A stretch of 64,000 nt of DNA from Actinomycetota bacterium (GCA_023382335.1 JAMCPM010000011.1:65229-129228); one strand, 5' to 3'. Numbered from the stretch's first letter, positions 1 through 64,000 are shown. The notes: generated from the letters alone by a model not told the origin. Made by a program: numbers and translations.

Positions 1-341
1 AATTCGCCGAGCCCGCGGCTGCCAATCACCAGCAGATCGGCCTGCTCGCGACCGGTGATGTCGATTATCGCCTCACCGATCTCTTCCACGGGATAATCCA
101 TCTCGACCACCGAACGGCTCCGGATGCCCCTGGAAGCCATCAAGGCAGTGGCGGCATCGACGATGCCAGCGGCCTTGTCACGGTTTTCGCCGTCGGGGTC
201 GAGCTCAGGGGTGCAAGCCGGGCATACATGGATGATCACTACTTCCTTGGCGCCGGTCGCATCCGCCAGGCTGGCGACGTGGTCAACCGCCGCTGTCGCG
301 ATCTCCGAGCCGTCCGTAGCTACGATGATTTTGTCGTACAT
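1..341 (-). CDS. Universal stress protein (UspA family), 5'-complete, 3' end beyond window start
   Basis: Minus-strand translation MYDKIIVATDGSEIATAAVDHVASLADATGAKEVVIIHVCPAC...LLVIGSRGLGEF matches the UspA fold; ATG at 341..339. Confidence 0.6.
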   Translation of the reverse strand, partial: MYDKIIVATDGSEIATAAVDHVASLADATGAKEVVIIHVCPACTPELDPDGENRDKAAGIVDAATALMASRGIRSRSVVEMDYPVEEIGEAIIDITGREQADLLVIGSRGLGE

Positions 342-437
342 GATCCCTCTTATACCCCCGTGAATTGGATTTGAATCTTCGCGCAAGATCTTGCGAGACT
401 CCCGGCAGATTCCCTGAATCGCCGCGGGCAGCGTTCC

Positions 438-3400
438 CTATTTGATGCTGCCAAGGCGGCGGATGGTGACGTCGGCCGTTTCACTTTCGAGCTTGACGGC
501 AGTGGTGGTTCCTTCGGACGGAGGCTCCGTATCGAAGGTCAGTTCGCGGCAAAGGGTCTCAGCCTTGAAGAAATCGGCGTAGTCGCGGGCTACCCCGGCC
601 AGCTCGCCGGCGCCGGAGATGTTGGCGGCGATGGTGTCCTCGATCTCAAAACCTGCGTCCTTGCGCAGGTTCTGGACTTTATGCACCAGCTCCCGCGCCA
701 GCCCCTCGCGGCGCAGGTCTTCGGTCACCAGGGTGCTGATGCCGACGGCCCGGCCTGCCTGGGCCTCGACCGAGAGTCCTTCCTTTTCGACTTCCTCAAC
801 CAGGATCTCGTCGCGTTGCAGGGTCTCATCGCGGCCGTCGACGGAGATGCCGATCTCGTCGTCAGTCTCGAGACGCGCCAGCGTGTGCTCCGGGTCCATT
901 GCGGCGATGGCGGCATCGACCTGCGGCCTTTTGGCGCCGAAGCGGGGGCCGAGTTTCTGCAGGTTCGGTTTGAGCACGATGCCGGCCAGCTCGCTGACCT
1001 CGCGCACGAAACGCAGATTTTTAACGTTGAGCTCGTCGAGCACCAGGTGCTCGAGCGCCTCGATCGCGGTCTGCTCCTTGGGGGTCGCCACCGCTACGGC
1101 CTCTGCCAGGGGCTGGCGGGTCTTGATGCCGGCCTTGTTGCGGGCGGCGCGGCCGAGGTTGATCACCCGGCGGACCATCTCCATTTCGAACAGCAGCACG
1201 GAGTCGATCAGGCTCTCGTCCCTCTCGGGGAAATCGCACAGGTGCACACTCTCGGGTGCCTCACTGTCGACCGAACAGACAAGATTACGGTGGATCTCCT
1301 CGGCCATGAAGGGAGTGTAGGGCGCCAGCAGCTTCGAGACCGTGACCAGGCATTCATACAGCGTCAGATAGGCGCTGACCTTGTCGGAATCCTCTTCGCT
1401 CTTCCAGAAGCGACGGCGGCTGCGACGGACGTACCAGTTGGAGAGGTCGTCGACGAACTCCTGGATCTGGCGGCCGCTGGCGGTGACTTCGTAATTATCC
1501 AGGCCGGCCCTGACCTCGCCGGCGAGCCTGTTGAGCGAGGAGAGTATCCAGCGGTCCAGCAGCGGCCTCTCGCTGACGGGCACCTGGTGCTCGAGCGGAT
1601 TGAAGCCGTCGATGTTGGCGTAGACGGTGAAGAAAGAATACGTGTTCCAGAGGGTCAGCAGGAATTTGCGGATGACCTCGTCGATGGCCTCGGGAAAGAA
1701 CCGCCGCGGGTACCAGGGCGAGCTGACCGTGAACAGGTACCAGCGGAAGGCGTCGGCGCCCTGCTTGTCGAGAACCTGCCAGGGCTCGACCACGTTGCCC
1801 TTGGACTTGCTCATCTTCTGGCCCTCGCGGTCGAGGATGTGCCCCAGGCAGACCACGTTCTTGTAGCTGGACTCGCCAAAGAGCAGAGTGCTCACAGCCA
1901 TCAGGCTGTAGAACCAGCCGCGGGTCTGGTCGATCGCCTCGCAGATGAAATCCGCCGGAAACCGGCTTCTGAAAGCCTCTTCATTTTCAAAGGGATAGTG
2001 CCACTGGGCCATCGGCATGCTGCCGGAGTCGAACCAGGCATCTATCACCTCGGTGACACGGGTCATCTCCTGGCCGCACTTCGGGCATTTGAGTTTCACC
2101 TCGTCGATAAAGGGTCGGTGCAGGTCGAGCCCGGCGCCCGGGTCCTTGATCGCCAGGGCATGCAGCTCCTCGAGGCTGCCGATGCAGTGGTCATGCCCGT
2201 TGTCGCAACGCCAGACCGGCAGGGGAGTGCCCCAGTAGCGCTCGCGCGACAGCGCCCAGTCGACGTTGTTCTCAAGCCAGTTTCCAAAGCGGCCGTGCTT
2301 GATATGCCCGGGGTACCAGGTGACCGATTCGTTCGCGGCCAGCAACTCGTCCTTGATGGCGGTGGTCTTGATGTACCAGCTGGCCTTGGCGTAGTAGATC
2401 AGCGGCGTGTCGCAGCGCCAGCAATGGGGGTAGGAATGCTCGTAGGGCACGTGCGCCCACAGCAGACCGCGTCCTTCGAGCTCGGAGACGATACCGGGGT
2501 CGGCGTCCTTGACGAATGTACCGGCCCAGGGCGTCACCCGCGGCTCGAAGACGCCTTCCTCGGTGACGGCGTTGATGACCGGCAGATCGTTCTGGCGTCC
2601 CACTATCAGGTCGTCGGCGCCGAAGGCCGGGGCGATATGGACGATGCCGGTGCCCTCGTCGGCGGAGACGAAGTCGGCCGTGACCACGAAATGAGCTTTC
2701 TTCTCCGGCGCGATGAAATCATAGGGAGCGATGTAGGACTTGCCTGCCAGCTCGCCGGCGCCGACTTCGCGTACGATCTCGGCATCCTCTCCTAAAACCT
2801 TTTCAACCAGTGCCTGTGCCATGATCAGGCGCTTTCCCCCTGATATTACTTCCACATAATCGATCGCGGGGCTGATGGCCGCGGCGACGTTGCTGATGAG
2901 CGTCCAGGGGGTGGTGGTCCAGACCAGCAGGGAGAGACCGGGGTCCTCGGCCAGCGGGAACCGGACATAGATCGAGGGATCCTCGACGGTCTTGTAGCCC
3001 TGGTCTACCTCGTGGCTGGAGAGGGCGGTGCCGCAACGGGCGCAGTAGGGCACCACCTTGTAATCGTGATACAGGAGGTCCTTGTTCCAGATCTCCTTGA
3101 GCAGCCACCAGACGCTCTCGATGTAATCATTGGTCAGCGTGTAATAGGCGTCGCCCGTGTCGATCCAGAAGGCGATGCGCTCGGTGAGCCGCTCCCATTC
3201 CTCCAGGTATTTATAGATGCTCTCACGGCAGAGCTCGTTGAAACGGGCGATGCCGATCTGCTCGATATCCTGCTTGCCGCTGATGCCCAGCTGTTTCTCC
3301 ACCTCGAGCTCCACCGGCAGGCCGTGCGTGTCCCAGCCGGCCTTTCGGGGTACGTGATAGCCGCACATGGTGCGGTAGCGGGGGAAGATATCCTTAAAGA

Positions 3401-3620
3401 TGCGCGAGAGCACGTGGTGGGAGCCGGGCTTGCCGTTGGCGGTCGGCGGCCCCTCGTAGAAAACGAATTCAGGGCCGCCTTCCCTGGCCTTGAGGCTCTT
3501 CTGGAAGATACCGTTCTCGCGCCAGAACGTGAGGATGCCCTCCTCGAGCGCCGGCAGGTCGACGCGCGGCGAGACCTTGCGATACAGATTGCCGTCTTGA
3601 TTTTCGTTATCTTGAGTCAC
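438..3620 (-). CDS. ileS: Isoleucyl-tRNA synthetase (1060 aa, type-2/eukaryote-like form with C-terminal Zn-binding extension)
   Basis: Full-length ORF with class I aaRS HIGH (PTANGKPGSHH) and KMSKS motifs, editing domain and C-terminal CPKCGQ zinc ribbon. Confidence 0.95.
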   Translation of the reverse strand: MTQDNENQDGNLYRKVSPRVDLPALEEGILTFWRENGIFQKSLKAREGGPEFVFYEGPPTANGKPGSHHVLSRIFKDIFPRYRTMCGYHVPRKAGWDTHGLPVELEVEKQLGISGKQDIEQIGIARFNELCRESIYKYLEEWERLTERIAFWIDTGDAYYTLTNDYIESVWWLLKEIWNKDLLYHDYKVVPYCARCGTALSSHEVDQGYKTVEDPSIYVRFPLAEDPGLSLLVWTTTPWTLISNVAAAISPAIDYVEVISGGKRLIMAQALVEKVLGEDAEIVREVGAGELAGKSYIAPYDFIAPEKKAHFVVTADFVSADEGTGIVHIAPAFGADDLIVGRQNDLPVINAVTEEGVFEPRVTPWAGTFVKDADPGIVSELEGRGLLWAHVPYEHSYPHCWRCDTPLIYYAKASWYIKTTAIKDELLAANESVTWYPGHIKHGRFGNWLENNVDWALSRERYWGTPLPVWRCDNGHDHCIGSLEELHALAIKDPGAGLDLHRPFIDEVKLKCPKCGQEMTRVTEVIDAWFDSGSMPMAQWHYPFENEEAFRSRFPADFICEAIDQTRGWFYSLMAVSTLLFGESSYKNVVCLGHILDREGQKMSKSKGNVVEPWQVLDKQGADAFRWYLFTVSSPWYPRRFFPEAIDEVIRKFLLTLWNTYSFFTVYANIDGFNPLEHQVPVSERPLLDRWILSSLNRLAGEVRAGLDNYEVTASGRQIQEFVDDLSNWYVRRSRRRFWKSEEDSDKVSAYLTLYECLVTVSKLLAPYTPFMAEEIHRNLVCSVDSEAPESVHLCDFPERDESLIDSVLLFEMEMVRRVINLGRAARNKAGIKTRQPLAEAVAVATPKEQTAIEALEHLVLDELNVKNLRFVREVSELAGIVLKPNLQKLGPRFGAKRPQVDAAIAAMDPEHTLARLETDDEIGISVDGRDETLQRDEILVEEVEKEGLSVEAQAGRAVGISTLVTEDLRREGLARELVHKVQNLRKDAGFEIEDTIAANISGAGELAGVARDYADFFKAETLCRELTFDTEPPSEGTTTAVKLESETADVTIRRLGSIK

Positions 3621-3797
3621 AGGTTAATCCGTGTTGGCGGTCCCAAAGCTTTGTTATTGCCTGAAAGACACTACAATATACGAAGACAGTGTGCACTTTT
3701 GCAACTTTGGGCAAGCGGCCTCCCGGCAGGGAAACAGCAACTTTGGCCGCGGAGCCCGAGGGTATATCATTACTGCTGATGGAAGGAAACAGCCCAA

Positions 3798-4278
3798 AGT
3801 GAGAGGCCGTAACAACATCGTGGTTTTTATCGCGGCGCTGGCGGGACTGCTGACGCTGCTGGGATTACTGACCTTCCTGATAGCAAGAAACAGTGGCGGG
3901 ACCGCGGGGGCTGACGGCGGCATCGAGGGGACCGGCGCCACGGGCCCCAGGGATCATTCCCCTCAGGATGCGCCGCAGGCGAAGTTTCTCAGCATCTTCG
4001 CGTCGAACGCGGATGGCAGCCTGGCCTCATACATGGTCGGGGGCAAGACTGAGGAGTTTGACGCTTTTGCCGCCGACGTGGCTTCAGCGCCGCCGGCAGA
4101 GGGGGTCAGCGACGAGAGCTTCAGCGACCTGCTGGTGTTTTCCTTTGGCGCCGGCGATACGCTGGAAGTCGCTTATTCGCGGAGCCGCAACCAGTTTATA
4201 CTTGGGGACAAGCTGTTCCAGCCCGCTGAAAACCTGGCGCCGATGATCTCCGACGTCGAGCAAAAATTCAACCAGTAG
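3798..4278 (+). CDS. Hypothetical membrane-anchored protein (single N-terminal TM helix, Gly/Ala/Thr-rich linker, extracytoplasmic domain)
   Basis: GTG start preceded by GGAAGGA; hydrophobic N-terminus IVVFIAALAGLLTLLGLLTFLIA; ends at TAG 4276-4278. Confidence 0.4.
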
Positions 4279-4308
4279 CTTCCCCGGACAGGAAGAGGAC
4301 TGATACAG

Positions 4309-5454
4309 ATCTCCATATATCTGGACAACGCCGCCAGCTCCTGCCCCAAACCGCCCGCTGTGATCGACGCCGTCGACCAGTGCCTGCGGGAGTGGTGCGC
4401 TAATCCCGGCCGCGGCGCTCACAAGACCGCTGTGGCCGCGGCCAGGGTCATATTTCATACACGTGAGAAAGCGGCGCGCCTGCTGAATGTCGCCGACAGC
4501 GCCAACATCATCTTCACGCAGAACGCGACCGATTCGCTCAACATGGCGATGAGGGGGCTGCTCTCGCCGGGCGACCACGTGGTCAGCACGACCGTTGAGC
4601 ACAACGCCGTGGTGCGCCCGCTCAGGGTGCTGACCGGCGAGGGGATCGAGGTGACACTGGTGCCCTCTGACGCAACCGGGCTCGTCGATGCCGATGCGGT
4701 GCTGGGGGCCGTCAGGGCTTCCACCAGGCTGGTCGTGCTGACGCACGCCTCGAACATCACCGGCGCCATCCAGCCTGTACCGGAACTCAGCCTCGCGCTC
4801 AGGGAGCGCGGGGTGCCGCTGCTGGTTGACGCCGCCCAGAGCGCCGGCACCATCGACCTCGATATGGAGGCGATGCCGGTTTCGATGCTAGCCTGCACCG
4901 GCCACAAGGGCCTGATGGGACCGCAGGGGATCGGGCTGCTTTACATCTCCCCCGACATCGAGTTGCGCTCAGCGCGTCAGGGAGGCACCGGCACCCATTC
5001 CGAGGAAGAACAGGATGCGCTGGCGCGCCCCGACCGCTACGAAGCGGGAACCATGAACACTCCGGGCATCGCCGGGTTGGGCGCCGGCATCGACTTCATC
5101 GAGTCTGAGGGCCTGGAAAATCTCAGGCGGCACAAGGAAGAGCTGACGCAGCTTCTCTATGAAGGCTTGCGCGGCATCCGTCCGGTCACCCTTTACGGCC
5201 CGCCGCCGGGGGCGCCAAGAGGGCCCCTGGTAGCCTTTAACGTGGGGGAGCTTCCATCATCCGAAGTGGCAGGAATTCTCGACAGCCGTTACGAAATAGC
5301 ATCACGGGCCGGCATCCATTGTGCCCCGGGAGCCCACCAGGCCATGGAAACCCTCAAGCGGGGGGCGGTACGCCTGAGCATCGGCCCGTTCAACACGCGG
5401 CAAGACATCGAGACAACCATCAACGCGGTCGCGGATATCGCACAAGGAGCCTGA
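4309..5454 (+). CDS. Cysteine desulfurase / selenocysteine lyase-like class V aminotransferase (SufS/CsdA-like); start codon uncertain (open frame from 4279, no in-frame ATG/GTG/TTG before conserved N-terminus)
   Basis: Conserved N-terminus IYLDNAASSCPKP begins at 4315, before any canonical start; SGHK PLP-lysine motif (ACTGHKGLMGPQGIGLLY); active-site Cys motif RAGIHCAPGAH near C-terminus. Confidence 0.75.
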   Translation: MSIYLDNAASSCPKPPAVIDAVDQCLREWCANPGRGAHKTAVAAARVIFHTREKAARLLNVADSANIIFTQNATDSLNMAMRGLLSPGDHVVSTTVEHNAVVRPLRVLTGEGIEVTLVPSDATGLVDADAVLGAVRASTRLVVLTHASNITGAIQPVPELSLALRERGVPLLVDAAQSAGTIDLDMEAMPVSMLACTGHKGLMGPQGIGLLYISPDIELRSARQGGTGTHSEEEQDALARPDRYEAGTMNTPGIAGLGAGIDFIESEGLENLRRHKEELTQLLYEGLRGIRPVTLYGPPPGAPRGPLVAFNVGELPSSEVAGILDSRYEIASRAGIHCAPGAHQAMETLKRGAVRLSIGPFNTRQDIETTINAVADIAQGA

Positions 5455-5458
5455 AAAT

Positions 5459-6499
5459 ATGACCGGCAACCTGCCTGAATGCACGACCCTCGCGGTAGGC
5501 ACCCTTCCCTATACGGATGCCGAGCTCGCGGTGGAGATGATGATACGGCACAATCCCGTCTGCCCCGGATGGCCGCAACTGCCCAGGATCGACTTCCGCG
5601 AGGGCATGTATATCCAGTTTTCCGAAGGGATGCCGGGTGCGGTGATCGAAGCCGACCGGCAGCGAATCTGGTTCGACCCGGAGCGCGCGCCCATGGAGAT
5701 GGCAGAATTCTACGGGCATTATCTGGCCGAGGATGTCGAATATTGCGCTATCTCAAGTGATTATGCCCGCGGCCTTGAGCCATTTCTCAAGCGGCTTCCG
5801 ATCGCCGGAGCGAAGTTCACCAAAGGACAGGTGACCGGTCCCGCAAGCCTTGGCCTGACGGTCACGGACGGCTCACAAAAGCCGGTTCTATATCATGACG
5901 ACCTGTTCGAAGCCCTGGTCAAGGCGCTTGCCTGCAAGGGCCGCTGGCAGGCTCAGAAGTTCCGTGAGGCAGCGCCCGATCAGGAACCGGTCATCTTCTT
6001 CGACGAGCCGTACCTGACGCAGGTGGGCTCGGCCATGATCAGCCTCTCGCCCGAACAGGTGAAGGGAAGCCTCAACGAGTGCTACGCCGCTGTCGACGGC
6101 TTGACCGGCACCCATGTTTGCGGCGGCACGGACTGGGGGATCCTTGCCGCCACCGATGTCGACATCCTGCATTTCGACGCCTTCGAACATATGCAGGAGC
6201 TGCTCATCTACGAGAAGGAGCTGGCGGCGTTCATGGAGCGGGGAGGAATGCTGGCATGGGGGATAGTGCCCACCGGCTCCGAATCGTTCGATGCCGGGGC
6301 GCGCGATCTGGCCGAACGGATAATGAAGGCCGCCGACAGGATAGCCGGTTTTGGTGGCGGTTTAGCTGCTGAAGACGTGCTGCGCAGGTCGTTCGTCTCA
6401 GAGTCATGCGGACTGGGCTCGCGGGACGAAAAGACCGCCGAACACTGCCTGGTTCTGGCCGGCGAGGTGTCAGATGCCTTGCAATCCCAAATATGTTAA
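5459..6499 (+). CDS. MetE-like (cobalamin-independent methionine synthase catalytic-domain family) putative Zn-dependent thiol methyltransferase
   Basis: ATG with AAGGAG RBS; N-terminal TLAVGTLPYTD resembles the MetE TTVVGSYPR motif; HVCGGTDW and SESCGLGSRDEKTAEHC resemble the MetE His/Cys Zn-binding segments. Confidence 0.5.
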   Translation: MTGNLPECTTLAVGTLPYTDAELAVEMMIRHNPVCPGWPQLPRIDFREGMYIQFSEGMPGAVIEADRQRIWFDPERAPMEMAEFYGHYLAEDVEYCAISSDYARGLEPFLKRLPIAGAKFTKGQVTGPASLGLTVTDGSQKPVLYHDDLFEALVKALACKGRWQAQKFREAAPDQEPVIFFDEPYLTQVGSAMISLSPEQVKGSLNECYAAVDGLTGTHVCGGTDWGILAATDVDILHFDAFEHMQELLIYEKELAAFMERGGMLAWGIVPTGSESFDAGARDLAERIMKAADRIAGFGGGLAAEDVLRRSFVSESCGLGSRDEKTAEHCLVLAGEVSDALQSQIC

Positions 6500-6581
6500 G
6501 CTTACTGGCGGTTCGGGTAGCGTTCCCCGTATGGGCGTGTGAAACAGAGGCCGGTCGGGGCGGTCCGGACGACAGAGTCAT

Positions 6582-7016
6582 ATGGATCTCAAGCTAGATA
6601 AAAACCTGCAAGCTCGCCTCAGAAGGGCTTTCGGGCAGTTTTGGAAATACTGCCTGGTCGGCGCCTCCGGTTTTATCATCAACCTCTTTGTGTTCTGGAT
6701 CATGGTCAACTATGCCGGAGCGCATTACCTCTTCGCGGCGACGGTTTCTTTCGCGGTTGCAGTCAGCAACAATTTCTTCCTCAACAAATACTGGACCTTC
6801 GGCAATCCCGCGGGCGACTTCTTTTCCCAGGCAGGGCGCTTTACCGTCATAAGCGTAACCAGTTGGGCGCTAAACCTTTTGATCCTGCGACTCCTCATCG
6901 AGGATGCCAACCTTGACAACCAGATCGTCGCCCAGGCCATCGCCATATCGCTGGTCACAGTACTCAACTTCTCCGGCAACAAACTGTGGAGTTTCCGGCA
7001 GACGACCGTCCGCTGA
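6582..7016 (+). CDS. GtrA-family polysaccharide-synthesis membrane protein
   Basis: 144 aa, four TM helices, FWKYCLVGASGFIINLFVFWIMVNYAG typical of the GtrA family. Confidence 0.7.
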   Translation: MDLKLDKNLQARLRRAFGQFWKYCLVGASGFIINLFVFWIMVNYAGAHYLFAATVSFAVAVSNNFFLNKYWTFGNPAGDFFSQAGRFTVISVTSWALNLLILRLLIEDANLDNQIVAQAIAISLVTVLNFSGNKLWSFRQTTVR

Positions 7017-8928
7017 GCAGCTGCGCCGGTCACAGTTTTTTCCGGTAAGAATCCTTCCGGTCATCGCCGGGGTCATCTTTCTAGCCTCTTGCTGGTTTGC
7101 GTTCCCCGGGACCGCGCTTGCCTCCGATCCCAGGCTGACCGAGCTGGAAGCCAAGCAGATCGCCGCTGCTTACGGCAGCGTCCAGAACGTCATCGCCAAA
7201 CACCCCGAACTCGAGCGCAGCGCCGCCTGGGACTCCAGCCGCGGCGTCTGGGACGTATTCTGGACCAATCCCGAGAACAGCCGCAAGCTCATCGACGTGC
7301 AGGTCGACGACGCCGCCTCGAAGGTGCTTACGGTTGACATCAAGACTGAAGCGTACGGCGACGTATTGCCGTTGATGACCGATAAGGAGGCGATAGCCGT
7401 TGCCCAGAGCGACGGCAGGGTAAGCGACTGGCTGGCCGGCAAGTCCGATGTCGATCCACAGGCCAGCCTCGGCGACAACCGCATCTGGACCGTCAGTTTC
7501 TATTCAGGTGGAAACAATATCGCCGAGGTGCTGATCGACGACACCACCGGGCTGATCACCGAGGTCAGGATCGGCCCGCAGGTTGCCTGGCAGATGGCCC
7601 GGGGCTACAATGGCGCTTTTGGCAGGATCATCAACGAGCCCTACATATGGCTGCCGCTATGCTTCCTGTTCCTGGCCCCTTTCGTCGACGTCCGCAATCC
7701 CTTCCGCCTGCTGCATCTCGATCTGCTGGCGCTGCTCTCGTTTACCGTTTCGCACTATTATTTCAACCAGGGCGACATCTTCACGTCGGTGCCTCTGACT
7801 TATCCGCCACTCGCATATATCTTCCTGAGGATGGGATACATGGCGCTCAGAAGGCCTTCCAGGGTGGAGGAGGGGGTGCCGGGCGGTGAAGGGTTGATGT
7901 CATCTACGCCGCGGCTGCATCTGAATTTCTCATCCAGGACCATCTTTATCGCCCTGATGCTGCTGCTGGTCTTCCGCATCACCATCAACGTGGCCGATTC
8001 CAATGTCGTCGACGTCGGCTACTCCGGGGTCATCGGCGCCCATCGCATCCTCGAGGGACAGACGCCCTACGGCAACATGCCGTCAGATGACAGCAACGGC
8101 GATACCTATGGCCCGCTCAACTACCTGGTCTACGTTCCCTTCGAAAGGGTGCTTCCCTGGTCGGGCTCGTGGGACGACCTGCCGGCGGCTCACGCAACGG
8201 CTATCTTTTTCGACCTGGCGGCCGTGGCCGGGATGTATTTTGCCGGCAGGCGCCTGGCGGCAAAAAATTCAGCCGGGCGCCGGCGCATCGGCCTGGCGCT
8301 TGCCTGGGGGTGGGCGGCCTTCCCTTACACGACCTTTGTGCTCAGCTGCAACGTCAACGACAGCATCGTCGCCGCTTTCCTGATCTGGGGTTTCGTCTTC
8401 CTCTCCAGCCTGCCCCTCGCGGGCGTGATGCTGGGCTTTGCAGCCTCGGTAAAATTCTTCCCCGCTATTCTGGGCCCACTGTGGGCTTCCTTCCCGCGGG
8501 CCCTCCGCGGCTGGGGTAAGCGGGCGCTGTTCGTGCTCGGGTTTATCCTGGCGGCGGCAGCGACAGTGCCGATCATCCTTTTGGGAAACGGCAGTTTCAC
8601 CACCTTCTGGGAGCGCTCGCTCAAGTGGCAGCTGGGGCGGGATTCGCCTTTCAGTATCTGGGGACAACATACTGATACGCTTGCGGGAGTGCAGCACGTG
8701 GGGCAATATGTTCTGATAGCGCTGGCGCTGGGGATATATTTCTGGCCGCCGCGAAAATCATACGTGCAAGTCGCGGCGGCGTCGGCGGCGCTGGTCACCG
8801 GTTTCGAGATCCTGTTGACACACTGGTTCTACCTTTACATACCCTGGTTCTTCCCGCTGGCGTTCATCGCTTTCCTGGGATGGACCATCAGAAGGCGCGA
8901 AAGGAGCGGCATTGCCGCCATGGTTTGA
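6904..8928 (+). CDS. Polytopic membrane protein with N-terminal periplasmic PepSY-like domains and GT87/DUF2029-like glycosyltransferase-type membrane core (start uncertain; 113-nt overlap with GtrA if ATG 6904 is used)
   Basis: RRSQFF signal-like N-region; two PepSY-like segments (AKQIAAAYGSVQNVI...; KEAIAVAQSDGRVSDW...); then more than 10 TM helices. Confidence 0.45.
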   Translation: MPTLTTRSSPRPSPYRWSQYSTSPATNCGVSGRRPSAEQLRRSQFFPVRILPVIAGVIFLASCWFAFPGTALASDPRLTELEAKQIAAAYGSVQNVIAKHPELERSAAWDSSRGVWDVFWTNPENSRKLIDVQVDDAASKVLTVDIKTEAYGDVLPLMTDKEAIAVAQSDGRVSDWLAGKSDVDPQASLGDNRIWTVSFYSGGNNIAEVLIDDTTGLITEVRIGPQVAWQMARGYNGAFGRIINEPYIWLPLCFLFLAPFVDVRNPFRLLHLDLLALLSFTVSHYYFNQGDIFTSVPLTYPPLAYIFLRMGYMALRRPSRVEEGVPGGEGLMSSTPRLHLNFSSRTIFIALMLLLVFRITINVADSNVVDVGYSGVIGAHRILEGQTPYGNMPSDDSNGDTYGPLNYLVYVPFERVLPWSGSWDDLPAAHATAIFFDLAAVAGMYFAGRRLAAKNSAGRRRIGLALAWGWAAFPYTTFVLSCNVNDSIVAAFLIWGFVFLSSLPLAGVMLGFAASVKFFPAILGPLWASFPRALRGWGKRALFVLGFILAAAATVPIILLGNGSFTTFWERSLKWQLGRDSPFSIWGQHTDTLAGVQHVGQYVLIALALGIYFWPPRKSYVQVAAASAALVTGFEILLTHWFYLYIPWFFPLAFIAFLGWTIRRRERSGIAAMV

Positions 8929-10222
8929 GACAATGAGGCAGAGGTTCGACAGTCTGCCCACCAGCAGGAAACGCTGGTTGATAACCGGCCTCTTCCTGCT
9001 GGCACAGCTGGTCATCTGGTCGGCGGTCTTCGAAGTATTCTGGTACGGCGACAGGTCGATCACCGATACGCCGGTCTACTATCAGTATGCCAGCAGGATC
9101 GCACAGGGCATGTTCCCTTACCGCGATTTTTCGCTGGAATACCCGCCGGTGGCTGTGCTGCTTTTCTCGCTGCCGCGGCTGATCTCCGGGCCGGACTATA
9201 CCTGGTTCGTCTTTGCTTTCGAGGCCGAGATGCTGGCCTTCAGCTGCGGCATCGTGGTGGTGCTCTCGATCATCGCATGGCGGCAGTGGCAGAGCATCGG
9301 CAAGCTGGCGGGAGTGCTGGGGACGTACACGATCTTTCTGCTCTGCCTGGGCTCCATCGTCGAGCTGCGTTTCGACCTGGCGGCGGCATTTCTCATCCTC
9401 GCCAGCGTCGCCTGCTTCATTACCGACCGGCGGCTGGCGGCGTGGCTGCTGCTGGGCGTCGGCATCATGACCAAGATCATCCCGGTGCTGATCGCGCCGA
9501 TCTTTCTCATCAGCCACTTCCGCCGGCGGCAGTACAATCAGATGATATCGGGGCCGGCGCTGATGCTGGTTGCCGCCCTCGCCATCGCCATTCCCTTCCT
9601 CATAGCCGCGCCGGAAGGTCTGGCGAACGCATTCCTCTATCACGTGGAAAGGCCGCTGCAGCTGGAGAGCACCTGGTCGACGCCGCTGCTGCTGATGGCG
9701 AAGTACAGCGGCTACAGCGTCTCGATCATGAACTCATACGGATCCCATAACGTTTTCTCCTCGTTGTCAAACACGCTGGCGATGCTGTCCGGCCCGGTGA
9801 CGATCCTGGTGATGCTTTTCAGTTACGGCGTCTACTGGAGGCGCAGCCGGGGAGACAGCCCCCTGCAGTGGGACAGTTCACAGGTGATCCGCTTCGCGGT
9901 CCTGACGATCGCGATTTTCATCTTCGGGGGGAAGGTCTTCTCGCCGCAGTTCCTGATCTGGCTATTGCCGCTGATCCCCCTGATCAAGGGCAGGGACCGC
10001 GGCCTGATCACGGGACTGTTCGCCGCAGTGCTGCTACTGACGCAGTGGGAATTCCCGGCACGGTACTGGGAGCTGTATCTGCTGCAGAAACAGATGGTTG
10101 TGGAAGTCGCGGCGCGGAACGTCCTCTTGGGCCTGCTGGTAGTGGTGCTGCTGGTCTCGACTGGAAGGCAGGGCCGGCTGGAGAGAGCTGAAGTCCCCGA
10201 AGCCGAGCGCGTGGCGGCCTGA
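8912..10222 (+). CDS. Polytopic membrane protein, GT87/DUF2029-like putative glycosyltransferase
   Basis: 436 aa, 10-12 predicted TM helices, paralogous in architecture to the preceding gene, which it overlaps by 17 nt. Confidence 0.45.
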   Translation: MPPWFETMRQRFDSLPTSRKRWLITGLFLLAQLVIWSAVFEVFWYGDRSITDTPVYYQYASRIAQGMFPYRDFSLEYPPVAVLLFSLPRLISGPDYTWFVFAFEAEMLAFSCGIVVVLSIIAWRQWQSIGKLAGVLGTYTIFLLCLGSIVELRFDLAAAFLILASVACFITDRRLAAWLLLGVGIMTKIIPVLIAPIFLISHFRRRQYNQMISGPALMLVAALAIAIPFLIAAPEGLANAFLYHVERPLQLESTWSTPLLLMAKYSGYSVSIMNSYGSHNVFSSLSNTLAMLSGPVTILVMLFSYGVYWRRSRGDSPLQWDSSQVIRFAVLTIAIFIFGGKVFSPQFLIWLLPLIPLIKGRDRGLITGLFAAVLLLTQWEFPARYWELYLLQKQMVVEVAARNVLLGLLVVVLLVSTGRQGRLERAEVPEAERVAA

Positions 10223-10267
10223 ATTGCCGGTCAGCGCAGCCTGATGCCGCGACGCGGGGTGCTGCTT

Positions 10268-11044
10268 TTAGTCCGCCGCGACCTGCAGCCGCTCGATCGA
10301 TGTCGCTCTGCCGTCATCGCCCGCGGAGATGAGGACCCCCTCGATCCAGACGTCATCCTGCGCGACCTCGAACTTGATCGGCATCTCGGTGATGAAACGC
10401 TGCAGGATGATCCTCTTGTCGACGCCGATAACTGAATTCCGGGGACCGGTCATGCCGGCGTCAGTGATGTAAGCCGTCCCTTTGGCAAGGATCTTCTCGT
10501 CTGCGGTCTGCACGTGGGTATGGGTGCCGATCACAGCCGTGACTCTGCCGTCGAGATAGTGCCCCATCGCCACCTTCTCGCTGGTCGCCTCGGCATGAAA
10601 ATCAAGCAGGATATGCTTGACCCCGGCCGGCAATCCTGCCAGCAGCGGCTCGATGGTCTGAAAGGCTCCGCGCGGAGCGCCGATGTAGAGGTTCCCCGAG
10701 AGATTAAGCACCCCCAGGCTGACGCCATTCTTCTCGACCACGGTCCAGCCGCGTCCCGGATTTTCGGGAAGGTAATTGGCCGGCCTGACGATGCGGTCGG
10801 AGCTGTCGAGGAAGGGAAAGACCTCCCGCTGCCGCCAGATATGGTTTCCGGTGGTGATGACATCGACGCCGCCGGAGAGGAGCTTCTCGGCGATCTTGCT
10901 GGTGATGCCGGCGCCGCTGGCGGTATTCTCGCCGTTGGCTACGACGAAATCGGCGCCGTGATCGTCGATCATTTGCGGCAGTCTCGCCAGCAGCGCCTCC
11001 CGCCCGGGCTTTCCGAATATGTCGCTGATGAACATGATTCGCAT
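10268..11044 (-). CDS. YmdB-like metallophosphoesterase (TIGR00282 family)
   Basis: MRIMFISDIFGKPGREAL...GNHIWRQRE...DFHAEATSEK are family hallmarks; start trimmed to conserved MRIMF. Confidence 0.7.
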   Translation of the reverse strand: MRIMFISDIFGKPGREALLARLPQMIDDHGADFVVANGENTASGAGITSKIAEKLLSGGVDVITTGNHIWRQREVFPFLDSSDRIVRPANYLPENPGRGWTVVEKNGVSLGVLNLSGNLYIGAPRGAFQTIEPLLAGLPAGVKHILLDFHAEATSEKVAMGHYLDGRVTAVIGTHTHVQTADEKILAKGTAYITDAGMTGPRNSVIGVDKRIILQRFITEMPIKFEVAQDDVWIEGVLISAGDDGRATSIERLQVAAD

Positions 11045-11159
11045 GAAGCCGAGTATACCAGATGTGGGCTGGGCGCCATCCGCCCGCCCGCCGCTTGGCA
11101 TCGTCTTTGCCCCTCCTATATCATCAATCCCGAAGTCAATTTTTTCCTGGAGAAATGAA

Positions 11160-12134
11160 ATGAAGATCATGATCACCGGCGGCGCCGGCTACATCGGCAG
11201 CATCGTCGCCGAAGCCTGCCTCGAGGCCGGCGACGAAGTCACCGTTTATGACAACCTGTCAACCGGCCACCGCGAGGCGGTGGCTGCAGGAGCCCGGCTG
11301 GTGGTCGGTGATGTCGCCGATGAGGAGCTGCTGCGGACCGAGCTGAGAAACAGCGGCATCGAGGCGGTCATCCACATGGCCGGATTCATCGAGGCGGGCG
11401 AATCGATGCAGGACCCTGGCAAATATTTCCGCAACAACACATGCAGGCCGGTGAGCCTGCTCGAGGCCATGGTGTCGGCGGATGTGAAACGGTTCCTGTT
11501 CTCATCCACGGCGGCAATCTATGGCGACCCGCAGACAGAAGTGCTCGCTGAAGACCATCCCCAGAATCCCACCAATGCCTATGGCGAATCCAAGCTCCTG
11601 TTCGAGCGCATTCTCGACTGGTACGACCGCATCCATGACATCAGGCATGCGGCGCTAAGATATTTCAATGCGGCCGGAGCGTCCGGTGAGAGGGGAGAGG
11701 ACCATCATCCCGAAAGTCATCTGATACCGCTGGTGCTGCAGGCGGCACTGGGCCAGCGCCCTCATGTCGAGATCTATGGCACCGACTATCCCACCGCTGA
11801 CGGGACCTGCGTGCGCGACTACATCCACGTCCGCGATCTGGCCGACGCCCACTTGCTGGCGCTGCGTCGTCTTGACGGCGAGAGCCTGCATTACAACCTC
11901 GGCAACGGCAGGGGATACTCCGTGCGCGAAGTGATCGAGACGGCCCGCGAGGTGACGGGAATCGACTTCGAGGTCAAGGAGGCCGGACGCCGCGAGGGCG
12001 ATCCGGTGGTTCTGGTTGCCGGCTCGGCGAAGATCGTGGATGAGCTCGGATGGCAGCCCCGCAATCCGTCGCTGGAGGCCATCGTTGCCAGTGCCTGGCA
12101 ATGGCACAGTTCTCATCCGGGCGGCTACAGCTAG
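11160..12134 (+). CDS. galE: UDP-glucose 4-epimerase
   Basis: MKIMITGGAGYIGS Rossmann motif, YxxxK catalytic pair; GGAGA RBS upstream of ATG 11160. Confidence 0.85.
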   Translation: MKIMITGGAGYIGSIVAEACLEAGDEVTVYDNLSTGHREAVAAGARLVVGDVADEELLRTELRNSGIEAVIHMAGFIEAGESMQDPGKYFRNNTCRPVSLLEAMVSADVKRFLFSSTAAIYGDPQTEVLAEDHPQNPTNAYGESKLLFERILDWYDRIHDIRHAALRYFNAAGASGERGEDHHPESHLIPLVLQAALGQRPHVEIYGTDYPTADGTCVRDYIHVRDLADAHLLALRRLDGESLHYNLGNGRGYSVREVIETAREVTGIDFEVKEAGRREGDPVVLVAGSAKIVDELGWQPRNPSLEAIVASAWQWHSSHPGGYS

Positions 12135-12176
12135 CCATCCTGTCTTTTTGAAAGAGGGCGCTCCCTGCGAGATATA

Positions 12177-12201
12177 AAGGGCGCCCCTGCGGGGCGCCCT
12201 T
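12177..12201 (+). terminator. Perfect hairpin AAGGGCGCCCC-TGC-GGGGCGCCCTT downstream of galE
   Basis: 10-bp GC-rich perfect inverted repeat 43 nt after the galE stop; no strong U-tract. Confidence 0.45.
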
Positions 12202-12564
12202 AAACAAACTATCCTGTTGACTTATTTGGGGGGAAGCAGCCTCTTTCCGGAATTTGGCGGAAGTAAGCCTGGACCAATTTCTCTGTGGATTTGGAGAACT
12301 ACCAACCGGATTATGCTAGTGGAGGCAAGGAAGGCGAGAATAATCAACGTTCCAGAGATGGACAGTCGGGCGAAGGTATTTACAGACAAACCGGCATGCG
12401 TCCAGCATCAACCGGACCATTGCGGCGGCTTGCCTTAAATCTCTACTCTTCAACCCAGATACCGAACTCTGAACTCTACGACAACTCGAACTCTCAACGC
12501 GAATAAAAAAACTTGGAAGTTTGTACTTGGAATGACTCCGAAAATGCTATTCAATTGTTGGTGC

Positions 12565-12723
12565 CTAATGTTCGCACACCAGCTTGCCGTGCTCGTACTC
12601 GCAGCGGGAACCATGATGGTTACCGGCACCACCGCCATATCCATCGCCGAAAGCTACGGCGCTGAAAGCCAGCGAGGCGGTGCAGATCAGCCAGACGGTG
12701 GCAAGTATTGCCCATTTCCTCAA
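12565..12723 (-). CDS. Candidate small secreted peptide (52 aa, TTG start): signal peptide plus Gly/His/Cys-rich C-terminus
   Basis: AGGAGG 7 nt upstream of TTG; LRKWAILATVWLICTASLAFSAVA|FGDGYGGGAGNHHGSRCEYEHGKLVCEH; GC3-rich codons matching genome bias; below the 60-aa cutoff of the ORF track. Confidence 0.35.
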   Translation of the reverse strand: MRKWAILATVWLICTASLAFSAVAFGDGYGGGAGNHHGSRCEYEHGKLVCEH

Positions 12724-12874
12724 ACATCCACCTCCTCTCGAACCTCAGCCTCAAGCGGCCGTTTGCGTCACCCGTGGATGTCTAGAATAGCGAAAAATCG
12801 CGGATCGGTCAATAGTTTATTTGGTTAGAAACGGCTTAAATAAGGCAAACTCATTACTCCCCGGGGGTAATAGC

Positions 12875-14932
12875 GTGAAATTCCCTCATACGCGGATGCT
12901 CGCCTGGCTGGGAACAGCCGGCATCCTGGCTATGCTGGCGTGGCTGGCGGCAGTCGACGGCGGCTATTTCTCGCGGGAATTCCTCACGGCCGCCGTAGCC
13001 GGGTGGGCTGTGGCCGGCCTGATCATCCTGGCCGGATGGGACCGGCTGGAGATCCCGCAGGGATCGGGCTGGCCGCTCATCATGCTGGCGGCGATATTCG
13101 CCTGGACCGGCCTGAGTACGATCTGGTCGATCGGCCCCGATTCTTCGCTGATGGAATTCGCGAGGGTGTCAATTTATCTGACCGGGTTCATGGCGGTGCT
13201 CTCGGGAGCCCGCAACCGCCGCAAGATATCGATCTCGGTAGCCTTTTTCGTAGCCCTGATGACGGCGCTTGCGGCTTTTGCGCTGCTGGCAAAGGTCAGT
13301 CCAGATTATTCACAGACTTATGCTTTTGCCGGCGGGCGGCTGATGGGATCGCTTGGCTACTGGAACGCGCTGGCGATTCTCATGGTTATGGGCATCCTGC
13401 CGTGCCTGTGGCTGTCGTCTTCGAGGGAAGTTTCCTGGGGCTGGAGGCCGGCGGCAACCGCTGCGCTCATGCTTATGGGGCTCACGCTCTTTTTCACCCT
13501 CTCACGCGGAGGCATTCTTGTCGGCGTGTTTGCGCTGCTCGTTTATTTGGCCGTGACGCCGCGGCGACTGGGGCTGATATTCACCCTCGCCGCCGCCTGG
13601 CTGCCGGCGGGCCTGATTGCCTGGCGTACCTACACGGCCCTGCCGACGCTGCATGCGGCGCCCGAAGGCTTCGCGATCGATCCGTCTGAAGGAAGGCAGT
13701 TTGCCTATTTATTGTTTGCCGGTCTCGTGGCTGCCGCGGCGCTCAAAGCCGTCACCCTGATTTTGCCTGACCGCATACCGCCCACCAGGGGCGCCATCGC
13801 CGCCACGGCGGCGGCGATGATTATCGCGCTCGTGGTTGTGGCGGGGATCGGCGTCAGCCAGCGCGACAGAATCTCCAGCGAGGTGGACAGCTTGAGAAAC
13901 GCGGCCCAGGTGCAGCCTGGATTCAGCGGCGTCGTATCGAGCGACGCCCGGGGCGTGGCCAGGCTGGCGAGCACCTCCGACCAGCGCACCGAGCTCTGGC
14001 AGATCGGCATGCAGAATTTCAGCGCGCATCCTGTCCTGGGGACCGGGGCGGCAACATACTATTTTGCGAATCTGAGGCTGGAGAGCGGCGTTGGCATGGC
14101 GAGGGACCCGCATTCCATCTGGGTGCGTTTCCTTTCCGACCAGGGGATCGTCGGTTTCACGCTGCTGCTCGGCTTCCTGGTGACCCTTGGCGTCGGCCTG
14201 ATCGCGCCTATGTGGCCCAACAGGGAACTGCGCCGCGACGGCCTCTACTTGAGTCTGGTGCTGGCGTCGGCCGCCTGGATCGCGGATTCCAGCCTCGAAT
14301 GGAATTGGGCGATGCCGGCAGTCGCCTTGACCTTTTTCCTGATAAACGGTCTTGCCTTGCGCCTGGCAAGCGTGGCGCCGCGAAGCGGCGCAGCCGGGAC
14401 CGGCGTGCAGCAGGCAGCCGATGGCGGCATCGATGAAAAACCTTTGCGGATACCGGTTTGGCTGCGCATGGCCGTGCTCATGTCCGGCATCACGCTGTCC
14501 ATTATTTTCATGGCGTTGCTGGTGTCTACTATCCTTGGCGACAGGGGGCGGGACCGGCTGCTGGCCGGGGACATCGACTCTGCCGCCGTCGCCGCCTCGA
14601 GGGCGCACAGGTTAGATCCTTTCGCGACCGGCCCGCTTGTGATCGAATCCCAGATTGCCGTCACGCGCGGCGATTATGCCGGCGCCAGGGATAGGCTGGT
14701 GGAGGCACTGAAGATCGAGCCGCAGCAGTCAGCGCTATACCGCAGGCTGGCAGTGATCGAATTCTATTACCTGGGAGCCACGAAAGCCGGCATAGACTCA
14801 CTCAGCCAGGCGATCGACCTCGATCCCCAGGAGCGCGGCCTGCATCTTCTCTTGCACCAGATGGTATATGACCAGGAAATCTACAACCGCACCGGGCGCA
14901 TGCCGCCGGTGCCAGAACAGGGTGATTCATGA
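12875..14932 (+). CDS. O-antigen ligase (Wzy_C) family polytopic membrane protein with C-terminal TPR domain
   Basis: FTLSRGGILVGVFALLVY Wzy_C-type motif, about 12 TM helices, C-terminal TPR-like repeats (AVAASRAHRLDP...ALKIEP...AIDLDP); GTG 12875 in frame. Confidence 0.6.
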   Translation: MKFPHTRMLAWLGTAGILAMLAWLAAVDGGYFSREFLTAAVAGWAVAGLIILAGWDRLEIPQGSGWPLIMLAAIFAWTGLSTIWSIGPDSSLMEFARVSIYLTGFMAVLSGARNRRKISISVAFFVALMTALAAFALLAKVSPDYSQTYAFAGGRLMGSLGYWNALAILMVMGILPCLWLSSSREVSWGWRPAATAALMLMGLTLFFTLSRGGILVGVFALLVYLAVTPRRLGLIFTLAAAWLPAGLIAWRTYTALPTLHAAPEGFAIDPSEGRQFAYLLFAGLVAAAALKAVTLILPDRIPPTRGAIAATAAAMIIALVVVAGIGVSQRDRISSEVDSLRNAAQVQPGFSGVVSSDARGVARLASTSDQRTELWQIGMQNFSAHPVLGTGAATYYFANLRLESGVGMARDPHSIWVRFLSDQGIVGFTLLLGFLVTLGVGLIAPMWPNRELRRDGLYLSLVLASAAWIADSSLEWNWAMPAVALTFFLINGLALRLASVAPRSGAAGTGVQQAADGGIDEKPLRIPVWLRMAVLMSGITLSIIFMALLVSTILGDRGRDRLLAGDIDSAAVAASRAHRLDPFATGPLVIESQIAVTRGDYAGARDRLVEALKIEPQQSALYRRLAVIEFYYLGATKAGIDSLSQAIDLDPQERGLHLLLHQMVYDQEIYNRTGRMPPVPEQGDS

Positions 14933-15819
14933 TGACAATTCGGCAAAGAGTTTATTGCACGGCATTATCGAAGCCTTTGATTGTAGCGATCATGCTCATG
15001 CTGGCCTTGATGGCCGCGGCCGGCTGTGGCGGCTCCTCAAACCAGGAAAATCCCTCCACGGCGACGCAGCCGGCTCAAACCGCCACGGCGCCGCCAAACA
15101 CGCCTGTTCTATACAAATTCGCGGTCTGCGGTGACAACCGTACTCTGGGAATAGACAACGGCGTGCTGCCGCGCATTCTCGATTCGGCAAAAGCCAGCGG
15201 CGCGCAGTTTATGGTCAATACCGGCGATGTGTCAAATGGCGGCACCACTGAGGAACTCCGGCGATACAAGGAGCTGATCGACGGATCGGGTCTGAAGGTC
15301 TATACGGCTCCCGGCAACCATGACATCGGCGCCGGCGGCAGGAGCGACGCTTACGCCAGCGTCATGGGCGACTATTATTTCAGCTTTGATTACCAGGCCG
15401 ATCATTTCATCGTGCTCGATAACGCCGACGACAAGACCGGCATCGACAACGCCCAGATGGACTGGTTCGAAGGCGACCTGGCCGTGAACGCAACCCGCCC
15501 GCATCAGTTCATCTTCACCCACGTTCCCGTGCCCGATCCCTCGCTGCCGTCCTCACATGTTGCCGGCGAGACCGGTCAGACGGGCCTGGAGTCAGGCAAA
15601 AGGCTGGTCGAGGATGCGAAGAAATATCCGGACGTCAGCGGCATCTTCTTCGGACATATCCACGCGTATTTCGCATACCAGCTCGACGGTATCAGCGCTT
15701 ACATAACCGGCGGCGCCGGCGCGCCCCTGTATTTTCCGGAAGGCTCAGGCGGATATTTCCACTACCTGCTGGTTAGCGTACGGGCGGAACGGGTCGATGT
15801 CGAGGTTGTCAGGGTCTAG
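14929..15819 (+). CDS. Calcineurin-like metallophosphoesterase lipoprotein
   Basis: Lipobox LMAAAGCGG; GDNR, TGD and GNHD metallophosphatase motifs. Confidence 0.7.
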   Translation: MMTIRQRVYCTALSKPLIVAIMLMLALMAAAGCGGSSNQENPSTATQPAQTATAPPNTPVLYKFAVCGDNRTLGIDNGVLPRILDSAKASGAQFMVNTGDVSNGGTTEELRRYKELIDGSGLKVYTAPGNHDIGAGGRSDAYASVMGDYYFSFDYQADHFIVLDNADDKTGIDNAQMDWFEGDLAVNATRPHQFIFTHVPVPDPSLPSSHVAGETGQTGLESGKRLVEDAKKYPDVSGIFFGHIHAYFAYQLDGISAYITGGAGAPLYFPEGSGGYFHYLLVSVRAERVDVEVVRV

Positions 15820-15825
15820 AGCGGC

Positions 15826-16152
15826 TTATTCCCGCTCGTAACCGAAAGCAACCGCCAGGCGGAAATGGCGGCGGGAGAGCAGCTCGTCCCCGAGTTTCTC
15901 ACCGCAGCGTCCCAGGCAGTAGTGGGCGTAACCGTTCGTGGGGTAACGGTCGACGACGAAGCGGAATTCTTCGGCAGCCCGGCCGTAGCGTCCGAAATTG
16001 TAATATGCGCGGCCAAGCGCCTCGCGGATGGAAGTTCGCTCCGGTTCCTGGTTGCGGGCGCGCTCAAGGATGATAGCGGCCTGGGCGGGATTGCCGCCTC
16101 TGAGGAAGCTCTCGCCGCGTTTGAGGAGTTCGTATGCAGTGTCGGCGCTCAA
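15826..16152 (-). CDS. Small TPR-repeat protein
   Basis: 108 aa with TPR-like helical repeats (AYYNFGRYGRAAEEFRFVVDRYPTNGYAHYCLGRC). Confidence 0.45.
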   Translation of the reverse strand: MSADTAYELLKRGESFLRGGNPAQAAIILERARNQEPERTSIREALGRAYYNFGRYGRAAEEFRFVVDRYPTNGYAHYCLGRCGEKLGDELLSRRHFRLAVAFGYERE

Positions 16153-16306
16153 GGATTTTCTCCCAAAATAGCTAATCTCATTGTAGACGCTTGCGGCCGG
16201 GTTCCAAAATGCAGGCCCGGCAAACTTTCAAGAGGAGCGCCGATTCGGTTAGACTTGGGCGGCGCGACGCCATACCGCGCTGGCGCAATCGATACAGGGA
16301 GATCAG

Positions 16307-17578
16307 ATGCTCGACATCAGGCGGCTCCGCAACGAGCCGGAAGATATAAAAAAAGCGCTCGCGCGCCGGGGGATCGAAGCCCCGCTGGACGAATTCGTCG
16401 AGCTGGACAAAAAACGGCGCGAGACGATTGTGGAGGCCGAGGAGAAGAAGGCGTTGCGCAATCAGGTGTCAGATGAGATCGCGATAGCTAAAAAAACTGG
16501 TGGAGAGGCCTCGGAGAAGATCCGGGCGATGAAAAAAGTGGGGGAAGAGATCAAGGCTCTCGACCTGGTGTTGAAGGATATCGAACTCAAGCTTGAAGAC
16601 ATCGTGCTCGAGCTTCCCAATACGCCCATGGAGGATGTGCCCGACGGCGCCGACGAAGCGGCGAACGTCACCGTGCGCACCTGGGGCGAGCCGCGGCAGT
16701 TCGACTTCGAGCCCAGGGCTCACTGGGACCTGGGGGCCGATCTCGGCATCATCGACGCAGAACGGGGCGCCAAGGTCGCCGAGTCGCGCTTCACACTGCT
16801 GCGGGGCATGGGGGCCAGGCTCGAGCGGTCGCTGATAAATTTCTTCCTCAACCTGCACACCAGGGAGCATGGCTACACCGAGCTCTTTCCGCCGATCCTG
16901 GTCAATAGCGACAGCATGCGCGGGACCGGTCAGCTCTCGAAATTCGCCCAGCAGGAGATGTACAAGCTGCGCGACGACGATCTCTATCTGAACCCCACCG
17001 CCGAGGTGCCGGTCACCAACATCTACCGTGACGAGATCCTCGCCGAAGAGGACCTGCCGATCCACGTCACCGCTTACCTGCCGAGCTTCCGCCGCGAAGC
17101 CGGGGCCGCCGGGCGCGACACGCGCGGGTTGATACGGCAACATCAATTCAACAAAATAGAGCTGGTCAAGTTCATGACGCCGGAGACTTCGGCGGCGGAA
17201 CTCGAGGCGCTGACGATGAACGCCGAGGAGGTCCTCAAACGCCTGGAACTGCCTTATCGCACCGTGGCGCTCTGCACCGGCGATCTGGGCTTCGCCTCGG
17301 CCAGGACTTATGACCTCGAGGTCTGGCTGCCCTCATACAACGATTTCAAGGAAATCTCCTCATGTTCGAACTATCTCGATTTCCAGGCCAGACGCCTGAA
17401 TATCCGCTACCGTCCCGCCGACGGCGGCAAGCCCCGTTTTTGCCATACCAACAATGGCAGCGGTCTTGCGGTTGGAAGGACTTTTGCGGCTGTGATCGAG
17501 AATTATCAGAATGAGGACGGCAGCATAACCGTGCCCGAGGCGTTACGCCATTACATGGGTGTGGACGTGATCGCCTAG
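16307..17578 (+). CDS. serS: Seryl-tRNA synthetase
   Basis: N-terminal coiled-coil arm plus class II aaRS core motifs (FRREAGAAGRDTRGLIRQHQFNKIE; GSGLAVGRTFAAVIE). Confidence 0.95.
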   Translation: MLDIRRLRNEPEDIKKALARRGIEAPLDEFVELDKKRRETIVEAEEKKALRNQVSDEIAIAKKTGGEASEKIRAMKKVGEEIKALDLVLKDIELKLEDIVLELPNTPMEDVPDGADEAANVTVRTWGEPRQFDFEPRAHWDLGADLGIIDAERGAKVAESRFTLLRGMGARLERSLINFFLNLHTREHGYTELFPPILVNSDSMRGTGQLSKFAQQEMYKLRDDDLYLNPTAEVPVTNIYRDEILAEEDLPIHVTAYLPSFRREAGAAGRDTRGLIRQHQFNKIELVKFMTPETSAAELEALTMNAEEVLKRLELPYRTVALCTGDLGFASARTYDLEVWLPSYNDFKEISSCSNYLDFQARRLNIRYRPADGGKPRFCHTNNGSGLAVGRTFAAVIENYQNEDGSITVPEALRHYMGVDVIA

Positions 17579-19170
17579 CAGTCGCAGGGTCGCTCCGGTG
17601 CGACGGCGCCGGCAGATGGCCCGGGCGGGGAGCCGAGCGTGAAATAAAAGGTTGCGCCTTTTTTTTCAGCAGCCTCGACCCATATCTTGCCGCCGTGCCG
17701 GCCGATGATCCTTTCGACCGTCGCCAGGCCGATGCCGGTGCCGGGAAACTCCGATTCGGTGTGTAGCCGCTGGAAAGGGCTGAAGAGATTGTCGGCGTAT
17801 TTCATGTCAAAACCGGCGCCGTCGTCACGTACGAAGCAGACCGGTCCGTCCAGGCCGGCGGCCCTGCCGAATTCGATCCGGGCGCTCTCATGCTTGCTGC
17901 TGAACTTCCAGGCATTGCCGAGTAGATTCTCCAGGACGATCGAAAGCAGGTGCTCGTCGGCCTCTGTGACCAGGCCGGGCTCGATCACGAAGTCGACCCG
18001 CCTGTCGGGCGCGGTCTGCCTGAGCGTCTCTGTGATGCGTGCGGCCAGCGCGCTTAAGTCCACCTGCTGCCGGGCCATCTCTTGCCTGCCGACGCGGGAC
18101 AGCATCAGCATGTCGTCTATCAGATCGTTCATGTGCAGGCTTGCTTTCTGGACCTGCTGAAGATCTTCCCTTCCTGCCTCCCCAAGCTTTTCGCCATGAT
18201 CCCTGAGCACGATCGTGCTGAATCCCTCGATCCTCCTGAGCGGCGCCCTCAGGTCATGGGAAACCGAATAGCAGAATGCCTCGAGCTCCCGGTTTGAATC
18301 TTCAAGGCCCCGCTTGGCGCGCGCCAGTTCCGCATTGCTCTGATTCAGCTCACGGAAGAGCAGGTTGAACGGACTGACGAGGGCGGTTCTGACTATGGCC
18401 AGATAAAAGAGGAAGAAAGCCGCTATCTTGAGCAGATGGCCGAGCATATTGGCAAAGTCAAAGACGCCGGCGTAGCTGGTGAATGCCAGCTCGGAGGCGA
18501 TCGTGACAGCGATGCTGGCGGCAAGCAGTAAAAAGACGACCCGGTCGAATGAGCGCCGTGAACGGTAAAGCAGATACAGTGAGCCCAGCAAGATAAGCGC
18601 GATTATATATTCGCTGACGATCTTGAAGGAAGTCAGGCCCTCGCCTTCGACAAAACTGGCGGGAAACCGCCGCGAAAAAATCAGGAAGAGAATCGCCGCG
18701 GTCACCGCCATGTAAACCGGCACCGCGATTTTGACATCCAGTTTGCGCGTGATGAAGATCGGCGCTATCAGCAGTGAGATGCTCTCCATGTATCTGGCGG
18801 CTATCCAGAGCTGGGTCGGCAGGTTGGAGTCATAGCCGGTGAAGACTCCCATCCCCTTGTAAGAGAGCATGTGGATCGTGTCGAGGAAGCTGAAGAAAAG
18901 GAAAGCTATGCCGATCAGCAGCAGGTAATGGATGGTCAGATACTTGCGGCTGTTCCAGGCTATGATGAATATTGCCCCGCCGATGACGATCGAGAACAGC
19001 TCGGCCAGAGCGTGGAAGAGCGGATAATCGTAAAGGCTGATGACGTAAAAAGCCGCCATAACGGCAACCGCGCAGACGGCATAGAATGCCGCCAGGGCAG
19101 AGGAGATGCCCGGCATGCGGCTTCGCCTGTTGCTGACGCCGGCCTCTATTTCCGGTGCAGTGATGTTCAA
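17575..19170 (-). CDS. Membrane sensor histidine kinase
   Basis: N-terminal multi-TM sensor region, HisKA H-box SHDLRAPLRRIEG, HATPase_c motifs (GNAWKFS, DDGAGF, GTGIGL); converges on the serS stop with 4-nt overlap. Confidence 0.8.
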   Translation of the reverse strand: MNITAPEIEAGVSNRRSRMPGISSALAAFYAVCAVAVMAAFYVISLYDYPLFHALAELFSIVIGGAIFIIAWNSRKYLTIHYLLLIGIAFLFFSFLDTIHMLSYKGMGVFTGYDSNLPTQLWIAARYMESISLLIAPIFITRKLDVKIAVPVYMAVTAAILFLIFSRRFPASFVEGEGLTSFKIVSEYIIALILLGSLYLLYRSRRSFDRVVFLLLAASIAVTIASELAFTSYAGVFDFANMLGHLLKIAAFFLFYLAIVRTALVSPFNLLFRELNQSNAELARAKRGLEDSNRELEAFCYSVSHDLRAPLRRIEGFSTIVLRDHGEKLGEAGREDLQQVQKASLHMNDLIDDMLMLSRVGRQEMARQQVDLSALAARITETLRQTAPDRRVDFVIEPGLVTEADEHLLSIVLENLLGNAWKFSSKHESARIEFGRAAGLDGPVCFVRDDGAGFDMKYADNLFSPFQRLHTESEFPGTGIGLATVERIIGRHGGKIWVEAAEKKGATFYFTLGSPPGPSAGAVAPERPCDC

Positions 19171-19228
19171 TTGGCAGGTCCTGATATACCGGCGCTTGAC
19201 AGCAGCCTGTGCTAAAATTTCATTTTCC

Positions 19229-19320
19229 GGAGGGGTGGCGGAGTCCGGCTGAACGCACCGGTCTTGAAAACCGGCAGGGGCGCAAGTCCCTCAAGGGTTC
19301 GAATCCCTTCCCCTCCGCCA
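19229..19320 (+). tRNA. tRNA-Ser (anticodon UGA), long variable arm, CCA encoded
   Basis: GGAGGGG acceptor stem, anticodon loop CUUGAAA, T-arm GGTTCGAATCC, 3' CCGCCA. Confidence 0.85.
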
Positions 19321-19326
19321 GATAAT

Positions 19327-19698
19327 CTAGTCCTCCTCCATCTCCGCTGCAAGGATCTCGTGCAGGCGCTCTCTCATCTCTTTCTTGTGCTTCCACATCT
19401 CTTTCTTCATCTTAATTTTTTCTTCAGCCATGTCAACCATTTCCTGCGCGACCGCGTCGAGCTTCTCACCCCAGCGGGCGTCGATCTTGGCCTTCATCTT
19501 TTCGATAAGAAGCTTCTTGGTGGCTTTTTTGAACAGCATGCTCGAGCCGATGCCGGCTTCCATGCCGTGCCCGCCCTTACCCCCGTGGGGCATGCCGCAG
19601 ATCGGACAGGCGTGATGACCTTTTTCCCCACCACAGGAACTGCCGTGCTCGCGGCAGCCGTGCCCGTGACCGTGTCCGTGTTCCATGCCGTAGCCCAT
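19327..19698 (-). CDS. Hypothetical His/Gly/Cys-rich putative metal-binding protein with Lys/Glu-rich helical C-terminus
   Basis: MGYGMEHGHGHGHGCREHGSSCGGEKGHHACPICGMPHGGKGGHGME...; C-terminal KKEMWKHKKEMRERLHEILAAEMEED. Confidence 0.5.
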   Translation of the reverse strand: MGYGMEHGHGHGHGCREHGSSCGGEKGHHACPICGMPHGGKGGHGMEAGIGSSMLFKKATKKLLIEKMKAKIDARWGEKLDAVAQEMVDMAEEKIKMKKEMWKHKKEMRERLHEILAAEMEED

Positions 19699-19779
19699 GA
19701 TCGCACCTCCAGGTAAACGTTTATCTGTAATAGCGGAGCCTTCCCGGGGGCGTGAAGAGTGAAACCTTGTGAGGTGAAG

Positions 19780-21400
19780 TTACTTCTTTATCGTTATGGC
19801 AAGGATGGCGATGTCATCCGACAGCCGGCATCCGGTAAAATCCGAAACGGCGTCATAGATGCCGGAGGGGAGATCGCTTGCCGGCAGCCCCCGCAGGTCC
19901 TGCACACGACCGATGAGCCGACGTTCGCCGAACAGCTCGTCTTTTTTCCTTGCTTCGATAACGTCGTCCGTATACAGGACCAGGGTCTCGCCCGCCAGCA
20001 GGGTCTGCTGGTGCCCGGTAAAGGCGAAGTCGTCGAAAGCGCCGACCGGAGGCGATCCATCGCTCAGTACCCGAGCGGTGGACGTGCCGGTGATAATGGG
20101 GGCTGAATGGCCCGCGCGGCACCAGGTCAACGTTCTCGTGCCGACATCGCTCGAACAGATCGTAGAAATCTCCACCCACCTCCATCGTCTCAGTCGCCGA
20201 GCGGTAAAGATGACCGATATCGATGCCGGGCATCGCTGCCGGCAGCGTCAGGATCGCTTCCTGCAGGGTATGGGCGATGTTGCCTTCGATCTCATAAAGC
20301 CGCGCGTTCTCGATCGCCAGGGAGATAGCGGCGGCGGTCTTGACGGCAAAATCGAGTTGCGCCTGGCTGAAAGCCGCAGGTTTTGACAGGGAAGCAAAAG
20401 CTATGTCGCCGATGACTTCCTTTTTCACGATCAGCGGTACTGAAAGCGGCGAGCGGATCCCCAGCTTCCCGGCCAGCTCCGGGTCGATCCTTTCATCCGT
20501 CCGCGCATCCAGGACCACCACCGGCTTGCGTGTCTGGCTTATCAGATTGAGGTGCATGGCGTTCCGGCCGGCCACGACCGGCCCGTTGAATTCCTCAGGA
20601 AAGCCGAACGTGTATCGCATCACCCAATGGTCGCCGTCGCGCAGCGAGATCGCCATTGCCTCACAGCCCATCTCCAGCGCCGCCTCCTTTTTACCGGCTG
20701 CATTATCTCTTCGAATTCGAGGGTGGAATGGATGATCTCGTTGATGTCATCGAGGGCATCGCTCAGCGCCTCGGCCTCCTTGCGCTCGCTGATGTCCTGG
20801 AATACCGAAACGACCGCCAAAACCCGGTCGTTCTGAAGGCTCTGCGTGGCTATGAAAGCGGTCGGAAAGATGACGCCGTCCTTTCTGACAAAGACGTCGG
20901 CGTCAGACCTGTAAGGCCTTCGCGTCCGGAACACACCCAGAGTCGGGCAGTCTGCTGCCGGATAAGGTGTGCCGTCGGCATGCTTGCCGTGAACAAGTTC
21001 GTGTACGTTCCTGCCCCCGAAGCACTTTTTCGTTTCAGCCCCAAAGCCGCTCGGCGGCGGGATTCATGAAAATAAGACGGGCTTTATCGTCGAGCACATA
21101 TACACCGTCACCCATCGCCGCCGTTATCTCACGCATCTGTTTTTCACTAGTTCTGAGAGCTTCCCTGGTCTGCTGTACCCTCTTGAGCATAAACAGGGCC
21201 GACAGCGAATAGATTGCGAGGATCGATATGACAAAGGCTCGTTCATATATCTTGTAGGCCTCGGGATGGAATGCCTCCTCGATCAGACTTATGCCTTCTG
21301 AATCAAAAAATAAGTATCGACCAGGATATCAACGATGAAATACAGGACGCCGAGCCCGATTCCTAGCAACAGGATCCTTGCCGATGTCAGACAGCTTCAT
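19780..21400 (-). pseudogene. Decayed sensor phosphatase gene: 2-TM N-terminus, PAS, GAF and PP2C/SpoIIE domains split across three reading frames by at least four frameshifts
   Basis: Domain segments are contiguous but in different frames; shifts near 21305-21310 (A6 run), about 21045, about 20690 and about 20110-20175. Confidence 0.55.
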
Positions 21401-21559
21401 CAAGCGTGACGTCCCTCGGTGTGTTTCCGGGCCTCCGTCATACCGCTTCAACCCTTACCAGTAAGAACGGACTCCCGGAGACACAGCTGAAGTGCGGCAG
21501 GCGCCGCGTGTTGTCCGGCTGTTGACAGTGACAACGCTTATGATGGAAGGTATGAAATC

Positions 21560-22255
21560 ATGAACAGTGGTTCCTACATCGTGATAATCGCCATCGTCGC
21601 CGCTGCTGCCGGCGCCGCATCGCTGATGAGCAAGAGGATGAAACAAAGGCGCAGTGAGGCGCTCAGGAAGGATGCCACGCTGCTCGGCCTGGATTTCACC
21701 GCGGAGCCGGAGCGCAGCAGCGTCGCGCAGATCGCTTCTGGCTTCGAGCTCTTCCAGAAGGGGAGCCGCAAGGGAGACCCACTGAACCTGTTGGAGGGGG
21801 AGGCCTCCGGCTTACGGGTGCACTGCTTCGACTATTCGTATTTCAACGAGACTTCGAGCTACTCGGGCGGAAATTACCATCACAATGAATCCGCACAGCG
21901 GCTGACGGTGGCAATCTTCGAACTGGGCCCCGTCACCCTGCCGGCTTTTTTACTCAAGAAAGCGGGGATGGCAGACCGCATCAAGGACAAGCTCGGCATG
22001 CACGATATCGACATCCCCGGCTTTGTGCAGTTCTCGGACGAGTACTGGTTGCAGGGCGACGACCCGTCGCGGTTGCAGACGTTCTTCGGAGAGGATCTCG
22101 CCGGTGCCATCGCCGGGCACGGCCTGGAGAAGGGTGAAGCGCTGGAAGGCCGCGATAGCAGGCTGATGTTCTACGCACGCCAGACCGACGCCTTTACCGC
22201 ATTCATTCGCAGGGCCGGCGAGTTCGCACAGATGTTCGCATCTTCCGCCAGCTGA
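21560..22255 (+). CDS. Hypothetical membrane-anchored protein
   Basis: 231-aa ORF, N-terminal TM anchor IVIIAIVAAAAGAASL, no recognisable domain. Confidence 0.4.
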   Translation: MNSGSYIVIIAIVAAAAGAASLMSKRMKQRRSEALRKDATLLGLDFTAEPERSSVAQIASGFELFQKGSRKGDPLNLLEGEASGLRVHCFDYSYFNETSSYSGGNYHHNESAQRLTVAIFELGPVTLPAFLLKKAGMADRIKDKLGMHDIDIPGFVQFSDEYWLQGDDPSRLQTFFGEDLAGAIAGHGLEKGEALEGRDSRLMFYARQTDAFTAFIRRAGEFAQMFASSAS

Positions 22256-22334
22256 ACGCCGCAGTTTATTTTCCGTCAAGCCGGGTACCAATCTCATGAT
22301 CTGTCTTCCGCACAAGGAGCATCGCGTGACAACC

Positions 22335-23258
22335 ATGAGAGCCATAAGGATCCACTCGTTCGGCGGCCCGCAGGTCCTGACTTACGAAGAGGCGCCGGTG
22401 CCCGAGCCGGCTGCCGGCGAGGTGCTCATAAGGGTGCGTGCCGCAGGCGTGAACCCTATCGACTGGAAGGTGCGCCAGGGGATGTTCGGGGAGCGCCGGT
22501 TGCCGCTGATCCCGGGATGGGATGTGTCCGGCGTCATCGAGAAAGCCGGTGAGGGAGTCACCGGGTTCTCGCCCGGCGACGAAGTCTACTCGCTGCTCGA
22601 CCGCGGCCGTGACGGGTGCTATGCACAGTTCGCCGCCAGCGATGCCGCGATCATTGCCGCCAAGCCTGTTTCAATCGATCACATCCATGCAGCAGCCGTG
22701 CCGCTGGCGGGCCTGGCCGCCTGGCAATCGCTCTTCGATCTGGGCGGGCTTTCTCCGGGCCAGAGGATCCTGATACATGGCTCTGCCGGGGGCCTGGGTC
22801 ATTATGCTGTGCAGTACGCCAAATGGAAGGGCGCATACGTGATCGGCACCGCGTCCGCAGCTGACGCTGCTTTCGTCAAGAGCCTGGGCGCAGATGAGGT
22901 CATCGATTATCAGGCAACACGCTTCGAGGATGTTGTCAAAGAAACGGATGTGGTCTTCGATGTCATCGGCGGCGATACCCAGGAGCGGTCATGGCAGGTG
23001 CTCAGGAAGGGCGGCGTGCTGGTATCGACTCTGGGCATCGCTTCCCCGGAAAAGGCCGAGCAGCTGGGAGTGGAGGCCAAAGGACTGATGGTGCAGTCTG
23101 ACACCGCCCAGCTGACGGAGATCGCCGGTCTCATCGACGCCGGTATCGTCAGGCCCCGGGTTCAGTCGGTGATGCCTCTGGCCGACGCCGCCGAAGCTCA
23201 CGAGCTGGTGCAGGCCGGCAAGGTGCACGGCAAGCTCGTGCTCGAGGTCGAGGACTGA
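22335..23258 (+). CDS. Zn-independent medium-chain dehydrogenase/reductase (quinone oxidoreductase-like)
   Basis: MRAIRIHSFGGPQVLTYEE start, GSAGGLGHYAVQYAK NAD(P)-binding motif. Confidence 0.8.
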   Translation: MRAIRIHSFGGPQVLTYEEAPVPEPAAGEVLIRVRAAGVNPIDWKVRQGMFGERRLPLIPGWDVSGVIEKAGEGVTGFSPGDEVYSLLDRGRDGCYAQFAASDAAIIAAKPVSIDHIHAAAVPLAGLAAWQSLFDLGGLSPGQRILIHGSAGGLGHYAVQYAKWKGAYVIGTASAADAAFVKSLGADEVIDYQATRFEDVVKETDVVFDVIGGDTQERSWQVLRKGGVLVSTLGIASPEKAEQLGVEAKGLMVQSDTAQLTEIAGLIDAGIVRPRVQSVMPLADAAEAHELVQAGKVHGKLVLEVED

Positions 23259-23327
23259 AAAAAGTTTTGGCCTTCCACGTCGAGGGGTATATGTAGCCCA
23301 ACTCTTGACCGCAACAGGGAGGGCAAT

Positions 23328-24464
23328 GTGGCAACCGGAAATCAAACTCGCCTTTATCGTATTTTCATTGCTATTACGCTGCTGTCGCTACTGCTGGCCT
23401 CGGCCGGCTGCGGCACGTCGGCTTCCAATCAGACCACGGTAGTCACAAGCGCCGCCGGCGACGAAATAGAGGCGGTGACGGGTGACTTCGAGCACGCCAT
23501 CAGCGTCGTCTCCCAACAGGTCAAGCCCGCGGTCGTGCAGATAACAGGCCAGCAGACCCAGTCAGGGCAGTTCAACCAGCCGTTCACAGTGCCGACCGGT
23601 GTCGGCTCCGGGATCATCTATGACAAGAGCGGCCTGGTTCTGACCAATAACCACGTGGTGCAGGGCGCGCAGAGCCTGCTGGTCTCGCTTCCCGATGGGC
23701 GCTCCTTCCAGGGCCAGCTTGTGGGCGGCGACGCCCAGACGGATATCGCCGTGGTCAAGCTCCAGGGCGACAACCTCAACCTGCCGGTAGCGCCCCTGGG
23801 AGATTCCAACAACCTGCAGGTGGGCGACTGGGTGGTCGCCATCGGCAACGCCCTGGCGCTATCGGGCGGACCGACCGTGACCAAGGGAGTGATCAGCGCT
23901 CTGGGCAGGGCGGTCCAGGAACCTGGCGACACGTCAACAACACAGGGTCCCTTCCTGTTCAACGTTATTCAGACTGATGCTCCCATCAACCCGGGCAATT
24001 CCGGCGGACCGCTGGTTTCGCTCAACGGGGAAGTGATGGGTATCAATACCCTGGTGGCGGGTTCTGATGCCTCCGGAGCCACGACCCAGGGCATCGGCTT
24101 TGCCATCTCGACGGCGACCGCCAAGCCGATCGCCGATCAGCTGGTCGCCAGCGGGAAGGTAGTCCATCCATATGTGGGGATAAGCTATACGCCGCTCGAC
24201 GCCTTCACCGCTTCACACCTCGGCATAACCGGAACCACGGACGGCGCCCTGGTCACGCAGGTTGCCGCGGGTTCGCCCGCCGATGGCGCTGGCATTCAGG
24301 CCCGCGACGTCATCACAGCGGTCGACGGCACTGCCATAGTGGGGGATTCGGCCTTTGCGCAGATAATCTCATCGCACAAACCAGGGGATACGGTGTCGAT
24401 GACCGTGCTGAGGGGTACGGACAAACTCACCATGCAGGTGACGCTAGCCACCATGCCGGGGTAG
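23328..24464 (+). CDS. HtrA/DegP-family S1C serine protease lipoprotein with C-terminal PDZ domain
   Basis: Lipobox LASAGCG; catalytic triad context (TNNHVV, DIAVVKL, GNSGGPL); PDZ GALVTQVAAGSPADGAGIQARDVITAVDG. Confidence 0.85.
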   Translation: MATGNQTRLYRIFIAITLLSLLLASAGCGTSASNQTTVVTSAAGDEIEAVTGDFEHAISVVSQQVKPAVVQITGQQTQSGQFNQPFTVPTGVGSGIIYDKSGLVLTNNHVVQGAQSLLVSLPDGRSFQGQLVGGDAQTDIAVVKLQGDNLNLPVAPLGDSNNLQVGDWVVAIGNALALSGGPTVTKGVISALGRAVQEPGDTSTTQGPFLFNVIQTDAPINPGNSGGPLVSLNGEVMGINTLVAGSDASGATTQGIGFAISTATAKPIADQLVASGKVVHPYVGISYTPLDAFTASHLGITGTTDGALVTQVAAGSPADGAGIQARDVITAVDGTAIVGDSAFAQIISSHKPGDTVSMTVLRGTDKLTMQVTLATMPG

Positions 24465-24499
24465 GCCCAGCGCCACCACCAGCCGAGACGCTGCCGTGG

Positions 24500-24870
24500 G
24501 CGATGCCCTCTACGGGGAACGAGACGCGTTCGCCTCGCTGCATCGAGCCCAGGAAGTCCATCAGCGGCCAGTAGTGGTCGGGTGTGGGTATCGAGAGCAG
24601 GGCGCAGGGCGGCCCCGCCAAGTCTTTCGTATTCGATCAGGCTCTGGTGATCCCCGGCCTCGATGAGCCCGCGGGCGATGCCGTCGAACTCGCGGGCCCA
24701 GTCAAAAGGCTCGGCCTCGCGGTCGTAGCGGATGCGCCCGAGATTGTGCACGATGTTTCCGCTTGCCATGATGAGCACTCGCCGCTCGCGCAGACTCGAG
24801 AGCTCGCCGCCGGCCGGGGCAACTGCTCGTCCAGCCGCGCCCAGGCGCGCACATAGGCATCCTTGCTCTT
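24500..24870 (-). pseudogene. Remnant of a LigB-type class III extradiol dioxygenase (C-terminal third only, internally frameshifted)
   Basis: Frame 1 VLIMASGNIVHNLGRIRYD...EYERLGGAALRPALDTH; adjacent frame DAYVRAWARLDEQLP; N-terminal catalytic half absent; 3' part of the ORF is antisense to htrA. Confidence 0.4.
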
Positions 24871-25080
24871 GGCTCTCGCTCAATACGGATGCTATTTCCC
24901 GCTTATTGCCAAATTAACCATTTGCGCGTACTCTTAAATAACGTAGGTAGACGCAAAAGTAGTGTTAGCGGTTTGAAATCCGATTCGATCTCCGTTGTAC
25001 ATTGTGAGTCCCCAGCTCACGCTCTCGTTCTTCGGATCGGCGATCTTGTTCCCCGCTTTTATCCTGAGGAAAGATCCAGC

Positions 25081-26196
25081 ATGCAGGATTCACGCAGGAC
25101 GACATCCCAGATCAAGGGGTTGGCAATCGTCGTGGTAGTGTTCGCCCACTTCTCGAGCCTCTATGCCATGGATTTCTACAGCCGATGGTTCACCGAATAC
25201 GCCTCGGCCATCGTCGCCTTCTTCTTCGTCCTCAGCGGTTATGGCATCTTCTTCTCCCTGGAGCGCGGCTTCGAACAGGCGCCATCAGCCTGGAGGGCTT
25301 CTTTTTCATTCGCCTACAGGCGCCTGGTGCGCATCTATCCGCTCTACTGGCTGGCGCTGGTCACCATCCCGCTCTTCTACATGCCGGACCAGGCCCATTA
25401 CGACGCGATGTATCATTCCGGCTTCAGATCGGTCCTGATCTGGATGGGGTTTCCGCTTATCAGGAATGACGAGCTCTGGTTCATCACAGCCATCCTGCAG
25501 TGTTACTGGGTGGCGCCGCTGATATACGTGATGATGCGCCGGCTGGGGACGATGAAGTCGCTGGTCATGGTGGCGGCCGGTCTCGCCGGGGCCTTCCTGG
25601 TGTCGGCATTCTTTTACCTGCAGGAATACAGCCTGCTGCATCTTCCCTACGTCGAGCCCTCGACGGTCGTCTTCTACCGGAATTTCTTCCTGGGGAATAT
25701 CGTCCTGTTCTCCACGGGAATGGCGATCGCGCCGCTGTCGCGAAGGCGGACGCCGCTGCTGGCGAACAGGCCCGCGCTGGCGCTGCTTGCCGGCGCTACG
25801 CTGCTGCTGCTCTATTCGATCAGGGTCCCCGACAAGTTCTTCCAGCATTCGGAGCTATACCTGATGCCGTTCCTATATATAGCGCTGGTCCTGTTCTGCC
25901 TGGCGGCGATCGTCAACCGCTTGAGCGTGCCGCCGTTTCGCGCATGGAAGTTTCTGGGGGATCATTCCTATACCGTCTACCTTTTCCATTACCAGCTGAT
26001 CTGGCTGCTGTGGAATCTGGGGCTCAGCGAAATGTCCCTGCCCTGGAGGGTGACGATCGTTCTGGCGGTCATGCCGCCTTTCCTTCTGCTTTGCCTGGGC
26101 ATCGAAAAGGGAGCGGCTTATCCCAGGAAGAGGCTGGAGAGGCTATTCCGGCCCCGCCGGCCTATCGAAGCTGAGGCTCCGGCAATCGAAGCCTGA
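25081..26196 (+). CDS. Acyltransferase family 3 membrane protein
   Basis: 10 TM helices, N-terminal KGLAIVVVVFAHF motif typical of acyltransferase_3. Confidence 0.75.
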   Translation: MQDSRRTTSQIKGLAIVVVVFAHFSSLYAMDFYSRWFTEYASAIVAFFFVLSGYGIFFSLERGFEQAPSAWRASFSFAYRRLVRIYPLYWLALVTIPLFYMPDQAHYDAMYHSGFRSVLIWMGFPLIRNDELWFITAILQCYWVAPLIYVMMRRLGTMKSLVMVAAGLAGAFLVSAFFYLQEYSLLHLPYVEPSTVVFYRNFFLGNIVLFSTGMAIAPLSRRRTPLLANRPALALLAGATLLLLYSIRVPDKFFQHSELYLMPFLYIALVLFCLAAIVNRLSVPPFRAWKFLGDHSYTVYLFHYQLIWLLWNLGLSEMSLPWRVTIVLAVMPPFLLLCLGIEKGAAYPRKRLERLFRPRRPIEAEAPAIEA

Positions 26197-26208
26197 GGCG
26201 TCGGCCGG

Positions 26209-26706
26209 CTAGCGAAAGGCCGAGACCCGCTCCATGAAGGCGGCGATGGCTGGAGCGTCTTCAAGCCCGGTCTCTTCCGCGACGGGCAGTTCCGGGAAGG
26301 CCGACTGAATGAGCCGTGCGAAGATGCCGGCGGTCGTGCCGGGGCCATCAGCGGCCAGGCTGACGGCCAGGCCGCAGTTGGGCGAGCGGCTTTTGAAAAC
26401 AAAACCCCTTGGCCCCTCACCGGCAAGTTCGCCTATACGGAGCCGGGCCCAGTCTTCCATCCTTGCCGTATGGTCTTTGCCGCTGTATATGCATTTGAGC
26501 CTCAGACCATCGGGTGATTCCGTCAGTGACATCTCTTCCCTGGGAACCGGGAGGCCGCATTCGACCTCCGGGCAGACCGGCAGCCACCGGACCGCCTCGC
26601 CCAGCTCCTCGATGAGCCGGGCCTGCAGTCTGTTGCCGCCGTCGTAGCGAAGGTTCTCGCCCAGGAGACAGGCGCTGATGCCGATTTTTATTTTTTGCAT
26701 TGCCAA
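26209..26706 (-). CDS. DUF523-family protein (TudS-like putative Fe-S desulfidase family)
   Basis: MQKIKIGISACLLGENLRYDGG...WLPVCPEVECGLPVP conserved Cys pattern of DUF523. Confidence 0.55.
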   Translation of the reverse strand: MAMQKIKIGISACLLGENLRYDGGNRLQARLIEELGEAVRWLPVCPEVECGLPVPREEMSLTESPDGLRLKCIYSGKDHTARMEDWARLRIGELAGEGPRGFVFKSRSPNCGLAVSLAADGPGTTAGIFARLIQSAFPELPVAEETGLEDAPAIAAFMERVSAFR

Positions 26707-27539
26707 AAGCGGTCCTCCAGTATCATTATATTGCCGTGGACAAGCTATTACATTCCGGTGAAGACTTAGTGACGCGAAACCAGGAGCCGCTTCCGTTGGC
26801 GCCGCTGACCCTGTTTCCCGACGAACCGGGGCCCGGCTATACCATCCGTGAGAGCAGGCGCGCCCGCAACATCAGGCTGAACATGACTCCCCGCGACGGC
26901 CTGGTGGTGGTCGTGCCCGCCGGCTACAACCTAAAGCGCATCCCGGAATTCCTCAGGGAAAAACAGTCCTGGATCGAGAAAGCCCGGGTCTGGGCCGACG
27001 AACAGCGGCAGATCATGGCGCTGCGGCCGGTGGCCTGCATCCCTGAGTCGATCGAGCTGCGGGCGGTGGGGGAGACCTGGGAGGTGTCTGCGCGCCAGAG
27101 CTCTTCGGGCAGGGCGGTCGCCCGCGAACACGGCGGCCGCCAGCTGGTCCTTTCGGGTCCGCTCGGCGATACGGCGGCCTGCCTGGCGGCGCTCAACCGC
27201 TGGACCGGCCGGCAGGCCCGCATCCAGTTCGTTCCCTGGCTTGACCGGCTCAGCCGCGAGACCGGGATCGAATACGCCAGCCTGAGCATCGGCAATCAGC
27301 GCTCGCGCTGGGGCAGCTGCTCGCCTCAGGGAAAGATCAGCCTAAACCGCAAACTGCTGTTCCTGCCCGAAAGGGTGGTGAGGTATGTGCTGATTCACGA
27401 GTTATGTCACCTGGTTCATATGAATCATTCCAAGCGATTCTGGTCCCGGGTGCGCCGCCATGAGCCGGCCTGCAAGGAGCTTCGCAGGGAGCTCGGAGAT
27501 TCGTGGCATCTGATACCAACATGGATCGAACGAACCTGA
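26700..27539 (+). CDS. YgjP/DUF45-family zinc metallohydrolase (M48-like HExxH), start uncertain
   Basis: LIHELCHLVHMNHSKRFW metal-binding motif near C-terminus. Confidence 0.7.
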   Translation: MPKAVLQYHYIAVDKLLHSGEDLVTRNQEPLPLAPLTLFPDEPGPGYTIRESRRARNIRLNMTPRDGLVVVVPAGYNLKRIPEFLREKQSWIEKARVWADEQRQIMALRPVACIPESIELRAVGETWEVSARQSSSGRAVAREHGGRQLVLSGPLGDTAACLAALNRWTGRQARIQFVPWLDRLSRETGIEYASLSIGNQRSRWGSCSPQGKISLNRKLLFLPERVVRYVLIHELCHLVHMNHSKRFWSRVRRHEPACKELRRELGDSWHLIPTWIERT

Positions 27540-27856
27540 AAAAGTGGAGCAAAAGGGCCTGATAAGCCTGATAAGAAAGACTAATAAAAACGCCTCGTTT
27601 GCTTCTTGAAACGAATACTCCCATCGGTATACAATACCCTCCGCGCGGTAAATTCAGCGTCGAGCCCTGCAGTCTTCCGCGTTTCATTCACGAGCAACAC
27701 CCGAATTTATAAGCCGTTTCCAAGCGACCGGAGATTTCGTCGCTTCAGGTCCTGCCAGCTTTACTGATTTTTACTGTCTTTATATATGCAAGGTTGACCG
27801 GAATTATTTTCTGTTCCCGTCAACGCAATTACTGTGCCATCTAAATGGAGGCGAGT

Positions 27857-28501
27857 GTGAGACTAGTATTATTGGGAGCACCAGGGGCGGGTAAAGGTAC
27901 GCAGGCAAAGAAGCTTATCGAGAAATACAACATGCCGCAGATCTCCACAGGCGATCTCCTGCGCGCGGCAGTCGGTGAGGGTACCGACCTCGGCAAGGAA
28001 GCAAAGTCTTTTATGGACAAGGGCGAGCTCGTGCCCGACAGCGTCGTGCTCGGTATGGTGGAGGAGCGCCTGCAGAAGGACGACGCCAGGAACGGTTTCA
28101 TCCTCGACGGCTTCCCGCGCAACACCGCTCAGGCCGAAGCTCTCGACGCGATGCTGGAGAAGCTGGGCATGCCGCTCGATGCCGCCCTCAGCGTCGACGT
28201 TCCCCTCGAAGACCTGATGAAGCGCTTGACCGGCCGCCGGACCTGCAAGGGTTGCGGTCAGATGTACAACATCTATTTCAGCGCCCCGGCGACTGAAGAC
28301 GAGTGCGAGAAGTGCGGCGGAGAACTCTACCAGCGCGACGACGACCAGGAAGCCACCATCCAGAAGCGCCTGGAAGTCTACCAGGAGCAGACGGCGCCGC
28401 TCATCGACTATTATGGCAGCAAGGGCATCCTCAAATCTGTCAGCGGCACCGGCAACATCGACGAGATATTCAACAACGTCGTCTCGACGCTCGGACTGTA
28501 A
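27857..28501 (+). CDS. adk: Adenylate kinase (long form with Cys4 zinc-binding lid)
   Basis: GTG start after GGAGG; VRLVLLGAPGAGKGTQA P-loop; lid CKGCG...CEKCGG. Confidence 0.9.
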   Translation: MRLVLLGAPGAGKGTQAKKLIEKYNMPQISTGDLLRAAVGEGTDLGKEAKSFMDKGELVPDSVVLGMVEERLQKDDARNGFILDGFPRNTAQAEALDAMLEKLGMPLDAALSVDVPLEDLMKRLTGRRTCKGCGQMYNIYFSAPATEDECEKCGGELYQRDDDQEATIQKRLEVYQEQTAPLIDYYGSKGILKSVSGTGNIDEIFNNVVSTLGL

Positions 28502-28558
28502 AGCAGGAGTCCGCACGATCAATGTTAAGGAACAAATCCTAACAGGAGGGTTACGCGT

Positions 28559-29773
28559 ATGGCTTTGGTAAATCCACACGGCAAGGAAAAGAAGTTGATG
28601 CCACTATTACTGACGGGCGCCGAGCTGGCGGCGGAGCAGGAGAAGGCCAAGAGCCTGACCAAGGTTCGCATCTCCTCGCGCGAAGTGGGCGACCTGATCA
28701 TGATGGGCATCGGCGGCTTCACGCCGCTGACCGGCTTCATGACCAAGGCTGACTGGCAGGGCGTTTGCGAAAACTTCACCATGGCTGACGGCACTTTCTG
28801 GCCCATCCCCGTCACCGTTTCAACCACAGAGGGCCAGGCCAACGAGATCAAGGAAGGCGAAGAAGTCGCCCTGGTCTCCGAGGAGTCCGGCGAGGCCATG
28901 GCCACAATGACCGTCACCGAGAAGTACACCATCGACAAGGAACACGAGTGCCAGACCGTCTACACGACCACCGACATGGAGCATCCGGGCGTGGCAATGG
29001 TCATGAACCAGGAAGCAGTCAACCTGGCCGGCCCCGTGAAGGTCCTCTCGCAGGCGAACTTCCCCTCAGAGTATCCCGAGATCTACCTGACGCCGGCCCA
29101 GTCGCGCGCCATCTTCGAGGAAAAGGGCTGGAACACCGTGGCTGCTTTCCAGACCCGTAACCCGATGCACCGCTCCCACGAGTATCTGGCCAAGATCGCC
29201 ATCGAGACCTGCGACGGCGTCTTCATCCACATGCTGCTGGGCAAGCTCAAACCGGGCGACATCCCTTCAGACGTCCGCCAGCACGCCATCGACACCCTGA
29301 TCGAGGACTACTTCGTCAAGGACACCTGCGCCGTCGGCGGCTATCCGCTCGACATGCGTTATGCCGGCCCCAGGGAAGCGCTGCTGCACGCGCTCTTCCG
29401 CCAGAACTATGGATGCAGCCATCTGATCGTCGGCCGCGACCACGCCGGTGTCGGTGATTACTATGGGCCCTTCGATGCCCACCACATCTTCGATCAAATC
29501 CCGGCCGGCTCACTCGAGACCCAGCCGCTGAAGATCGACTGGACGTTTTACTGCACCAAATGCGACGGCATGGCCTCGATGCGCACCTGCCCGCACGGCA
29601 AGGAAGACCGCATGCTTCTCAGCGGCACCAAGCTGCGCAAGATGCTCTCCGAGGGCGACGATGTGCCCGATCACTTCAGCCGTCCTGAAGTCCTGACAAT
29701 CCTGCGCGAATACTACGAGGGTCTCACCGAGAAGGTCGAGATCAAGACGCATAAGTATTCGGAAGGTGTGTAA
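28559..29773 (+). CDS. sat: Sulfate adenylyltransferase (ATP sulfurylase)
   Basis: [11 protein letters not shown] and GRDHAGVG catalytic motifs; 404 aa. Confidence 0.9.
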
Positions 29774-29906
29774 AGCGGCGAGCAGCCGGAAAGAGTCTGG
29801 CCGCCAGCCTGTTAAATCTAGTCCCAGGAGAGGGGGTGCTGGATAGCAAAGCAGAAAAGAATCGATTTATGCAGCAATACCAATGTCAAGGAGGTTGGAA
29901 AACGAT

Positions 29907-30320
29907 ATGCCTAGTTTCGTGATTACAGAAAAGTGCGATGGCTGCAAGGGTCAGGACAAGACCGCTTGCATGTACATCTGCCCGCACGACCTGATGGTTC
30001 TCGATAAAGATAGAATGAAAGGCTACAACCAGGAACCGGAGCAGTGCTGGGAATGCTACAACTGCGTGAAGATCTGCCCGCAGCAGGCGATCGAGGTTCG
30101 CGGTTACGCTGACTTCGCTCCGCTTGGCGCTTCCGTTATTCCGATGCGGGGAACTGATTCCATCATGTGGACCCTCAAGTTCCGCAACGGTACGCTCAAG
30201 CGCTTCAAGTTCCCCATCAACCTGCGCCCTGAGGGCGTCAACGATCCCTATGCCGGAATGCCGGAGCCGAATTTCGACGACATCAAGAAGCCCGGCTTCT
30301 TCAATTTCGCGATCGACTGA
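29907..30320 (+). CDS. aprB: Adenylylsulfate reductase beta subunit
   Basis: MPSFVITEKCDGCKG...CMYICPHDLM...CWECYNCVKICP two [4Fe-4S] ferredoxin motifs followed by the AprB-specific tail. Confidence 0.9.
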   Translation: MPSFVITEKCDGCKGQDKTACMYICPHDLMVLDKDRMKGYNQEPEQCWECYNCVKICPQQAIEVRGYADFAPLGASVIPMRGTDSIMWTLKFRNGTLKRFKFPINLRPEGVNDPYAGMPEPNFDDIKKPGFFNFAID

Positions 30321-30346
30321 CAATTAGGCAGATAAGGAGATAGAGC

Positions 30347-32347
30347 ATGGAGAAAGAAACAAACAGCTTCCAGTTCGTTGAGAAGCCGGCAGTGGAAGAG
30401 GTGGCTTGCGATATCCTCATCCTCGGTGGCGGCATGTCCGGCGCCGGCGCTGCATTTGAAGCCTGCCGCTGGGCTACGCCCAAGGGCCAGAAGATAGTCA
30501 TGGTCGACAAGGCCGCGGTCGAGCGCTCAGGCGCCGTCGCCCAGGGTCTTTCCGCCATCAACACCTACATTGGCGAAAACGATCCGCAGGACTACGCCCG
30601 CATGGTCCGTTCCGACCTTATGGGCATCACCCGCGAGGACCTCACCCTGGACCTCGCCCGCCACGTCGACGACTCAGTGCATCTCTTCGAGGATTGGGGA
30701 CTCCCGATCTGGAAGAAAGATGACGAGGGTCATTCCATGGACGGAATCCAGGCCCGCGACGCCGGCAAGCCGAAACTGAAAGACGGCGGCACGCCCGTCC
30801 GTTCAGGCAAGTGGCAGATCATGATCAACGGCGAGTCCTACAAGGCCATCGTCGGCGAGGTAGCCAAGAAAGCCCTCGAGCAGAACGCCGCGGCCACCGG
30901 CCAGGCGCAGAACCTCTACGAGCGCGTTTTCTGCACCAGGCTCCTCATGGACTCCAACGAGCCCAATCGCGTCGCTGGCGCCATCGGCTTCAGCGTCCGC
31001 GAAAACAAGGTGTTCGTCTTCAAGGCCAACGCAGTGCTCAACGGCTCAGGCGGCGCCGTCAACGTCTTCCGGCCGCGGTCGGTTGGCGAGGGTCTCGGCC
31101 GCGCCTGGTTCCCGGTATGGAACTCCGGTTCCGGTTATGCCATGGGCATCCAGGCTGGCGCCGAGCTGACCCTGATGGAAAACCGCTTCGTCCCAATGCG
31201 GTTCAAGGATGGTTACGGGCCGGTTGGCGCCTGGTTCCTGTTCTTCAAGGCACAGGCCACCAACGCGCTGGGCGAGGACTACTGCGCCAAGCACGCCGAT
31301 TCCATCCACGAGATGTTCGCTCCGTACGACGAGCCCATGGGCACCAACCTGCGTAACCACGCGGCCATGATCGAGATGAAGGCCGGTCTCGGCCCCATCA
31401 TGATGCACACCGACAAGGCCATGGCCAAGCTGGCTGAGACCATGGACGAGAAGGCCCTCAAGCACCTCGAGGCTGAGGCTTGGGAAGACTTCCTCGACAT
31501 GACCATCGGCCAGGCCGGCCTCTGGGCTGCTCAGGACGTCGAGCCTGACAAGGTGCCGTCTGAGCTCATGCCCTCCGAGCCGTATCTGCTTGGCTCACAC
31601 GCCGGCTGTGCCGGCTTCTGGGTGAGCGGCCCTGGCGACATCGCCGGCGCCCCCGCCGAGTGGTCATGGGGTTATAACCGCATGTCAACCGTGAACGGCC
31701 TGTTCATGTCCGGCGACGTAGTCGGCGCTTCCGGCCACAAGTTCTCCTCCGGCTCACACGCCGAAGGCAGGATCGCCGGCAAGAACATGGTCTCATGGGT
31801 GCTCGATCACGCCGACTACAGCCCGACCGTCAAGGAGAGCGTCGACGATCTGGTGGCCGAGATGTACGCGCCGCTGGAGCTCTACGCCAAGTACAACTCC
31901 TATACGACCGCGCCGAAGGCTGTCGACGTCAACCCGAACTACATCGGCCCACGCTCGCTGCAGTTCCGCCTGATGAAGATCATGGATGAGTATGTCGGCG
32001 GTGTTTCGACCTACTACACCACCAGCGCCACGCTGCTGGCTGAGGGCCTCAAGAAGCTCGACATCCTCAAGGAGGATGCTGCCCGGATGGCCGCCGCAGA
32101 TCTGCACGAACTGCTGCGCTGCTGGGAGAACTACCACCGCATCTGGGCCGCTGAGGCTCATGCCCGTCACATCCAGTTCCGCGAAGAGACCCGCTACCCC
32201 GGTTACTACTACCGCGGTGACTTCCCGGTCGTCGATGACGAGAACTGGAAGTGCTTCACGAACTCAAAGTACAGCATTGAGAGCAACACGTGGGAGCACA
32301 AGAAGGTCCCGTACGTCGAGCTGGTAGCAGCCCCGACCCCGGCCTAG
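30347..32347 (+). CDS. aprA: Adenylylsulfate reductase alpha subunit (FAD flavoprotein)
   Basis: 666 aa, DILILGGGMSGAGAA FAD-binding motif, fumarate-reductase-type flavoprotein fold. Confidence 0.9.
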   Translation: MEKETNSFQFVEKPAVEEVACDILILGGGMSGAGAAFEACRWATPKGQKIVMVDKAAVERSGAVAQGLSAINTYIGENDPQDYARMVRSDLMGITREDLTLDLARHVDDSVHLFEDWGLPIWKKDDEGHSMDGIQARDAGKPKLKDGGTPVRSGKWQIMINGESYKAIVGEVAKKALEQNAAATGQAQNLYERVFCTRLLMDSNEPNRVAGAIGFSVRENKVFVFKANAVLNGSGGAVNVFRPRSVGEGLGRAWFPVWNSGSGYAMGIQAGAELTLMENRFVPMRFKDGYGPVGAWFLFFKAQATNALGEDYCAKHADSIHEMFAPYDEPMGTNLRNHAAMIEMKAGLGPIMMHTDKAMAKLAETMDEKALKHLEAEAWEDFLDMTIGQAGLWAAQDVEPDKVPSELMPSEPYLLGSHAGCAGFWVSGPGDIAGAPAEWSWGYNRMSTVNGLFMSGDVVGASGHKFSSGSHAEGRIAGKNMVSWVLDHADYSPTVKESVDDLVAEMYAPLELYAKYNSYTTAPKAVDVNPNYIGPRSLQFRLMKIMDEYVGGVSTYYTTSATLLAEGLKKLDILKEDAARMAAADLHELLRCWENYHRIWAAEAHARHIQFREETRYPGYYYRGDFPVVDDENWKCFTNSKYSIESNTWEHKKVPYVELVAAPTPA

Positions 32348-32380
32348 TACCGGTCGTCTCGGTCAGCGCCTGAGTTCATA

Positions 32381-32412
32381 GGGCGGGATAAGCCATCCGG
32401 CTTATCCCGCCC
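32381..32412 (+). promoter_or_regulatory. Perfect 14-bp stem hairpin GGGCGGGATAAGCC-ATCC-GGCTTATCCCGCCC between aprA and qmoA
   Basis: Direct inspection; no U-tract, so it looks like an intra-operon attenuator or processing/stabiliser hairpin rather than a full terminator. Confidence 0.5.
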
Positions 32413-32507
32413 TCAAAACGCCGTGATGCGTTATGAGCAGTGGTTTCGCTGCCCATCACGGATCACGGACGCGACTTTGCGTTTAGAGTCTCACGAGGAG
32501 GGACGTT

Positions 32508-33794
32508 ATGGCAGACAAAGTCTTAATAGTAGGTGGAGGCATGAGCGGCATCAGTACCGCGATTGAGGCCGCCGAAGCGGGCCTGGAAGCCGTCATTATC
32601 GAGAAGAATCCGTATCTTGGCGGCCGGGTGGCGCAGCTTCACAAATATTTCCCAAAACTCTGCCCTCCGTATTGCGGGTTGGAGATCAACTTCAAACGGA
32701 TCAAGCAGAACCCGATGATCAGCTTTTATACGCTCGCAGAGGTTACTAATATCTCCGGCAGCGAGGGAGACTTCAATGTGACGGTCCAGGTCAATCCCCG
32801 TTATGTGAACGAAAAATGCACCGCATGCAACGAATGCATCGAGCAGTGTGGAGCTTCCCGCCCCAATGACTTCAACTATGGCATGGATTCCACCAGGGCG
32901 ATCTACCTTCCCCACGAGATGGCCTTCCCGTTCCGCTACGTAGTCGACAAGAGCGCCTGCGACGGCGGTTGCCAGAAGTGTGTCGAGGCCTGCAAATTCG
33001 ACGCGATCGACCTGAACATGCAGCCTCAGTCGGTAGAGATCAACGCCAGCAACATCGTCTTCGCGACCGGCTGGAATCCGTATGACGCTTCCAAGATCGA
33101 GAATATCAACTTCGCCACTTCACAGAATGTGATCACCAACGTGATGATGGAGCGTCTGGCGGCCCCCAACGGTCCCACCAAGGGCAAACTGGTCAGGCCC
33201 TCCGACGGCAAGGAAGTAAAGAACATCGCCTTCGTGCAGTGCGCTGGCAGCCGGGATGAGAACAATCTCGATTACTGCTCCGCTATCTGTTGCATGGCCT
33301 CGCTCAAGCAGGCAACTTACGTCAGGGACGCTTATCCGGAAGACAGCAAGGTCACGATCTTCTACATCGACCTTCGCGCCGCCGGCAAGTATGAGGACTT
33401 CCTGCAAAAACTGCAGGCGGATGAAAACGTCACCATGACCAAGGGCAAGGTGGCCAAGATCGAGGAAGGCGCCTCAGGAGATCCCACCGTCACCGTCGAA
33501 GATATCCTCGGCGGCGGCAAGATAGAGGCGACTTTTGACATGGTGGTGCTGGCTGCGGGCATGGAGCCTGCCGCCAAGGGCGCCAATATTCCAGCGAATA
33601 TCACGTACGAAGCCAACGGCTTCATGGATGCCGAGAACATGGCCCCGGGCCAGACTGCCTGTGGAGTGGCCCGCAGGCCCGACGATGTCGCCGCCTCTGT
33701 CCAGGATGGAACCTGCGCGGCGCTCAAGAGCCTTCAAAGCAGAGCGGGTTCGACCAAGCCCCTTGAGGCAGTCGAGACGTCGGGAGGTAACTGA
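32508..33794 (+). CDS. qmoA: Quinone-interacting membrane-bound oxidoreductase subunit A (HdrA-like flavoprotein)
   Basis: VLIVGGGMSGISTAIEAAEAG FAD motif, Cys clusters of the HdrA type, 428 aa. Confidence 0.85.
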   Translation: MADKVLIVGGGMSGISTAIEAAEAGLEAVIIEKNPYLGGRVAQLHKYFPKLCPPYCGLEINFKRIKQNPMISFYTLAEVTNISGSEGDFNVTVQVNPRYVNEKCTACNECIEQCGASRPNDFNYGMDSTRAIYLPHEMAFPFRYVVDKSACDGGCQKCVEACKFDAIDLNMQPQSVEINASNIVFATGWNPYDASKIENINFATSQNVITNVMMERLAAPNGPTKGKLVRPSDGKEVKNIAFVQCAGSRDENNLDYCSAICCMASLKQATYVRDAYPEDSKVTIFYIDLRAAGKYEDFLQKLQADENVTMTKGKVAKIEEGASGDPTVTVEDILGGGKIEATFDMVVLAAGMEPAAKGANIPANITYEANGFMDAENMAPGQTACGVARRPDDVAASVQDGTCAALKSLQSRAGSTKPLEAVETSGGN

Positions 33795-33796
33795 TA

Positions 33797-36145
33797 ATGG
33801 CTGATCCAAAACTGGGAGTATACATCTGCACTGACTGCGGCATCGGCGGAGCCCTCAACATCGAGCAGCTCGAGAATGTCGCCAAGAATCAGTACCGTGT
33901 CGAGAACGTTAAATCGGTTCCGTTCCTCTGCAGTCAGGAAGGAACGCAGCTGATCAAGGACGATATCAACAACGAGGGAGTCAACAAGATCGTCATCGCC
34001 GCCTGCTCGGCGCGCGTCCATACCGACGTCTTCGATTTCGACCCCCATCAGTACATCACCGAGCGGGTCAATTTAAGGGAACACATCGTCTGGAGCCAGA
34101 TGGGCGGGGAAGAGGAAGCCGCCGAGGCTTCGGCCGAAGAAGCGGCTGCTGAAGCCCCGGCGGAAGCCGCTGCGCCTGCTACCGAAGAACCGGCGGCTCC
34201 CGCGGTCAACGAGAATACGCAGGAAATGGCCGAGGATCATCTGCGCATGGGCATCGTCCGTGCGCAGAAATCAGAGCCGCCCGAACCGGTCATCAGGGAA
34301 GTCGAGAGGACCGTCCTGGTTCTCGGCGGCGGCGCTACCGGACTGACCGCCGCTCTGGAATCCGCCAAGGCCGGCTACAAGGTCATCCTGGTGGAGAAAG
34401 AGGATTACCTCGGCGGCTGGGCCACCCGGATGTACAAGATCCTGCCGGACAAGGCGCCTTTCGAGGATATCAAAGCCTCGAACATCGACGAAAAGATAAG
34501 CGCCGTCCAGAGCAACGAAAACATCACCGTACTGACCGGCGCCCACGTCGACAAGATCGAGGGCATGCCCGGAGAGTACGACGTCACCATCAGTCATAAC
34601 GGCAGCACCGACACGAATCGCATCGGCTCGGTTGTCTTCGCCATCGGCTGGAAGCCATACGACGCCAATAAGCTCGACAACCTTGGCTACGGCAAGTTTA
34701 AAAATGTCGTCACTAACGTCGAGATGGAAGAGCTGGCGGTAGCCGGAAGCGGCAACGTCAGCAGGCCGTCAGACGGCAAGCAGGCAAAGCGGGTCGCCTT
34801 CCTGCAGTGCGCCGGCCAGCGTGACCCCGAGCATCTGCCTTATTGCTCCTCGGTCTGCTGCATGACCTCGCTCAAGCAGGCTCTCTATGTAACCGAGAGC
34901 GACGCTGACGCCAACGCCTTCATCATCTACAAGGACATGCGTACGCCCGGCCTCTACGAGAATTTCTACAAGGCCGCCCAGAACAACCCCGGCGTCATGC
35001 TGACCAAGGGTGAGGTCACGAGCATCACTGAGGATGGCTCGGGCAACATCATCCTGGAGATCGACAACACCATCCTCGGCGAGAAAGTCCGCGTCGAGGT
35101 CGACATGCTGGTCCTGGCGACCGGCATGGTGACCAACATGCTGCCGGAAGGCGTCGAGAAGGTCACCGAAATGACGCCGGAATACATCGGCCAGTGGAAA
35201 GAGACCGAGACGCAGGACGGCATCATCAAGGAAGTGATCGCCGATCCCGTCGCGCTCAACCTGGCTTACAGGCAGGGCCCGGAACTTCCGTACCTCAAGT
35301 ATGGTTTCCCGGATTCGCACTTCGTATGTTTCCCTTACGAGACCAGGCGCACCGGAATCTACGCGGCCGGAGCCGTGCGGGCGCCGATGACGGCGCTGCA
35401 GTCTGCCACAGACGCGACCGGCGCCGCGCTCAAGGCGATCCAGAGCGTCGAGCTGGCCGCGCAGGGCAAGTCGGTCCATCCGAGATCGGGCGATGAGTCC
35501 TTCCCGGAGATCAATTTCACCAACTGCACCCAGTGCCGCCGTTGCACGGTTGAATGTCCGTTCGGCGTTCTGGATGAGGAAGAGAACGGCACGCCCAAGA
35601 CAAACACCAGCCGTTGCCGCCGTTGCGGCACCTGCATGGGGGCCTGCCCGCAGAGGATCATCTCCTTCAAGAACTACGGCGTCGGCATGATCGCCGACCA
35701 GATGAAGGCGATCAAGGTCCCCGAGGAAGACAGCAAGCCGAGGATCATCGCGCTGATTTGCGAGAACGACGCCTACCCCGCGCTCGATATAGCGGGTCTC
35801 AACCGGATCAAGACCAATCCCTTCTACAGGTTCATCACCATGAGATGCCTGGGCGGGACCAACCTGGTCTGGATCGCAGACGCGCTTTCGGCCGGCATCG
35901 AGGGCTTCCTGCTGATAGGCTGCCGTTACGATGACGATTACCAGTGCCATTTCATCAAGGGAAGCAAGGCGGCCAACGAGCGTCTCGGCAAAGTGCAGGA
36001 GACACTCAGCAGGCTGATGCTCGAATCAGAGCGAGTGACCCAGGTCCAGCTCGCCATGAATGAATGGGACCAGCTGCCCAAGATCATGGATGATTTCGCT
36101 GAGCAGCTGAAAGGATTCGGACCAAATCCATTCAAGGGATTCTAG
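33797..36145 (+). CDS. qmoB: Quinone-interacting membrane-bound oxidoreductase subunit B (HdrA-like plus MvhD-like C-terminus)
   Basis: 782 aa; second FAD motif VLVLGGGATGLTAALESAKAG; ferredoxin CxxCxxCxxxC motifs; Ala/Glu-rich low-complexity insert near residues 100-145. Confidence 0.85.
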   Translation: MADPKLGVYICTDCGIGGALNIEQLENVAKNQYRVENVKSVPFLCSQEGTQLIKDDINNEGVNKIVIAACSARVHTDVFDFDPHQYITERVNLREHIVWSQMGGEEEAAEASAEEAAAEAPAEAAAPATEEPAAPAVNENTQEMAEDHLRMGIVRAQKSEPPEPVIREVERTVLVLGGGATGLTAALESAKAGYKVILVEKEDYLGGWATRMYKILPDKAPFEDIKASNIDEKISAVQSNENITVLTGAHVDKIEGMPGEYDVTISHNGSTDTNRIGSVVFAIGWKPYDANKLDNLGYGKFKNVVTNVEMEELAVAGSGNVSRPSDGKQAKRVAFLQCAGQRDPEHLPYCSSVCCMTSLKQALYVTESDADANAFIIYKDMRTPGLYENFYKAAQNNPGVMLTKGEVTSITEDGSGNIILEIDNTILGEKVRVEVDMLVLATGMVTNMLPEGVEKVTEMTPEYIGQWKETETQDGIIKEVIADPVALNLAYRQGPELPYLKYGFPDSHFVCFPYETRRTGIYAAGAVRAPMTALQSATDATGAALKAIQSVELAAQGKSVHPRSGDESFPEINFTNCTQCRRCTVECPFGVLDEEENGTPKTNTSRCRRCGTCMGACPQRIISFKNYGVGMIADQMKAIKVPEEDSKPRIIALICENDAYPALDIAGLNRIKTNPFYRFITMRCLGGTNLVWIADALSAGIEGFLLIGCRYDDDYQCHFIKGSKAANERLGKVQETLSRLMLESERVTQVQLAMNEWDQLPKIMDDFAEQLKGFGPNPFKGF

Positions 36146-36154
36146 GAGGATAGC

Positions 36155-37543
36155 ATGGCGGACGAAACCGTTGACACAACTGAAGAAAACGTGGGTCCCG
36201 GAGATGAAGCAGCAGCCGGGGCGACAGCAGAAGAGACAGCAGTAACCACGGCTGAAGCATCGGATGCCGCAGGCGAGTCCTCCGAGACAGCTGAAGGGGC
36301 TGCCGCGGCTGGAGAAGCGGGCGCGGCGGAAGGCACAGAGTCGGAAGCAGCGGCTGCGGCGGCAAGAGAGGCCGTCGCCATCACGCCGGATGTCAGCTTC
36401 GTCAAGGAGCTTATCGCCAGTGGCGGCTCTGATTTAAAGAAGTGTTACCAGTGCGCGACCTGTTCGGTGGCCTGCAACCTGACTCCGGACGCGAGCCCCT
36501 TCCCCCGCAAGGAGATGATGTGGGCGCAGTGGGGTCTGAAGGAAAAGCTCATGGGCAACCCGGACATCTGGCTCTGCCATCAGTGCAACGACTGCACGGC
36601 TCAGTGCCCCCGCGGCGCCAAACCGGGCACGGTTATGAATGCCGTCGCCAAGATGACCATAAGCAGATTCTCGAAGCCGGGCTTCCTGACCAAGGGAGTC
36701 GGTAATCCGTCAGCTCTTATTTTGATGATGGCCATTCCCATCGCCATTCTTGCCGTTGCTATCGGAATCTTCGGAAGCTACAGCCCGACTCGCGGCGAGA
36801 TGGTAGACGGCAAGCTCCAGCATGCCGGCGATATCGTCTATGGCCAGTTCCTTGGCCACTGGCCCATCGTCGGTGTCTTCACTTCCTTCTTTGTGCTGTC
36901 GATCATCGTCTTCGCGCTAGGCATACGCAGTTACTGGGGCGCCCTTAAGGCGCACGCGGCGGATGAAGGACAACCGATTGCAGGTTCCGGCTTTGGCAAG
37001 CTGGGCCCGGTGTTCGGTGAGATCCTGACACACAAGCGCTTCGGGAAGTGTGATGAGACCGAGGACAGGAAGACCTCGCATATGTTCATCTTCTATGCCT
37101 TTGCCCTGCTGTTCGGCGCCACGATCGTCTCTACTCTGCTGACGGACGGTCCACTGCTCTGGGGCGGAGAAGGCGTACTTTCGCCTTATCCAACGATCAG
37201 CGTGGTCAAGCTATTTGCTTATCCCGGCGCCATCGCCGGCGTTATCGGCATCGGCCTGATCACGATCAATCGCTTCAAACATCAGGAAAAGCTTGGCGTC
37301 GGCAGCTACTTCGACTGGCTGCTGATCAGCGTTATCATCCTGCTGATGGTAACCGGCATCCTGACCGTCCTCTTCAGGCTCGGCAATATTGGCGTGCTGG
37401 CTTATCCAACCTACTTCGTGCACCTTTCGACGGTGCTGTTCCTGTTCATATACGCCCCGTTCTCGAAGATGGCCCACATGGTCTACCGGACCACGGCCCT
37501 TGCTTTCGCCAGGGTGTCCGGCAGGGACGTCGGCGTAGACTGA
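36155..37543 (+). CDS. qmoC: Quinone-interacting membrane-bound oxidoreductase subunit C (HdrC/E-like Fe-S plus membrane heme-b domain) with about 75-aa acidic N-terminal extension
   Basis: CYQCATCSVACNL and CHQCNDCTAQCP Fe-S motifs followed by 6 TM helices; N-terminus rich in E/A/T/G. Confidence 0.85.
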   Translation: MADETVDTTEENVGPGDEAAAGATAEETAVTTAEASDAAGESSETAEGAAAAGEAGAAEGTESEAAAAAAREAVAITPDVSFVKELIASGGSDLKKCYQCATCSVACNLTPDASPFPRKEMMWAQWGLKEKLMGNPDIWLCHQCNDCTAQCPRGAKPGTVMNAVAKMTISRFSKPGFLTKGVGNPSALILMMAIPIAILAVAIGIFGSYSPTRGEMVDGKLQHAGDIVYGQFLGHWPIVGVFTSFFVLSIIVFALGIRSYWGALKAHAADEGQPIAGSGFGKLGPVFGEILTHKRFGKCDETEDRKTSHMFIFYAFALLFGATIVSTLLTDGPLLWGGEGVLSPYPTISVVKLFAYPGAIAGVIGIGLITINRFKHQEKLGVGSYFDWLLISVIILLMVTGILTVLFRLGNIGVLAYPTYFVHLSTVLFLFIYAPFSKMAHMVYRTTALAFARVSGRDVGVD

Positions 37544-37559
37544 TCAAAATCGCATCTCA

Positions 37560-37597
37560 ACGCGGGCGCTTGCCTGGCAGGCGCCCGCGTTTTTTTG
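37560..37597 (+). terminator. Rho-independent terminator after qmoC
   Basis: CGCGGGCGC-TTGCCTGGCA-GGCGCCCGCG followed by TTTTTTTG. Confidence 0.8.
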
Positions 37598-37632
37598 TTC
37601 ATGCAGCAACAATTCGATTACAATAGGAAACA

Positions 37633-38412
37633 ATGGCCACACTGAACAACAAAGCAGTAGTCCCTACGAAGTTTGAGCTAGACTCGAAGATCCAGTTCCG
37701 CTGTCATAAGGAAATCGCCTGTTTCACGCGCTGTTGCCGCAATATCGATATCCTGCTGACGCCCTACGACGTCATCCGCATGAAGCACCGCCTGAAACTG
37801 TCAAGCACCGAGGTCCTGGCGCGTTATACCCGCTTTGAAGTCGATGACAAGACCACGCATCCGCTGCTGTTCCTGCGCATGAACGAGGATGAGGACCGCA
37901 ACTGTCCCTTCGTCAAGCCCAAAGAAGGATGCACCATCTACAGCGACCGGCCGGCTGCCTGCCGTTACTATCCCGTCGGTCAGGCGACTCACCGGCGCTA
38001 TGCCGACGACGACAAGACTCCGATCCACGATGAATGGTATGTCGTCGTCAAGGAAGATCACTGCCAGGGCTTTCAGGAGAAGAAGGCCTGGACCATCGCC
38101 GAGTGGCGCGATGACCAGGAGGCGGCGCTCTACGACGACATGAACCGTGAGTGGAAGAACATCATGATGAAGCAGGACATCCCCAAGGACAAGATCGACG
38201 AGAAGCGTCAGCAGATGTTCTACATGGCCAGTTACGACATGGACAGCTTCAGGCGCTTTGTCTTTGAAAGCAGGTTCCTGGAAGTGGCCGAGATCGATCC
38301 TGATTCACTGGAGAAGATGAAAGCCGATGACGTCGAGCTGATGAAGTTCGGCTTCGATTACCTCAAGTATCTCTTCGGCATCAGCAAGACCATCCGCGTC
38401 AAGCCCGAGTAG
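37633..38412 (+). CDS. YkgJ/UPF0153-family putative Fe/Zn-chelating cysteine-cluster protein
   Basis: CHKEIACFTRCCRNIDI CxxCxxCC signature. Confidence 0.6.
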   Translation: MATLNNKAVVPTKFELDSKIQFRCHKEIACFTRCCRNIDILLTPYDVIRMKHRLKLSSTEVLARYTRFEVDDKTTHPLLFLRMNEDEDRNCPFVKPKEGCTIYSDRPAACRYYPVGQATHRRYADDDKTPIHDEWYVVVKEDHCQGFQEKKAWTIAEWRDDQEAALYDDMNREWKNIMMKQDIPKDKIDEKRQQMFYMASYDMDSFRRFVFESRFLEVAEIDPDSLEKMKADDVELMKFGFDYLKYLFGISKTIRVKPE

Positions 38413-38854
38413 CAACCTTAATTGTCCTGCCGCGGCTGACCGCGGCAACGATCGCCAGTACCGTTATCGCCGTCACGATCAGCAGTGAAATCACGCACAG
38501 GGGGCATACCGCCCCCAGCACGAAGACTTCGATGTAGGTCAGCGCCAGCGAGATCGCCAGAGCCACCAGCGCCAGCATCACAAGCCCCTGTCCCATTATG
38601 CCCTGCGGTCCCTTGCCCGCGAGCATCAGGCCCGCCACGGCCCCCATGACCATGTATCCTGCCACGCCCAGACCGGCGACGGGGATGCCAGCCACCTCCG
38701 AAAACTGGCTCTGATTCACAGCGGTGCAGCTGACGGTTGCGTTGAAATCGCAGGATGAAGATTCCGCTGTTGAATAATGCCGCTGCAGCGCGTAGCCCGA
38801 ATCGATAATTCCAGCCAGCGTCAGGATGATGATGATAGTGAGGATTGCTTTCAA
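38399..38854 (-). CDS. VKOR (vitamin K epoxide reductase)-family membrane thiol oxidoreductase
   Basis: 4-5 TM helices, Cys pair SSSCDFNATVSC in a loop and CPLC active-site motif. Confidence 0.6.
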   Translation of the reverse strand: MKAILTIIIILTLAGIIDSGYALQRHYSTAESSSCDFNATVSCTAVNQSQFSEVAGIPVAGLGVAGYMVMGAVAGLMLAGKGPQGIMGQGLVMLALVALAISLALTYIEVFVLGAVCPLCVISLLIVTAITVLAIVAAVSRGRTIKVATRA

Positions 38855-38995
38855 GGTTAGCCCCCTCGTGCCCTAAATCAAAGCCATATATATTATCGGC
38901 CGCTGGCTTTCCACAAGCAAACTCTTTAAAATCTTCAAGGTGTCTGTAGCGCCTGTTGTCCGGCCGGCCTGGCCGGAAACGGCGTTAACGTCGGG

Positions 38996-39091
38996 GGAGA
39001 GGTGGCCGAGTCGGCTGAAGGCGATCGCCTGCTAAGCGATTAAGGGGGTTTTAAGCCTCCTTCGAGGGTTCGAATCCCTCCCTCTCCGCCA
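38996..39091 (+). tRNA. tRNA-Ser (anticodon GCU), long variable arm, CCA encoded
   Basis: GGAGAGG acceptor, anticodon loop CUGCUAA, T-arm GGTTCGAATCC. Confidence 0.85.
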
Positions 39092-39094
39092 ATA

Positions 39095-39574
39095 TCAAGA
39101 ACCTCGCGATATGAAGGATGTTCTGCCGCATGTGTCGACACTGATCGGATGTACCGATCGCTGCTGGGTGGCCGGACCGACCTCGACCGTGCAGTTCATG
39201 CAACGCTTGGCTACCTTGGGAATCTCTGACATGCATTCAGGGTATTTGCGCATCGTCTCGTCGGCTGGCTCTTCCTTCTTCATTCTTTCCATCAGCGCGT
39301 TCACGGGCTTGATCACCAGGAAGAAGACAGCCGCGGCTATGATAACGAAAGCAATAATCGCATTGATGAAGTGCCCGTACAGGAACTGGCTGTTGTTGAT
39401 GGTGAAAGTAAGTCCGGAAAAGTCGGGTTTGCCGCCGATTGCAGCGATGACTGGAGTGATGATGTCGGCGACAAGAGCAGTTATCATCGCGCCGAATGCG
39501 GCCCCGATCACGACGGCGACCGCGAGGTCCAGCATGTTGCCCCTCATAAGAAATTCTTTGAACTCCTTGATCAT
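39095..39574 (-). CDS. mscL: Large-conductance mechanosensitive channel with Cys-containing C-terminal extension
   Basis: MIKEFKEFLMRGNMLDLAVAVVIGAAFG... canonical MscL N-terminus and TM1/TM2; C-terminal CMSEIPKVAKRCMNC. Confidence 0.8.
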   Translation of the reverse strand: MIKEFKEFLMRGNMLDLAVAVVIGAAFGAMITALVADIITPVIAAIGGKPDFSGLTFTINNSQFLYGHFINAIIAFVIIAAAVFFLVIKPVNALMERMKKEEPADETMRKYPECMSEIPKVAKRCMNCTVEVGPATQQRSVHPISVDTCGRTSFISRGS

Positions 39575-39800
39575 GGCTTCCTCCTGCCGTCCAGTGTTTG
39601 TCAGTTCAGCACTCACTGAGTTCTATGCCGGAAATTTTTTACCTCCAAAGACGGGATTTCATGCGCGGCCAGCTTCTGTGATCCATCTTTCCAGGTAACC
39701 TGCCGCGCGGGCGCTTCGATATGCAGGAGCTTTCAGGTATACTGTCCCTTGGCTTTTTCGAGAAGTATCGCCCAAGGGCATTGCCATTCTACTTCCATAC

Positions 39801-39877
39801 GCGCCCGTAGCTCAGTTGGATAGAGTGCTTGACTACGAATCAAGAGGTCACAGGTTCGAATCCTGTCGGGCGCACCA
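39801..39877 (+). tRNA. tRNA-Arg (anticodon ACG)
   Basis: GCGCCCG acceptor, anticodon loop CUACGAA, 3' GGGCGCACCA. Confidence 0.9.
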
Positions 39878-39960
39878 CTTTTTTGTTCCGCGGAGAGTTC
39901 CTTCCTGGTAAAAAACATCTCCGTCTCGCTTTATTCCCGCTTTGTGTTAGTCTTGCCTCC

Positions 39961-40410
39961 ATGAGCGATTACGAGCATTTCATGCATATAGCCCTGAGTG
40001 AGGCACGCATGGCCGCAGAGAGCGGCGAGGTGCCTGTAGGAGCGGTCATAGAGCGCGGGGGAGAAGTGATCGCCGCTGCCGGCAACGAGCGCGAGGAGCG
40101 CAGGGATCCTACCGCCCACGCCGAGATCCTCGCCATCCGCGAGGCGGCAAAACAGCTGGGGGGCTGGCGGCTGCCGGGTTGCACCATCTACGTGACCGTC
40201 GAGCCTTGTCCGATGTGCGCCGGAGCCATCTATCAGGCGCGTATCGAGCGGCTGGTTTTTGGAGCCGTCGACGAGAAAGCGGGGGCCGCCGGCACACTCA
40301 TGGATATCACCCGCGATTCCCGTCTCAATCACCAGACCGAAGTCGTCGCCGGAGTCCTGGCCGAAGAGAGCGCCGCCATCCTCCGGGAATTCTTTTCGCG
40401 GCGCCGCTGA
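39961..40410 (+). CDS. tadA: tRNA-specific adenosine deaminase
   Basis: HAEILAIREAA...VTVEPCPMCAGAI CDA zinc-binding motifs; start trimmed to MSDYEH (longer ORF would overlap the tRNA). Confidence 0.85.
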   Translation: MSDYEHFMHIALSEARMAAESGEVPVGAVIERGGEVIAAAGNEREERRDPTAHAEILAIREAAKQLGGWRLPGCTIYVTVEPCPMCAGAIYQARIERLVFGAVDEKAGAAGTLMDITRDSRLNHQTEVVAGVLAEESAAILREFFSRRR

Positions 40411-40458
40411 TGCCGGTTTCACCTTATGCCCTGCATTGGATAAACTATCATCTGCAGC

Positions 40459-41288
<830 letters not shown>

Positions 41289-41323
41289 ACCCGGGGCGAT
41301 TCAAACAGCGTGTTAAGGTGAAG

Positions 41324-41611
41324 ATGTTACGCCAATGGGGTGATTATATCGTAGATGAGGTCATCTATGTAACTTTCGGTGATACGATGTTGGAGTTTAT
41401 CGGAGTTACCAATCCGTCATCCACAAAGCATGATACGTGGGGCGTAGGTTATAGGATGATCGCCCTCGAAGTTGATGATATGGATGCCGCGGTTACTTAC
41501 TTAAAGAGCAAAGGTATTGAACTGACAACCGGTCCGGCAGTATTGGGTACATCAAAGCGTGCTGAAATAGTTGACCCAGATGGCCTACCAATCGAACTGC
41601 GGCAGTGGTAG
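41324..41611 (+). pseudogene. Glyoxalase/VOC-family fragment (C-terminal module only), probably truncated
   Basis: GDTMLEFIGV...YRMIALEVDDMDAAVTYLKSKGIELTTGP...KRAEIVDPDGLPIELRQW; only ~96 aa; low GC. Confidence 0.45.
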
Positions 41612-41670
41612 AAACATAATAGGAATTTTATTCTCGATCGAACAAATTAACAAAAAGGAGGTGAAAAATT

Positions 41671-42039
41671 ATGAATATGACGAATATTTCGGGACCTGAC
41701 TTTATCACATTACTTGTCAGTGATTTGGAAACGTCATACAACTTCTACAAAGAAAAAATCGGTTTGAGTGAATCGTCCGAAAAACAACCTAATGCGCGTG
41801 CTTTCGCTACAAAACCGTGCGGGTTAGCAATAAGGCAGTCTCCTGATAAGAGCAAGATGGATAATCCGAGTCAAGGAATTGTTATTTGGTTGCGCACTTC
41901 TGACGCAACCGTTCTATACAACGATTTGAAGAAACGGGGAGTTCCTATCGTCGAGGAACTCCGGAAGAGTCCTTTCGGCATGACCTTTTCATTTAAGGAT
42001 CCCGATGGGTACATCATGGCCGTGCATGAAGGTGGCTAA
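41671..42039 (+). CDS. Glyoxalase/bleomycin-resistance (VOC) family protein
   Basis: 122 aa, AGGAGG RBS, markedly AT-richer than flanks. Confidence 0.6.
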   Translation: MNMTNISGPDFITLLVSDLETSYNFYKEKIGLSESSEKQPNARAFATKPCGLAIRQSPDKSKMDNPSQGIVIWLRTSDATVLYNDLKKRGVPIVEELRKSPFGMTFSFKDPDGYIMAVHEGG

Positions 42040-42317
42040 CACAAATAAAGTATTGCGGTCTAACAAGTCACTCCGGTCAATCCTCTGTCCGTCCGTTCGC
42101 CAGTTTGCGGCTCCGGTCGAGTAGCTGAATGGAAATAGAATTTACCGCCAAAGAAAAACTTGAAATCGTCCTTTCCGCTCCGGTTCAAGGCGAGGCGGGC
42201 GGAAGGGGGGTGTGGGGGGAATTCCGCCCCGCCGAGCCCAGAGAGTTCCGTTCGGATATTTTCAAACAGACACCGCCATTGACCCCCCGGACCGGATGTC
42301 CTTCATGGAGTAAACAC

Positions 42318-43103
42318 ATGCAACGTGTCACCTTCACCAACTCCAGAAATCTCACCCTGGTCGGCAACCTCTATCCGTCGACAGCGAAATCAATCGTCAT
42401 CCTGTCCCATGGTTTTACGTCGGATAAATCCTCCCGCGGCCGGCACGAGCTCCTGGCCGGCTCCCTGGTGCGCTCCGGCTTTTCGGCCTTGGCCTTCGAC
42501 TTCAGCGGCAGCGGCGAGAGCGATGACGACCTGCTGACCATCGAGAACCAGGTGGATGACCTGAACTCGGCGGTTGGTTTTGCCGAGTCTGAAGGCTATC
42601 AGGACATCGCCCTTCAGGGGCACAGCCTTGGCGGCCTCATCAGCCTGATGTCGTACTCACCACTTATCATTACCATGGTCCTTACCGGCCCGGTCACAGG
42701 ACCCGTCAATTATTTATGGGAAGAATATTACTCGCGCGACCGTCTCGACGAGCTGAGAAAAAACGGACGGCTCGAGGTCGAAGTGGAATCGCGGTGGCGG
42801 CAGCAGGTTACCGTCGGCAGCCTGCTGCTCGAGACCTTCGCCACGATCGACCAGGAGCGCCTGCTGACGGGCGTGAAATGCCCGCTGCTCATCATCCACG
42901 GCAACAGCAAGGAAGACGAAGAAGAAAGGATGTTACTGGCAACGACCAGGCGGGGAATAAAATACCTGCCTGAAGGCTCGCGGCTGGATGTCATTGAGGA
43001 GGCCGGCCACAGCTTCACCGGCCATATGGATGAAGTTGTCGACAAGACCGTGGACTGGTACACAAATCATTTACCTGACGGAGGAAACCATGAACGTGAG
43101 TGA
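42318..43103 (+). CDS. Alpha/beta-fold hydrolase
   Basis: GHSLGG nucleophile elbow, HGNSKEDEE and GHSF motifs. Confidence 0.7.
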   Translation: MQRVTFTNSRNLTLVGNLYPSTAKSIVILSHGFTSDKSSRGRHELLAGSLVRSGFSALAFDFSGSGESDDDLLTIENQVDDLNSAVGFAESEGYQDIALQGHSLGGLISLMSYSPLIITMVLTGPVTGPVNYLWEEYYSRDRLDELRKNGRLEVEVESRWRQQVTVGSLLLETFATIDQERLLTGVKCPLLIIHGNSKEDEEERMLLATTRRGIKYLPEGSRLDVIEEAGHSFTGHMDEVVDKTVDWYTNHLPDGGNHERE

Positions 43104-43755
43104 GGCGCTTGCATCCCGCTACACCTGCCGGGATTATCAGGCCAAACCGGTCGCCAGGGAAACCCTGAACGCGATCTTCGCGGCTGCCACGCGGGCGCCG
43201 TCATGGGCCAACACGCAGCCTTGGGAGATATATGTAGCCGGAGGAGACACGCTTGAGGGCTTGCGCCAGGCTTGTCTGCAGAACTTCCTGAACGGGGTTT
43301 CCGGAAGCTCCGAGCTTGCCCGTCCGGACAAGTGGCCGGCCGCCATGCAGGAGCGCATGCACAGCCTGGGAGCGGCGCGATTTGAATCCCTGGGGATCGA
43401 GCGCGGCGATGAAGAGGCAAGGAAGGCGATGTCAGAGAACAACAACCGCTTTTTCGGAGCTCCGGCGGTCGCCTATATCTGCATGGACCGCTCGCTGACA
43501 CCCTGGTCTATCTTCGACCTGGGCATGTTGGCCCAGAGCATCATGTTGGCGGCGGAAGAACTGGGCGTGGCGACCTCGATAGCCTACAACCTGGTGATCT
43601 ATCCCGATCTGATCAGAGAGGCGCTGGAAATCCCGGCAGGCCAGATCATCCTCATCGGCATCGCTCTCGGCTACGCCAAGACGGAATCGGTGCAAAACCG
43701 CTTTCGCAGTCCGCGCAGGCCGCTTGAGGAAGCGGTCAGCTTCCACGGTTTCTAA
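43090..43755 (+). CDS. Nitroreductase-family FMN oxidoreductase
   Basis: MNVSEALASRYTCRDYQAKPV...RAPSWANTQPW nitroreductase N-terminal signature. Confidence 0.75.
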   Translation: MNVSEALASRYTCRDYQAKPVARETLNAIFAAATRAPSWANTQPWEIYVAGGDTLEGLRQACLQNFLNGVSGSSELARPDKWPAAMQERMHSLGAARFESLGIERGDEEARKAMSENNNRFFGAPAVAYICMDRSLTPWSIFDLGMLAQSIMLAAEELGVATSIAYNLVIYPDLIREALEIPAGQIILIGIALGYAKTESVQNRFRSPRRPLEEAVSFHGF

Positions 43756-43799
43756 AGTAGCTTTCTGGCGAGCCGCTCTCCGCCCCAACGGTTCGGAGC

Positions 43800-45536
43800 T
43801 TACGTTTGCTCCGCCGCCGGCCGGGCGCCGCGCGCGTCATCATCGGTCGTGCCCCGCTCGGCTTCCGCCACGACCAGCTCGGGCTCGTGCCCGGGATCGA
43901 TATTGGCAAGTTCCGCTTCCAGTTCCATGCCGCTCTCGGTGAGAGCCGGCGCATTGGAACGCCTCAGCCTGATCTCGGGTATCAGGCAGGTCACAAGAAA
44001 TGCTAGCACCATGATGACCGTGCTGGCTATGAATAAGGTGGCGATCGAGGAGCTGAAAGCAACTTTCAGGGTATCGATGAAGTGGTCGAAAGAGCCCAGG
44101 ATCTGGGACTGTGAATCTGCCGGCGCCTGCGCGACTATGGCTGCCTTGATCTGTGCCTGTCCCTCAGGCGTAAGGAAAGTCTGCAGAGTGTTGGAATCGA
44201 TCTTGCTCACGGCATCCGGATTCAATTTGCTCATTGCCTGAACGAAGTTGTCGCTCGACAGGCCGCTCAGCTTGTCTGCCAGCTGGCTGTTCAGCATTCC
44301 GCCGAGGATAGCGCTGCCGACCGTGCTGCCAATGCTTCTGAAGAGCTGTGTGGACGCTGTCACCTGGCCGAGTTGGGAATGGCCGAAGGCGCTTTGGACA
44401 GCGATCATGAAGATAGGCATGGTCATGCCCAGTCCCAGGCCGGTGACAACCATGTTCAGCCGCAATGTGCCGCTGGTTGTGTCAACGCCCATTCGCGACA
44501 TCATGAACAGTCCGACACAGCTGATCGCCATGCCGGTGATTCCTATGATCTTGTATTTGCCTGTACGCGAGACGATCTGGCCGGTGATGACCGACGCTAC
44601 GATCAGGCCGCCCATCAGCGGCGTCAGGATCAGCCCCGAATTCGTCGCCGAGACGCCGACCACACCCTGCGCGAACAGGGGGATGAAAATTATGGCGCCG
44701 AACAACCCCATCGACGAAAGGAAGGTCGCCGCCACCGAAACGCTAAAAACGCGGTTGCGGAAAAGCGACAGCGGCAGGATCGGTTCCTTGGCCTTCATCT
44801 CGGCAACGCCAAAGGCGATAAGCGAAGCCGCCGAAAGCGTGAACAGGCCGATGATGACATCGGAGGTCCACGCATATTCGCTGCCGCCCCAGACGAAGGC
44901 GAGGAGCATCGGTATCAGGCCTGCGGCCAGCAAAAAAGCCCCGGCATAGTCCAGCGCCCGCTGCTTGACGTCAGGCCTGATCCTGGGGAAGCCCAGGCCT
45001 ATGACCGCCAGGGCGAACAGGCCCAGCGGGATATTGATGAAAAAGATCCAGCGCCAGGTGCTGTTGTCGGTGATCCAGCCGCCCATCAGAGGGCCGGCGA
45101 CGCTGGCGAGGCCGAAGGCGCCGCCGATCAGGCCCTGCCATTTGCCACGCTCTGCCGGCGGGAATATGTCTCCTACGGCGGCGACCGAAAGAACCATCAG
45201 CGCGCCGCCGCCGATGCCCTGGAAGCTGCGGAAGGCGATCAGCTGCCCCATGCTCTGGGCAAAACCGCACATCACCGAGCCGGCCAGGAAGATCGTGATC
45301 GCCGCCAGGAAGAAGCTGCGGCGTCCGTAGATGTCGGAGAGTTTGCCGTAGATGGGAACGGTGATGGCGGAGACCAGCATGTAAGCGGTAAAGACCCAGC
45401 TGAAGTGGTCGAGGCCGTTGAGGTCCTGAACTATTTTTGGCATCGCGGTGGCTACGATGGTCGAATCCAGCGCCGCCAATAACATGGCCAGCATCACGCC
45501 GGCCATTACCATGAACTTGCTATTTCTGCTCAACAT
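43800..45536 (-). CDS. MFS transporter, 14-TM DHA2 (EmrB/QacA) drug:H+ antiporter family
   Basis: 578 aa, 14 TM helices, MFS motifs [10 protein letters not shown] and [13 protein letters not shown]. Confidence 0.85.
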
Positions 45537-45543
45537 CTTCTGA

Positions 45544-45789
45544 TCAGGCCTCCGTTTCAGCTATAATCTTACGAATGGAATCGAGCCGGTCGGAAAGGTG
45601 CGTGGCGAACTGTTCCAGCTCGGAAAGTTTGACCATTGCCACCATGTTGTCGCCGAAGCCGAACGTCAGCAGCTTGTCGCCCTTCTCGATGCGCATGCTC
45701 TGGCGCGCCTCGGCCGGGATCACGACCTGGCCTTTTTCCCCTACGGTGGTAGTGCCATAGAAGTGCTCTTCGGCAAGTTTCTTCTTCAT
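45544..45789 (-). CDS. AbrB/MazE/SpoVT-family DNA-binding protein
   Basis: [27 protein letters not shown] swapped-hairpin motif; no adjacent toxin gene. Confidence 0.65.
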
Positions 45790-45929
45790 TCCCGCGTCTT
45801 TCGTAGATTCCTACATGTAGGAAAAGTATAACAATAATTTCTCACCACAGGCAACGCCTTCAGTTGCCGCGGCAGACGCCGTTTGTCTATTGACCCCCTG
45901 ATGTTGGATAATTTCATGTCTGGAGCGGG

Positions 45930-46025
<96 letters not shown>

Positions 46026-46064
46026 TTGGAACATTGGCTTTCCATTGCTTCCAAATGTTTACAC

Positions 46065-46141
<77 letters not shown>

Positions 46142-46181
46142 ATTCTTGCGGCGGATTAAGCTATCAAAAAAGGGAGTGCTT

Positions 46182-46661
46182 GTGGAACGTCCCTTATGGG
46201 CGCCCTGGAGAATTTCATACATCCTGGGGGAGAAGGAAGAGACCTGCCTTTTCTGCCGCGTGCTGGAAGAGGACCGGGACGTCGATAACCTGGTCCTGTA
46301 CCGCGGCCGGCTCGCCTTCGTCATCATGAATCTTTACCCCTACAACCCCGGTCACCTGATGGTGGCTCCCAATCGCCATGTATCCGAGCTGGAGCTGCTC
46401 GAAGCCGATGAGGCGCACGAGATCATGGACCTGACCCAGAAATGCGTTTCCGTGCTCAAGCAGACGATGCACCCCCATGCCCTTAATTCCGGCTTCAACC
46501 AGGGCGAGATCGCCGGCTCGAGCATCAAGGAGCACCTGCACCTGCACATCGTGCCCCGCTGGCAGGGGGATAATAACTTCATGCCGGTGCTGGCCGACAT
46601 CCATGTGGTCCCCCAGGCTCTCGAAGAAACTTACAGGATGCTCGTCCCGCTTTTTTCCTAG
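46182..46661 (+). CDS. HIT (histidine triad) family nucleotide hydrolase/transferase
   Basis: HLHLHIVPR histidine triad; GTG start 5 nt after AGGGAG. Confidence 0.7.
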   Translation: MERPLWAPWRISYILGEKEETCLFCRVLEEDRDVDNLVLYRGRLAFVIMNLYPYNPGHLMVAPNRHVSELELLEADEAHEIMDLTQKCVSVLKQTMHPHALNSGFNQGEIAGSSIKEHLHLHIVPRWQGDNNFMPVLADIHVVPQALEETYRMLVPLFS

Positions 46662-46860
46662 AGCGCTCTCTATCTCTGAGACAAGGGTGCTTGTCAGCCC
46701 TGGGACAGGGCTTCCCCAAGGTTTGACACCCCGCTTCACCTCCATTAAAGTGAACTAAGCTAATCATCTTCAACTAATACATTCAGCTTTACATTTTCCA
46801 GGACATTTTTGCGGAAGATCTCGACGGTCGGGGGCTTGATGGAAAGTTCATGGAGGCTCA

Positions 46861-47301
46861 ATGGAGATAAGCAGACAGGCGGATTACGCCATCAGGGCGA
46901 TACTCGACCTTTCCAGGTTCCCGGCCGGGGAGCTCGCCCAGACTCGCGACATTGCCAGGCGCCAGGGGATTCCTGAAAAATATCTGCCGACCATCGTGCG
47001 CACGCTCGCCCGCTCGGGGCTCCTCAGGACCTTGAGAGGCAGTCACGGAGGCATCACGCTCGCGCGGCCTCCGGCGCAGATAACATTGCGCGATGTCGTC
47101 GAAGCCATTGACGGCCCGGTGCTGCTTAACCGGTGCCTGCTGCGCCCGGGGGAGTGCACGGTGGGGGCAAGCGGTTACTGTTCACTGCATTTCTTCTGGG
47201 AGCGGATGGTGGAAGAGATCGAGCAGAAGCTGGAGGAGATAAACTTCGGGGATCTTCTCGACGGCAAAGCAGTAGATTTCGGTCTGCCGGATAACGGCTG
47301 A
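46861..47301 (+). CDS. Rrf2-family transcriptional regulator (three-Cys, IscR/NsrR-like)
   Basis: MEISRQADYAIRAILDLS wHTH; Cys cluster CLLRPGECTVGASGYCSLH. Confidence 0.8.
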   Translation: MEISRQADYAIRAILDLSRFPAGELAQTRDIARRQGIPEKYLPTIVRTLARSGLLRTLRGSHGGITLARPPAQITLRDVVEAIDGPVLLNRCLLRPGECTVGASGYCSLHFFWERMVEEIEQKLEEINFGDLLDGKAVDFGLPDNG

Positions 47302-47349
47302 CCGGTAAGGCGCCCGCCTCCCGACGGCGCCCCGGCCAGAGCTCTCAGG

Positions 47350-47802
47350 CTATCTCGCCAGGAGATTATCCAGGTTCTGTTGCAGCGTCGGTTGATCCTG
47401 GAAAGAATCGGTGACCTGGACCCGGTTTCCGTTCTTGTCTATGAACAGCATTCCCGGGATATGCGTGATGCCGTAGCGCTGGTACTCGCAATAACCCTCA
47501 GGGGTCGCCAGATCGTAGCGGAGAAATTCTATTCTGTCCTGATACGCTTTCTGTAGCTCATCAACGATGGGCTTCTCCTTCTGGCACACCGGTCAGGTGT
47601 CGCGGAAGAAGTAGACGTGTTGAGGCTTGCCGCTGGGTGGGGGGATGATGCTGGGTGCGTCTGCCTTGCACTGTGGTGCGGTAGCGGCCGCCGTGGTCGT
47701 TGAATCACCGCCGCATCCGGCCAAAAGCACTGCAAGCAGCAGGGCTGAAGCAAAACCGAGAATCAAAAGGATATAATTTTTGCGCTTCATAATGCCCAAC
47801 AT
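47350..47802 (-). CDS. Candidate selenoprotein: thioredoxin-fold lipoprotein with in-frame TGA (plus coords 47593-47595) giving a U-P-V-C redox motif
   Basis: Two minus-strand ORFs in the same frame separated only by TGA; upstream part has lipoprotein signal MKRKNYILLILGFASALLLAVLLAGC and beta-strand HVYFF; downstream part completes the thioredoxin fold. Confidence 0.5.
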
Positions 47803-47910
47803 TCTAGCTCAATCCTTTCTTAAAAGGAAAGCAATGTATGGAAATGGCCGGGTGCATGTTTCCCTTTTAAACAGCACCTATGCCCCGAAGGCCATTGTTA
47901 TAATCATTTA

Positions 47911-48975
47911 ATGAAGATCCTTGCTGCCGACATCGGCCACGGTACCGCTGACTTACTGGTTTTTGACTCCGATCTGGAGATCGAGAACTGCGCCAAAATG
48001 GTCGTGCCCTCAAGGACGCAGATGGTCGCCCGCCGGATCACCGAAGCCACGGGCAGGGGCCTTCCTGTTTCAATGAGCGGGCCCGTGATGGGTGGCGGTC
48101 CCTGCGGGGCGGCGCTGAAAAAACATCTGGAAGCAGGGCTGCTGTTCTTCGCCGACCCTACGGCAGCCTTGACATTTCACGACGACATCAGCAAGGTTGA
48201 GGGCTGGGGCGTGACCGTCATCGACGACCCCGAAGCAGCCTTGCCGGCCGGCGGCATCATCATTAAAAGCGGAGACCTGGACCCGGGGTCGCTGTCGCGT
48301 GCATTCAGCGAGCTCGGGATCGGCTTCCGATTCGACGGCGTCGCCATCGCCGTGCAGGACCATGGTTATTCACCTGGGGCCAGCAACCGCAGGCGCCGTT
48401 TTTCGCTGTGGCGCGGTCTTCTGGCCGATAATGCCGATCTTGCGAGTCTGGCCTTCCCCGCGGAATCTATTCCTCAAAGCTATACGCGCATGAAGTCGGC
48501 GGCTTCGATCTTCGCCGGTTTCGAGCGGGTGCTGCTGATGGACACCGGTCCGGCGGCGCTGCTCGGCGCTACCCTGGCGGCGCAACCGGGCGCCGGGGCG
48601 CGCCTGGTCGCGAACATCGGCAACGGGCATTCGCTGGCGGCGATCGTCACCGGCGGCTGCATCGACGGACTGTTCGAACACCATACGGGCATGCTCGAAC
48701 GCGAGAGCTTCGATTCATACATGAGGCGCTTCCTGGAGGGAGGACTCAGCGATGATGAAGTCTTCGACGGGGGCGGCCATGGCTGCATCCCGCCTTCACG
48801 CGCTTACTCTCTGGAAGAGCTGGGACCGCTGCTGGTTACGGGGCCGCGGCGCGAGATCGTCGCCGGCGGCAGTCTGCAGCTGGAGATGGCTGCGCCCTTC
48901 GGGGATATGATGTTGACGGGATGCTTCGGTCTGGTCGCGGCCTGGCGGCTGGCTAGCCGAGATCGCGCTTTCTGA
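47911..48975 (+). CDS. DUF1786-like ASKHA-fold (actin/sugar-kinase-like ATPase) hypothetical protein
   Basis: MKILAADIGHGTADLLVF N-terminal phosphate-1-like motif; 354 aa. Confidence 0.45.
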   Translation: MKILAADIGHGTADLLVFDSDLEIENCAKMVVPSRTQMVARRITEATGRGLPVSMSGPVMGGGPCGAALKKHLEAGLLFFADPTAALTFHDDISKVEGWGVTVIDDPEAALPAGGIIIKSGDLDPGSLSRAFSELGIGFRFDGVAIAVQDHGYSPGASNRRRRFSLWRGLLADNADLASLAFPAESIPQSYTRMKSAASIFAGFERVLLMDTGPAALLGATLAAQPGAGARLVANIGNGHSLAAIVTGGCIDGLFEHHTGMLERESFDSYMRRFLEGGLSDDEVFDGGGHGCIPPSRAYSLEELGPLLVTGPRREIVAGGSLQLEMAAPFGDMMLTGCFGLVAAWRLASRDRAF

Positions 48976-49780
48976 AAATCCAGGAAGCCAGAAGGATGGC
49001 TCCGCCGATATACAAGGCTTCATAGCCGAACGACCATCCCCGGGGAGCGAACGTCGCCGTTTCGGTGCCGGCCAGCTCGGCTGCCCGTGATTGCCCCATG
49101 AGCACCATGCTCGCCAGATCGCTCACCTCGCTTACCGGCAACAGCATCCTCAATATGTTCGCCAGCGACACGACGAAGACGTTGTCGGAAGTCTGGCCGA
49201 TGGCGTTGATGACGCGCAGATTTGAGGTAAAGATAAAAAGCAGGAAGACAAAGATGGCGTTGGCGATCACCGGCAGAAAGGTCGAGAACAGCAGTGTCAG
49301 GCTGACCATGGTCACCACGTTGAGGGTAACCAGGCCGATCGCGGGCAGGAAGCGCCAGATGAAAACCCCCGAGCCCATCGAGACCGTCGCCCACAGGACC
49401 AGACCCATGATCAACACATAGCCCGCCATCAGCAGCGCGTGGCCCAGCCATTTTCCGAAGATGACCTGCCAGCGGTGCACGGGCTTGGTGATCACGGCCA
49501 GGATGGTTCCCTTGTCGACCTCGGTGAAAATGGCTCCCAGGGTCGTGAAGATGGCCATGCTCATGCCGATGAAATTGAGTCCGCCCATGGCAAAGCTGAG
49601 GAAGTCGCGGCCGGCGGCGGTCTTCATCTCCATGTCGCCGACGACGGCGCTGCCGCCGGACGATGAGCTGAGCACCGGCACCATCGCCAGGTAGAGGAAA
49701 CTTATTACCAGCCCGACGATCATGGTCCTGCTGCGGATCGTCTGCCGCAGGGTGAAGGAGGCCAGCGTCCAGGTCTTCAC
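48953..49780 (-). CDS. ABC-2-type transporter permease
   Basis: 275 aa, 6 TM helices; overlaps the ATPase gene by 4 nt. Confidence 0.7.
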   Translation of the reverse strand: MKTWTLASFTLRQTIRSRTMIVGLVISFLYLAMVPVLSSSSGGSAVVGDMEMKTAAGRDFLSFAMGGLNFIGMSMAIFTTLGAIFTEVDKGTILAVITKPVHRWQVIFGKWLGHALLMAGYVLIMGLVLWATVSMGSGVFIWRFLPAIGLVTLNVVTMVSLTLLFSTFLPVIANAIFVFLLFIFTSNLRVINAIGQTSDNVFVVSLANILRMLLPVSEVSDLASMVLMGQSRAAELAGTETATFAPRGWSFGYEALYIGGAILLASWIFRKRDLG

Positions 49781-50709
49781 GCGCCGCTCTCCTCGATCGA
49801 CTGCACGAAGACCTCTTCCAGCTGCTGGCTGCGCGGGGTGAATTCCCGCAGGACGGCGCCGCTGTCCATGATCATTCTTGCCAGCAGCGGCACCTGCTCT
49901 TCATCCTCGAGAGTGACGGTCATGTCACCGTTGTTGGTCTCGATGTTGGTGGCCATCCGCCGTATCTTCTCAAGGGTCTCTTCCGGCAGTCCCTCGACGC
50001 GGATGTCAACGCAATGGGTCGTCTGGATCAGCGACTGTATGTCGCCGACCCGGATGAGTTTACCCTTGTTGAGGATGCCTATCTGGGAACAGGTCATCTC
50101 GACTTCGGACAGCAGATGCGAATTGAGAAAGACGGTGGTGCCCCCGTCGCGAAGGCTCAGGATCAGATCGCGGACGTCCCGCCGGCCCAGTGGGTCGAGC
50201 GCCGACGTCGGCTCGTCGAGAAACAGCAGTTCCGGCTTGTTGATGATCGCCTGGCCGATGCCGATCCGCTGCAACATTCCTTTGGAGAAAGTGCGTATGC
50301 GCGACCTGGCCGCTTCCTTCAGGCCCACCAGTTCGAGGACTTCCTCGATGCGGCGCTTGCGATCGGCTGCGGGCATGCCGTACAGGCGGGCGTGAAAATC
50401 GAGGAATTCCTCGGCGCGAAGAAAGTCATGGAACTGAAACAGCTCGGGCAGATAGCCGATTTTTTCCCTGGCGGCGATGTCGCCGATGGGGCTGCCCAGC
50501 AGACTGGCCCGCCCCGAGGAGGGGAAGATGATCTGCATCAGCATCTGCACAGTGGTGGTCTTGCCGGCGCCATTGGGCCCCAGAAAACCAAACACTTCAC
50601 CCGGGCCTACGCTCAGTTCGAGACTGTCGACGGCTTTAACTTCCTCGTCTCCAAACCCGTAGACCTTCGTGAGCCCTTCGATCTCGATGGCAGCAGACAT
50701 CGGCCTCAC
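49777..50709 (-). CDS. ABC transporter ATP-binding protein
   Basis: Walker A GPNGAGKTT, signature LSGGMQQR-like (FSKGMLQRIGIGQA), Walker B LLFLDEPTSALD. Confidence 0.85.
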   Translation of the reverse strand: MRPMSAAIEIEGLTKVYGFGDEEVKAVDSLELSVGPGEVFGFLGPNGAGKTTTVQMLMQIIFPSSGRASLLGSPIGDIAAREKIGYLPELFQFHDFLRAEEFLDFHARLYGMPAADRKRRIEEVLELVGLKEAARSRIRTFSKGMLQRIGIGQAIINKPELLFLDEPTSALDPLGRRDVRDLILSLRDGGTTVFLNSHLLSEVEMTCSQIGILNKGKLIRVGDIQSLIQTTHCVDIRVEGLPEETLEKIRRMATNIETNNGDMTVTLEDEEQVPLLARMIMDSGAVLREFTPRSQQLEEVFVQSIEESGA

Positions 50710-51249
50710 CCAAATTCGACTTTTTGAGGATCATTCCCTTTCAAAGGAGGCTTTGCCGCCATCAAACTCGACAACCGGCATCCGCACCAACCGCTCTCGA
50801 ATACTGTAATTTAAAGCCCCCCGGAGGGAAAGATTCCGTCGCTCGCCGCCGGAAGGCGGAGAAGTTCAATAATTATAGTCACAGTGGCCTTAATTGCGCA
50901 ATAATTTATGCTGATAGCCCCGCCGCAAACGGCATTTTTCCGGCAACGCCCAGGCGTATGAAATCGTGGCCGATCGGTGGCATAATTAAGGATAGGCTCC
51001 GGCGTCTGCTTGTTCCCTCTGCGACCGAACCATTCATTGCTGGAAAACATCGCGCCGTGATATCGTAGATACCTGAAGAAGCCCCGGCGGGCCTACCGGC
51101 TGGATCACACCAGCCGCCATTCCCGCGCGGAGGAAGGGGGGGGTTGGGGTGATTGGGAAGCATTTTTAGTAAAATGTTGGTCGCGGTTTGAATCCCCAGG
51201 CCGCAGTCCGACGTCAAATGGACGAAATATTGTCCAAAGGAGGAGGAAA

Positions 51250-51498
51250 ATGAGCGAAGGAATCGATGTAAAGGCTGATTCTGTCCTCGATGTGCAGGGC
51301 CTTTGTTGCCCGATGCCGGTCGTCAAGGCCAAGAAGGCAATGGACGCCATCGAAGTGGGACAGGTGCTCGAGATCATCGGCACCGACCCCGGTTCGAAAG
51401 GTGACATGCCGGCTTGGGCCAATCGCGCCGGACACGAGTTTCTAGGCTCGACCGAGGAAGGAGAAGTGTTCCATTTTTGGGTTAAGAAAGGAAAGTGA
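51250..51498 (+). CDS. tusA: TusA-like sulfurtransferase
   Basis: GLCCPMPVVKAKKAM CPxP active-site motif; 82 aa. Confidence 0.75.
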   Translation: MSEGIDVKADSVLDVQGLCCPMPVVKAKKAMDAIEVGQVLEIIGTDPGSKGDMPAWANRAGHEFLGSTEEGEVFHFWVKKGK

Positions 51499-51506
51499 AT
51501 TTCTAA

Positions 51507-51974
51507 ATGGCAGACCGTTTAGCCATCATCGCATCGAAGGGCACGCTCGATATGGCCTATCCGCCTCTGATTCTGGCGAGCACGGCCGCGGCCATGGACA
51601 TGGAATGCGCGATATTCTTCACCTTCTACGGTCTGGATATCGTCAATAAGAAAAAGTACGCGAACCTCAAGGTCGCGCCCGTAGGCAATCCTGCCATGCC
51701 GATGCCGGTTCCCAATATCGTCGGCATGATCCCCGGAATGACCGCGGTGGCAAGCAAGATGATGAAAGACATGATGAAGAAGGCCAAACAACCGACCATC
51801 CCCGAGATGGTCAAACTTTGCGCCGAGACAGGCGTAAAATTGTGGCCTTGTGAACTGACATTGCAGGTTATGAGCATCAAACCTGAAGACCTCATTCCAG
51901 AGGTCGACAAGACCTGCGGTGCGGCGGCATTTCTGGATTATGCCGCAGAAGCCAACATCAGTCTGTTCATCTAA
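51507..51974 (+). CDS. DsrE2/DsrE-family (peroxiredoxin-like fold) putative sulfur-relay protein
   Basis: DsrE/DsrF-like architecture; 9 nt downstream of tusA. Confidence 0.55.
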   Translation: MADRLAIIASKGTLDMAYPPLILASTAAAMDMECAIFFTFYGLDIVNKKKYANLKVAPVGNPAMPMPVPNIVGMIPGMTAVASKMMKDMMKKAKQPTIPEMVKLCAETGVKLWPCELTLQVMSIKPEDLIPEVDKTCGAAAFLDYAAEANISLFI

Positions 51975-52002
51975 GCATCAATCGCATGACTGCAAGTTAC
52001 TA

Positions 52003-52033
52003 GAGGCGGGCCCCGTGCCCGCCTCTTTCTATT
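52003..52033 (+). terminator. Rho-independent terminator after the tusA-dsrE2 pair
   Basis: GAGGCGGGC-CCCGT-GCCCGCCTC followed by TTTCTATT. Confidence 0.75.
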
Positions 52034-52093
52034 GACATCAAACGCATTGATGGTAGAGTAGCCCCCGCCGAGCATGAAAGCATCGTCTATGGC

Positions 52094-55000
52094 TTGGTTC
52101 GACCTGGGTGGCTGCATTTGGCGTCAGACAAATCGAAATGGCCGAGTTCCACGATCCTTAAAGTATGTCTGGCTGCGTCCTGGCTTTTGATCATGACAGG
52201 CGCCCTTTATCTCGCCGACTCCCCTCAAGCGTCAGGCGATACATCGCTCCCGGTCCCGGCGGACATCCCTCGGCCGGAAAACGTCGGCGCCGGCTTCTTC
52301 GGCATCAACGCCGAGAGGCCGCATGAGGATGTCTACAACAGCGACATCCTTGCGGCTCCCGATCAGTACGGTTCCGATTACACCATTGAAGCCACGGTCA
52401 GGATCAACGAGACTTCGACCGCCAATGGCACAGCCGGCCTGATCGTCCGCTACGGCGGCGATGACGAGAACTTCTACTACTTTGGCATCTATCCCAATGA
52501 AGACAAGTGGAAGCTGTACAAACCCGGCTTTGCCGATCCGGTGGAGGGCTACTGCAGCGTCGGCCTTGCCCCGCAAGCCTTCGATCTCAAGGTCAGCGTA
52601 ACCGGCAGCAACATCATCGCCTTCATCAATGGCGCGCCCGTCGGCTCGATGGAAGACACATTGCTGCCAGGTGGTGGCGGCGGCCTGCGCCTGCGCAGCT
52701 CTGACACCGTATTCACGGGAGTCAAGATCGACGGCGTCGACCAGAACCTCGCCGCCTGGAGCGCCAGCCATGCCGTTGCCTGGACGGCGGCTTCAGGCAG
52801 CACCGTACACGGGAACGTCCTACTCGATCCCGCGCTGCTGGCAAGCCCGGAGCTGTCGCCCGAGCTGGATGAGCGCTTCCACATGATGTCGGCGATGGGC
52901 GCCAGCCAGGTCCGGTTCATGCTCTCCTGGGCGGAGATCCAGCCCCAGAGCTCCAGTCAGCCGTATGTCTGGCGCTACGCCGACGCCTTCGCCATCGCCG
53001 CCCACAGGTATAATCTCGAGATCGCACCGGTCGCGCTTTTTGCCCCCAGGTGGGCGGTGCGGCCCGAATACCGCGACAGTGTTTTCTATCACGCCTATCC
53101 TCCAGTTGATAACAGTGGTAGTTTTGATACTTCGCGTTTCGCGCAGTTTGCCGCCGCCGGCGCCGGCCGATACCGGCGCGGCGGGCAACTCGCTACTCAG
53201 ATGGGTTGGGGCGCGGAAACCTGCGGTCAGGCGGCCAGCTTCGAGATCGGAGCAGAATTCAACCTGGGAATCGTCTACGAGAAGAGGAGCGGCCGGTGGC
53301 AGGCTACCGGCGCGGGATGGCTCGGCAGCCTCACCCAGTTCGTTGACCTGTTGAAGGCCGGCCATGATGCGGTAAAAGGGGCATGCCCCGATTGCATCGT
53401 CCTTAATGGCGCTCCCGCGGATGACGTCATCACCAATTATGACATCAACGACGACCCCGGCCGCCACGACAGCTATGTCCCTTATCTGGATTCAGACCGG
53501 CTGATGAATCCCGACGGCACTCCCGCCTGGAGACAGACCGTCTGGCAGGGCGTCAACGATCTCTACAGCGAGATCGAGCGCCGCGCCGCGCCGGATAATC
53601 TTCCGGCAAGATATTTCGACGTCCTCAATGTGCACACGTTCATGTGGAAAGGCTACACCGCCGACTGGCCGCCCACGGCTGACGGATATGTCGACTGCTC
53701 CTACTATTCCGATGACTGCTGGAAGCTATGGTATAGCGAGAGGCTGGGGCGGGTGGTGCAGACAATGCGCGACCATAACGATTCCAGGCAGATCTGGTTG
53801 AGCGAGACCGGATTTCCCAGCGCCAGGCCGCCCAACGATAATGAGGGTTTCCTTGGTTTCCTATCTGAGGAAAAGCAGGCGCGGGCGCTGGAATCCGCGT
53901 TCGCCGAGACGGCGAAATTCCCCGAGGTCAAAAAAGTCTTCTGGTGGCAGGGCTACGATTGCCATTATTCCGGGAATCTGGGACTGGTGAGAGCCGACCT
54001 TTCAGCAAAGCCATCATACGCAGCCTATGCCTGGATGGCGGGCAAGAACCAGGCCTTCAGATCGCGCTTTTCGTTTTCCTGGTATGACAACATCGAGGCC
54101 GCCAACTGGGTGCTCATGGCTAATCCCGCATCCGCTACAGGCACGGCGAAGTTCGATCTTGCCGTCGGCGGGCGGCAGCTGGCTGTGCCGTCGCTTACCG
54201 GCGGTCTTGCCGGGGAGGTCCCGCCCGGGCAAGTCCTGTACGCGCGATATCCCGGCCTCATCGGCGGACCGGTTCATGCAGGTTACGAGGCAGGCTCGGG
54301 GGCCATCGCCAGCGAGAGGACGCTCTGGGCGGGCAACTCCCTCGAGGAGGTGGTGGGCACGGAGAGTTCAAGGCTCTCTGACCATTTCTTCTGGACCTGG
54401 TACGACGAACGATCGGCGGGTTATAAAGACTGGATCCTGATCGCCAATCCAGCCTCGACCCCGGTTTACTACAGCGTCAGGGTAGCCGGCGACGGCGGCG
54501 CCACCGGCCGGATCGCACCGGGCGAGATCGTCACGCAGCGCTTTCCCGGCATCATGGGAGGGCCGGTCGAGGTCCAGGCCTGGGCCGACGGCATCGGCGG
54601 CGATCTGCCGGCTGAAGTCATGGCCTCACAGCGAGTGCTGTCCAATGGGGACAAGGCCTTCAACGAGGTGCCGGGCATACCCGCCGCCGAGCTTGGCAGT
54701 GATTACTTGTGGACCTGGTATGACATGCAGAGCACCGGCGCCAGGGACTGGCTGCTGATCGCCAATCCCGCCGGAGCTGCGCCCATCTATTACGAGATAA
54801 GCATCGGCGGCGCTCCGGTCGCAAGTGGCGGCCCCATCTATTCCGGGCAGAGCGTATCGCCGGCGTTCCCCGGAACCATGGCGGGGCCGGTCGAGGTCAA
54901 GACCTTTGCCGACCCCGGGCATCAGGCCGCCGCCAGTTCAATCGCCACCCAACGGGTCATCTGGGATCCCTCATTCGAGGAAGTCCCTGGCTTCCCCAAG

Positions 55001-55321
55001 GCGGAGCTGTCGAATGAGTATCACTGGACCTGGTATGACATGCAGAGCACCGGCGCCCGCAACTGGGTCATCGTCGCAAATCCCCCCGGCGCCGCTCCCA
55101 TCTATTACAAGGTCTGGATGGGTGGGAGGCAGGTCCAGAGTGGGGGGCCCATCGATGGTGGGCAGAACCAGGCCGTTGTCTTCCCGGGATACATGGGCGG
55201 CCCGGTGGAGGTCAGGACTTACAACGACGCCGCATTCACCGTCGCGGCGGGCTCCCTGACCTCCCAGAGGGTCTTATGGAATGGCTACCTCAACGAGGTT
55301 TCTGGCACAAAACTGGATTGA
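52094..55321 (+). CDS. Large secreted/membrane-anchored multidomain protein: N-terminal TM anchor, concanavalin/DUF1080-like domain, TIM-barrel glycoside-hydrolase-like domain, four C-terminal ~106-aa tandem repeat modules
   Basis: 1075-aa ORF (TTG start); repeats share W-T-W-Y-D...L-I-A-N-P...Y-Y...F-P-G-x-M-G-G-P-V-E-V...S-Q-R-V consensus. Confidence 0.6.
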   Translation: MVRPGWLHLASDKSKWPSSTILKVCLAASWLLIMTGALYLADSPQASGDTSLPVPADIPRPENVGAGFFGINAERPHEDVYNSDILAAPDQYGSDYTIEATVRINETSTANGTAGLIVRYGGDDENFYYFGIYPNEDKWKLYKPGFADPVEGYCSVGLAPQAFDLKVSVTGSNIIAFINGAPVGSMEDTLLPGGGGGLRLRSSDTVFTGVKIDGVDQNLAAWSASHAVAWTAASGSTVHGNVLLDPALLASPELSPELDERFHMMSAMGASQVRFMLSWAEIQPQSSSQPYVWRYADAFAIAAHRYNLEIAPVALFAPRWAVRPEYRDSVFYHAYPPVDNSGSFDTSRFAQFAAAGAGRYRRGGQLATQMGWGAETCGQAASFEIGAEFNLGIVYEKRSGRWQATGAGWLGSLTQFVDLLKAGHDAVKGACPDCIVLNGAPADDVITNYDINDDPGRHDSYVPYLDSDRLMNPDGTPAWRQTVWQGVNDLYSEIERRAAPDNLPARYFDVLNVHTFMWKGYTADWPPTADGYVDCSYYSDDCWKLWYSERLGRVVQTMRDHNDSRQIWLSETGFPSARPPNDNEGFLGFLSEEKQARALESAFAETAKFPEVKKVFWWQGYDCHYSGNLGLVRADLSAKPSYAAYAWMAGKNQAFRSRFSFSWYDNIEAANWVLMANPASATGTAKFDLAVGGRQLAVPSLTGGLAGEVPPGQVLYARYPGLIGGPVHAGYEAGSGAIASERTLWAGNSLEEVVGTESSRLSDHFFWTWYDERSAGYKDWILIANPASTPVYYSVRVAGDGGATGRIAPGEIVTQRFPGIMGGPVEVQAWADGIGGDLPAEVMASQRVLSNGDKAFNEVPGIPAAELGSDYLWTWYDMQSTGARDWLLIANPAGAAPIYYEISIGGAPVASGGPIYSGQSVSPAFPGTMAGPVEVKTFADPGHQAAASSIATQRVIWDPSFEEVPGFPKAELSNEYHWTWYDMQSTGARNWVIVANPPGAAPIYYKVWMGGRQVQSGGPIDGGQNQAVVFPGYMGGPVEVRTYNDAAFTVAAGSLTSQRVLWNGYLNEVSGTKLD
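54060..55321 (+). repeat. Four tandem ~318-bp coding repeats (units near 54070, 54387, 54704, 55019)
   Basis: The last two units are near-identical at nucleotide level over ~60 nt (CTGGACCTGGTATGACATGCAGAGCACCGGCGCC...). Confidence 0.7.
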
Positions 55322-55330
55322 CGTCAAGCG

Positions 55331-56611
55331 TCAGGCACGGCGCAGCGAACACTGGTCGCCGCACATGCTGCAGCCATCGGGATCGTCCAGCGGCCTGGCT
55401 TCACGGACAGAGCGCGCGCGCCCGGGATCGAGCGCCAGCGCAAACTGGGCTTCCCAGTCCAGGCTTCTCCTGGCCTCGCCCATGGCCAGATCGCGGTTGC
55501 GTCGTCCCAGCCTGATCATGTCGCCGACGTGGACAGCCAGCCTGGCCGCGATCACGCCTTCGCGCACATCCTCCTTGAAGGGAAGCCCCAGATGCTCCGC
55601 GGGCGTGACGTAACAGATGAAATCAGTGCCGTAGGCGACCGCCCAGGCTGAGCCTATGGCTGCGGTGATGTGGTCATAACCCGGTGCGATGTCGGTAGTG
55701 ATCGGCCCCAGCATGTAGAAAGGCTTGCCTCGGCTCATCTTCTTCTGCAGGACCACATTTGCCTCGATCTCATCGATGGGTATATGGCCGGGCCCCTCGA
55801 GCATCGCCTGAACGCCCGCATCCCTGGCGCGATCCGCCAGGGCGCAGTTGACCAGGAGCTCCTGGATCTGGGCCTGATCGGTTGAATCGGCGGTGGCGCC
55901 GGCCCGCATGCCGTTGCCCAGGCTGAGCACGACTTCATATTCCCGCAATATTTCCAGCAGCCGGTCGAACTCTTCAAACAGCGGATTCTCACGGCCGTTT
56001 TTTTCCATCCATGAGATCATGAAAGCACCGCCGCGGCTGACCAGTCCGCCGTTCCGTCTGCCCTGGCTTTGCAGGACATCGACGGTCTGGCGGTTGACAC
56101 CGCAATGGATGGCCATGAAGCCGATGCCGTCTGCGGCCTGCCGCTCGATTATCTCGAATAGCATCTCTTCGCTCATGTCGACCGCGGCTCCCAGCCTCTC
56201 CGAAGCCTCGGCTCCGGCCTGGTAGAGGGGCACGCTGCCGACGGGCATGCCGGCGGCGCCGACGATGCTCCGGCGGATGTCATCCAGGTCGCCGGCGGTG
56301 CTGAGCTCCATCAGCGTATCGGCGCCGTACTCACGGGCCACTGATGCTTTCTCCAGCTCCATGTCGAGATCGATGATGTCCGACGAGGTGCCGATGCTGG
56401 CGTTGACCTTGGCGCGCAGCCCTTTGCCGATGCCTACCGCGGCAGCCGGCTTGCCGTCGCCAGTGAGGACGACGATGTTCCCTTTTTCGATTCCCCGGCG
56501 GATGAACTCCGGCTCGACTCCCTCAGCGGCGGCGACGCTGCGCATCTCATCCGTGATCTCACCGTCGCGTGCGCGGTCCAGCATGGTTCTTTTTCGCATC
56601 CCTGACTGCAT
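55331..56611 (-). CDS. thiC: Phosphomethylpyrimidine synthase
   Basis: ThiC conserved segments (GVNRQT, radical-SAM-related C-terminal CxxCxxxxC: CSMCGDQC); start set to MQSGMRK preceded by GGGAGAAGAG. Confidence 0.9.
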   Translation of the reverse strand: MQSGMRKRTMLDRARDGEITDEMRSVAAAEGVEPEFIRRGIEKGNIVVLTGDGKPAAAVGIGKGLRAKVNASIGTSSDIIDLDMELEKASVAREYGADTLMELSTAGDLDDIRRSIVGAAGMPVGSVPLYQAGAEASERLGAAVDMSEEMLFEIIERQAADGIGFMAIHCGVNRQTVDVLQSQGRRNGGLVSRGGAFMISWMEKNGRENPLFEEFDRLLEILREYEVVLSLGNGMRAGATADSTDQAQIQELLVNCALADRARDAGVQAMLEGPGHIPIDEIEANVVLQKKMSRGKPFYMLGPITTDIAPGYDHITAAIGSAWAVAYGTDFICYVTPAEHLGLPFKEDVREGVIAARLAVHVGDMIRLGRRNRDLAMGEARRSLDWEAQFALALDPGRARSVREARPLDDPDGCSMCGDQCSLRRA

Positions 56612-56640
56612 CTCTTCTCCCTGTTCGTGCCGTTCCCATA

Positions 56641-56680
56641 AAAACGAGAAAACCCCAGCCGTGGGGCTTGGGGTTTTTGG
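56641..56680 (-). terminator. Intrinsic terminator/attenuator immediately upstream of the thiC RBS (riboswitch expression platform)
   Basis: Minus-strand CCCCAAGCC-CCAC-GGCUGGGG followed by UUUUCUCGUUUUU. Confidence 0.65.
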
Positions 56681-56699
56681 CAGACTCACGTCCAGCCTT

Positions 56700-56880
56700 C
56701 TCGATTCCCCGAAGAACGGCTTTCATTAATGAGTCAGGCAGGTCTTCTGGCTTCCGGATGGATTCCCGTCTCCGCCCTTCCCGGGCGATATGCCCAGTGG
56801 TTGGAAACATCAAGCTGATATCCGGTTACAGCGGCGGGCCCGCGCCGGTATCTCACCGGCTTCCCTATTCTCCCTTTCAG
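56700..56880 (-). promoter_or_regulatory. Probable TPP (THI-box) riboswitch aptamer in the thiC 5' leader
   Basis: ~280-nt structured leader; segments GGGAAGCC-GGUGAGAUACC (cf. GGGGUGCC...CUGAGA.AUACC), AACCGGAU, CCCGGGAAGG (cf. GGGAAG); terminator directly downstream. Confidence 0.5.
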
Positions 56881-56970
56881 GCACCTGACCAAGATATGTG
56901 TCCAGGCGAAAAGATATGCTTCCCGGCGGCGGATTTCAACCAGGCGGCATTTGCCGCGGCCATGGCCTCA

Positions 56971-57567
56971 TCAGGCTTCCAGCAGCTCCAGCCACTTGTC
57001 GATATCAATTTTCCCGACGGCCATCAACTCGATCTTCTCCATCCACAGGTCCTGAAATCTGGCCCTCTGCCCGTCACTGGCGGCGCCGTGAACGACAAGT
57101 TTCATCAAATCAGCCAGAATCTGGCCCTTCTCCTCCGGGAAGGGGATCAGCCCGGGGCGGAACCTGGTCTGCACACTGCGGCCCGTGTCGATCCGCTCGA
57201 ACCGCAGGCACACTCCGCCGCAGCCTTCATCCGCAGGCGCAAACCGGAGAAGGTCTTTTCTTTTGAAAAGAGGGCCCAGTCCCTTGAACCCTGTCCCGGG
57301 AGCGGCGCCGGTGATAAACGTGCAGACCTGGGCCATGACGCCAAGCGCTCCTTCATCAGGTTCACCGTAGACGGTCACACGGATATCGCCGCGCACCGGC
57401 GTGTCATCACCATAGAGGGCTGAGAGCGCCAGCTGGCAGCTCAGATATGCGCCGGTAACCGAAGGACAGGCGTGGCCTGCCAGCTTGACGGCGTCGATGA
57501 ATGAATATTCCATCACGGCATCTTCCTCTCTGAATGCTCCCAGCGTCTCCGCAAGCGGTTCTCTCAT
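56971..57567 (-). CDS. FmdE/FwdE-family protein (GHxCP motif)
   Basis: AGHACPSVTGAY FmdE-domain signature; start ambiguous (M at 57567 or 57513). Confidence 0.55.
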   Translation of the reverse strand: MREPLAETLGAFREEDAVMEYSFIDAVKLAGHACPSVTGAYLSCQLALSALYGDDTPVRGDIRVTVYGEPDEGALGVMAQVCTFITGAAPGTGFKGLGPLFKRKDLLRFAPADEGCGGVCLRFERIDTGRSVQTRFRPGLIPFPEEKGQILADLMKLVVHGAASDGQRARFQDLWMEKIELMAVGKIDIDKWLELLEA

Positions 57568-57785
57568 GCATATGGGCTCCACCTGATTGAAAAAATCCCT
57601 GAATCCGTTCTCTCGGTCCATGAGTTCACAACACCTTTCTGATAAACAAGACAATCTGAAGTTACCCGGTTTGCGTCAAAAAAATATGATTATCATCACG
57701 CCACCGGGTATTGGTTCGCGCCCCCGGCCGTTGAAAATTGACAGGCGGCATACCGGAGTTATAGATTCAGGCCAGGGTCACAGAT

Positions 57786-58166
57786 ATGCCGGAAGAAGAA
57801 AAGAAAAAGCTGCTCATCCTCCAGACCAGCGGCATCAGGGAGCCGAGGAGGACCTACGCACCCCTGTATATCGCCACCACCGCCGCCGTCATGGACCTTG
57901 ACGTCACAATCTGGTTTACCATGGAGGGTGTCTCGCAACTCAAGAAGGGCGCCGCCGAGAAGATCGAACTGGTGCCTGGCACCGGCGTCACCCTGCAGAC
58001 ATGGCTCGACCGGGCCCGCAAGGCCGGCGTCAAATTCATGTCCTGCGCCCAGGCGATGGAAGCGGAGGGCCTGACTGTCGAGGATCTGGTCGAGGGCTGC
58101 GAAATGGCTGGGGCGGCAGGGATCATTGAGCTGTCGTTCGAGGCCGACCAGGTCATGTATTTCTAG
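57786..58166 (+). CDS. DsrE/DsrF-like family protein
   Basis: 126 aa; KKLLILQTSG...YAPLYIATTAAVMDLDVTIWFTMEGV pattern of the DsrE fold. Confidence 0.55.
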   Translation: MPEEEKKKLLILQTSGIREPRRTYAPLYIATTAAVMDLDVTIWFTMEGVSQLKKGAAEKIELVPGTGVTLQTWLDRARKAGVKFMSCAQAMEAEGLTVEDLVEGCEMAGAAGIIELSFEADQVMYF

Positions 58167-58267
58167 TCGCACCCACCGCTCTTCCATCCCGTTCCCATCC
58201 CGACCTTCCCATGCTGATCGATTGTTCGCGAGGTTCCCAAATCACGGTTTTATAAGCGATCCTTATC

Positions 58268-58317
58268 TTGACGCGGCCCACTTTCGCGTATAACATATCG
58301 GTGTTCACCGATATAAT
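58268..58317 (+). promoter_or_regulatory. arsR promoter with perfect palindromic operator ATATCGGTG-TT-CACCGATAT
   Basis: TTGACG (-35), 17 nt, TAACAT (-10); palindrome 58295-58314 overlaps a second TATAAT. Confidence 0.55.
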
Positions 58318-58386
58318 AATTTTCTCGGGAATAATGCATCGTCGTATCACGATATATTCATTCCTGCGGCATCATAAGGGAAATCA

Positions 58387-58740
58387 ATGACTCTCACGGA
58401 TTACGAAGAGGTCCTCAAAGCGGCAGCGGATCCAGTCCGTGCCCGCATGCTTAAACTGCTGGAGGGCCGCGAGCTCTGTGTCTGTGAAATGATGGAGGTC
58501 CTGGGGCTGGGCCAATCGACCATATCGGGACATTTGGCCTTGCTTAAAAAGGCTTGTCTGGTGACCGCGCGCAAGGATGGCCGCTGGGTCCATTATTCGC
58601 TCAGCGCCAGCAAGAGCAATCAGTACGCCCGGCCTCTGCTGGCCCTGATGCTGGGCTGGCTGGAAGACGACGCCAGGGTGAGAGCGGACCGCCGGCGCCT
58701 GGCGGCAATCCTCGAGAAGGCGTCCGATAAATGCAGCTAG
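58387..58740 (+). CDS. arsR: ArsR/SmtB-family metalloregulator
   Basis: ELCVCEMM metal-binding motif in the wHTH. Confidence 0.8.
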   Translation: MTLTDYEEVLKAAADPVRARMLKLLEGRELCVCEMMEVLGLGQSTISGHLALLKKACLVTARKDGRWVHYSLSASKSNQYARPLLALMLGWLEDDARVRADRRRLAAILEKASDKCS

Positions 58741-58792
58741 CCTACCGGACGGCTATTGATTTCCAGGCCGGCTGCGCACACGCGAGCATCGC

Positions 58793-59860
58793 ATGAGACT
58801 TTCATTCCTCGACCGCTATCTTACGCTCTGGATCTTCCTTACCATGGCCGCTGCCGTCGCCGCCGGCAAACTCTTCCCGGGCGTCCCCGACATGATCACC
58901 CGTTTCTCATGGGGCACGACTTCGATCCCTATCGCCATCGGGCTCATCGTGATGATGTACCCGCCGCTGGCAAAAGTCAGGTACGAGGAGCTGGGACGGG
59001 TCTTCCGTAATTTCCGCATCCTGGGCACCTCGCTGGTGCTCAACTGGGTGATCGGCCCGATTTTGATGTTCGCTCTGGCAGCGCTGCTTTTAAGCGACAA
59101 ACCTGAATACATGCAGGGGGTCATCATGATCGGGCTGGCCCGTTGCATAGCCATGGTCATCGTCTGGAACGAGCTGGCCATGGGTGACTCTGAGTATGCA
59201 GCCGGGCTGGTGGCCTTCAACTCGGTCTTCCAGGTGCTTTTCTACTCGGTCTACGCTTACGTTTTCATCTCTTACCTGCCGGCGAAGGTGGGTCTGGAAG
59301 GCACACTGGTGCAGGTTTCGATAGGGCAGATCGCCCGAAGCGTCTTCTTTTACCTGGGCATCCCGTTCCTCGCCGGTTTCACCACCAGGTTCGTGCTGAC
59401 CCGGCTGAAGGGGAAATCCTGGTACCAGCAGCGTTTTATCCCCCGGATCAGCCCGCTGACGCTGATAGCGCTGCTGTTCACGATATTCGTGATGTTCTCA
59501 CTCAAGGGGGCGGTCATCCTTGAGCTGCCGTTTGACGTTCTGCGTGTGGCGATACCTCTGCTGATCTACTTCGTGGCCATGTTCTTCATCAGTTTCTGGA
59601 TAGGTAAGCGTGTAGGCGCCGGCTATGCCCGCAGCGCTTCGCTGTCATTCACCGCCGCCTCCAACAATTTCGAGCTGGCGATCGCCGTTTCCGTGGGAGT
59701 CTTCGGACTGGGCTCGGCCCAGGCTTTTGCCGCCGTTATCGGCCCACTTGTGGAGGTACCGGTTCTCATCAGCCTGGTCAACGTAGCCCTATGTTTCCGG
59801 GGAAGATACTTTTCAGAGCCGCCGGAGCCCGCGTTTGACAAGCTTTCGGGGCTGAATTAG
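58793..59860 (+). CDS. acr3: Arsenite efflux transporter, ACR3 family
   Basis: 355 aa, 10 TM helices, conserved Cys in TM4 region ([12 protein letters not shown]). Confidence 0.85.
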
Positions 59861-59895
59861 AATTCGCCGACACGCGAGGCTGACTGGAGCTTTCC

Positions 59896-60351
59896 ATGAC
59901 TGAGATCCAGGGATGTAACTTTCCCGAAGAGGGCATCTCCTACGATGTCGAGAACCAGATGTGGGTGCGGTTCGATGACGACGGTTCGATCACCTCCGGC
60001 CTGACCGACATCGGCCAGCACATCGCCGGGCATATCCTCTATGTCCGGCCCCGCAAGGTGGGCGAAGACGTGCGAAAAGGCAAACGCGCCGCCATCATCG
60101 AGAGCGGCAAATACGTCGGCCCGATCAATGCTCCCCTGAGCGGGAAGATAATCGAGGTCAATCCTAAGGTCCTTGCAAACGCGGGCATCATCAACGACGA
60201 GCCGTATGGGGAAGGATGGGTCTTCAGGCTCAAGCCGTCCGACCTGGAAAAGGAAGAAAGCGGCTTGCTGTCAGGCGACGCCGCCATGGAAGCCATAAAG
60301 GACAAGCTGGAGCGCGAGTCCTGGGACTGCTCTTCCGGCCGGGGAGACTAG
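59896..60351 (+). CDS. Glycine-cleavage H-protein-like lipoyl-domain protein (GcvH/LbpA-like)
   Basis: IESGKYVGPINAPLSGKIIEVN aligns to GcvH [22 protein letters not shown]; Lys retained at lipoylation position. Confidence 0.6.
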   Translation: MTEIQGCNFPEEGISYDVENQMWVRFDDDGSITSGLTDIGQHIAGHILYVRPRKVGEDVRKGKRAAIIESGKYVGPINAPLSGKIIEVNPKVLANAGIINDEPYGEGWVFRLKPSDLEKEESGLLSGDAAMEAIKDKLERESWDCSSGRGD

Positions 60352-60380
60352 CTTCCGACCTGACTTACCGGAAACGCCCT

Positions 60381-62585
<2,205 letters not shown>

Positions 62586-62605
62586 TTACTTATTCAGTTC
62601 GTGGT

Positions 62606-63193
62606 TCAGGAGGTGGTGCCCAGCAAATAGCCGACGATGCCGATGACGATACCCGCCGTCACCATCTTCAGGCCCGAGAAAATGATCCGCTCGCGGGAGA
62701 TCGACCCGAGAAACACGCCAAGCCCGAACAGCTCCGCGAAGACCAGCGCGAACGAAATGTAGAAAGCGTCCTCGATCGCCAGCGAGCTTCCCAGGAAGAA
62801 TGGCGACACGGCGATCACAGCGGCGGCGAAGGGGGAAAAGCCGTCGACCAGGGCCACGAAAATACTGGCATAGACCGACGCATGGCCGATATCGGTGTCC
62901 TTGAGATCGGTAAGCGTCGACTCCTCGAGCTCCGCCAGCGACCGGCTGCGCTCAGCCCGCTCGATCATGTATGTGCCGTAGAAACCGGAAACGCCCATGG
63001 CGAACGACGCCGCCATGCCCAGGGTCACGATGGCTCCGGCGTCCCGCACGTGGCCGAAGAACCCGCCGACCAGGACACCGAGTATGGTCAGCACGCCATC
63101 GAATGCGTTCATGGCAAAGTAGCGCCGCGCGATCTCGCCAACATGCGAGATGCGATGGTACCTGCGGAGGGTGCGGATACTGGGAATCTTCAA
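62606..63193 (-). CDS. VIT1/CCC1-family (DUF125) membrane protein, putative Fe/Mn transporter
   Basis: 195 aa, 5 TM helices. Confidence 0.55.
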   Translation of the reverse strand: MKIPSIRTLRRYHRISHVGEIARRYFAMNAFDGVLTILGVLVGGFFGHVRDAGAIVTLGMAASFAMGVSGFYGTYMIERAERSRSLAELEESTLTDLKDTDIGHASVYASIFVALVDGFSPFAAAVIAVSPFFLGSSLAIEDAFYISFALVFAELFGLGVFLGSISRERIIFSGLKMVTAGIVIGIVGYLLGTTS

Positions 63194-63215
63194 GGAGCGG
63201 GGAGGGCCCCCTTGC

Positions 63216-63524
63216 TCACCTCATCCAGCGCGCTGTGATATCCTGCGGGGTGTTGGCCTCCTCGATGAGCTCCTTGCCTGTCGAGACCTTGTCGATACTG
63301 TGGATGCTGCCCCCGCTTTCCTGGATCACTGCGGCTACTTCATCAAAATTGATATAAGGCCCTTCCAGGGTGATCTTGATGTTCTCGACCTTGTTATCGA
63401 TCTCGTTGAGGACCAGGTCGGTTCCTTCGACCCCTTCCAGATCACCAAGCTTGACCGCCAGGTCAAGGATGGTAGGCTGATGGGGTTTCAATACGTCAAG
63501 TACAAGCCTGCGCACTTTACTCAA
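63216..63524 (-). CDS. DUF211-family small protein
   Basis: RRLVLDVLKPHQPTILDLAVKLGDLEGVEG signature. Confidence 0.5.
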   Translation of the reverse strand: MSKVRRLVLDVLKPHQPTILDLAVKLGDLEGVEGTDLVLNEIDNKVENIKITLEGPYINFDEVAAVIQESGGSIHSIDKVSTGKELIEEANTPQDITARWMR

Positions 63525-63586
63525 GTCTGCTCACTCTCCATTGCTCGCTTTATTAAAAGTTCCGGACTTCCCGGAAATAATATCAT

Positions 63587-64000
63587 CTAGATTCCCGAAC
63601 CGCGGTAATAATCAAACACGCGATCGAGCTCACGCTCGCCTTCTTCCTGCGCTTTTTCAATTTCTTCCCGCTTTTCCGGAAAAGCCGACTTGAATTCATT
63701 CTCCAGCTCGACCAGCCGGCGTACCAGTGATTGCATGGCGTCGGCCACGGGATCTGGCAGATGGGTCCAGTCGACGTCTGCGGCGCCTACCTTGCGGCCG
63801 CGTTCACGCACCGGCCTGCCCGGATTGCCGACCACGGTCGAATCGGGGGGCACGTCGTGGATGACGATGCTGCCGGCGCCGATCTTGGCGTTCTCACCGA
63901 CAGTGACCGATCCCAGCACCTTGGCGCCGGCGCCCACGGTCACGTTGTCCATGAGCGTTGGGTGGCGCTTGCCGGTCTCTTTGCCGGTCCCTCCCAGGGT
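63587..64000 (-). CDS. Hexapeptide-repeat acetyltransferase, serine O-acetyltransferase (CysE)-like, N-terminus beyond window end
   Basis: Left-handed beta-helix repeats VTVGAGAKVLGSVTVGENAKIGAGSIVIHDVPPDSTVVGNPG with a C-terminal helical tail. Confidence 0.55.
   Translation of the reverse strand, partial: TLGGTGKETGKRHPTLMDNVTVGAGAKVLGSVTVGENAKIGAGSIVIHDVPPDSTVVGNPGRPVRERGRKVGAADVDWTHLPDPVADAMQSLVRRLVELENEFKSAFPEKREEIEKAQEEGERELDRVFDYYRGSGI

What the first reader, a model, noticed from the sequence alone, without database searches (positions are those of the whole stretch)
52094..55321. 1075-aa secreted multidomain protein ending in four ~106-aa tandem modules of an unrecognised repeat family
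The repeats share a strict consensus (W-T-W-Y-D...W-L-I-A-N-P...I-Y-Y...F-P-G-x-M-G-G-P-V-E-V...S-Q-R-V-L) and are arranged head-to-tail at ~318-bp period (54070, 54387, 54704, 55019). The two distal units are near-identical at DNA level. The modules follow a concanavalin/DUF1080-like domain and a TIM-barrel hydrolase-like domain, so they may be a carbohydrate- or cell-surface-binding module family. The DNA identity also makes this a likely site of repeat-number variation or assembly collapse.
Basis: seen in the sequence. Interest (0 to 1): 0.6.

Follow-up and report, generated by a model that had tools for sequence, protein, structure and literature searches.

The report
Four-unit sugar-binding surface anchor module
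The tail of this secreted enzyme is a fixed set of four related beta-sandwich units that fold into one rigid body and is reused on hundreds of unrelated secreted proteins of an uncultured actinobacterial lineage, most likely to hold them on the cell's own sugar-rich envelope; it is not an unstable DNA repeat.

Summary
The 1075-aa ORF (52094-55321, +) and its four C-terminal ~105-aa units are real: units are 35-55% identical, and the weakest pair gives BLASTP E=2e-14. The DNA claim is wrong. The unit DNA is only 58-72% identical, with no exact shared word longer than about 12 nt, so slippage or assembly collapse is unlikely here. Pfam, NCBIfam and PDB sequence searches do not recognise the units. 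The four-unit set is an old, fixed cassette. A unit profile finds 1252 representative proteins; of 236 examined, 210 carry four units and 6 carry eight, usually in the order 1-2-3-4. AlphaFold2 models the cassette as one rigid all-beta body (pLDDT 96.6, pTM 0.93). One unit matches TM1070, an ASRT/"ASRAH" family protein that crystallises as a tetramer. The units also carry the two ASRAH signature residues, but profile-profile comparison is inconclusive. The cassette is fused to dozens of unrelated secreted domains, including six kinds of peptidoglycan hydrolase. It occurs in at least 13 loci in one MAG and only in Thermoleophilia-like MAGs. Best reading: a pseudo-tetrameric, ASRAH-like glycan-binding module that anchors exoproteins to the cell envelope. 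Here the cargo is a CBM66-like domain plus a PslG-like clan GH-A TIM barrel. This is a new variant of a known kind, of moderate interest.

The parts
52002..52026 (+). Terminator-like hairpin closing the upstream TusA/DsrE2 unit
   Evidence: Consensus scan only: 10-bp stem with 8 GC pairs, followed by a T-rich tail.
52032..52059 (+). Promoter-like site (TTGACA-16-TAGAGT, with TG) upstream of the ORF. It suggests the gene is its own transcription unit.
   Evidence: 10 of 12 positions match; sequence read. This is a consensus match, not proof.
52094..55321 (+). ORF of 1075 aa. The TTG start is the most upstream in-frame start, so the exact start is uncertain.
   Evidence: Eight orthologues of 59-79% identity share the architecture. 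One lies in a syntenic context in MAG JAJZQT.
52154..52216 (+). Hydrophobic N-terminal segment (aa 21-41), a signal peptide or signal anchor
   Evidence: Read from the sequence. Modelled as a helix at aa 19-40. It aligns with the hydrophobic N-termini of orthologues. 156 of 201 long family members have such a segment.
52289..52738 (+). CBM66 / LamG-like beta-sandwich domain (aa ~66-215)
   Evidence: Profile vs PDB 4azz, 4b1l and 4b1m (CBM66 of B. subtilis levanase): E=1.7e-9. Foldseek: TMt 0.70-0.72, rmsd 2.3-2.7 A. Paralogues hit Laminin_G_3.
52826..54058 (+). Clan GH-A-like (beta/alpha)8 barrel (aa ~245-655) with no Pfam or NCBIfam family. The putative acid/base is Glu388 (nt 53255-53257, motif FEIGAEFN). 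The putative nucleophile is Glu571 (nt 53804-53806, motif WLSETG).
   Evidence: Alternating beta/alpha pattern in the AF2 model; model confidence is moderate (pLDDT 69, pTM 0.70). Foldseek best hit is PslG GH39 (5bx9), E=4.4e-12, followed by GH2, GH113, GH5, GH164, GH1 and Cwp19. E388 and E571 are invariant in 12 homologues.
54068..54385 (+). Unit 1 of the tetrad (aa 659-764), the most divergent unit
54386..54703 (+). Unit 2 of the tetrad (aa 765-870)
54704..55018 (+). Unit 3 of the tetrad (aa 871-975)
55019..55318 (+). Unit 4 of the tetrad (aa 976-1075), which ends at the stop codon

Best explanation
The four C-terminal units are eight-stranded beta-sandwiches of the ASRAH (ASRT/TM1070-like) type. 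They pack into one rigid pseudo-tetramer within a single polypeptide.

By analogy with the TM1070 homotetramer, each unit contributes a cleft whose walls are partly formed by the neighbouring unit. That would explain why the number four is fixed. The cassette would present several sugar-binding sites.

I propose that it binds a glycan of the producer's own envelope, either peptidoglycan or a lineage-specific wall polymer. It would then work as a non-covalent surface anchor for whatever secreted domain is attached. That is the role SLH triplets and CWB2 triplets play in Firmicutes.

In this gene the anchored cargo is a CBM66-like lectin domain plus a PslG-like clan GH-A glycosidase. The protein is therefore most likely a cell-surface-retained polysaccharide hydrolase.

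Shown:
- the repeats;
- the fixed tetrad and the positional orthology of its units;
- the confident rigid model;
- the fold match to TM1070;
- the diversity of fusion partners, the paralogue expansion and the lineage restriction.

Inferred:
- homology to ASRAH;
- sugar binding;
- the envelope as the ligand.
For: 1. Fixed cassette.
- 103 of 120 close homologues have four units; the 15 with three are mostly gene fragments.
- 210 of 236 examined proteins have four units and 6 have eight.
- An independent set shows the order 1-2-3-4 in 90 of 109 proteins and 12341234 in doubled ones.
- Unit i best matches unit i of another protein in 91-98 of 99 cases.

2. One rigid body.
- AF2 on 96 sequences gives pLDDT 96.6 and pTM 0.93, with eight strands per unit.

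3. ASRAH link.
- The only single-domain PDB match is 1nc7_B (TM1070): prob 0.99, TMt 0.58.
- TM1070 is an ASRT orthologue that crystallises as a tetramer with a ligand cleft at the dimer interface. ASRAH domains elsewhere occur 'as dyads or tetrads', the tetrads fused to secreted N-acetylmuramoyl-L-alanine amidases (PMC2739507).
- Both ASRAH signature residues are nearly invariant in the units: Trp after a polar residue in strand 1 (T-W of WTWYD, W5) and Asn at the end of strand 2 (N21 of ANP).
- One family member gives a marginal Pfam DUF5719 hit inside unit 3 (26.7 bits against a 26.2 cutoff).

4. Anchor-like usage.
- Partners include Amidase_2, SLT, M23, CHAP, SpoIID and glucosaminidase.
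- They also include proteases of families M4, S8, S53, A4 and C14.
- NosD beta-helices, PD40/BNR/LVIVD/FG-GAP propellers and Ig-like domains occur as well.
- So do GH114, GH17, a multicopper oxidase and cytochrome c.

5. Placement.
- The cassette is terminal in about 90% of proteins. In about ten it is N-terminal right after the signal peptide, or internal, still in order 1-2-3-4.

6. Expansion and restriction.
- 78% of long members have a hydrophobic N-terminus.
- At least 13 loci occur in one MAG and 4-8 in several others, often as adjacent genes.
- All 18 assemblies with hits are MAGs. Fourteen are labelled Actinomycetes, Actinomycetota, Thermoleophilia or Gaiellales, three only 'bacterium', and one 'uncultured archaeon'.
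Against: - No ligand or localisation data exist, and every organism involved is uncultured.
- Sequence-level homology to ASRT is not demonstrated. Pfam ASRT (PF07100) is not hit by any of 63 units at E<=1.
- hhalign of the unit profiles against an ASRT alignment gives only P=0.04-0.06, although in the expected register (reversed control P=0.2-0.4).
- I could not inspect model coordinates. The tetramer-like packing and the clefts are inferred from pTM and from the literature, not seen.
- No phage endolysin or viral contig carries the module. Such a hit would have been independent support for wall binding.
- NosD-like and propeller partners dominate, so binding to an S-layer or to another protein is not excluded.
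Confidence: 0.55

Rival explanations
1. Substrate-targeting carbohydrate-binding module. The tetrad would bind the insoluble polysaccharide that the attached glycosidase degrades, as a classical CBM does, rather than the cell's own envelope.
For: - The unit has a beta-sandwich fold with conserved aromatic and polar residues.
- In this protein it follows a CBM66-like domain and a GH-A barrel.
- ASRAH domains are predicted sugar binders.
Against: - CAZymes are a small minority of the partners. Only GH114, GH17 and this GH-A-like family were seen.
- Most partners are peptidoglycan hydrolases, proteases, propellers, beta-helices, cytochrome c or a Cu-oxidase. One external substrate cannot explain that range.
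- Three paralogues of this same enzyme lack the module altogether.
Confidence: 0.15
2. Protein-protein docking or lattice module. The tetrad would bind an S-layer or scaffold protein, or self-assemble into a surface lattice. It would display varied passenger domains, like a dockerin or an S-layer crystallisation domain.
For: - It has the same 'many cargos, one terminal module' pattern.
- Some proteins consist only of a signal peptide plus two tetrads (P0134, P0137) and could be structural.
- The module is a rigid compact body.
Against: - The fold and signature residues point to a small-molecule or sugar-binding superfamily.
- Six different peptidoglycan-hydrolase families are among the partners. 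That is typical of wall-glycan-binding anchors.
- No conserved partner gene was seen next to the loci, although neighbours were not examined in depth.
Confidence: 0.17
3. C-terminal secretion or sorting signal, comparable to the T9SS C-terminal domain or to sortase-type signals.
For: - In about 90% of members the module ends within 0-4 residues of the C-terminus.
- The cargos are diverse.
Against: - 420 aa is far too large for a signal.
- In about ten representatives the cassette is N-terminal or internal, with the same unit order.
- There is no terminal TM helix or sorting motif.
- The proteins carry ordinary N-terminal hydrophobic signal sequences.
Confidence: 0.03
4. A recently amplified, unstable tandem DNA repeat whose copy number varies or was collapsed by assembly.
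For: - The coding repeats are head-to-tail with a 315-324 nt period.
- One MAG (JAJYLW) has genes with one or two hybrid units (L056, L062), so recombination or collapse between units can happen somewhere in the family.
Against: - Unit DNA identity is 58-72%, and the longest exact words are about 12 nt.
- TRF finds no array.
- All seven full-length orthologues have four units.
- Positional orthology of the units across about 100 proteins shows that the duplication is ancient.
Confidence: 0.02

Closest known systems
ASRAH superfamily (ASRT / TM1070, Pfam PF07100 DUF1362; De Souza, Iyer & Aravind 2009, PMC2739507), especially its 'tetrad' family fused to secreted amidases in Chloroflexi
   Same: - An eight-stranded beta-sandwich of about 105 aa.
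- A conserved Trp in strand 1 and a conserved Asn at the end of strand 2.
- Foldseek prob 0.99 and TMt 0.58 to 1nc7.
- Fourfold organisation: a homotetramer in TM1070, four tandem copies here.
- Extracellular versions are attached to an N-acetylmuramoyl-L-alanine amidase. P0132 and P0139 of this family also carry Amidase_2.
- A sugar-binding role is predicted.
   Different: - No significant sequence or profile match to ASRT.
- The H/C ligand residues of the ASRT signature are replaced.
- The family has its own motifs: WTWYD, GGPVEV, SQRVL and FNEVPG.
- It is fused to dozens of domain families rather than only to amidases.
- It is massively expanded in one uncultured actinobacterial lineage.
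SLH domain triplets (PF00395) and CWB2 triplets (PF04122) of Firmicutes
   Same: - A fixed number of tandem repeats folds into one pseudo-symmetric body.
- The module is terminal.
- It is shared by many unrelated exoproteins and wall hydrolases of one genome.
- It is lineage-restricted.
- Cwp19 of C. difficile (GH-like TIM barrel plus CWB2) is even among the fold matches of this protein's catalytic domain.
   Different: - The folds are unrelated: helical for SLH, alpha/beta for CWB2.
- They have three repeats rather than four.
- Their ligands are known (pyruvylated SCWP, PSII), whereas here the ligand is unknown.
- This comparison rests on established knowledge, not on a test made here.
DUF5719 (PF18986), an actinobacterial protein family that is probably the ASRAH 'dyad' lipoprotein of the 2009 paper
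   Same: - One family member (P0029) hits the DUF5719 model inside unit 3 just above the gathering score.
- Both are actinobacterial and secreted.
   Different: - Only 1 hit among more than 200 proteins examined.
- 0 of 63 isolated units match.
- The equation DUF5719 = ASRAH family 3 is my inference and was not checked.
FirrV-1-C4 (UniProt Q6XLX4) of Feldmannia irregularis virus a
   Same: It is the only whole-cassette structural match in any library available: TMq 0.60 over 451 columns, E=2e-8, comparing one predicted structure with another.
   Different: - 12% identity.
- A virus of a eukaryotic alga.
- Function unknown.
- I could not retrieve its sequence to test for homology.
PslG (GH39) and CBM66, for the cargo part of this protein
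   Same: - TIM barrel with Glu at the ends of strands 4 and 7.
- A CBM66-like sandwich.
   Different: - 16% identity to PslG and 20% to CBM66.
- No Pfam or CAZy-type model hits the barrel.
- The acid/base motif is G-[APSNH]-E-[FY]-N instead of N-E-P.

Membership tests
ASRAH / ASRT-like beta-sandwich superfamily | Eight-stranded beta-sandwich with the TM1070 fold | tested here: met
   The AF2 model has eight strands per unit. Foldseek match of one unit to 1nc7_B: prob 0.99, TMt 0.58, rmsd 3.9 A over 119 columns. Strand topology could not be inspected directly.
ASRAH / ASRT-like beta-sandwich superfamily | Conserved Trp, usually after a polar residue, at the start of strand 1 | tested here: met
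   W5 of the unit (T-W in WTWYD) is at least 90% conserved across 63 units. The definition is taken from PMC2739507.
ASRAH / ASRT-like beta-sandwich superfamily | Nearly invariant Asn at the end of strand 2, followed by a tight turn | tested here: met
   N21 (A-N-P) is at least 90% conserved. Strand 2 ends there in the model. hhalign aligns it with the ASRT Asn.
ASRAH / ASRT-like beta-sandwich superfamily | Significant sequence or profile similarity to ASRT (PF07100) or to other ASRAH families | tested here: inconclusive
   No PF07100 hit in 63 units at E<=1. hhalign P=0.04-0.06 against 0.2-0.4 for reversed controls. The Chloroflexi amidase-linked ASRAH sequences, the likely bridge, could not be obtained.
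ASRAH / ASRT-like beta-sandwich superfamily | Occurs as a tetramer, dyad or tetrad | tested here: met
   Four units, or 2x4, in 216 of 236 proteins. pTM 0.93 for the four-unit body.
ASRAH / ASRT-like beta-sandwich superfamily | Binds a sugar or small molecule in a cleft on one sheet | not testable with these tools
   This needs coordinates with docking, or binding assays.
Non-covalent cell-wall anchoring modules (functional class: SLH, CWB2, LysM, GW, SH3b) | One module shared by many unrelated secreted proteins of one genome, including autolysins | tested here: met
   Dozens of partner Pfam families, including six kinds of peptidoglycan hydrolase. At least 13 loci in MAG JAJYLW.
Non-covalent cell-wall anchoring modules (functional class: SLH, CWB2, LysM, GW, SH3b) | Demonstrated binding to peptidoglycan or a secondary wall polymer | not testable with these tools
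No phage lysin carrying the module was found.
Known Pfam / NCBIfam repeat or CBM / Big-like families | A match above the family threshold | tested here: not met
   No PDB sequence match to the unit profile even at E<=10.
Clan GH-A glycoside hydrolases (cargo domain) | (beta/alpha)8 barrel with the catalytic Glu residues at the ends of strands 4 and 7 | tested here: met
   AF2 secondary-structure pattern and Foldseek hits, all from clan GH-A, with PslG first. E388 and E571 are invariant. Model confidence is only moderate (pLDDT 69). Activity is untested.

The most novel reading that the evidence does not exclude
The tetrad would be the defining surface-anchoring system of an uncultured Thermoleophilia-like lineage. 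It would be a single-chain pseudo-tetramer of ASRAH-like sandwiches that recognises a lineage-specific wall glycopolymer. It would organise essentially the whole exoproteome (autolysins, proteases, redox proteins, glycosidases) on the cell surface. That would make it a fourth kind of repeat-built wall anchor, beside SLH, CWB2 and choline-binding repeats. It would also be the first functional assignment for extracellular ASRAH domains.
Probability: 0.4. Interest if true: 0.65.

Novelty: new variant of a known kind. Interest (0 to 1): 0.5.

Why it matters
- **A handle on an unknown envelope.** If the anchor reading is right, the cassette marks the surface proteome of a widespread but uncultured actinobacterial lineage from subsurface and sediment habitats. 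Nothing is known about the envelope of these organisms. Any protein carrying the cassette can be predicted to be surface-exposed.
- **Why the number is four.** The cassette is a clean example of an oligomer (the ASRT/TM1070 tetramer) being replaced by four fused, diverged copies in one chain. That would explain the fixed number four.
- **A gap in the databases.** The family has 1252 representative clusters at 50% identity but no Pfam or NCBIfam model. The GH-A-like catalytic domain in front of it has none either.
- **A practical point.** The repeat is not an assembly hazard at this locus.

Tried and rejected
- **Tandem DNA repeat:** TRF finds nothing at the 318-bp period.
- **Family searches on the units:** Pfam and NCBIfam on the whole protein, on each unit and on 63 units give no family.
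- **PDB by sequence:** the unit profile finds nothing even at E<=10.
- **PDB by fold, whole cassette:** only generic tandem Ig/FN3 hits with TM 0.1-0.2, plus the single-unit hit 1nc7.
- **Viral contigs (IMG/VR):** no relative, so no support from phage lysins.
- **Other copies in the window:** none.
- **Exact look-up of the window protein in public assemblies:** not on record.
- **Literature:** searches for the motif, for Thermoleophilia envelope or S-layer, for ASRAH and for DUF5719 found only the 2009 ASRAH paper. The FirrV-1 search led only to an unrelated protein, B30.
- **Profile-profile comparison with ASRT:** not significant.
- **Supplement of the ASRAH paper:** it holds no sequences, so the Chloroflexi amidase tetrads could not be compared.
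- **Structure of a single unit:** not predicted. The second and last prediction job went to the N-terminal 658 aa.
Full report
**1. The observation**

- The ORF 52094-55321 (+) exists and encodes 1075 aa from a TTG start.
- A terminator-like hairpin (52002-52026) and a promoter-like site (52032-52059) precede it, so it looks like its own transcription unit.
- Residues 21-41 are strongly hydrophobic. They align with the hydrophobic N-termini of orthologues.
- The C-terminal 417 residues are four head-to-tail units: aa 659-764, 765-870, 871-975 and 976-1075, i.e. nt 54068, 54386, 54704 and 55019 to 55318.
- The units share 35-55% identity. The most divergent pair gives BLASTP E=2e-14.
- The DNA statement is wrong.
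  - Pairwise unit DNA identity is 58-69% over global alignments.
  - It is at most 72% over the best 193-nt stretch.
  - Identical words are no longer than about 12 nt.
  - Tandem Repeats Finder reports no such array.

**2. The tetrad is an ancient, fixed cassette**

- A search with the four-unit region found 184 proteins, mostly from Thermoleophilia MAGs. They are 40-60% identical over 98-100% of the query.
- Of the 120 listed, 103 have exactly four units. The 15 with three are mostly fragments that begin at residue 1-2.
- The cassette ends 0-4 residues before the C-terminus in nearly all of them.
- A profile of 63 units was scored against 1.84 billion cluster representatives. It found 1252 proteins at E<=1e-3 and 517 at E<=1e-30.
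- Among the 236 proteins I could examine, 210 have four units and 6 have eight.
- Unit i of one protein is most similar to unit i of other proteins in 98, 91, 93 and 97 of 99 cases.
- With position-specific HMMs built on one set and applied to an independent set:
  - 90 of 109 proteins read 1-2-3-4;
  - two doubled proteins read 12341234;
  - cassettes placed N-terminally or internally still read 1-2-3-4.
- All seven full-length orthologues of the window protein have four units.
- Copy-number instability is therefore not a property of this locus.
- The only hint of inter-unit recombination or collapse is in one MAG (JAJYLW). There, genes with one or two hybrid units occur.

**3. Structure**

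- AlphaFold2 on a 96-sequence alignment models the cassette with mean pLDDT 96.6 and pTM 0.93.
- The model is all-beta, with eight strands per unit.
- A pTM this high for 421 residues means the four units are placed confidently relative to one another. They form one rigid body, not beads on a string.
- Foldseek against the PDB finds no chain resembling the whole body. The hits are tandem Ig/FN3 arrays with TM 0.1-0.2.
- One unit matches TM1070 (1nc7_B) with probability 0.99 and TMt 0.58.
- In the viral predicted-structure library a single protein matches the whole cassette. It is FirrV-1-C4 of a brown-algal phaeovirus (TMq 0.60, 451 columns, 12% identity). I could not follow this up.

**4. The link to a described superfamily**

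[quoted passage not shown] I confirmed the relation of the two PDB sequences.
- De Souza, Iyer and Aravind (2009, PMC2739507) defined the ASRAH superfamily from it. Their points:
  - The fold is an eight-stranded beta-sandwich.
  - Its signatures are a conserved Trp after a polar residue in strand 1 and a nearly invariant Asn at the end of strand 2.
  - TM1070 is a tetramer. Each subunit has a deep cleft whose walls are partly formed by the dimer interface.
  - Extracellular ASRAH domains 'always occur either as dyads or as tetrads'.
  - The tetrads are fused to secreted N-acetylmuramoyl-L-alanine amidases of Chloroflexi.
  - They predicted sugar or peptidoglycan binding.
- The units here have both signatures: T-W in WTWYD, and the Asn of A-N-P. 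Both are at least 90% conserved.
- They also have the eight strands, the fold match and the fourfold organisation.
- Members of this family also carry Amidase_2 (P0132, P0139).
- One member gives a marginal DUF5719 hit inside unit 3.
- Sequence-level proof is lacking.
  - PF07100 is not hit by any unit.
  - hhalign of the unit profiles against an ASRT alignment gives P=0.04-0.06, in the expected register.
  - Reversed controls give P=0.2-0.4.
- I therefore treat ASRAH membership as probable (about 0.65), not established.
- If the register anchored on the conserved Asn is right, the invariant W16 of strand 2 lies on the same face as the ligand-contacting His and Cys of ASRT. That is an inference only.

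**5. How the cassette is used**

- Pfam census of partners:
  - NosD/right-handed beta-helix domains, the commonest partner;
  - PD40/TolB, BNR/PSII_BNR, LVIVD and FG-GAP propellers;
  - Ig-like domains;
  - peptidoglycan hydrolases of six kinds (Amidase_2, SLT, M23, CHAP, SpoIID, glucosaminidase);
  - proteases (M4, S8, pro-kumamolisin, A4, C14, C92);
  - GH114, GH17, a multicopper oxidase, cytochrome c and CAP.
- 156 of 201 long members have a hydrophobic N-terminus.
- In GTDB species representatives, a scan limited to one peptide pattern found 68 loci in 18 assemblies.
  - All 18 are MAGs. Fourteen are labelled Actinomycetes, Actinomycetota, Thermoleophilia or Gaiellales, three only 'bacterium', and one 'uncultured archaeon'.
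  - There are at least 13 loci in JAJYLW, 7-8 in two other MAGs, and 3-6 in several more.
  - Adjacent genes often both carry the cassette.
  - No cultured species appeared.
- A 79%-identical orthologue sits in the same TusA-DsrE2 / ABC-transporter context in MAG JAJZQT. The window therefore comes from a relative of that organism.
- This pattern is the hallmark of non-covalent envelope anchors such as SLH or CWB2 triplets:
  - one terminal module;
  - dozens of unrelated secreted cargos, including autolysins;
  - many paralogues per genome;
  - strict lineage restriction.
- A substrate-targeting CBM would not be attached to proteases, amidases and cytochromes.
- A C-terminal sorting signal would not be 420 aa long. 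Nor would it work equally from N-terminal or internal positions.
- Binding to an S-layer or other protein partner remains a real alternative.

**6. The cargo in this gene**

- A profile of the N-terminal 658 aa and its 11 homologues hits CBM66 of B. subtilis levanase (4azz, E=1.7e-9) for aa ~88-215.
- The AF2 model of this region has pLDDT 69.4 and pTM 0.70.
  - It superposes on CBM66 at 2.3-2.7 A.
  - It shows a (beta/alpha)8 pattern for aa ~245-655.
- The best fold match for the barrel is PslG, the GH39 Psl-exopolysaccharide hydrolase (E=4.4e-12). Other clan GH-A enzymes and C. difficile Cwp19 follow.
- Glu388 (FEIGAEFN) and Glu571 (WLSETG) are invariant. They sit at the ends of strands 4 and 7, the clan GH-A catalytic positions.
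- No Pfam or NCBIfam model covers this barrel.
- Only 11 homologues were found. Three of them are shorter paralogues without the tetrad.
- The protein is thus most likely a surface-retained polysaccharide hydrolase of unknown specificity.

**7. Verdict**

- The repeats are real and unrecognised by current family databases.
- They are not a fragile DNA repeat.
- They are best understood as a divergent, greatly expanded tetrad branch of the ASRAH beta-sandwich superfamily, used as a general surface anchor by an uncultured actinobacterial lineage.
- That makes it a new variant of a known kind. It is interesting to envelope and domain-evolution specialists, but it rests on inference until binding is tested.

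Noticed in passing
window 56720-56903 (-) and 55331-56689 (-): A cobalamin riboswitch (RF00174, 111.9 bits) lies directly upstream of the ThiC-family gene that converges on the studied ORF. The protein passes the NCBIfam ThiC equivalog (576 bits). It also scores 540 bits on the BzaB-like model, below that model's 700-bit cutoff. A ThiC paralogue under B12 control suggests a benzimidazole (B12 lower-ligand) synthase rather than thiamine ThiC.
   Followed up: partly
window 51250-51498 (+) and 51507-51974 (+): A TusA-like sulfurtransferase and a DsrE2-like sulfur carrier lie immediately upstream. The same arrangement, together with the ABC transporter pair, occurs in MAG JAJZQT010000046 (L069).
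   Followed up: partly
window 52826-54058 (+), aa ~245-655 of the ORF: The TIM-barrel domain has no Pfam or NCBIfam family, and only 11 homologues were found in the 5.8-billion-protein index. Its acid/base motif is G-[APSNH]-E-[FY]-N rather than the usual N-E-P of clan GH-A. It may be an undescribed GH family related to GH39/PslG.
   Followed up: partly
model of window aa 655-1075 vs BFVD entry Q6XLX4: The whole four-unit body matches FirrV-1-C4 of Feldmannia irregularis virus a (TMq 0.60, 451 columns, 12% identity). It is the only whole-cassette structural match found anywhere. The meaning is unknown.
   Followed up: no
L056 4741-6588 (+), L062 5566-6333 (+) (MAG JAJYLW): Some family members in this MAG carry only one or two units. 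The first looks like a unit-1/unit-3 hybrid. This could be a deletion by recombination between units, a pseudogene, or assembly collapse in a genome with at least 13 paralogous loci.
   Followed up: partly
P0134, P0137, P0140, P0176 (family members): Some proteins consist of little more than a signal peptide and two tetrads. The first tetrad is divergent (unit order such as 3222 or 2324). They could be structural or cross-linking surface proteins.
   Followed up: no
window 38996-46138 (+) and 19229-19317 (+): Six tRNA genes were detected, five of them clustered between 38996 and 46138.
   Followed up: no
window 57786-58166 (+): A second DsrE-like small ORF lies downstream of the FmdE-like gene (56971-57654, -). 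The similarity was judged by eye from the translation only.
   Followed up: no
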